The notes under the pieces: generated by a model | Seen by the model: the letters and a program-made list of their open reading frames with translations, nothing else | The model's database searches: none | What the model was told of the DNA's origin: nothing | Shown here: in pieces, positions 1 to 12,228 of the stretch | Layout of the letters: each line of letters starts with the position of its first letter | Numbering within the stretch: the stretch's first letter is position 1 | Made by a program: the position numbers and the translations under genes | Origin: Spirochaetaceae bacterium | Lineage (GTDB): Bacteria > Spirochaetota > Spirochaetia > Treponematales > Breznakiellaceae | Assembly (NCBI GenBank): GCA_031276945.1 | Contig: JAISMB010000143.1 | Coordinates: 1 to 12,228 of the forward strand | Direction of reading: 5' to 3' | DNA length: 12,228 nucleotides

Positions 1-120
1 TTAAGTCAGACCTCGCCCCCCTTAAGTCAGACCTCGCCCCCCTTAAGTCAGACCTCGCCCCCCTTAAGTCAGACCTCGCCCCCCTTAAGTCAGACCTCGC
101 CCCCCTTAAGTCAGACCTGT
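1..120. repeat. Tandem 21-bp direct repeat TTAAGTCAGACCTCGCCCCCC: five perfect copies plus a partial sixth. The array reaches the window edge and may continue to the left.
   Basis: Perfect 21-bp periodicity is visible from positions 1-105. The partial last unit (TTAAGTCAGACCTG) contains the TGA stop of the adjacent minus-strand MCP gene. Confidence 0.95.
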
Positions 121-2312
121 TCCACCTTAAAACGGGAAACCTCCCGCATAAGCGCCGCTATCTGCCGGTGGTTCTCCCCGCTTATGTCCTGCACCTGGTT
201 CACCGCGGTGTTTATCTGCTCGGCTCCGCTGCTCATCTCCTCCATACCGTTCCCTATCTCAGTGGTGATTTTTCCTAGATTCTTACTTTCCTGCATCACC
301 GCACTGCTCCCCTGGAGCATCCCTTGGGCGCGCTGTTTCACTTCTCCAGTGATCTCGTTCAAACTGCCTATGGATTCCAGTATGGCGTTGCTCTCCGCCT
401 CCTGCCCTTCCATCGCTGTACGGATAGCAGCCTCCTTGTCCGTTACCAGCCGCACCTGCTCACTGATGTCCTCAAAGTTCAGCATTACCTCATTCGTCGC
501 TCTCGTGATCGTGTCTATTGAGTCTTTTATTTTGGCAAGCACTTCACTTATGGTCTTGGACTGCTCACCGGAAGACTCGGCGAGTTTGCGTATCTCATCA
601 GCGACAACGGCAAAGCCTTTGCCCGCCTCCCCCGCGTGCGCCGCCTCAATCGCCGCGTTCATGCTTAACAAGTTCGTCTGGTTTGCGATGTTTTCCATGA
701 CCCCGTTGATCTCAAATAACCCCGCTGATTCCCGGGCTATCTCTTGAATATCCCGCGAAACTTCCTGTAAGCCGCTCCTCCCCACTTCAGATGCGTGGGC
801 AAGTTTTTGGACATTGGCGGTGTTTTCTCCCAGACTTTGAGTTACGTCATGGATACTGTCCAGCATCTGTTCCACAGCGGATGAGGATTGGCTGACACAG
901 GAGGTCTGTTTTTCAATCTGCCGGTTTAAGGTCTCAAGGCTCTCCAGCATCTGTTCCATAACAGAATCGGTATTATGGACGCTCTGCACCTGTCTTTCAG
1001 TTTTGGAGGTGATGTTCCAAATGTTCGCGGTTATTTCATTAACGGTGGCGGCGGTATCCGCAACGTTCTCTTCAAGCTCCCCGCCTGTTTGGGAGAGGGC
1101 GTTCACCTCGTTCCGTATGGAGAGGACCAGGCGTTTTATCTGGTCGACGGTGAAGTTCAGATAATGGGCGAGGTCGCCCAGTTCATCGCGGGACTGTATC
1201 GTGATCTCTTTGGTCAAGTCGCCTCCGGCAATGTCTTTGAGAACCGCCATCGTATGGGTAAGAGGGTTGCTTATGGAACGGGCGGTGAGGATCGCCCCTG
1301 CGGACATAAAGATAATGGTAAGGACGCCGATGATGACGCAAATCCTAATCATCCGGTAAACCGGCGCCATGATGGCGCCTTGTGAAACGCCGACAACCAG
1401 CGTCCACGGTTGCGGAACACTCCCGATGGTGAACGGCACGGCATAGTACTGCATGACGCTTTCTGATTGTGCGGGACGGTACGAGAAGGAGGCGGCGGTT
1501 CCTGTGGTAACGGCGTTGACCACCGTCTCAAGGTAGGGTCCGAAGGTATCCTGCTCCGACTCGCGCATGTTCTTTCCCAGCCGGTCCGGGTCGGTGTGCG
1601 CGGCGATGATGCCGCCTGAACTGAACAGCAAGGCAAAGCCTTCTTCGCCGAATGGTTTGATTTTGCTGATCATAGCTTGCAGGGTTGATATTCCCATGCT
1701 ACATCCAATGGAGCCTATCTGGGCGCCGTTATCTTTTACGATGCTTCCCATATTTGCAATGACGCTTCTTCTTCCATCGCTTGCCGTATACACAGCAGGA
1801 TCAAGCATATAGTCCTCATAAAAATTAAACTTAAGATTCATCGCTAGAACCATGTTCCAGTCAAAGCCTACTATATAATTTAGTATAACTTGGTTATTGA
1901 CCAATGACCACGCGGGAATAAAGCGTCCGGTCTCATCGGTTCCGGGTGTGTTGGCATAGTCCTCGTCCAGCCCGTCCAGCCCGTTGGGGGACCAGTTGGC
2001 ATATATGCTGTTTAGTTCAGGATTCGCTCTGAGCGCATGTCTCATCATAAAGTTGAATTGTTCCCGCCGTTGTTCAACCGGTATGTCTTTGTACCCTTCC
2101 ATTACTTGTGCGAGGGTACGCGTCGTACCTATATACGTTTCAAACCATTTTCCGATTTGTTCGCCGGTATGGAGCGCAATGCTGTACACCTGCTCGTCCG
2201 CTAAACGGACGATTTCCTGCCGCGATTCAATAATCGTAAGTCCGGCTAAAAGACTAATGCCAATAATATTGATAACGCTGATGACCACCACCAGCTTAAT
2301 CCCGATTTTCAT
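111..2312 (-). CDS. Methyl-accepting chemotaxis protein: TM1, periplasmic Cache-like (probably double-Cache) sensor, TM2, HAMP, MCP signalling domain.
   Basis: 733-aa ORF with an ATG at 2310-2312 preceded by AAGGGAG. There is an N-terminal hydrophobic helix and a second TM around residue 320 ([23 protein letters not shown]). A HAMP-like segment follows ([20 protein letters not shown]...[12 protein letters not shown]). The highly conserved MCP signalling motif [33 protein letters not shown] is present. The gene ends RFKVEQV-TGA. Confidence 0.9.
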
Positions 2313-2604
2313 AAGACAGTCTCCCTTGGAATGATGATGAGAAAAACAGATTGCGCTGCATTTCCGTCTGTAAGATTAGTGGTACAGCTGTGCGGTTAAG
2401 CACAGATAGGAGGGGTAGAACAAAGGGCGATGTTCGAGTGAAGTCCAAAAAACTTATTCATAATAATACTCCTCTAACATTATCTTATCGCGATTCCCGT
2501 CTGGAATCGACTTTTCACCTAGTCTAGCATTGTGTTCCTCTCTTAGTCTAGCTAAATCTCACCTCACTCGGACTGGGCAACGATTCCAGCTCGGAGTGAA
2601 AGAT

Positions 2605-3277
2605 TCATGTGGGCTCGGGTGTTGTCCTAGGGGGTTTCGTCAAAAAGAAGGAAGATAAATCTGAGATAGAGAGCGGCGAGAAAGGAATCAGAACGTTTAG
2701 CATACCGAGTAGTACTACCTCTCTGTACTGCTTAAGCCACCGAAATACATGCTCAATGAGATGGCGCTTCTTATACAGCTCTGTGTCATAAGTCCTTACC
2801 ACTTTCCGACTACGCTTGGAAGGAATAACTACCTTACTACCTCCTGCACAGGCTGTGTCTATTACCTGGTTCACGTCATACCCCCTATCGGCAATCAAGA
2901 CTTTTACTGATAACCCTGCCATTAAGGGCGGTGCATAGGCGCAATCCGCCTCCTGCCCCGCTGAAACTATGATACGTACCGACTTTCCCTTCTTAATCTA
3001 TAGCAAGGTGGACTTTCGTATTGAGCCCCCTTGTGTACGCCCTATCCCGCCAGCGGCAAAATCTTCGGTATGTATTTTTCCAGTCGCCGTATTCAGGAGG
3101 TAAATCTCTCCAAGGAACGCCGGGTCTGATAATCCAGGATACAGCATTGATAAAGCGTCGATTGTCATGAGCCATTCGACCCTGTTTACCTGCCGCTTCT
3201 GGAAGTAAGTCTTTTATTTTTTCCCACAGCGTATCATTGATGTCGTGTCTGTGCAGTACTTTTCCGTTTTCTTTCAT
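2605..3277 (-). pseudogene. IS5-family DDE transposase, disrupted. It is split into ORFs 2993-3277 and 2605-2922, with an internal deletion of about 128 bp and a C-terminal frameshift.
   Basis: Relative to copy 2, the segment DVWKTIAAELIGEVDTQWLMIDATYSKVHADG...QAIG is missing. The deletion lies between GATAG microhomologies (junction near 3040-3050). Near 2730-2760 a 2-bp indel shifts the frame after LKQ, so the ORF ends in unrelated residues instead of the RGIA(T)RY... tail. Confidence 0.75.
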
Positions 3278-3322
3278 CTTGTTATCTTACTTTATTTCCT
3301 TCCTTTTGACGACACTCCCTAA
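2627..3322 (-). mobile_element. IS5-family (IS427/IS1031-like) insertion sequence, copy 1, degenerate.
   Basis: Terminal inverted repeats (C)TAGGGGGTTTCGTCAAAAAGAAGGAAGATAA at 2627 and TTAGGGAGTGTCGTCAAAAGGAAGGAAATAA (reverse complement) ending at about 3322. These match the ends of the second copy at 4208-5027. The internal ORFs carry the IS5-type N-terminal RRFINAVSWIIRPGVPWRDLPPEYGDW and C-terminal IADRGYD...YDTELYKKRHLIEHVF..LKQ motifs. Confidence 0.8.
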
Positions 3323-3344
3323 CATATTCCGGTAATAAATTTAT

Positions 3345-4205
3345 GGAGGTGATCCACAAAGAATGATGAACCTCAAATAAAGCCGTAATTGATGTATAAA
3401 GAAAGCAATATCAAAGGCTTTTCAGTGGTTGAACAGCTTTTGGAAAAACAGCAGTTCAGTTCCTCCGAAATGTCCGCCTTACCTGATGCCTCAACCGGTA
3501 ATTATTCCTCTCTATCCCTCCCATATGCTTTTTTCCTATGTTATGGTTGTCCTCCGCGAAAGCTGAAAGAAAACTGTCCCTATCGTCCGTCGCTATCCTG
3601 TCATAGCTTATCCCTATCTGTTTTATCCTCTTTACTTAACTTTTTTGCGGTTTTCAGGTCCACCTTTCCACAGACAAACGCCACAATTTTCTCGCTTCCC
3701 CGCTGATACGCGTATATCAGCCATAGGTTGTTCTCCTTTTTTCCTCTATACGTCCAACACTCGTCTATTTCAAGATGATCGTAGTAACTTCTCTTCGGTT
3801 TTATGTTATGTTTGGTTGATTTCAGTACTTTTAAGACTTTGGTGATACTGATGTCTGGTATGCCCATTCCCCGGACAAGCATGATTTTTACCAGTTCGAC
3901 TACCCGGGAAAGGCATCCCCGATAGGGTTTTTCATGGTCGCTTAAAAACTGACGTCCGCGGTCTTTACACTGGTAATTTTGCTTTCCCTTGCTCTTTTTC
4001 CCGTTTCGAGTTAAGGTGGAACTATGGCAATGGGGGCATTTGAGTTCTAATGTAAGGAAGAGCGTCGCTACTCCTCCTGTTGAGAAGGCTGTTAAACGGG
4101 GAATGGGCTTTGTGGTCCTCAAAATGCCAAAGCACAAAACCCATTGCGACTTTCTTCTTTTTCACTTTACAGCTTCATGGGCTGTACTGAGAAAGCGTCA
4201 CCGCC
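3345..4205 (-). mobile_element. IS1-family-like element with a frameshifted transposase.
   Basis: Putative terminal inverted repeats GGAGGTGATCC (3345-3355) and, in reverse complement, GGCGGTGACGC (4195-4205). These resemble the IS1 GGTGATGC termini. The coding content is IS1 InsA/InsB-like. Confidence 0.55.
3601..4137 (-). pseudogene. IS1-family transposase fragment (InsA-like zinc finger fused to the start of the InsB-like DDE domain). The remainder continues out of frame to about 3400.
   Basis: The 178-aa ORF contains CPHCHSSTLTRNGK...YQCKDRGRQF, a Cys4 zinc finger like IS1 InsA. It also contains IDECWTYRGKKENNLWLIYAYQRGSEKIVAFVCGK, comparable to IS1 InsB [20 protein letters not shown]...VVAHVFGER. 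After its stop at 3601, another minus frame reads ...HNIGKKHMGGIERNNYRLRH, which resembles IS1 InsB ...ISKRYTQRIERHNLNLRQH. The transposase is therefore frameshifted or internally deleted. Confidence 0.65.
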
Positions 4206-4207
4206 AT

Positions 4208-5027
4208 TAGGGAGTGTCGTCAAAAGGAAGGAAATAAAGTAAGATAACAAGATGAAAGAAAATGGAAAAGCATTGCACAGACACGACATCAGTGATAACC
4301 TGTGAGAAAAGATAAAAGACTTACTGCCAGGAGCGGCAGGTAAACAGGGTCAAATGGCTCATGACAATCGACGCTTTATCAATGCAGTATCCTGGATTAT
4401 CAGAACCGGCGTTCCAGACAGAGACTTACCTCCTGAATACGGAGACTGGAAAAATACACACCGAAGATTTTCCCGCTGGCGGGATAGAGATGTCTGGAAA
4501 ACAATAGCCGCTGAACTTATCGGGGAAGTGGATACCCAGTGGCTTATGATAGATGCAACTTATAGTAAAGTCCATGCAGACGGATGTACAGCGGTTGGAG
4601 GAAATCAAGCGATAGGGCGTACACAAGGGGGCTCAATACGAAAGTCCACCTTGCTATAGATAAGAAGGGAAAGCCAGTACGTATCATAGTTTCAGCGGGG
4701 CAGAAGGCGGATTGCGCGTATGCACCGCCCTTAATGGCAGGGTTATAGGTAAAAGTCTTGATTGCTGATAGAGGGTATGACATGAACCAGGTAATAGACA
4801 CAGCCTGTGCAGGAGGTATTAAGGTAGTTATTCCTTCCAAGCGTAGTCGGAAGGTGGTAAGGACTTATGACACAGAGCTGTATAAAAAGCGCCATCTTAT
4901 TGAGAATGTGTTTTGGTGGCTTAAACAGTGGAGAGGTATTGCTATTCGCTACGCTCAACGCTCTGATTCCTTTCTCGCCGCTCTCTATCTCAGATTTATC
5001 TTCCTTCCTTTTGACGACACGCCCTAG
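4208..5027 (+). mobile_element. IS5-family (IS427/IS1031-like) insertion sequence, copy 2, degenerate and inverted relative to copy 1.
   Basis: Left inverted repeat TTAGGGAGTGTCGTCAAAAGGAAGGAAATAAAG begins at about 4208. Right inverted repeat ...TTCCTTCCTTTTGACGACACGCCCTAG ends at about 5027. The two ends match each other with a single mismatch. The copy abuts the IS1-like right end with a 2-bp gap. Confidence 0.8.
4252..5027 (+). pseudogene. IS5-family DDE transposase, inactivated by a premature stop and at least two frameshifts.
   Basis: The ATG at 4252 gives MKENGKALHRHDISDNL and then TGA at 4303-4305, where copy 1 reads TLWEKIKDLL. The homology then continues in three different frames. 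ORF 4354-4659 reads RRFINAVSWII...QAIGRTQGGS. The next frame reads KVHLAIDKKGKPVRIIVSAGQKADCAYAPPLMAGL-stop. ORF 4758-5027 reads IADRGYDMNQV...RHLIENVFWWLKQWRGIAIRYAQRSDSFLAALYLRFI. Confidence 0.8.
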
Positions 5028-5060
5028 TTTAACAGCCCTCTCAACATCTTTAGATAAGAT

Positions 5061-5130
5061 AAGAGAGGGGATAGGTCAGACCTTGCCCCTTCGCCTTAGC
5101 CCGCGATGCAACTCCCCCCATAGGTCAGAC
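5061..5130. repeat. Two degenerate copies of the TAAGTCAGACCTCG repeat core (ATAGGTCAGACCTTGCCCCT at 5061 and ATAGGTCAGACTTCCTG at 5110).
   Basis: Direct inspection shows ATAGGTCAGACC twice, 49 bp apart, immediately outside the IS5 copy 2 end and 70-140 bp from the atpG stop. Confidence 0.6.
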
Positions 5131-5201
5131 TTCCTGATCCGACTAGGATGGGCTTGAGAACTTCGTGCGTTACTGCTTTGTTTCTTGAGAGAGGGAGGCA
5201 T

Positions 5202-6083
5202 TTAAAGCCCCAGAGAACCGCTTATAATTTCAGTCATTTCCTGCGTAATAGTCGCTTGGCGGATGCGATTGTAATAAATCTGCAAGTCTGCAAGCATTTT
5301 TTCAGCATTCTTTGAAGATTCGTTCATTGCTTTCATGCGAGCGCTCTGTTCACTGGCATAAGCCTCGACTAAACAGCCGTAAATCATGCCTTTGAGGTAA
5401 AGCGGCACGAGCGCCTCAAAAACAGTCTCAGCAGAAGGCAGGTATTCAAAGCTCAACGCAGTCCGTTGCTGCCCGCCGCTTTCGATAATTTCAGCCTGTA
5501 TTTTCTGTGCATCAAGCGGCAGCAGGTGGTGGATAGTCGGCACGAGTTTAACGGTACTGTAGAGGTGGGTATACACAATATAAATCTCGTCAAACATGCC
5601 CCAGAGGTACTGCATTATAAGGTAATGGGTGATAAGCTGGGCATCATCAAGAGTCGGCAACTGTGAGTTAAAGGAAAAATTCTCGACTAGAGGGTAGGGG
5701 GCATGGCTAAAATAACGATAAGCGCTGTTCCCCACCGGCAGCAGCACGGGGTTGCGTAGCTGGGCGCAGAGGGTATTGACCGTCTTAAAAATGTTGGCAT
5801 TGTAGCCGCCAGCCATACCTTTGTCGCTGCTTATTATCAATACAGCGCTGTGAAACGCGGTGTTTTTTTCTATCCGTTTAATGAATTCATTGGGTATCAT
5901 GCCGGCACCGACGACAATATCGTATAAAGACTTCTGTATCCGCATGAAAAACGGTTCTGTATCTTCAAGAATACGCCGTGCTTTACGCAATTTTGCCGTA
6001 GAAATAAGGTCCATCGCTTTGGTTACCTGCAATGTTTGTTGTATCGCCCGCATCCTGAGGCGTAGTTCTTGTCCGTTTGCCAT
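5202..6083 (-). CDS. atpG: F-type ATP synthase F1 gamma subunit.
   Basis: The sequence is collinear with bacterial gamma chains. The N-terminus MANGQELRLRMRAIQQTLQVTKAMDLISTAKLRKARR compares with E. coli [34 protein letters not shown]. The C-terminus is ASEQSARMKAMNESSKNAEKMLADLQIYYNRIRQATITQEMTEIISG. The ORF track extends to 6119 by using a TTG start. The ATG at 6081-6083 (MANGQ...) gives a canonical length of 293 aa and is preferred. Confidence 0.9.
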   Translation of the reverse strand: MANGQELRLRMRAIQQTLQVTKAMDLISTAKLRKARRILEDTEPFFMRIQKSLYDIVVGAGMIPNEFIKRIEKNTAFHSAVLIISSDKGMAGGYNANIFKTVNTLCAQLRNPVLLPVGNSAYRYFSHAPYPLVENFSFNSQLPTLDDAQLITHYLIMQYLWGMFDEIYIVYTHLYSTVKLVPTIHHLLPLDAQKIQAEIIESGGQQRTALSFEYLPSAETVFEALVPLYLKGMIYGCLVEAYASEQSARMKAMNESSKNAEKMLADLQIYYNRIRQATITQEMTEIISGSLGL

Positions 6084-6254
6084 GATTTCGGTGGAAAAAG
6101 GAAGGGAGAGGGCGCGCAAAGTTCGCTTCTTCTGTCCTCTTTCCTGCTCCTGTCTTATAAGATTTACTCAAACCGAGAGGGATTTTTAAGTCTCGTGCCT
6201 GCTTCTTCCTGCGCTCGTTTCACGTGCGACATGCGCTCTCATATTCACAGGCTT

Positions 6255-6273
6255 CCCGCCAACGGCGGGTTTT
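6255..6273 (+). terminator. Plus-strand terminator-like GC hairpin plus T-tract (CCCGCCaacGGCGGG-TTTT), lying between two minus-strand genes.
   Basis: A perfect 6-bp GC stem with a 3-nt loop is followed by TTTT on the plus strand only. On the minus strand the same hairpin is followed by AAGCC, with no U tract. Confidence 0.35.
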
Positions 6274-6427
6274 AGTTAAACCGGTTGAACCGACCGTGCG
6301 CCGTTCTCAAGCACGATCCAACGCTGAAGCGGCTCGTTCGTCCGTTGTATGCCCTTGTTGTTCAAAGGCATTGCTTGCCACTGCTGAGAGGGTATCATTA
6401 TTCATTATGAAGTATAATACTCGTTTG

Positions 6428-7918
6428 CTAGGCAGTTTTTTTATACTTTTCTATCGCAGTCTGTAGTTCCGACTCGTTCTCAAGGGAAAGTGCGCCGGTT
6501 TTTTTAATGCTCTCCATAAGCGGCGCATACTGAACATTAAGATAGGCAAGAAATTCACGCAGAAAAGACCGCACTTTTTCTTTTGGCACATCAAGCAGGA
6601 GGTTATTGGTTATCAAAAACAGAATTGCCACTTCTTCTTCAAGAAGGAAAGGAGAAAACTGCGGCTGCTTGAGTGTTTCCATAATACGTTCGCCTTGGGC
6701 GAGCTTTTCTTGCGTAGCCTTATCCAGATCGCTGCCGAATTGGGCGAAAGCCGCCATTTCCCGGTATTGTGCAAGGTCAAGTCTGAGCCGACCTGAAATA
6801 TGCCTTATAGCTTTAGTTTGTGCAGAACCGCCGACCCGGCTGACTGAAAGCCCTACATCAATGGCAGGACGAAAGCCGGCATTGAACAGTTCTGTCTGTA
6901 GAAAGACCTGTCCATCGGTAATTGAAATAACATTAGTAGGAATGTATGAAGAAATATCACCAGCTTGGGTTTCCACAATGGGAAGAGCTGTAATAGAACC
7001 GCCGCTTCTCAGTTTTGCAGCGCGTTCTAAAAGCCGAGAATGGAGGTAAAACACATCACCGGGAAAAGCTTCCCGTCCGGGCGGACGGCGCAGCAAGAGT
7101 GATATGGTACGGTATGCGACCGCATGCTTTGAAAGATCATCGTAGACCACAAGAACATCTTTGTGCTGGTGCATAAAATGTTCAGCCATAGCAACGGCTG
7201 AATACGGCGCTAAGTACTGCAAAGCTGCCGAGTCTGATGCTGCTGCAAGCACCACAAAGGTATAGTCTAAAGCGCCATACTTTTCTAAATTGCGCACGAT
7301 TGCTGCTACTGAAGAAGATTTTTGCCCGATAGCGCAGTAAATACAGATAATATCAGCATCTTTTTGGTTAATGATTGTATCAAGAGCAAGGGAAGTTTTT
7401 CCGGTTTGTCTATCGCCTATGATTAATTCACGCTGTCCACGACCAATGGGAATCATAGCATCAATGGCAATAATTCCGGTTTGTAAGGGCGTATCAACAG
7501 CACCACGCTCAATAACCGGTGCAGCAGGCGACTCAACCGGCAGCATCTCTTCCGGCTCAAGAGCCCCTTTACCATCAACCGGCACACCGAGCGGATTCAC
7601 TACCCGTCCTAATAAGGATTGTCCAGCCGGAACTGAAGCGACTTTTCCGCTACCGCGTACTTCTTCGCCATCTTTTACTAACGAATCACCAGAAAGCAGT
7701 ACACATCCGACCGTTTCTTCGGTTAAGTTCAGCACCATGCCAGTTGCACCGGAGGCAAATTCCACCAGTTCGCCGTATACAGCTTTATTGAGTCCGCGGA
7801 TAATCGCCACAGAATCACCGACTTGTACAACAGATCCCACCGAAAAAGACGGTACTTTAGTTTCCCAGTTTTTCAGTTCTTCTTGTAAGATCGCGGTTAA
7901 ATTGCCAAAATCAAGCAT
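6428..7918 (-). CDS. atpA: F-type ATP synthase F1 alpha subunit.
   Basis: 496-aa ORF with an ATG at 7916-7918 preceded by AGGAAAGGG. It carries the Walker A motif [11 protein letters not shown] and the alpha-signature block [53 protein letters not shown]...[45 protein letters not shown]. Confidence 0.95.
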
Positions 7919-7964
7919 ACCCTTTCCTCTTGATTAACGAATGAGCCGGTTTTCCTAACCTGCA

Positions 7965-8004
7965 TAAGAAAAAGATCCTCCGGCACGCACCGGGCGGAAG
8001 ATCC
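7965..8004 (-). terminator. Rho-independent terminator of the LRR-protein gene.
   Basis: On the minus strand, GGATCTTCCGCCCGGtgcgtgCCGGAGGATC forms a roughly 12-bp stem with one mismatch. It is followed by TTTTTCTT and lies 116 nt downstream of the LRR stop at 8120. Confidence 0.6.
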
Positions 8005-8119
8005 CCAAAGGAAGTCTAGTTGTAAAATAACTATACCAGAAATAACGAACGGAACGCAAGCCCTCTTGACTGAAAAGCACGGCAGCCTCTCAGAAATCCT
8101 CAAGAGGTCTGACCGTGAG

Positions 8120-10486
8120 CTATCTTTTCCATGAGCCATTCTGCTGCATCTTATAGGTTCCGGATTTTTTACCGTTCGAGTTATACAGCTCAGTCAGATT
8201 ATTGTTAAAGGCAAAAGCGCCCATACTTATATTCTGAGCCGCAAGGTTTACGGTGACGAGCGGGTTACGGTAAAAAGCCCCGGCGCTAATGGTAAGAACA
8301 CTGCGCGGTATGCTGATACTCGTCAGCTTGTTACCAGAAAAAGCATATTCACCAATGGTAGTAATGCTGGGCGGAAGGGTCAGGCTTGTTAAGCTGTTAT
8401 CATAAAACGCATAATTGCCAATGGTAAGAACGCCGTGCGGCAGACTGAGTGTTTTGAGCTGATTGCTGTAAAAGGCATAATCGCCAATTTCACTGACGCT
8501 CTTAGAAAGAGTAAGTGTTGCGATCCTATTCATGGAAAAAGCTTCAGCGCCGATTTTCGTTACCTGATGCGGAATAGTTACCGCGGTCAGTTGATTATCA
8601 TAAAATGCGCAGTCGGCTATGCTTGTCAAACTTTCAGAAAGAACAACCGTGCTTAATTGATTAGAACGAAAGGCGTATGCTCCAAGAGTAGTAACGCTCT
8701 GGGGAATAACGACCATGAACAACCTATTATGAGAAAATGCATCTGCGCCTATGACGGTCAGACCATCAGGCAGCTCAAGCTTGGTTAATCTATTGCCGGA
8801 AAATGCCCCGCTGCCTATAGTCGTAACGTTGTCGGGAATATTAACCATGGTTAAGAGGTTATTATAAAAAGCATAATCGCTAATGGACTCGAGGCTGTTC
8901 GGCAAGCTCAAGCCGGTTAATCTGTTGCCGGAAAAAGCTCCGCTGCCTATAAACTTGAGACTGTGCGGAAGGCTTATGCTGCTTAACAGGTTATCGGCAA
9001 ACGCACGCTCGCCGATAGTGGTAACGCCGCTCGGAATACTGATCGTACTTAACTGATTGCCGGAAAAAGCTCCCGCACCAATGGTCGTAACGCTGCGGGG
9101 AATGGTCAGACCAGTGAGTTTATTTCCGGCAAAAGCATAGTCGCCAATACTTTGCACAGTGTGCGGAATACTCACGGCAATAAGTTGATTATTGGCAAAC
9201 GCATAACTGCCAATACTTTCTACCGTATCAGGAATAACCAGCGCCAAAAGATTATTCAGCCGGAATGCGCCGTTTCCTATCATGTTCAGCGTCTGGGGCA
9301 GATCAATATCCGTCAAATTATTTTCAGCAAACGCATCATCATCAAGGGACTCAAGTCCGGAAAAAAGCTGCACTGCGCTTAATTGATTGTAGGCAAACGC
9401 CTGTTTTCCAATATGCTTAACGCTCGGCGGAATAGTAACGGCGCTCAGATTATTGGCATAGAAGGCGTGGTCTTCTATAGACACGAGCGTTTCAGGCAGA
9501 GTTATGAGTGCAAGCTCGTTGTCATAGAATGCTTCTTTGGCAATAGTGGTAACCGGCAGCGCTTCAATATACGAAGGTATTTTCAGGGACTGCACGAAAT
9601 GCGTAAAGCCGGTAATGCTGACGGTACTGCCGCGCACTTCCCAGCGCAATCCCTCAGGCACAGGCTCAAAAACTGGCACGCCGCTGAGGGTAAACGATAA
9701 GCCTGACATGTTTTCCCATGCGTCCGCAAAAGTTTGGTAATACACAGTCCCGCTTTTATGCTGCCTGCTCTGCGCAAGATTCATAAGCCGTGTATCAAGC
9801 ATAGTCTTTTCCCCAAGCTTCCAAGCGCCTGAAAGCAAGACAAAACCGGTCTGTCCCTGCTCTTCCAAGACCTGTTCAAGGCTCTTGCGGCTGAAGACGC
9901 TAAAGGCGCAGGTATTTGCCAAATCGATAGCCAGCAGGTGCAGTAAGGTTTCTACCTCATGCCGGTTCAAGGTTTCAGAAACGAATTGCGCCGGTATGAG
10001 CGAGAGGGGCGCGGGCGTGCGCGCTGCGGCAGCGGCGCTCACCAGCGCGATTTGCTCCGCCAGAGCGGGCAGGGCTTGCTGCACGTCTTGCGCTCTTGTA
10101 TACGCACAGTAGGCGCCGGCGATTTGCTGCGCCTGTGCGGGCTTGGTCAGCGAGAGAATGAGTAAGCGCTGCCCTGAAAAGGCTGCGGTTGTGCCTGTAA
10201 GGACGTAGTCGGCTTGCAAGTCCCGACTCAGCTTGTCAAGGACAGTCGGAGAATATCCGTGAGGAGTCGGCGTTACGGCGAGCGCCTGCGTCAGCGCCTC
10301 ATGCGGCACGGGCGCAAACACGCGGTTGAGCGCCGGCTCAGTTGCGAGCAGGTCTGCCCCGTTTGGAGCGGCTTCATCAGCAGCGCCCACAAACGGCAGG
10401 ATGAGAAGACGGGGTTTTTCTTGTGCAAAAACCGGTAGTGCGAGGCAGAGCAAGCAGTACAGCATGCAGCGGGTTACGGCTTTCAT
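8120..10486 (-). CDS. Secreted BspA-type leucine-rich-repeat protein, with an N-terminal TolB-N-like/LPF domain and about 20 23-residue LRRs.
   Basis: 788-aa ORF with an ATG at 10484-10486 preceded by AAGGAG. The signal peptide is MKAVTRCMLYCLLCLALPVFA|QE. The N-terminal 300 aa contain KPRLLILPF...LQADYVLTGT, the LPF...DYVLTG signature of TolB-N-like periplasmic modules. About 20 tandem units of the pattern AFxxNxLTx(V/I)xIPxSVxxIGxxAF follow. This is the BspA/TpLRR-type LRR, with N at the position where those families often have C. Confidence 0.85.
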   Translation of the reverse strand: MKAVTRCMLYCLLCLALPVFAQEKPRLLILPFVGAADEAAPNGADLLATEPALNRVFAPVPHEALTQALAVTPTPHGYSPTVLDKLSRDLQADYVLTGTTAAFSGQRLLILSLTKPAQAQQIAGAYCAYTRAQDVQQALPALAEQIALVSAAAAARTPAPLSLIPAQFVSETLNRHEVETLLHLLAIDLANTCAFSVFSRKSLEQVLEEQGQTGFVLLSGAWKLGEKTMLDTRLMNLAQSRQHKSGTVYYQTFADAWENMSGLSFTLSGVPVFEPVPEGLRWEVRGSTVSITGFTHFVQSLKIPSYIEALPVTTIAKEAFYDNELALITLPETLVSIEDHAFYANNLSAVTIPPSVKHIGKQAFAYNQLSAVQLFSGLESLDDDAFAENNLTDIDLPQTLNMIGNGAFRLNNLLALVIPDTVESIGSYAFANNQLIAVSIPHTVQSIGDYAFAGNKLTGLTIPRSVTTIGAGAFSGNQLSTISIPSGVTTIGERAFADNLLSSISLPHSLKFIGSGAFSGNRLTGLSLPNSLESISDYAFYNNLLTMVNIPDNVTTIGSGAFSGNRLTKLELPDGLTVIGADAFSHNRLFMVVIPQSVTTLGAYAFRSNQLSTVVLSESLTSIADCAFYDNQLTAVTIPHQVTKIGAEAFSMNRIATLTLSKSVSEIGDYAFYSNQLKTLSLPHGVLTIGNYAFYDNSLTSLTLPPSITTIGEYAFSGNKLTSISIPRSVLTISAGAFYRNPLVTVNLAAQNISMGAFAFNNNLTELYNSNGKKSGTYKMQQNGSWKR

Positions 10487-10507
10487 ACGGTGAACTCCTT
10501 TTTAAGC

Positions 10508-10536
10508 AGTATATCCTAAAGCATTGAACGGTAAAA
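10508..10536 (-). promoter_or_regulatory. Putative sigma-70-like promoter of the LRR gene (-35 TTTTAC, 17-nt spacer, -10 TATACT).
   Basis: The minus strand reads ccTTTTACcgttcaatgctttaggaTATACTgcttaaaaAGGAGttcaccgtATG. The -10 lies at 10508-10513 and the -35 at 10531-10536. It sits 14 bp downstream of the large repeat array. The leader would be very short. Confidence 0.25.
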
Positions 10537-10549
10537 GGGAAGGCTGGGG

Positions 10550-10835
10550 TAAGTCAGACCTCGGCTTCAGATAAGTCAGACCTCGCCCTCCGGTAAGTCA
10601 GACCTCGTCCCCAGATAAGTCAGACCTCGCCCTCCGGTAAGTCAGACCTCGCCCTCCGGTAAGTCAGACCTCGCCCTCCGGTAAGTCAGACCTCGCCCTC
10701 CGGTAAGTCAGACCTCGCCCTCCGATAAGTCAGACCTCGGCTTCAGATAGGTCAGACCTCGCCCTCCGGTAAGTCAGACCTCGCCCTCCGGTAAGTCAGA
10801 CCTCGCCCTCCGGTAAGTCAGACCTCGGCTCTGCA
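10550..10835. repeat. Tandem array of about 13 copies of the 22-bp unit TAAGTCAGACCTCGCCCTCCGG, with three variant units ending ...CGGCTTCAGA or ...CGTCCCCAGA.
   Basis: Strict 22-bp periodicity is read directly. Units 4-7 and 10-12 are identical, while units 1, 3 and 9 carry variant 3' halves. Each unit contains the interrupted palindrome GTCAGAC (GTCNGAC). Confidence 0.95.
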
Positions 10836-10840
10836 TATCA

Positions 10841-10928
10841 GAAAGATGCGGGAGTCCCGACCGAGAGATGCGGGAGTCTCGGCTGAGAGATGCGGGAGTC
10901 TCGACCGAGAGATGCGGCAGTCTCAGGC
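10841..10928. repeat. Second tandem array: four copies of the 22-bp unit GAGAGATGCGGGAGTCTCGRCC.
   Basis: The sequence reads GAAAGATGCGGGAGTCCCGACC / GAGAGATGCGGGAGTCTCGGCT / GAGAGATGCGGGAGTCTCGACC / GAGAGATGCGGCAGTCTCAGGC. The core contains the interrupted palindrome GAGTCTC. The array ends 14 bp from the SPFH gene stop. Confidence 0.9.
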
Positions 10929-10941
10929 GCACGGTCAAGCC

Positions 10942-11994
10942 TTATTCTTTCTTGTGCAGTTCCGCCAGAGCTTGCAGCCCAAAGATAGAACCGTCTTTGA
11001 GTTCTTCGGTGATTTCATTCGGCACGAGCATCATGGAATTGCCCGCCTTTAAGCCTTCGTTCAGAATGGAGAGCGTTTTTAATTTCAGCGCATTCATATC
11101 GTGCGCATACACCGCAGCAGCATCCGCCAGCCGATTGGCAATATCAATCTCAGCCTCGGCAAGCAGGATACGGCTCTTCTTTTCCCGTTCAGCCTGCGCA
11201 AGACGCGCAAGAGAATCCTGCAATCCCTCAGGAATCTGAATGTCGGTAATTTCAATATGCTGGATGGTAATGCCCCATTCGGTTGTCTTCTCGTCAACCG
11301 TGGCTTGCAGTTTCCGTTCAATAACCCGACTGTCGCGCAAAAACGTGGTCAGGTCAGTGCTGGAAACCGCATTGCGCAGCGCGGTCTTCGATGATAAAAT
11401 CACCGCCTGCTCATAGTTTTCAACTTCCAAAGCGGCTTTCTCCGCATCCCAGACAAGCCAAAAACAGAGCGCGTCAACCTGCATCGTAACCGAATCAAGA
11501 CTCAGCGTTTCCTGTGTGGAAAAATCAGAGACCCGTATGCGCATATCAATCCGCTGGGCAATACGATCCAGCAGCGGGATCAGGAAGAAAACCCCCGGAC
11601 CACGCACCCGATAGAAACGACCGAGCCGCAGCACCACCGCCCGCTCCCATTCATCACATTTTTGCAGCACCGGCGCCACAAAAACCACGATACCGGCACA
11701 GAGGGCGCTCAACGTATAATACGGAAAGCCCAAAACCGCGCCGGTAATAACGGCAAGAAAAAAAATCTTAACCGCATCCACCCACCGCGGGAAGAGCAGC
11801 ATACCGATAAGCGCGCTCACCGGAATACCGGCAAGCACGCCCCATTCTCCGAGCGTCGGCGTATCGCCGCGGCTTATGCGCAGCGCCAGCACGACCATAA
11901 GACTGAGCGCAACCATGCCGATACCGGTTGTATTTAATACCCAGTCCGACCTTTTGCTAGCCCGCGGCTTATTTTTTATCAGCATATCCTTCAT
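10942..11994 (-). CDS. SPFH/band-7 (stomatin/HflKC-like) membrane protein with a three-TM N-terminal extension.
   Basis: 350-aa ORF with an ATG at 11992-11994 preceded by GAGGAGG. There are three hydrophobic helices in the first 120 aa. An SPFH core follows (RAVVLRLGRFYRVRGPGVFFLIPLLDRI...VTMQVDALCFWLVWDAEKAALEV). The C-terminal coiled-coil, rich in Ala and Glu (LARLAQAEREKKSRILLAEAEIDIANRLADAA), is typical of the family. Confidence 0.8.
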   Translation of the reverse strand: MKDMLIKNKPRASKRSDWVLNTTGIGMVALSLMVVLALRISRGDTPTLGEWGVLAGIPVSALIGMLLFPRWVDAVKIFFLAVITGAVLGFPYYTLSALCAGIVVFVAPVLQKCDEWERAVVLRLGRFYRVRGPGVFFLIPLLDRIAQRIDMRIRVSDFSTQETLSLDSVTMQVDALCFWLVWDAEKAALEVENYEQAVILSSKTALRNAVSSTDLTTFLRDSRVIERKLQATVDEKTTEWGITIQHIEITDIQIPEGLQDSLARLAQAEREKKSRILLAEAEIDIANRLADAAAVYAHDMNALKLKTLSILNEGLKAGNSMMLVPNEITEELKDGSIFGLQALAELHKKE

Positions 11995-12228
11995 AAATCC
12001 TCCTCATTGCAGCGGATAATCATGCAGCGGCTCAAAGACTTTCGCGCGTTTCACGCCCCTTTCTCCGAGCGTCGGCGTCCCGCCGCGGCTGATACGCAGC
12101 GCCAGCACGACCATAAGACTGAGCGCAACCATGCCGCTGCCGCTTGTATTTAATACCCAGTCCGACCTTTTGCTAGCCCGCGGCTTATTTTTTATCAGCA
12201 TATCCTTCATAAATCCTCCTCATTGCAG
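11845..12228. repeat. Direct tandem duplication with a 216-bp period that spans the SPFH gene's RBS, start codon and first 50 codons. Copy 1 is 11845-12012, a 48-bp spacer follows, and copy 2 is 12061-12228 at the window edge.
   Basis: The 168-bp blocks are about 93% identical. Both end with the same 72 nt: CCAGTCCGACCTTTTGCTAGCCCGCGGCTTATTTTTTATCAGCATATCCTTCATAAATCCTCCTCATTGCAG. The upstream copy yields ORF 12004-12210. Confidence 0.9.
12004..12210 (-). pseudogene. Truncated duplicate of the SPFH-protein N-terminus (68 aa). It is in frame with the downstream full-length gene and separated from it by TGA plus three codons.
   Basis: MKDMLIKNKPRASKRSDWVLNTSGSGMVALSLMVVLALRISRGGTPTLGERGV... compares with the full gene's MKDMLIKNKPRASKRSDWVLNTTGIGMVALSLMVVLALRISRGDTPTLGEWGV.... 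It has its own GAGGAGG RBS copy. The stop is TGA at 12004-12006, followed by GGA GGA TTT ATG. Confidence 0.6.

Follow-up and report, generated by a model that had tools for sequence, protein, structure and literature searches.

REP/RAYT systems are usually described as single-copy, vertically inherited and associated with hairpin repeats, and are known mainly from Proteobacteria, Cyanobacteria, Chloroflexi and the PVC group. Strand-specific enzymes of the IS200/IS605 type are expected to have recognition sequences in direct orientation at both ends of the element, and in Neisseria the Correia elements are dispersed repeats that alter the ends of genes. REPs are found mainly downstream of coding regions and are often reiterated in tandem; their termini often supply the stop codon of flanking ORFs, and a head-to-tail arrangement is rare among them (PMC3733652). 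The GTAG-1 REPs of Thauera sp. MZ1T, found via a tandem-repeat database, have 5-bp stems, are mostly clustered and form arrays that flank surface-polysaccharide genes, and the RPEs that occur inside ORFs in Rickettsia and the dRS3 repeats of Neisseria are named among such repeats (PMC3733652). Spirochaetes are not among the phyla with GTAG REPs in that 2013 survey (PMC3733652). RAYTs typically occur as a single copy per genome and are housekeeping-like (Bertels et al. 2017, PMC5581495).

The repeat considered here lies at the left edge of the window, a term we use for the whole stretch of DNA that was analysed, which is an entire contig of 12,228 bp. The host is a fragmentary, IS-laden bin of an uncultured spirochaete from a termite-gut-type community. 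The features of the window that bear on the repeat are collected in Table 1.

We propose, with a probability of roughly 60 %, that the array at the left contig end is the edge of a lineage-specific extragenic repeat array whose family is tied to a many-copy RAYT-type Y1/HUH transposase. The preliminary description of the window had recognized the array and its overlap with the stop codon of a chemoreceptor (MCP) gene, but had overlooked the nature of the family, whose repeats are associated with a RAYT-type Y1 transposase.

Tandem Repeats Finder (TRF) reported the edge array with 100 % matches and a score of 236, in agreement with the earlier statement that at least 5.5 copies of a 21-bp unit stand there. 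Exact period-21 identity is kept from base 1 up to base 118, and the terminal partial copy is 13 nt long (106-118). The copy number of 5.6 is a lower bound, given the position of the array at the contig edge, and the identity of the units may in part be a product of short-read assembly, in which contigs can terminate within perfect arrays. At its right end, too, the contig stops in a repeat, an exact terminal repeat of 85 nt. An explanation of the left contig end by an assembler with k-1 = 118 is no more than a possibility, and the 85-nt repeat at the right end does not fit the same k.

The 14-mer TAAGTCAGACCTCG, with up to two mismatches allowed, has 20 matches in the window, all on the plus strand, where shuffled sequences predict 0.06. 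The 21- and 22-bp units have the 17-mer TAAGTCAGACCTCGCCC in common and differ in the other 4-5 nt, rather than by one C as had first been thought; likewise, the unit reads TCAGACCTC and not TCAGACCTG. In the orientation that faces the MCP gene, the unit of the edge array contains both TAA and TGA and so has stops in two of three frames, which means that an ORF entering the array without a stop of its own terminates almost immediately.

Table 1. Positions of the repeat copies and of the adjoining chemoreceptor gene in the window
Feature	Position	Strand	Remarks
Head-to-tail array, 5.6 x 21 bp, unit TTAAGTCAGACCTCGCCCCCC	1..118	+	TRF; runs off the left contig end
Gene-proximal diverged unit TTAAGTCAGACCTGTTCCACC	106..126	+	17/21 match to TTAAGTCAGACCTCGCCCCCC; reverse complement encodes V-E-Q-V-stop of the MCP
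MCP stop codon TGA	111..113	-	Within the repeat core (GTCTGAC on the gene strand)
MCP gene, 733 aa, dCache_1 + HAMP + MCPsignal, C-terminus RFKVEQV	111..2312	-	ORF, domain and homologue searches
Single copy ATAGGTCAGACCTTG inside small palindrome GGGGATAGGTCAGACCTTGCCCC (core copy 5071-5085)	5067..5089	+	Lies past atpG; distance to the end of IS5 copy B, 40 nt
Single degenerate copy ATAGGTCAGACTTCC	5120..5134	+	71 nt past the atpG stop; direct orientation relative to the 5071 copy
Single copy CGGTCAGACCTC	8104..8115	-	7 nt past the stop codon of an LRR gene
Head-to-tail array, 13 x 22 bp, consensus GGTAAGTCAGACCTCGCCCTCC	10548..10833	+	Between the slipin (Band 7) stop and the promoter-like site of the LRR gene
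Second 22-bp array, AGATGCGGGAGTCTCGACCGAG x 3.7, different unit	10844..10924	+	Adjoins the array at 10548-10833

The MCP gene ends, as had been noted before, in GAA CAG GTC TGA, which is the reverse complement of positions 111-122. ORF and repeat overlap by 8 nt (AG GTC TGA, 111-118), comprising the stop codon, Val733 and two-thirds of Gln732. The stop codon is therefore indeed made of repeat sequence, but the last two codons are so only in part, since a full overlap would have taken 9 nt.

The C-terminus was compared with those of the 120 best homologues, which come mostly from uncultured Treponema and Spirochaetaceae bins, with the termite-gut spirochaetes Hollandina and Pillotina in addition. 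Because about 115 of these proteins end one residue past RFKV (KVE 29, KVD 12, KVA 8, others), a norm shared by nearly all complete sequences, and the window protein ends RFKVEQV, two residues (QV) beyond it, we judge from the alignment that the native MCP stop has been replaced by the repeat. Were the overlap coincidental, repeat-free homologues might have ended at the same residue as the window protein, and none does. The idea that the repeat rewrote the C-terminus holds in so far as QV exceeds the family norm, but the change is confined to two residues past the last conserved position; no domain of the MCP is touched by the overlap, and the effect is probably neutral.

The closest relative of the window MCP, P0002 (76 % identical), is encoded on contig L012. 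The two regions share 79.6 % identity at the DNA level over 2.4 kb, including the region upstream of the gene, and the homology ends exactly at the Val codon of RFKV. Past this codon, L012 carries a single, oppositely oriented repeat unit (aag GTA AGT CAG ACC TCG CCC TCa ccc tag), giving the C-terminus RFKV-SQTSPSP. A further protein, P0003 (74 % identical to the window MCP), ends in RFKVERV and is a paralogue in the genome bin of the window, since its accession, MDR2150401, groups with MDR2151118 and MDR2151122 from the window. Altered C-termini are thus found in all three of the closest MCPs (window, P0002 and P0003), and the repeat is demonstrably involved in two of them. As E-(Q/R)-V-stop is common to the window protein and its paralogue, the comparison of the two proteins suggests that the E-x-V-stop junction, in which the core lies over the stop codon, may be older than the present array expansion.

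The claim that the family is dispersed, with three loci in 12 kb, was right as to dispersal; the window contains five loci rather than three (Table 1), and further copies occur on contigs L012, L087, L013, L083 and L084. Within the 13-copy array a 14-nt core is invariant and the 8-nt remainder is variable, and variant units recur as two-unit blocks. This array ends approximately 13 bp upstream of the -35 hexamer of the sigma-70-like promoter-like site that precedes the LRR gene, and the array of a different unit that adjoins it may be an element of the same kind but of a second class. The single copy inside the small palindrome downstream of atpG resembles the left border of the RAYT unit of L087 (ATAGGACAGACCTTGACCTCGCCC). 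The 20 array units and the single copies at 5071 and 5120 all lie on one strand in direct orientation, and no inverted REPIN pairs are present in the window. A search of the window against Rfam gave no family match.

Related contigs were found by way of proteins homologous to the MCP, to the slipin (Band 7) and to the IS5 transposase. L012 and L087 derive from one JGI sample, while L013, L083 and L084 belong to a relative bin, GCA_031284085.1, with a slipin that is 79 % identical. Comparison of the window with L012 and L087 yields the conserved core RTAR-GTCAGACCT-Y, in which a GTAG-like tag is followed by an 11-bp near-palindrome, A(A/G)GTC-A-GACCT, with 5-bp arms and a centre of 1 nt. The relative bin has the core variant RGGG-GTCAGACCTC, and AGGTCTGACC ranks first among the 10-mers in 27 kb of its DNA. 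In REPs, one end bears a conserved tetranucleotide that stays unpaired, GTAG or something close to it. Directly before GTCAGAC, the window lineage has GTAA, ATAA, ATAG, GTAG or TTAA, and the relative bin has RGGG; the exact GTAG tag occurs in only two independent copies.

The distribution of the core (GTCWGACC/GGTCWGAC) was determined in 46 kb of DNA made up of the window, L012, L013, L014, L083 and L084, with L087, which has further cores, excluded from the count. Non-coding DNA (7.7 kb) contained 35 cores, or 4.57 per kb, and coding DNA (38.8 kb) five, or 0.13 per kb, so that the core is ~35 times denser outside genes, and two of the five coding matches are the MCP-end overlaps. A reading of the position table places ~11 of the ~17 extragenic core loci within 100 nt downstream of a stop codon, with no strong orientation bias. 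The arrays that contain the core have periods of 14 bp (L013), 19 bp (L084), 21 and 22 bp (window) and 63 bp (L083). The core is the constant element of the family, and its amplification is local.

The 11-kb contig L086, which carries a ribosomal protein operon and comes from the same sample as L012 and L087, has zero cores. In 21 kb from Breznakiella homolactica (slipin 62 % identical) we observed no arrays and a single core, which is intragenic; the family does not show itself at this distance. The 17-mer TAAGTCAGACCTCGCCC gave 10 single matches in unrelated phyla, the estimated chance level, in a collection of species-representative genomes totalling 596 Gb that does not include the bin of the window. 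A metagenome scan for two adjacent cores returned one match, to an unrelated Ser/Gly/Gln/Thr-rich coding repeat, and among viral contigs 68 loci with CAGACCTCG doublets were recovered, mostly coding repeats or 15-bp arrays, none of them with the core GTCAGACC. The translated 21-bp array (LSQTSPP repeats) matched only low-complexity Ser/Thr/Pro proteins and a few LSQT-heptad ORFs among 1.8 billion protein representatives. A full-text literature search with the core sequence produced primer matches only.

When folded as ssDNA, the 21- and 22-bp units of the window gave z-scores against shuffles of -0.14, -0.42, +1.94 and +0.31 and formed no hairpins. Hairpins were seen only in the single copy at 5067-5089, where the structure is small, and in the 63-bp units of the relative bin (z -2.65 and -3.60). 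A role as transcription terminator was rejected, as the window arrays have neither hairpins nor T-runs. In the relative bin, T-runs follow the cores, and L084 shows small hairpins.

Several other functions were considered and discarded. The short conserved core at gene ends recalls a DNA-uptake sequence, but no evidence for this was found and the link to the transposase fits the data better. A plasmid iteron or centromere-like array was dismissed, since the ORF and domain survey of the window revealed no rep or par gene and the family is spread over many chromosomal loci. The repeat as a target site of IS5 was also considered. In L012 the end of an IS5-family element directly adjoins the repeat unit behind the MCP gene, and in the window an IS5 end lies 40 nt from a copy. 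CTAG is the usual target of the family to which these IS5 copies belong. The IS5 copies are flanked by CTAG, and on L086 there are IS5 copies with no core in their neighbourhood, so the idea was abandoned.

The window itself contains no transposase gene or remnant of one. On contig L087, three Y1 gene copies (Pfam Y1_Tnp) occur within 9 kb, and L012 begins, at its left end, with the N-terminal part of the same gene. Against the NCBIfam model NF047646, 'REP-associated tyrosine transposase' (cutoff 80), the full-length copy of L087 scored 92.2 bits and an N-terminally truncated copy 79.7 bits, and three 174-aa proteins from the bin of the window (P0486, P0494 and P0487) scored 94-98 bits. The IS200 model NF033573 gave only 23-25 bits versus a cutoff of 55 for the RAYT-type proteins of L087 and of the bin. 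The full-length bin copies all carry GNHFHF and Y-I-D-Q-N-P and end in ...AWRTDLKLLL, and in a comparison of P0486 with the PDB the only match was E. coli TnpA-REP (4ER8).

The transposase copies are homologous from ATAGGACAGACCTT, 110 nt upstream of the ATG, to just past GGAGGACAGACCTCAAGCTGCTT, which represents codons W-R-T-D-L-K-L-L at the C-terminus of the protein. These limits define a unit of ~0.77 kb without terminal inverted repeats, with the edges ATAGGACAGACCTTG... on the left and ...GGACAGACCTCAAGCTGCTT on the right. Cores stand at the left border (-110) and at the right border (codons R-T-D-L) in L087 and L012, in direct orientation, a coincidence of core and homology border that rests on 2-3 copies per border. 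In copy 1 of L087, ATAGGACAGACCTT is followed by GACCTCGCCCTC, a stretch resembling the whole 22-bp unit of the window. Within the first 20 codons of the transposase gene, D-Q-G-L-T-Y is encoded by CAAGGTCTGACTTAT, which matches the window core, in inverted orientation, at 13/14 positions. Inverted core pairs were confined to the vicinity of the RAYT start codon on L087 and L012 and to small overlapping pairs on L084. The segments of L087 at the unit ends contain no clear subterminal hairpins (z -1.57 and +1.05), and 2-3 unit copies do not allow a target tetranucleotide to be defined. On L084 of the relative bin, 230 bp separate an MCP stop from the N-terminus of a RAYT homologue (tblastn E 9e-8), and this spacer is filled with six to seven cores; the transposase gene lies at the contig end, and its leader is recognisably similar.

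Clustered at 90 % identity, the L087 protein falls into a group of 35 proteins. At least 13 of them, encoded on 13 different contigs, have accessions in the range MDR2149498-MDR2151179. This range brackets MDR2151118 and MDR2151122 of the window. Going by these contiguous NCBI accession numbers, which are those of proteins, the genome bin of the window encodes at least 13 copies of the RAYT-type transposase. The extragenic enrichment of the core, the transposase borders that coincide with it on the related contigs, and a many-copy transposase gene in the bin point to a REP-like family associated with a Y1 transposase.

A sequence of events can be envisaged on this basis. Single copies of the repeat would have been spread or maintained by the RAYT-type transposase, and slippage or unequal exchange would then have amplified some of them locally into arrays of different period. 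One copy may have landed or fused directly behind codon Glu731 of the MCP gene, removing the native stop, such that reading would run on through C-AG GTC and terminate at the TGA inside the core. The MCP junction is probably old, and the array expansion would be recent.

The family resembles the REP/BIME repeats and their RAYTs (REPtrons and REPINs) in being short, high-copy, extragenic, mostly downstream of genes and tandem at some loci. A further point of likeness is that, on the related contigs, copies flank a cognate Y1 gene scoring above the RAYT-model cutoff. The GTAG-like tag beside a short palindrome may be another, although it reads RTAR instead of a fixed GTAG. Unlike classical REPs, which are stem-loops with stems usually of 6-13 bp, the units described here are barely palindromic and their arrays do not fold; they are arranged head to tail, with no inverted REPIN pairs in the window, and the spirochaete host has at least 13 transposase copies instead of one. 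The Thauera GTAG-1 REPs share the 5-bp arms and the tandem arrays, and the position of the 13-copy array before a surface LRR gene parallels the surface-polysaccharide flanks in Thauera; that likeness is one of description only, and those repeats are tagged stem-loops of another sequence in another phylum. With the RPEs of Rickettsia and the Correia and dRS3 elements of Neisseria, the family has in common that a small dispersed repeat gives a host gene codons or its stop. Those units are longer, palindromic and able to add tens of residues, whereas here two residues and a stop are contributed.

Several observations count against the proposed REP-like family: the window has no transposase, its 21/22-bp units have no hairpins, the arrays run head to tail, the transposase is many-copy (at least 13), and L086 is devoid of cores. 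It should also be noted that non-coding DNA holds ~1 core per 220 bp, so that some proximity to genes is expected by chance. The repeat is not classed here as a plain REP, as it acts like one but fails the stem-loop and single-copy RAYT tests. Because RAYTs are normally single copy and at least 13 copies occur here, the element may perhaps be better named an IS200-like insertion sequence with short repeats derived from its ends. Elements of the IS200/IS605 group and their miniature derivatives (PATEs) likewise combine a many-copy Y1/HUH unit without terminal inverted repeats, similar recognition sequences in direct orientation at both ends, as expected for strand-specific single-strand transposition, and short non-autonomous derivatives scattered through intergenic DNA. 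The transposase described here differs from that group in matching the RAYT rather than the IS200 model, and no clear subterminal hairpins were seen at the unit ends on L087. A bolder reading, which we consider unlikely, is that the RAYT-type transposase is not domesticated and proliferates like an IS (at least 13 near-identical copies), that the non-hairpin head-to-tail arrays of 21/22 bp are its non-autonomous products, and that the whole represents a REP/RAYT system of a new phylum in the course of an IS-like expansion.

We regard it as improbable that the repeats are an ordinary minisatellite (VNTR), grown by replication slippage and unrelated to mobile elements, with an incidental overlap of the stop codon. 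The perfect homogeneity of the edge array and the lack of secondary structure in either array would fit such an origin, as would the variant unit blocks of the 13-copy array, which slippage or unequal exchange of multi-unit segments predicts. Slippage accounts for the growth of arrays but not for the dispersal of the core: the same 10-14 nt recur at five window loci and on five related contigs, as single copies and in arrays of period 14, 19, 21, 22 and 63 bp, and they border RAYT-type genes.

It is likewise improbable that the core is bound by a cellular protein, be it a regulator, a nucleoid protein or one of the partition/iteron type, with arrays selected as platforms that control, for example, the LRR gene. 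Dimeric proteins typically bind sites of this sort, an 11-bp near-palindrome without hairpin potential; the 21- and 22-bp periods correspond to about two helical turns, and the 13-copy array stops just short of the -35 hexamer; moreover, the core is conserved between genomes whose orthologous slipins are 79 % identical, and its flanks differ. Against this, most copies lie downstream of stop codons and not in promoters, periods of 14, 19 and 63 bp occur as well, and no candidate binding protein is encoded nearby. The link to the transposase borders is a simpler reason for the conservation of the core.

Equally doubtful is the reverse order of events, in which the array was born from the last 21 nt of the MCP gene itself (TTAAGG-N7-GGTCTGAC), the core being already present there. 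The 17/21 match of the gene-proximal unit is compatible with such a birth, and TTAA at 127 (the F-K codons TTTAAG) stands in phase with the array; TTAAG is found in the edge array only, other copies having GTAAG, ATAAG or ATAGG, and the E-R-V-stop of P0003 has the same length as the E-Q-V of the window. However, the family consensus CGAGGTCTGAC (CGAGG) is found in the five non-coding units, whereas the copy in the gene has ACAGGTCTGAC, so that these units resemble members of the family more than duplicates of the gene end. A 6-nt in-phase match that was noticed post hoc is weak evidence. An earlier event that placed the core over the stop would still be needed, since other homologues end two residues earlier.

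That the perfect edge array was made by a short-read assembler is very improbable: it touches contig base 1 with 118 nt of complete identity, the right contig end is also in a repeat, and k-1 such bases would be expected in a de Bruijn unitig that runs into a perfect repeat cycle, but the 13-copy array is internal and was assembled through its variants, the single copies and related contigs are independent, and the junction with unique MCP sequence lies inside the contig, which leaves only the copy number unreliable.

For the MCP gene, the overlap with the stop codon is an ordinary and documented side effect of such repeats, a by-product as far as the gene is concerned. What is unusual in the proposed RAYT-associated family is the combination of barely palindromic units, head-to-tail arrays, a many-copy transposase and a spirochaete host. 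When such genomes are annotated, variable C-termini and broken contigs are to be expected at these repeats, and the family, if confirmed, would help to explain the poor assembly of such bins, with arrays ending contigs. If the IS-like reading is true, changes in array copy number at gene ends or before the LRR gene could alter expression. If confirmed, the system would offer a natural case in which to study how RAYTs pass between 'selfish IS' and 'domesticated' states.

The window's genome carries a RAYT-type tyrosine transposase (REP-associated) in at least 13 near-identical copies (proteins MDR2149498–MDR2151179, assigned by contiguous accession numbers). L087, a related contig from a JGI sample, has three copies of the gene in a 9-kb stretch. 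For RAYTs, the normal state is a single copy (PMC5581495). Two of the three L087 copies are interrupted by IS5 insertions.

The window itself also contains two decayed IS5-family copies (block 2605–5027), which flank an IS1-like fragment as an inverted pair. The two copies are 92.5% identical, one damaged by a 123-bp deletion and the other by a premature stop, and the same element, 92–94% identical, forms the contig end of L012, from the same sample as L087. This IS block occupies the expected place of atpD and atpC after atpG, and the F-type ATPase operon is therefore down to atpA and atpG. These two genes are adjacent as a rule; the gap between them in the window (6120–6427) is ~300 nt long, apparently non-coding and contains no core motif of the dispersed repeat family.

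Coordinates of transposase-related features and of additional repeats
Feature	Location	Strand
IS5-family copy	window 2605–3320	minus
IS1-like fragment	window 3601–4137	
IS5-family copy	window 4209–5027	plus
RAYT-type copy	L087 1001–1591	
RAYT-type copy	L087 5650–6194	minus
RAYT-type copy	L087 7126–7698	
Intergenic tandem family	L083 6005–6277	
Intergenic tandem family	L083 12449–12700	
Intergenic tandem family	L013 60–180	
15-bp arrays	viral contigs L022, L029, L034, L045, L051, L068 and others	

Directly abutting the 13-unit array of the family is a further 22-bp array with a different unit, AGATGCGGGAGTCTCGACCGAG in 3.7 copies (10844–10924), which ends 18 nt from the slipin (Band 7) stop codon. 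A loose resemblance of the GAGTCTCGACC in this unit to the AAGTCAGACC core suggests that the array may represent a second repeat class. On the other side, the stretch that separates the 13-unit array from the 5′ end of the BspA-type LRR protein gene contains a sigma-70-like promoter match on the minus strand (10508–10535; TTTACC, 16 nt, TATACT), and the array begins ~13 bp upstream of the −35 hexamer. The right contig edge (11836–12228) is a direct duplication of the 5′ end of the slipin gene and its upstream region (216 bp, 1.8 copies, 95% identical), in which the final 85 nt repeat 11928–12012 exactly; it is either a true tandem duplication or an assembly effect.

Several IMG/VR contigs carry arrays of a 15-bp unit, GCAGACCTCG plus five variable bases, near their ends. 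These viral arrays have CAGACCTCG in common with the window repeat, but are probably unrelated to it because they lack the GTCAGACC core. The relative bin GCA_031284085.1 (contigs L013 and L083) contains additional intergenic tandem families, with 62- and 83-bp units bearing GGCAAAAAGCCGTACGCC...CCCGATACAA, that adjoin core-bearing 63-bp hairpin units. Intergenic repeats are unusually abundant in these genomes.

Follow-up and report, generated by a model that had tools for sequence, protein, structure and literature searches.

The IS427 group of the IS5 family, to which IS1248, ISPpa2 and ISPaes1 of Paracoccus belong, consists of elements of 832-865 bp that mostly have 2-bp direct repeats and two overlapping ORFs with a conserved frameshift motif, and it includes a natural single-ORF mutant (PMC3281130). 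In the IS1 family, a single-ORF subgroup known from Acinetobacter/Moraxella plasmids and from Treponema MAGs encodes a 233-aa transposase in which an N-terminal InsA-type zinc ribbon and the IS1 DDE domain share a single frame. Intergenic regions crowded with decayed elements, or IS graveyards, are typical in host-associated or symbiotic bacteria. The region described here resembles such graveyards in that several IS types have decayed in one non-essential intergenic region, and there is nothing distinctive about it when compared with those already known.

The window, that is, the whole stretch of 12,228 bp analyzed, is an entire MAG contig and the sole contig of its source genome examined; it derives from a metagenome assembly. 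Downstream of atpG, the next gene encodes a methyl-accepting chemotaxis protein (MCP, a chemotaxis receptor), and the 2.7-kb gap between the two genes contained three inactivated insertion sequences, two IS5-family copies in inverted orientation and one IS1-family element between them. An earlier note based on the letters of the sequence had described all three as dead, and this was confirmed by comparing their lesions with the family consensus or with relatives. The three elements appear to have landed adjacently in non-essential DNA and to have been inactivated later; judging from the reading frames, none of them should now be able to encode a transposase. It is very likely that they are separate insertions lying side by side, now inert debris, and that they did not bring about the split of the atp operon.

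IS5-family copy 1 (2628..3321, minus strand) was 694 bp long, and copy 2 (4208..5026, plus strand) was 819 bp long and full length, both sizes including the flanking TA. Inverted-repeat pairing was found between 2617-3322 and 4207-5037, with arms of 281, 275, 107 and 62 nt that were 87-93% complementary; inverted repeats this long and this identical cannot have arisen by chance. The terminal inverted repeats were 26 bp, TAGGGAGTGTCGTCAAAAGGAAGGAA / TTCCTTCCTTTTGACGACACGCCCTA, situated at 2628-2653 and 3296-3321 in copy 1 (23/26 matching) and at 4208-4233 and 5001-5026 in copy 2 (25/26 matching), in agreement with the inverted orientation and matching ends reported earlier, and the same termini occurred at 20 or more copy ends in a Treponema MAG. 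A TA was present at both ends of both copies inside Y-TA-R, and all copies examined in the window and in the Treponema MAG had the form YTA/GG...CC/TAR, although a TA that is present on every copy makes a duplication indistinguishable from a fixed terminal dinucleotide. The outer flanks of the two copies are weakly similar (GGGTGTTGTCC / GGCTGTTAAAC), and a longer terminus or target preference was considered for them and rejected, as approximately 25 copy ends of the Treponema MAG shared only Y-TA.

After repair of two stops and of the -1 site, copy 2 scored 251.5 bits with the IS5 profile NF033580 (NCBIfam; cut-off, 110), and the unrepaired IS5 ORFs, including those of copy 1, matched DUF4096 and DDE_Tnp_1 (Pfam). 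These domains and scores, together with those of the IS1 element given below, bore out the family assignments made in the earlier note. The closest relatives at the DNA level were 91-92% identical and were found in a Treponema MAG, in which 12 loci held IS5 copies of 80-92% identity, an intact two-ORF copy (L005) among them; the closest annotated relatives of the transposase had 57% protein identity (Ca. Bandiella). Both copies represent one lineage of the IS427-group type, of approximately 815 bp, with terminal repeats of 24-26 bp and a TA duplicated within a YTAR target. They are similar to the Paracoccus elements in size (~0.82 kb here), in having terminal inverted repeats and in the 2-bp flanking duplication, here TA, whereas the terminal repeats of the Paracoccus elements are only 13-21 bp.

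Copy 1, on the minus strand, carries a junction at 3042..3046 (CTATC), which is the sole GATAG left of two direct repeats, and exactly 128 nt are absent there, just as had been claimed for a deletion between GATAG microhomologies. This deletion takes out the stretch coding for LMIDAT, and with it the first DDE aspartate. ORF B of this copy additionally has a +2 insertion near the C-terminus (2726..2727, minus strand), identified by alignment with 8 other copies, and a +1 insertion at 2996 (GATTAAG versus GA-TAAG of the family; minus strand). In copy 2, ORF A has TGG changed to TGA at codon 18 (4303..4305, plus strand), the stop already noticed, and ORF B has TCG changed to TAG at codon 166 (4746..4748, plus strand), both relative to the family consensus, from which the copy differs by zero indels. 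Neither copy thus retains intact coding capacity, one having lost it by a deletion and two frameshifting insertions and the other by two nonsense codons; the proposal that each copy was inactivated independently is supported.

According to the earlier note, copy 2 also contained two or more frameshifts. No disabling frameshift was found; the second lesion is the TAG, and the single change of frame lies at 4621..4632 (plus strand), where ACACAAGGGGGC is present in place of the family consensus ACAAAAGGGGGC. The equivalent site of copy 1, at 3025-3036, has the same A>C change, so that the motif AAAAGGGGG, placed at a conserved position in a two-ORF layout, reads ACAAGGGGG in both window copies. 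This site was conserved in all IS5 copies compared, including the otherwise intact L005, and in another related copy (L012) a +1 insertion joins the two ORFs, precisely in the register expected. For six annotated plasmid relatives, which come from Alpha-/Betaproteobacteria, Bacteroidota, Chlamydiota and Bacillota, the CDS length is 2 modulo 3, and the motif ACAAAAGGGGGCT is identical in the Bandiella and B. cereus relatives, the window variant being ACACAAGGGGGCT. Because the site is shared across the IS427 group, by L005 as well as by annotated relatives in four phyla, the frame change of copy 2 is native and not a lesion. The transposase of this type is made, as in the IS427 group, from two overlapping ORFs, DUF4096 followed by DDE, with ribosomes shifting by -1 at a motif of an A-run and G, here A-rich/G-rich; single-ORF point mutants are likewise known on both sides, ISPha1 in Paracoccus and L012 among the copies related to those of the window. 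Unlike the members of that group, the copies in the window are dead, and each has the A>C within its slippery motif, a change which may abolish frameshifting. If it does so, the common ancestor of both copies was already defective, which is awkward beside the signal of purifying selection described next. For automated or by-eye calls, it should be kept in mind that IS427-group elements have one native frame change that is not to be counted as a lesion.

Over aligned columns, copies 1 and 2 were 92.9% identical, somewhat above the value of about 90% given earlier. Between them, dN/dS was 0.30, with 25 of the 48 differences at third positions, and neutrality was rejected (P 2.6e-4). In addition, each showed 91-92% identity to copies from another genome and was about as far from these as from its partner. 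Since a dN/dS of 0.30 reflects selection before the copies died, most of the divergence predates insertion, and hence the copies very likely inserted separately and do not stem from an old duplication that decayed where it stood; they would be already diverged members of one lineage. The identity between them is consequently not a gauge of in-place decay, as it had been taken to be, and more generally the percent identity among IS copies does not date their decay. With TA at all four IS5 junctions, target-site duplications do not distinguish two independent insertions from joint transposition or an earlier inversion.

The selection signal also bears on another reading, put forward in the earlier note, according to which an old IS5 pair decayed in place and repeated IS-mediated rearrangement, by inversion or deletion, may have removed atpD and atpC. 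The inverted geometry of the pair is real, the window lacks atpD and atpC, and more distant relatives (L018 and L032) possess atpBEFHAGDC followed by MCP genes. Nevertheless, the IS5 copies diverged mostly under selection, before their death, and the atp genes themselves tell against it. The atpG of the window clusters with its L015 and L016 counterparts, and no member of this clade has atpD after atpG, yet L015 and L016 showed zero nucleotide similarity to the IS elements of the window. No remnants of atpD or atpC were detected in the window or downstream of atpG in L015 and L016. Furthermore, dS between the window and L016 exceeds 2, as compared to 2-3 lesions per IS5 copy, from which it follows that the atp split is far older than the IS copies. 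The dN/dS values of 0.07-0.10 indicate strong purifying selection on atpA and atpG, and the missing ATP synthase subunits are thus presumably encoded elsewhere. The MCP of the window shares 27% identity with the L018 MCP located beside atpC and is probably not its orthologue. Taken as a whole, decay in place with loss of atpD and atpC is very unlikely, and its atp part is largely refuted: the IS elements did not produce the split, which is older and common to relatives without these elements. In the clade of the window, atpA and atpG stand apart from atpD and atpC and remain subject to strong purifying selection, a result that is mildly useful for reconstructing energy metabolism in these uncultured, probably termite-gut, spirochetes. 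Conserved synteny of the MCP gene with Hollandina, where an MCP gene follows atpC, was also considered and was rejected, the 27% identity suggesting a paralogue. The atpG of the window has a 305-aa version and an annotated version (P0001) of 293 aa.

The element between the two IS5 copies had been called IS1-like and frameshifted, and both points hold. It extends over 3345..4122 (minus strand; ~778 bp), is heavily decayed and can be aligned over its full length to L019 and L020. The frame-repaired translation scored 158.8 bits with NF033558 (NCBIfam; cut-off, 100), and the unrepaired 178-aa ORF matched Zn_ribbon_InsA and DDE_Tnp_IS1 (Pfam). Its nearest intact relatives were single-ORF transposases of 233 aa with 62-65% identity (Treponema, termite-gut metagenomes). 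The classical -1 frameshifting of InsA/InsAB' at an A6C-type motif does not apply to it; because the closest relatives are single 233-aa ORFs, the element belongs to the single-ORF subgroup and its frame changes are lesions. It agrees with this subgroup in size (~0.78-0.80 kb) and differs from E. coli IS1, whose InsA/InsB' frameshift is missing in its relatives. Relative to the single-ORF elements, it has lost the start codon, one repeat and 18 nt of the helix-turn-helix region. Lesions in its transposase ORF, identified against intact relatives, spread over 3397..3850 (minus strand) and comprise the in-frame 18-nt deletion near 3850, a +1 at 3634, a +5 duplication of AACTG at 3452-3456, a -1 near 3440, a TGA at 3422-3424 and a +1 at 3397, the start codon being lost around 4060-4065; the reading frame is broken by frameshifting indels at four places.

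The right terminal inverted repeat of the IS1 element (3345..3370, minus strand) was well preserved, reading GGAGGTGATCCACAAAGAATGATGAA on the plus strand and matching the two repeats of L020, an intact copy, GGAGGTGATC(T/C)ACAAAGTATGATGAAT. The right terminus proposed before, GGAGGTGATCC, is therefore real, except that its start at 3346 has to be corrected to 3345. Such repeats start with GGnGGTGATC and so fit the GGnnnTG-type ends of the IS1 family. The left repeat (4108..4122, minus strand) was degenerate, with a 3-nt deletion and substitutions; locally, no segment matched the right repeat, or the left repeat of L020, better than this one, and its distance to the coding start (~62 nt) agrees with that in L020 (67 nt). 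A different left terminus had been proposed, GGCGGTGACGC at 4195-4205, but this matches the right terminus at only 8/11 positions, and 31 equally good chance matches exist in the window. As a result, the gap between the IS1 element and IS5 copy 2 is not 2 bp but 85 bp, with the left repeat placed at 4108-4122 by alignment to intact relatives. A target-site duplication of ~8-9 bp was searched for at the flanks, AATAAATTTAT and AATGCCAAAG, which share no direct repeat, as is expected in an old, eroded copy. With many more lesions and one eroded end, the IS1 element appears to be older than the IS5 copies.

The spacer between IS5 copy 1 and the right end of IS1 (3322..3344) is 23 bp and was similar to nothing among the sequences compared; that between the left end of IS1 and IS5 copy 2 (4123..4207) contains the supposed terminus at 4195-4205. 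The possibility that 4123-4206 is a remnant of another IS1 end was discarded, no significant similarity being found in either orientation (P 0.1-0.6). With these two spacers separating the elements, no element interrupts another, and the nested insertion spoken of in the earlier note is better described as a side-by-side arrangement. It was also noticed that the 20-mer immediately beyond the right end of copy 2 (5027..5046, plus strand) matches 4078-4097 of the IS1 leader in reverse complement at 19/20 positions, with an E value of 4e-4 for the pair within the window. A metagenome scan with this 20-mer, GTTTAACAGCCYTCTCAACA, in a collection that does not include the contig of the window, returned just 8 unrelated chance matches. 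That the IS1 leader shares it with the flank of copy 2 may be a sign of an extra rearrangement outside the present account.

Inverted IS copies with their right ends outward, bracketing a segment of 886 bp, recall the geometry of Tn5/Tn10, and 2628-5026 might be a present or past composite transposon, or an invertible segment whose orientation affects MCP expression; TA is present at both outer junctions, and copy 1 is read toward the MCP gene. The "cargo", however, consists of a dead IS1 and 108 bp of spacer without a passenger gene, both IS5 copies are now inactive, and TA flanks all copies of this IS5 family and is uninformative in this respect. The IS5-IS1-IS5 block did not recur among the loci retrieved from the genome collection, and in the scan the segment was not enriched in promoter-like sites. 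Such a transposon or switch is therefore highly improbable, and we consider it very unlikely that the inverted copies and the 886-bp segment act or recently acted as a unit ~300 bp upstream of the chemotaxis-receptor gene, with the shared 20-mer as its footprint. As separate insertions, the three elements form an inert cluster of ordinary genomic debris, at most a substrate for recombination between the 93%-identical inverted IS5 copies, and homologous recombination between these would only flip the dead IS1. Neither scanning the window with Rfam nor scanning the region for promoters and terminators gave anything exceeding background, and megablast of 2400-5300 against plasmids gave no match.

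IS copies are classic misassembly points. It could accordingly be argued that the contig was wrongly joined across the IS repeats and that atpG and the MCP gene are not true neighbours, all the more as the contig bears tandem repeats at both extremities and no relative has the same flanks on both sides. On the other hand, the IS5 copies are 7% different with distinct indels and would not collapse in assembly, and the junctions traverse the unique spacers of 23 bp and 85 bp. Moreover, a distinctive 21/22-nt repeat unit (TAAGTCAGACCTCGCCC) is found to the left of the cluster, at 1-118, as well as to its right, at 5070-5088 and 10548-10827, which argues for one genome. An assembly artefact thus has very little probability.

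For annotation, the region should be recorded as three IS pseudogene remnants, two of the IS5/IS427-group type and one of the single-ORF IS1 type, rather than as small hypothetical ORFs; outside annotation, it has little importance. One small ORF of the region is at present annotated as a "predicted RNA-binding Zn-ribbon protein" (P0122).

The IS cluster lies between the genes for a dCache-HAMP methyl-accepting chemotaxis protein (MCP; 111-2312) and atpG (5202-6083/6119, product P0001); beyond these are atpA (6428-7918), a gene for a 788-aa BspA-type leucine-rich-repeat (LRR) protein (8120-10486) and one for a Band-7/SPFH protein (10942-11994), all the large genes being on the minus strand. 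The cluster is real and of an ordinary kind, consisting of three dead insertion sequences of known families, and its novelty goes no further than the degenerate, unnamed elements that it adds to the IS5/IS427 group and to the IS1 single-ORF subgroup. A repeat search revealed four collinear inverted-repeat blocks linking 2617-3322 to 4207-5037 (87-93% complementarity) and 26-bp terminal inverted repeats in both IS5 copies, and pairwise alignment showed copy 1 (2628-3321, minus strand) to be collinear with copy 2 (4208-5026, plus strand), with 92.9% identity over aligned columns. Fragments of both copies matched DUF4096 and DDE_Tnp_1 in Pfam, and copy 2 with its lesions repaired scored 251 bits against NCBIfam NF033580 (IS5 family; cut-off, 110 bits). 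In the middle element, Pfam recognised Zn_ribbon_InsA and DDE_Tnp_IS1 in an ORF of 178 aa, and after lesion repair the element scored 159 bits against NF033558 (IS1 family; cut-off, 100 bits). The repeat search, Pfam and NCBIfam thus confirmed the existence, families and orientations of the three elements as described in the earlier note, the core of which stands; several of its details are corrected below, and the link that it drew to the atp genes is unsupported, as atpD is also missing after atpG in two relatives (L015 and L016).

A scan of the genome collection found 14 loci matching 20 nt of the IS5 terminal repeat, 10 of them in Treponema sp. MAG Im510_bin3; the similarity of these Treponema loci to the window was confined to the IS itself (80-92% identity). 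Each IS5-family copy end examined was flanked as Y-TA/GG...CC/TA-R, which indicates that the element inserts at TA within a YTAR target.

In the Treponema MAG copy L005 (4567-5386), both reading frames are open: ORF A stops soon past ...AIGRTKGG, and ORF B runs on in the -1 frame as LNTKVHLAID.... An identical frame change occurs at the same motif in every copy compared, including both in the window. A second Treponema MAG copy, L012 (4823-5461), has one extra base at this site (AAAAGGAGGGTT), so that ORF A and ORF B are read as one, in precisely the register expected (TKGGLNTK); ISPha1, a natural single-ORF mutant (PMC3281130), is an analogous case. When the family consensus was compared with plasmids by tblastn, all best hits were two-piece matches, and the lengths of six CDSs annotated as IS5 family transposase, in Ca. 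Bandiella, Cardinium, Simkania, Bacillus cereus, Komagataeibacter and Paraburkholderia, each exceed a multiple of 3 by 2 nt, as would fit CDSs annotated across a -1 shift. The frameshift motif is identical in nucleotide sequence in the Bandiella and B. cereus relatives (ACAAAAGGGGGCT), and reads AAAAAGGGGGC in Komagataeibacter and AAAAAAAG in Paraburkholderia. As described by Dziewit et al. 2012 (PMC3281130), elements of the IS427 group of the IS5 family are 832-865 bp long, mostly with 2-bp direct repeats, and their two ORFs overlap and contain a conserved frameshift motif; one natural mutant with a single ORF was also described. The IS5-type family examined here has this organisation. Because the frame change is common to all copies, to the CDSs of relatives and to the IS427 group as described (PMC3281130), it is native rather than a lesion. 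Both window copies (4621-4632 and 3025-3036) read ACACAAGGGGGC, compared with ACAAAAGGGGGC in the family, and thus share an A>C change inside the motif (AAAAGGGGG to ACAAGGGGG), which is otherwise nucleotide-identical in the Treponema, Ca. Bandiella and B. cereus relatives. Across the relatives, it is the A-run that looks to be the slippery part, and the shared change may therefore impair frameshifting.

Lesions were called for each IS5 copy against a consensus of ten copies. Copy 2 had no indels relative to this consensus and two nonsense codons, TGG>TGA at 4303-4305 and TCG>TAG at 4746-4748; of the inactivating changes proposed previously, the TGA was therefore upheld and the frameshifts were not, the sole frame change being the native one. 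In copy 1, pairwise alignment and the consensus both bore out the proposed 128-bp deletion: exactly 128 nt are missing between two GATAG repeats (junction, 3042-3046), including the segment with the first catalytic Asp, and there are further insertions of +1 at 2996 and +2 at 2726-2727. Between the two copies, dN/dS was 0.30 (dS 0.18, dN 0.05; Nei-Gojobori), with 11, 12 and 25 differences at codon positions 1, 2 and 3, respectively (binomial test of neutrality, P = 2.6e-4); against the family consensus, each copy gave 0.30-0.42. They are hardly nearer to each other (92.9%) than to the Treponema MAG copies (91-92%). These values argue that the bulk of the divergence arose before the lineages ceased to encode a functional transposase, and the copies are best read as the products of two insertion events involving family members that had already diverged, with few later lesions in each. 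Their 7% divergence is no measure of how long they have been decaying at this site.

The proteins closest to the IS1 element are single-ORF IS1-family transposases of 233 aa (62-65% identity), which, unlike classical IS1, lack the InsA/InsB frameshift. Alignment with two intact relatives, L019 and L020, showed homology running from a well-kept right terminal repeat (3345-3370, GGAGGTGATCCACAAAGAATGATGAA) to a degenerate left one (4108-4122). The L020 element is 797 bp long with near-perfect repeats of 26-27 bp, and the distance from left repeat to start codon agrees (67 nt in L020, about 62 nt in the window). The left terminus proposed earlier, 4195-4205, is an 8/11 match of which the window holds 31, and the 84 bp at 4123-4206 showed no significant match to an IS1 end when compared in both orientations. 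The element would thus extend over 3345-4122, separated by 23 bp from IS5 copy 1 and by 85 bp, not 2 bp, from copy 2; as none of the three elements interrupts another, nested insertion has to be abandoned. As had been noted, the IS1 ORF is frameshifted; the changes are +1 at 3634, AACTG duplicated in tandem (5 nt) at 3452-3456, -1 near 3440 and +1 at 3397. The ORF has also lost 18 nt in frame from its helix-turn-helix region (near 3850), carries a TGG>TGA change (3422-3424) and lacks a start codon at the site of the relatives' ATG. No target duplication was recognisable in its flanks. Judged by lesion count, it looks older than the IS5 copies.

The window is an entire 12,228-bp contig of a metagenome-assembled genome labelled 'Spirochaetaceae bacterium'. 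Since the arrangement was read from a short-read metagenome assembly, a chimeric join was considered; three observations speak against it: the IS5 copies differ by 7% and have distinct indels, the spacers between elements are unique, and a distinctive 21/22-nt repeat unit flanks the cluster on either side (1-118; 5070-5088; 10548-10827). It was also noticed that 5027-5046, directly adjoining IS5 copy 2 at its right end, and 4078-4097, within the IS1 leader, are reverse complements at 19/20 positions, a pairing above chance (E 4e-4 within the window); a scan of metagenomes with this 20-mer gave unrelated matches only, and the pair fits no simple insertion or inversion scenario that we constructed.

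The suggestion that IS-mediated rearrangement explains the missing atpD/atpC did not survive comparison with relatives. Hollandina sp. SP2 (L018) has atpBEFHAGDC followed by MCP genes, and in another relative (L032) atpD immediately follows atpG. The window atpG clades with its counterparts in L015 (83% aa identity) and L016 (72%), in which non-coding DNA or repeats, instead of atpD, come after atpG; tblastn found no atpD/atpC remnants in the window, L015 or L016, and neither L015 nor L016 had similarity to the IS elements. The window-L015 alignment ends exactly at the atpG stop codon, and the upstream atpBEFH is retained in L016 and missing in L015 and the window. By this comparison, the operon split is older than the window, L015 and L016 lineages, and the IS cluster does not account for it. 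Upstream of atpA, a promoter-like stretch (…TTTCTGGTATAGT…) has been conserved in both the window and L015, and the dN/dS values for this pair (0.08 for atpA and 0.10 for atpG; dS 0.7-0.9) argue that both genes are under strong purifying selection and functional, the missing ATP-synthase subunits presumably being encoded elsewhere. At only 27% identity to the MCP adjoining atpC in Hollandina, the window MCP is unlikely to be its orthologue. In window 5202-8139 and L015 1-150, atpA-atpG stands alone, with no atpBEFH upstream, its place in the window being taken by a BspA-type LRR gene, and no atpDC downstream. The atpA-atpG spacer (6104-6436) is about 333 nt in the window, about 61 nt in L015 and 7-12 nt in L016 and L018, leaving about 270 nt extra and unexplained inside the two-gene unit relative to L015, the closest relative.

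For atpG and the IS elements, the nearest relatives belong to Treponema, Hollandina and Breznakiellaceae genomes and to termite-gut metagenomes, which makes a termite-gut spirochete the most likely source of the window. Intergenic tandem arrays of 21-22-nt units, without Rfam match, occupy 1-118, 10548-10827 and 10844-10924, with solitary units directly downstream of atpG (5070-5088, 5120-5133): TTAAGTCAGACCTCGCCCCCC is repeated 5.6 times at the contig start, and the interval from the LRR gene to the Band-7 gene has 12.7 copies of a near-identical 22-mer and then 3.7 copies of another one. An analogous 21/22-nt array of different sequence lies downstream of atpG in L016 (5300-5449). The BspA-type LRR gene (8120-10486) has a strong 66-nt (22-aa) DNA periodicity (Pfam LRR_5, 396 bits). 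At the contig end (11836-12228), there are 1.8 copies of a 216-nt unit (95% identity), overlapping the 5′ part of the Band-7/SPFH gene and a 68-aa ORF (12004-12210); it is either a genuine tandem duplication or a repeat at which the assembly ended.

Follow-up and report, generated by a model that had tools for sequence, protein, structure and literature searches.

The 12,228-base window, the whole stretch of DNA analysed here, is an entire metagenomic contig, from a MAG labelled 'Spirochaetaceae bacterium', on which all real genes lie on the minus strand. In the direction of transcription, an SPFH/Band-7 protein (10942–11994) and a BspA-type LRR protein (8120–10486, PF13306) precede two ATP synthase genes, atpA (6428–7918) and atpG (5202–6083). 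Next come roughly 2.7 kb of IS material (about 2600–5040), beyond which lies a gene for a methyl-accepting chemotaxis protein (111–2312). The contig holds two inverted IS copies that are 93% identical to each other, and tandem arrays with a repeat unit of 21/22 nt occupy both of its ends. Searched against Rfam at E ≤ 1, the whole window gives no match.

The product of atpA is an intact F1 ATP synthase alpha subunit of 496 amino acids, 100% identical to the NCBI entry MDR2151120.1 and assigned by both Pfam and an NCBIfam equivalog. All three domains of the family (PF02874, PF00006 and PF00306; ATP-synt_ab_N, ab and ab_C with E-values of 7e-11, 8.6e-84 and 2.6e-44, respectively) are present and together span residues 27–491. 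The translation contains the P-loop (Walker A) GDRQTGKT, and residues 7–495 align to the alpha chain of Bacillus PS3 and to other solved alpha chains with E about 1e-188. Against TIGR00962, the F1Fo alpha equivalog, the protein scores 727.5 bits, above the cutoff of 484.45. The gene is preceded by a GAGGA Shine–Dalgarno sequence.

The open reading frame of atpG spans 5202–6119, and the gene itself encodes an F1 gamma subunit of 293 amino acids from a conserved ATG at 6083. The upstream extension to TTG 6119 runs into a stop codon in the closest relative (L004, described below), ATG 6083 is also the start called by NCBI (MDR2151119.1), and the resulting N-terminus, MANGQE(L/I)R, is common to the window and two relatives, L004 and L005. 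The protein matches PF00231 with E 3.6e-78 and TIGR01146 with 244.3 bits (cutoff 194.45), which identifies it as an F1 gamma subunit; residues 1–290 align to residues 1–281 of PS3 gamma with E 6e-45. The preliminary description had called both genes F-type from their sequence, and the scores bear this out, since the N-type models remain below their own cutoffs.

N-ATPase operons have the order beta-epsilon-(extra genes)-a-c-b-alpha-gamma and thus likewise have an alpha-gamma pair as their 3′-terminal genes, with alpha not preceded by a delta gene. The window does not belong to this type by score (TIGR03324, 596.3 against a cutoff of 750.5; TIGR03323, 82 against 282.35) or by gene order, as the gene upstream of atpA is the LRR gene rather than atpF, and no atpF, atpE, atpB or atpD is found in the window. 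This agrees with the earlier judgement that an N-ATPase arrangement does not fit. The Mycoplasma F1-like ATPases (the MSC_0619 family and the MMOB1660 gliding ATPase) also have alpha- and gamma-like genes outside the normal atp operon. Here, too, the scores are below the cutoffs, and by a wide margin (NF045936, 337.6 against 520; NF045863, 433.8 against 600; NF045933, gamma, 19 against 95), and the genes of the window are ordinary F1 orthologues.

The pair is isolated. With queries from four relatives, tblastn detects no remnant of atpB, atpE, atpF, atpH, atpD or atpC anywhere in the 12.2-kb contig, so that the separation from delta/b on one side and beta/epsilon on the other, claimed previously, holds for the whole window. 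Run with the same queries against L004 and L005, the search for missing subunits gives no remnants in these contigs either. An 80-amino-acid open reading frame at 7897–8139 was considered as a decayed delta subunit and rejected, as it has no Pfam or NCBIfam match and its frame is broken in L004. Downstream of atpG, a 3′ flank of 175 nt (5027–5201), in which no intrinsic terminator was detected, runs up to an IS5-family element (4207–5026). The terminal inverted repeat of this element faces the flank and is reached at 5026, exactly the distance to IS sequence that had been given before.

How far this departs from the norm can be seen from a scan of metagenomic contigs with atpD. The scan returned one relative, at 82% identity, in a canonical operon; its other matches are about 70% identical, come from unrelated habitats and are useful as a background for adjacency. 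Among 80 such unrelated atpD loci, 74 have enough upstream sequence to be tested, and atpG lies directly upstream of atpD in 72 of these. An isolated atpAG pair is thus uncommon and genuinely departs from the usual order.

Canonical atpBEFHAGDC operons are found in Treponema primitia ZAS-2 (L001) and in the relatives L002, L006, L008, L009, L010 and L092; the L006 contig stops within the gene after atpG, so that its atpD is partial and no atpC is visible. These relatives share 75–80% identity in alpha and 56–67% in gamma with the window, and since they carry the canonical operon, the isolation of atpAG is a derived state. The genes in T. primitia ZAS-2 and the termite-gut Treponema MAGs are orthologous to those of the window, with the same domains, P-loop and gamma termini. 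The window differs from them in having no atpH upstream and no atpD downstream, in its spacer of 344 nt and in a candidate promoter of its own. The gene content had been taken as a hint that this lineage relies on a V-type ATPase; the complete F-type operons of its nearest relatives, T. primitia ZAS-2 included, speak against that.

A search of 5.8 billion proteins with the gamma subunit reveals a small clade of three sequences, namely those of the window, L004 (83% identity) and L005 (72%), all others being at most 67% identical. A scan of GTDB with gamma matches the L004 contig and two canonical Treponema MAGs, and nothing else. The closest relative, L004, is contig JAITAM010000039.1 of the MAG Ncb351_bin45, a GTDB species representative. 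Its locus (L004/L007) is 91% identical to the window in alpha and 83% in gamma and has the same isolated atpAG pair. Within the 143 bp available upstream of atpA in L004, all three frames are closed and there is no delta gene, unlike every canonical operon, in which the delta gene abuts atpA. Downstream of L004 atpG, atpD is absent from 940 bp of sequence, in which 823 bp of AT-rich non-coding DNA are followed by a convergent gene. The L004 contig has no IS element, and its homology to the window extends into the non-coding DNA ahead of atpA.

This second occurrence bears on two questions, the first being whether the neighbourhood in the window is genuine. Given the two inverted IS copies and the terminal tandem arrays, a chimeric contig joined at one of these repeats could produce a false gene order, and the junctions downstream of atpG in particular could be mis-joined. 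We regard such an assembly or binning artefact as very unlikely, because a contig assembled independently, from a different sample and species, has the same isolated pair and shares the upstream non-coding sequence, and because the junction between the LRR gene and atpA is free of long repeats. The second question concerns the cause of the break. Since L004 shares both the isolated pair and the sequence ahead of atpA, atpAG was already separate from atpH when the two species diverged. The IS copies beside atpG in the window are thus not to blame, as the separation is older than a divergence with dS of about 0.7–0.9. Of the earlier proposal that the operon had been fragmented by the rearrangements next door, with the remaining subunits elsewhere, the fragmentation and the location of the subunits stand as the option that fits best, but the attribution to neighbouring rearrangements does not: L004 has the pair and the shared upstream sequence with no IS element at hand, and the break after atpG also occurs in L005 and L090.

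In L005 (79% identity in alpha) and in L090/L091 (67% in gamma, two independent assemblies), the order is atpBEFHAG with no atpD behind it. The L005 contig runs out in a tandem array 586 nt past atpG, and atpD could lie just beyond. A search with L005 atpH for an unlinked atpBEFH unit, run at a threshold of E 1e-10 that proved too strict, returned the query alone. Downstream of atpG, the window, L004, L005 and L090 have no common context. These arrangements suggest that an ancestral Treponema-type atpBEFHAGDC operon broke twice. The first break would have removed the link to atpDC and left an intermediate atpBEFHAG, as in L005 and L090, the order of events being deduced from these contigs; the second would have taken atpAG off atpBEFH in the ancestor that the window organism shares with Ncb351_bin45.

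Upstream of atpA, a 36-nt promoter-like block (8030–8065, minus strand) is identical between the window and L004 at 30 of 36 positions, amid otherwise poorly conserved non-coding DNA. From these two sequences we infer a sigma-70 promoter of the consensus type, with a −35 element TTGCGT (8054–8059), an 18-nt spacer and an extended −10 element TGgTATAGT (TG at 8037–8038, TATAGT at 8030–8035). A simple consensus promoter scan did not pick up the block because its −35 element matches the consensus at only 3 of 6 positions. Between the candidate promoter and atpA, a hairpin is predicted at 7973–8004 (minus strand), followed by a U-run at 7964–7972. A hairpin is also predicted at the equivalent position in L004 (z = −3.1), with a stem that differs in sequence. 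This structure could serve as a 5′-UTR stabiliser or as an attenuator; alternatively, it could terminate transcription of the LRR gene, and the assignment of the promoter would then have to be reconsidered.

The spacer between the atpA stop codon and the conserved atpG start is 344 nt long (6084–6427, minus strand), compared with 2–11 nt in the canonical relatives and L005 and 74 nt in L004. The gap had been noted as unusually long, and the canonical operons bear this out. In the alignment with L004, about 270–283 nt (roughly 6159–6440) have no counterpart, and atpA ends differently, in KKTA* in the window and KKL* in L004. The inserted sequence matches no Rfam family and has mild predicted structure (z = −2.3), and an imperfect direct repeat, TATAAAA/TATAAGA, is found at its edges. 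An origin as a MITE or IS was considered, but the insert has neither terminal inverted repeats nor a further copy within the window. It is regarded as a lineage-specific insertion tolerated by the bicistron.

No Shine–Dalgarno sequence is found within about 50 nt of the atpG start, either in the window or in L004. Instead, a pyrimidine-rich tract in front of the ATG is predicted to pair with a purine-rich tract upstream of it in a hairpin (6093–6144, minus strand), and an analogous hairpin is predicted upstream of L004 atpG (z = −2.5). One may speculate that weak initiation, limited by structure, would suit the 3:1 stoichiometry of alpha and gamma.

Both open reading frames are uninterrupted in the window and in L004. 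Calculated by the method of Nei and Gojobori between these two, dN/dS is 0.077 for atpA (dS 0.69) and 0.104 for atpG (dS 0.88), which is the signature of purifying selection and answers the question, raised earlier, of whether the genes are still under selection. In the canonical pair L001/L002, the corresponding values are 0.147 for alpha and 0.142 for gamma, so the isolated pairs are no higher. Conservation along both proteins follows the profile of the canonical relatives, and the N-terminus of alpha is as conserved as the rest. The nucleotide-binding core, at the catalytic interface, is 96–100% identical. Distances to outgroups reveal no acceleration in gamma and, at most, a slight one in alpha.

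These values have to be weighed against the possibility that the rest of the F1Fo complex has been lost, that the organism uses another ATPase and that atpA and atpG are decaying relics, one of the options in the preliminary description. A contig devoid of any other atp gene would be expected on that account, as would the IS elements and the unexplained insertion around and inside the atpAG unit; atpG having no Shine–Dalgarno sequence and a clade as tiny as three sequences among 5.8 billion proteins point the same way. Yet the reading frames have stayed intact in two species over the dS of about 0.7–0.9 accumulated since isolation, with dN/dS of 0.08–0.10, no higher than in canonical operons, a catalytic-interface core and a conservation profile that look normal, and a conserved promoter-like block upstream. 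We therefore consider decay of the pair improbable.

Purifying selection would also be hard to reconcile with redundancy. IS-rich surroundings favour duplications, and atpAG might be an extra, copied fragment in a genome that also holds a complete atp operon; selection this strong in two species is not expected of a redundant copy. Moreover, the pair clusters with the L005 genes, which lie in an operon, in the manner of orthologues (72–76% identity in gamma, at most 67% to all others), and in the database search no alpha subunits other than those of the window and of L004 exceed 79% identity. A partial duplicate is thus unlikely.

Alpha and gamma without beta can neither hydrolyse nor make ATP. 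Since both genes are under purifying selection and their products need beta, the simplest inference is that partner genes for the other subunits lie in other parts of the genome, unlinked to atpAG. We therefore think it likely that atpA and atpG encode functional alpha and gamma subunits of an ordinary F1Fo ATP synthase, the genes for which have been split into separate transcription units in this small group of spirochetes of the termite-gut type. Selection on the two genes in genomes that truly lack beta, delta, epsilon and Fo would call for a non-canonical role, perhaps alongside a heterologous partner ATPase or as a module with a regulatory or chaperone-like function, and we judge this to be highly improbable.

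As part of such a split gene set, atpAG would probably be transcribed as one bicistron, from a promoter of its own some 110 nt ahead of atpA. Transcription would probably start about 7 nt past the −10 element, near 8023, giving a leader of about 105 nt that contains the predicted hairpin. The alpha and gamma subunits would then assemble with beta, delta, epsilon and the Fo subunits made from the other units. It is possible that the leader hairpin and the structured atpG start without a Shine–Dalgarno sequence represent a new means of setting the 3:1 ratio of alpha to gamma after translational coupling was lost. Two features of the unit count against reading it as a piece of a split operon: the hairpin between the candidate promoter and atpA resembles a terminator, and atpG has no recognisable ribosome-binding site.

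Split atp gene sets have been described by Niu et al. (PMC5709465), who surveyed over 2,000 bacterial genomes. There, 'epsilon-beta' plus 'gamma-alpha-delta-b-c-a' predominates in Bacteroidetes and Cyanobacteria, and three units, 'beta-epsilon', 'a-c-b-delta' and 'gamma-alpha', are documented in some Bacteroidetes genomes. The break points are the same as those found here: L005 and L090 match the two-unit pattern, and the pair in the window and in L004 corresponds to the alpha-gamma unit that stands alone in the three-unit pattern, with unrelated genes on its flanks. Our loci differ from these sets in their independent origin within Spirochaetota, from a canonical operon, and in that the partner units are deduced. 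The arrangement adds a case from Spirochaetota to a kind of operon split that is already known and is not a new system.

As such, it opens no new mechanistic question, and it would be remarkable only if a selected alpha-gamma pair truly existed in a genome without beta and Fo. For fragmented MAGs, it advises caution in calling pathways complete or incomplete. Its main worth is that it documents a very stable operon at three stages of disintegration in close relatives, from canonical through atpBEFHAG to atpAG, and the last of these stages comes with an apparently new, candidate promoter and with normal selection on the genes.

Downstream of atpG, the contig carries two inverted copies of an IS5-family element, at 2617-3322 on the minus strand and 4207-5037 on the plus strand. 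The element is approximately 830 bp long and encodes DUF4096 and DDE domains; the two copies are 93% identical to each other, and one of them has an internal deletion of approximately 120 bp. Its terminal inverted repeat, TAGGGAGTGTCGTCAAAAGGAAGGAA, is located at positions 4208-4233 and 5001-5026, and an IS1-like fragment (3601-4137) lies between the two copies. The right-hand copy also lies between the two arms of another inverted repeat of 20 nt (4078-4097 and 5027-5046), an arrangement that looks like insertion of this copy into a different small element.

The spacer between atpA and atpG contains a GC-rich hairpin on the plus strand (6255-6277), CCCGCCAACGGCGGG, followed by TTTTAGTT. Together they have the form of an intrinsic terminator, but the atp genes are encoded on the other strand. 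Upstream of atpA, positions 8120-10486 encode a BspA-type LRR protein of 788 aa with a signal-peptide-like N-terminus, and the protein repeats give the gene an internal DNA periodicity of 66/132 nt.

Intergenic stretches at 1-118, 10548-10827 and 10844-10924 consist of 21-22-nt units repeated in tandem, TTAAGTCAGACCTCGCCCCCC and GGTAAGTCAGACCTCGCCCTCC; these arrays lie at the borders of genes and at the end of the contig. The units share a palindromic core, GGTC(A/T)GACC, single copies of which are found near 8104-8114, 5070-5090 and 5110-5128. A two-unit pattern of the repeat gave no matches in the metagenome collection. The related contig L005 ends in a similar 21-nt array (5306-5449), the unit of which differs from that of the window. 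At the other end of the window, a tandem duplication with a period of 216 nt (11836-12228; 1.8 copies, 95% identical) includes the SPFH/Band-7 gene's 5′ end and extends as far as the end of the contig. This duplication could be genuine or could have arisen in assembly.

In L004, the contig of the closest relative, the 823 bp 3′ of atpG (2588-3410) are non-coding and AT-rich, with a GC content of 37.7% versus 47.8% in atpAG, and show no similarity to the atpG 3′ flank of the window. L090 (6001-7257) and L091, two independent assemblies from a Treponema-type lineage with a 67% identical gamma subunit, both have the arrangement atpBEFHAG; 97 nt beyond it, where atpD would be expected, lies a convergent gene. 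The break between atpG and atpD therefore occurs beyond the clade of the window too.

What the first reader, a model, noticed from the sequence alone, without database searches (positions are those of the whole stretch)
10550..10928. About 380 bp of two different 22-bp tandem repeats packed against the promoter of a secreted LRR protein gene
The 236-bp intergenic space between the SPFH gene and the BspA-type LRR gene is almost entirely two arrays: 13 copies of TAAGTCAGACCTCGCCCTCCGG and 4 copies of GAGAGATGCGGGAGTCTCGRCC. The first array ends 14 bp upstream of the best -35/-10 candidate for the LRR gene. Both units carry an odd-centred palindrome, GTCAGAC and GAGTCTC, which is the geometry of a dimeric DNA-binding site. 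Twenty-two bp is about two helical turns, so every copy presents the same face. This looks like either a multi-site regulator landing pad or a copy-number-variable phase/expression switch for a surface antigen. Variant units 1, 3 and 9 show the array has been reshuffled rather than recently amplified from one unit.
Basis: partly seen in the sequence, partly recalled or inferred. Interest (0 to 1): 0.75.

Follow-up and report, generated by a model that had tools for sequence, protein, structure and literature searches.

The report
Dispersed 22-bp minisatellite beside LRR promoter
The two 22-bp tandem arrays are real, but the main unit belongs to a repeat family found at several other intergenic sites of the same termite-gut-type spirochaete contig, so it is most likely an ordinary, unstable minisatellite beside the LRR gene's promoter and not a dedicated switch for that gene.

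Summary
There are 13 units of TAAGTCAGACCTCG+8 nt (10550-10835) and 4 units of GAGAGATGCGGGAGTCTCGRCC (10841-10928). Together they fill 84% of the 455-bp (not 236-bp) spacer between the SPFH and BspA-type LRR genes, and end 14 bp from the only sigma-70-like promoter candidate.

The unit is not specific to this locus. A perfect 21-bp array with the same 17-nt core starts the contig (1-118, 3' of a chemoreceptor gene). Solo copies lie 3' of atpG and 2 bp after the LRR stop codon. The 14-nt core is almost invariant and the 8-nt tail varies (p about 4e-9).

There is no RNA structure, Rfam match, inverted repeat, rep/par gene or tRNA. Orthologous SPFH loci of relatives have no arrays. No second assembly of this locus exists, so copy-number variation could not be tested.

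The closest precedent is the 'BrickBuilt' 23-nt minisatellite/MITE of Porphyromonas gingivalis. A 15-bp array with the core GGTCAGACCTCG, flanked by a 31-nt inverted repeat, occurs in another Treponema MAG whose title gives no host.

Verdict: a lineage-specific dispersed minisatellite that probably varies in copy number. An effect on LRR expression is possible but unsupported. This is a new member of a known kind, of modest interest.

The parts
10550..10835 (+). Array A: 13 head-to-tail 22-bp units, each an invariant 14-nt core TAAGTCAGACCTCG plus a variable 8-nt tail. Seven units have the tail CCCTCCGG. The variants are units 1 and 9 (GCTTCAGA), 3, 8, 10 and 13.
   Evidence: The longest perfectly periodic run is 109 bp.
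10841..10928 (+). Array B: 4 units of GAGAGATGCGGGAGTCTCGRCC, unrelated in sequence to array A. A TCTCGRCYGAGA palindrome sits at each unit junction.
   Evidence: The A-versus-B alignment score is no better than shuffles.
10508..10535 (-). The only sigma-70-like promoter candidate for the LRR gene (-35 TTTACC, 16 nt, -10 TATACT), 14 bp from array A. The Shine-Dalgarno sequence AGGAG lies at 10499-10495 and the ATG at 10486.
   Evidence: 9 of 12 consensus matches; a consensus match only, not a mapped start site; sequence.
8120..10486 (-). The gene downstream of the arrays: a 788-aa protein with a signal-peptide-like N-terminus, an N-terminal domain of about 210 aa with no Pfam match, and BspA-type LRR_5 repeats.
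10942..11994 (-). The gene upstream of the arrays: an SPFH/Band 7 (slipin) protein. No terminator-like site lies between it and the LRR gene.
1..118 (+). Array C: at least 5.6 perfect 21-bp units TTAAGTCAGACCTCGCCCCCC with the same 17-nt core as array A. It lies at the contig start, directly 3' of the chemoreceptor (MCP) gene, whose TGA stop codon (111-113) falls in the partial last unit.
5070..5095 (+). Solo family copy GATAGGTCAGACCTTGCCCC, about 18 of 20 identical to the junction of units 9 and 10 in array A. It lies 3' of atpG and outside the IS end.
5121..5140 (+). A second, degenerate solo copy: ATAGGTCAGACTTCC.
8105..8118 (-). Solo copy GGTCAGACCTCTTG in the opposite orientation, 2 bp after the LRR stop codon. 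The LRR gene is therefore bracketed by inverted GAGGTCTGAC sequences.
   Evidence: The 11-mer has a chance expectation of about 0.006 in 12 kb.

Best explanation
Array A is one locus of a lineage-specific, dispersed intergenic minisatellite family. Its units have a constrained 14-17-nt core and a free tail, and they occur as solo copies or as tandem arrays of 21-22 bp.

Inferred mechanism: a core-containing copy arrives in an intergenic spot, usually just 3' of a gene. It then expands and contracts in whole units by replication slippage or unequal recombination between the direct repeats. The runs of identical units, and the recurrence of the unit-1 variant at unit 9, fit repeated block duplications.

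In this contig such an array lies between the SPFH gene and the LRR gene's own promoter. It has stop codons in every frame on both strands, carries no promoter and adopts no structure. Any effect on the LRR gene would be a by-product, for example changing by 22-bp steps what lies upstream of -35, or lengthening an untranslated read-through segment from SPFH. It is not a purpose-built switch.

Shown here: the arrays, the dispersal within the contig, the core/tail asymmetry, the absence of coding or structure, and the promoter adjacency. Inferred: the slippage mechanism, copy-number instability and the mode of dispersal. Array B is a second, unrelated local minisatellite.
For: The same core is found at five separate intergenic sites in 12 kb. 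Four lie on the + strand and one is inverted, and each lies within about 130 bp downstream of a stop codon.

Among distinct unit types the core has 1 difference in 84 positions and the tail 19 in 48, Fisher p = 4e-9.

The period differs between arrays: 21 versus 22 bp.

Array C is perfect for exactly 118 bp from contig base 1. That is what a k=119 de Bruijn assembly leaves when it breaks inside a long perfect array. A MAG contig in the same repeat search carries the prefix k119_.

TAA on the + strand and TGA on the - strand recur every 22 bp, so all frames are closed.

The intergenic RNA is less structured than shuffles, z = +2.9. There are no inverted repeats, no Rfam match and no promoter-like site inside the arrays.

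Orthologous SPFH loci of four relatives, 33 kb in all, have no such motif or array. Three of them show other genes after SPFH: ABC/MacB transporter genes in two, and a short ORF then a helicase in the third. The arrays therefore sit at a lineage-specific junction.

Published precedent with the same anatomy: P. gingivalis BrickBuilt. It has 23-nt direct repeats at 1 to 22.8 copies, 19 intergenic loci, the variable positions in the latter half of the unit, frequent stop codons, expansion and contraction between strains, assembly gaps, and loci next to secreted-protein genes (PMC4596501).

A Treponema MAG (L007) has about 10 x 15-bp units with the core GGTCAGACCTCG, also with variable tails, 3' of a gene and flanked by a 31-nt inverted repeat.
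Against: Only 12 kb of this genome could be examined, so genome-wide dispersal is extrapolated. Copy-number variation is not shown.

No shared leader/tail flanks or terminal inverted repeats were found around the window's arrays, so there is no evidence here of MITE-type mobility.

A strictly invariant core is also what a protein-binding array would show, so a selected function is not excluded.

The link to L007 rests on a 12-nt core. Tandem arrays containing the same 9-11-mer turn up by chance in unrelated organisms.
Confidence: 0.55

Rival explanations
1. The arrays are binding-site arrays for a sequence-specific, probably dimeric, DNA-binding protein that recognises the (G)GTCAGAC(C) quasi-palindrome. 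The protein could be a regulator, a nucleoid protein or an insulator. Array A would concentrate it next to the LRR promoter.
For: The 14-nt core is invariant over 19 units while the tail varies freely. The solo copies and unit 10 carry the longer palindrome GGTCAGACC, as does the L007 array. Periods of 21-22 bp put neighbouring sites on nearly the same helical face. The array ends 14 bp from -35.
Against: No DNA-binding protein gene other than broken transposase genes lies in the window. The sites lie mostly 3' of genes, not at promoters. The period is not conserved: 21 and 22 bp here, and 15 bp in L007 if it is related. A 3+1+3 palindrome is expected by chance in about a third of random 22-mers. 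BrickBuilt shows the same pattern of a conserved half and a variable half with no known binding protein.
Confidence: 0.17
2. Array A is a contingency (phase-variable or rheostat) locus selected to vary expression of the LRR surface protein through gain and loss of 22-bp units. This would resemble the 7-bp repeats between the P2 and P1 promoters of H. influenzae hmw1A.
For: The array lies immediately upstream of the promoter candidate of a gene with a signal-peptide-like N-terminus and LRR_5 repeats. Runs of identical units are prone to slippage. There is no terminator between SPFH and LRR, so the array separates upstream transcription from the proximal promoter, as in hmw1A, where more repeats give less transcript (PMC8262952).
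Against: The same unit forms arrays and solo copies next to a chemoreceptor gene and ATP synthase genes. The 22-bp unit is far longer than typical contingency repeats (own knowledge). The repeats lie outside the -35/-10 spacer and outside the ORF. No population data exist.
Confidence: 0.12
3. The arrays are partly an assembly artefact. The copy number is wrong, or the SPFH-LRR adjacency is a chimeric join of two loci that both carry the dispersed repeat.
For: This is a short-read MAG contig. It starts inside an array of the same family. Where relatives show the sequence after SPFH, two of the three loci have ABC/MacB transporter genes there and none has an LRR gene. BrickBuilt loci are documented to cause assembly gaps.
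Against: Variant units 1, 3, 8, 9, 10 and 13 anchor the array, and the longest perfectly periodic run (109 bp) is shorter than the inferred k-1 = 118. An assembler at that k should break and not collapse, as it did at array C. The repeats themselves are certainly real sequence.
Confidence: 0.07
4. The arrays are iterons of a replication origin or a plasmid-type centromere. Tandem 20-22-bp repeats bound by Rep or ParR proteins are classic.
For: Tandem direct repeats of about two helical turns, with a second set of repeats alongside, resemble iteron origins. 22-bp tandem iterons next to rep genes are described in PMC10378824 and PMC3557383.
Against: No rep, par or dnaA gene is in the window. DnaA boxes are not enriched: 3 found against 2.4 expected. 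There is no match in 72,556 plasmids or in viral contigs. The same core recurs 10 kb away and as solo copies. The neighbouring genes are chromosomal housekeeping types.
Confidence: 0.02

Closest known systems
BrickBuilt minisatellite/MITE of Porphyromonas gingivalis (Klein et al. 2015, PMC4596501)
   Same: Spacer-less direct repeats of about 22-23 nt, occurring from solo copies to arrays of more than 20 units. Several dispersed, strictly intergenic, lineage-restricted loci. A conserved first half and a variable latter half of the unit. Frequent stop codons. Assembly breaks. Loci next to secreted-protein genes and within 100 nt of a downstream gene's promoter.
   Different: There is no sequence similarity; the BrickBuilt consensus is absent from the window. 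No leader or tail segments with terminal inverted repeats were found around the window's arrays, although 3 of 19 BrickBuilt loci also lack both. No promoter-like sites were found in the arrays. Strain-to-strain expansion is not demonstrated here. The phylum is different.
MIRU/VNTR minisatellites of Mycobacterium tuberculosis
   Same: A dispersed family of intergenic tandem repeats whose copy number varies by whole units (PMC3635867).
   Different: By my own knowledge, MIRU units are 40-100 bp and often carry small ORFs that overlap the flanking genes' stop and start codons. Here the units are 21-22 bp with stop codons in all frames and no start codons.
Promoter-region simple sequence repeats of phase-variable adhesins (H. 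influenzae hmw1A/hmw2A, 7-bp ATCTTTC repeats)
   Same: A tandem array just upstream of the proximal promoter of a surface-protein gene, with transcription able to enter from upstream. In hmw1A the repeat number tunes expression (PMC8262952).
   Different: The unit is three times longer. The same unit occurs at unrelated loci. No polymorphism or expression data exist.
REP/BIME-type intergenic repeats
   Same: Short dispersed elements clustered just 3' of genes and sometimes multiplied in tandem (own knowledge).
   Different: REPs are imperfect palindromes that form hairpins, and they alternate in orientation within BIMEs. Here the units are direct, lack hairpin potential (z = +2.9) and have no inverted repeats.
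Iterons and plasmid centromere repeats (R6K-type 22-bp iterons; ParR-bound 20-bp repeats)
   Same: Tandem direct repeats of about two helical turns with a conserved core.
   Different: No adjacent rep or par gene, a chromosomal gene context, several dispersed copies, and no plasmid match.

Membership tests
BrickBuilt-like dispersed minisatellite (by kind, not by homology) | Spacer-less tandem direct repeats of about 20-25 nt | tested here: met
   Periods of 22, 22 and 21 bp; units shown in register.
BrickBuilt-like dispersed minisatellite (by kind, not by homology) | Several dispersed copies per genome, from solo units to long arrays, always intergenic | tested here: met
   Five intergenic sites in 12 kb: 1-118, 5070-5095, 5121-5140, 8105-8118 and 10550-10835.
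BrickBuilt-like dispersed minisatellite (by kind, not by homology) | Conserved and variable halves within the unit | tested here: met
   Core 1/84 versus tail 19/48 differences, p = 4e-9.
BrickBuilt-like dispersed minisatellite (by kind, not by homology) | Leader and tail flanks ending in terminal inverted repeats, with target-site duplications (the MITE character) | tested here: not met
   No inverted repeats in 10400-11000. No flank similarity among the window's copies beyond one 11-mer, z = 3.6. The possibly related L007 array does have a 31-nt inverted repeat, z = 12.
BrickBuilt-like dispersed minisatellite (by kind, not by homology) | Expansion and contraction of whole units between strains | not testable with these tools
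   No second assembly of this locus was found.
BrickBuilt element proper (homology) | Unit matching AGAYCATARTATCCTCTCRTRTG | tested here: not met
   0 matches at up to 3 mismatches.
Phase-variable contingency locus | Repeat tract placed so that unit changes alter expression: inside an ORF, inside the -35/-10 spacer, or between promoter elements | tested here: inconclusive
   The tract ends 14 bp upstream of a predicted -35 and lies between the SPFH gene and the promoter. The promoter is only a consensus match.
Phase-variable contingency locus | Tract length polymorphic within and between populations | not testable with these tools
   Only a single contig is available. The exact double-core pattern is absent from the genome and metagenome collections.
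Phase-variable contingency locus | Tract tied to the regulated gene and not part of a generic repeat family | tested here: not met
   The same unit lies next to the MCP, atpG and LRR 3' ends.
Iteron origin / plasmid centromere | An adjacent rep or par gene, with DnaA boxes or an AT-rich unwinding element | tested here: not met
   Pfam scan of all large ORFs. DnaA boxes at the chance level. No plasmid match.
REP/BIME | Imperfect palindromic unit able to form a hairpin | tested here: not met
   The fold is less stable than shuffles, z = +2.9. No inverted repeats.
REP/BIME | A cognate RAYT (Y1 transposase) in the genome | not testable with these tools
CRISPR array | Repeats of 23-47 nt separated by unique spacers of similar length, usually with cas genes | tested here: not met
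   A 14-nt core with an 8-nt tail that is identical in 7 of 13 units. No cas genes.
Known structured RNA | A match to an Rfam family, or a fold more stable than shuffles | tested here: not met
   0 Rfam matches at E <= 1; z = +2.9.

The most novel reading that the evidence does not exclude
The invariant quasi-palindromic core (G)GTCAGACCTC may be the recognition site of a lineage-specific DNA enzyme or binding protein, and copies of it may mark the boundaries of movable gene segments. In this contig a family member sits at every break of synteny: the 3' end of the MCP gene, the atpG/IS junction, the LRR/atpA junction and the SPFH/LRR junction. The LRR gene with its promoter is bracketed by inverted GAGGTCTGAC sequences. 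This could point to a new cassette-type mobilisation or recombination system that shuffles surface-protein genes in gut spirochaetes, with tandem arrays as its by-product.
Probability: 0.08. Interest if true: 0.65.

Novelty: new member of a known kind. Interest (0 to 1): 0.3.

Why it matters
If the family is dispersed through the genome and varies in length, it has three practical uses. It gives a ready-made marker for typing strains of uncultured gut spirochaetes. It explains why their short-read assemblies fragment. It is also a plausible source of rearrangement and of expression noise next to surface-protein genes. It would extend the BrickBuilt type of minisatellite from Bacteroidota to Spirochaetota. 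Nothing found here suggests a new regulatory principle.

Tried and rejected
(1) Exact double-core pattern: no hits in one genome per species, in JGI metagenomes or in viral contigs. Array B also had no viral hits.

(2) Looser patterns gave more than 107 genome hits and 22 metagenome hits. On inspection these are unrelated minisatellites of high-GC soil bacteria and others. The bases next to the required 9-mer are diverse, and one example sits in an organism with LuxI/LuxR-type genes. I had briefly entertained a cross-phylum 'GTCAGACCTCG super-family' and rejected it as a large-database chance effect.

(3) I translated the open frames of the 21-bp unit and searched for proteins made of those peptide repeats, to find arrays that had been called as genes. 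Nothing was found.

(4) Array B as an inverted, diverged copy of array A: the alignment scores are no better than shuffles, and there is no long hairpin.

(5) Terminator role for the solo copies: the folds are unremarkable (z = -2.5, 0.0 and 0.1) and there is no clean stem plus T-run.

(6) Link to the IS elements: the unit is not part of the IS5-type ends.

(7) tRNA or attachment-site context: no tRNA genes.

(8) Plasmid iterons: no blastn match, and DnaA boxes are at the chance level.

(9) Literature search for the motif found only unrelated primer sequences. No paper on tandem repeats in termite Treponema was found.

(10) Looking for other assemblies or paralogous loci through exact-protein look-ups of the SPFH, AtpA, LRR, MCP and transposase proteins: none on record. 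The word-index search with the LRR N-terminus found nothing.

Full report
SOURCE. The window is a complete 12,228-bp contig. Its SPFH protein is 100% identical to MDR2151122.1, 'MAG: slipin family protein [Spirochaetaceae bacterium]', whose longest contig is 12,228 bp. The nearest named relatives of that protein are Breznakiella homolactica, Treponema primitia and many 'MAG: Treponema sp.' entries. By my own knowledge this points to a termite-gut treponeme, which is an inference.

All real genes lie on the - strand:
- chemoreceptor (MCP), 111-2312
- broken IS copies, 2605-4659
- atpG, 5202-6119
- atpA, 6428-7918
- BspA-type LRR_5 protein, 8120-10486
- SPFH, 10942-11994

OBSERVATION. Both arrays exist as described. 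TRF gives 10548-10827 (period 22, 12.7 copies, 91% matches) and 10844-10924 (period 22, 3.7 copies, 89%). In register there are 13 units from 10550 and 4 units from 10841. The 14-mer core is found 20 times at up to 2 mismatches against 0.06 expected, and the array-B core 4 times against 0.29 expected. The spacer between the SPFH stop codon and the LRR ATG is 455 bp, not 236 bp, and the arrays fill 84% of it.

The only promoter-like site in 10300-11100 is on the - strand: TTTACC at 10535-10530, a 16-nt spacer, then TATACT at 10513-10508. This is exactly 14 bp from the first unit. AGGAG follows at 10499-10495, 8 nt before the ATG at 10486. No terminator-like site separates SPFH from the LRR gene. 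The gene start is sound. The first ~210 residues have no Pfam match but have 377 HMMER relatives that align from about residue 8 and carry this region at or near their own N-terminus in most cases.

The contig begins with 5.6 perfect copies of a 21-bp unit, TTAAGTCAGACCTCGCCCCCC, which shares 17 nt with the array-A unit. It lies directly 3' of the MCP gene, whose TGA stop codon falls in the partial last unit. Solo copies occur at three places:
- 5070-5095, about 18 of 20 identical to the junction of units 9 and 10
- 5121-5140; both of these are 3' of atpG and outside the IS end
- 8105-8118, in inverted orientation, 2 bp after the LRR stop codon

So four of the seven non-IS intergenic regions of this contig carry the family, each time just downstream of a gene. 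The unit is therefore a dispersed repeat and not an element private to the LRR promoter.

ANATOMY. Seven of the 13 units in array A are identical. Units 1 and 9 share the same variant tail. Units 3, 8, 10 and 13 differ. Almost all variation lies in the last 8 nt. Counting only distinct unit types and including array C, there is 1 difference in 84 core positions against 19 in 48 tail positions (p = 4e-9). Every unit carries TAA on the + strand and TGA on the - strand, so a 22-bp period closes all six frames, and no ORF crosses array A.

The - strand RNA of the whole spacer folds worse than shuffles (z = +2.9). There are no inverted repeats and no Rfam match. Arrays A and B are not detectably related in either orientation. 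Twenty-two bp is 2.10 helical turns, a drift of 34 degrees per unit, and the sister array has a period of 21 bp, so helical phasing is not a conserved feature. A 3+1+3 palindrome is expected in about one random 22-mer in three, so GTCAGAC and GAGTCTC carry little weight. The solo copies, unit 10 and L007 have the longer palindrome GGTCAGACC.

ASSEMBLY. Array C is perfectly periodic for exactly 118 bp from base 1. That is the k-1 overlap a k=119 de Bruijn assembler leaves when it exits a cyclic repeat, and a MAG contig in the same repeat search is named k119_.... The real length of array C is therefore unknown. In array A the longest perfect run is 109 bp, below that limit, and variant units anchor it. 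The assembled copy number is plausible but not independently verified.

COMPARISONS. The exact double-core pattern is absent from one genome per species (185,579 of them), from the JGI metagenome contigs and from viral contigs. Looser patterns returned many hits, but these are unrelated minisatellites in high-GC soil bacteria and other organisms. The bases flanking the required 9-mer are diverse, and one hit lies in an organism with LuxI/LuxR-type genes. In databases of this size any 9-11-mer will be found inside some tandem array, so I reject a wide family.

Two hits may be relatives.
- L007 is a Treponema MAG whose record title names no host. It has about 10 units of 15-18 bp with a constant GGTCAGACCT(C) core and variable tails. 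The array lies 3' of a gene on the opposite strand, as in the window, and is flanked by a 31-nt inverted repeat (z = 12).
- L001 carries the closest SPFH orthologue (79% identity) and has AGGGACAGACCTCG x2 just 3' of another gene.

Four other SPFH loci from relatives (60-73% identity, 33 kb in total) contain neither the motif nor any such array. Three of them show the genes after SPFH: ABC/MacB transporter genes in two, and a short ORF followed by a helicase gene in the third. The SPFH-array-LRR arrangement is therefore a lineage-specific junction.

INTERPRETATION. The best fit is a lineage-specific dispersed minisatellite. A core-bearing copy lands in an intergenic spot, then grows and shrinks by slippage or unequal exchange between the direct repeats.

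The published precedent matches point by point. P. gingivalis BrickBuilt (PMC4596501) has 23-nt spacer-less repeats at 1 to 22.8 copies, 19 strictly intergenic loci, most non-conserved positions in the latter half of the unit, frequent translational stops, unit gain and loss between strains, and assembly gaps at its loci. Five of its 19 loci lie next to genes for secreted proteins carrying the Por secretion system (PorSS) C-terminal domain, and one lies within 100 nt of a downstream gene for which it may supply the promoter.

There are differences. There is no sequence similarity. No leader/tail or terminal inverted repeats surround the window's arrays, although L007 has them. The arrays contain no promoter-like hexamers.

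The invariant core would suit a binding protein. An array between upstream transcription and a proximal promoter is the hmw1A layout, where more 7-bp repeats give less transcript (PMC8262952). Nothing found here makes the array specific to the LRR gene. The two decisive properties, length polymorphism and protein binding, cannot be tested with the data available.

An iteron or centromere reading is very unlikely: there are no rep or par genes, DnaA boxes are at the chance level, and there is no plasmid match.

VERDICT. The feature is real and correctly described apart from the spacer length. It is most probably a new member of a known kind, a BrickBuilt- or VNTR-type dispersed minisatellite in an uncultured spirochaete. 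Interest is modest at 0.3. The residual novel reading is that the core marks boundaries of movable gene segments, since a family member lies at each synteny break and the LRR gene is bracketed by inverted cores. It rests on 10-11-nt matches, and I give it about 8%.

Noticed in passing
window 1-118: A perfect 21-bp tandem array (at least 5.6 copies) with the same 17-nt core as array A lies at the very start of the contig. It is perfectly periodic for exactly 118 bp, which equals k-1 for a k=119 assembly, so the contig probably broke inside a longer array. The MCP gene's TGA stop codon (111-113) lies inside the partial last unit.
   Followed up: yes
window 5070-5095, 5121-5140 and 8105-8118: Solo copies of the repeat core lie 3' of atpG (two, + strand) and 2 bp after the LRR stop codon (one, inverted). 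A family member therefore lies at each synteny break of the contig, and the LRR gene is bracketed by inverted GAGGTCTGAC sequences.
   Followed up: partly
window 11836-12228: A 216-bp tandem duplication (1.8 copies, 95% identity) repeats the SPFH ribosome-binding site and the first ~68 codons. This gives a truncated upstream copy (ORF 12004-12210) ahead of the full gene. It runs to the contig end; the last 85 bp are an exact repeat of 11928 onward.
   Followed up: partly
window 2605-5046: Two inverted, diverged (87-93%) copies of an IS5-type element (2617-3322 and 4207-5037), with broken DUF4096/DDE transposase ORFs, flank an IS1-like fragment (3601-4137). This is a decayed composite IS cluster.
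   Followed up: partly
window 5202-8139: Only the atpA and atpG genes of an F/N-type ATP synthase are present. IS debris lies where the next gene would be. Upstream of atpA there is only an 80-aa ORF with no Pfam match, and then the LRR gene. The operon looks truncated by rearrangement.
   Followed up: no
window 9857-10486 (LRR protein residues 1-210): The N-terminal domain of the LRR protein has no Pfam match, and the word-index search found nothing. HMMER found 377 relatives at about 30% identity, most of them carrying the region at or near their own N-terminus. This appears to be an unannotated N-terminal domain family fused to varied C-terminal parts.
   Followed up: partly
window 10001-10500: G+C rises to 0.62 over the 5' end of the LRR gene, against 0.45-0.51 for the rest of the gene.
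   Followed up: no
window 10841-10928: Each unit junction in array B forms a 5+2+5 palindrome, TCTCGRCYGAGA. It produces the only local hairpins in the fold of the spacer RNA.
   Followed up: partly
L007 81-311 (Treponema sp. MAG Iy174_bin49): About 10 units of 15-18 bp with the core GGTCAGACCTC are enclosed by a 31-nt inverted repeat, CGGCGGACTTTAGTCCATAGATCGTTTACTT. This is a MITE-like minisatellite 3' of an FtrD-like gene.
   Followed up: partly
L001 60-215 (closest SPFH relative, GCA_031284085.1): The intergenic region 3' of an Sm_multidrug_ex gene holds a ~60-bp direct repeat plus AGGGACAGACCTCG x2. That contig also ends 154 bp after the SPFH gene.
   Followed up: no
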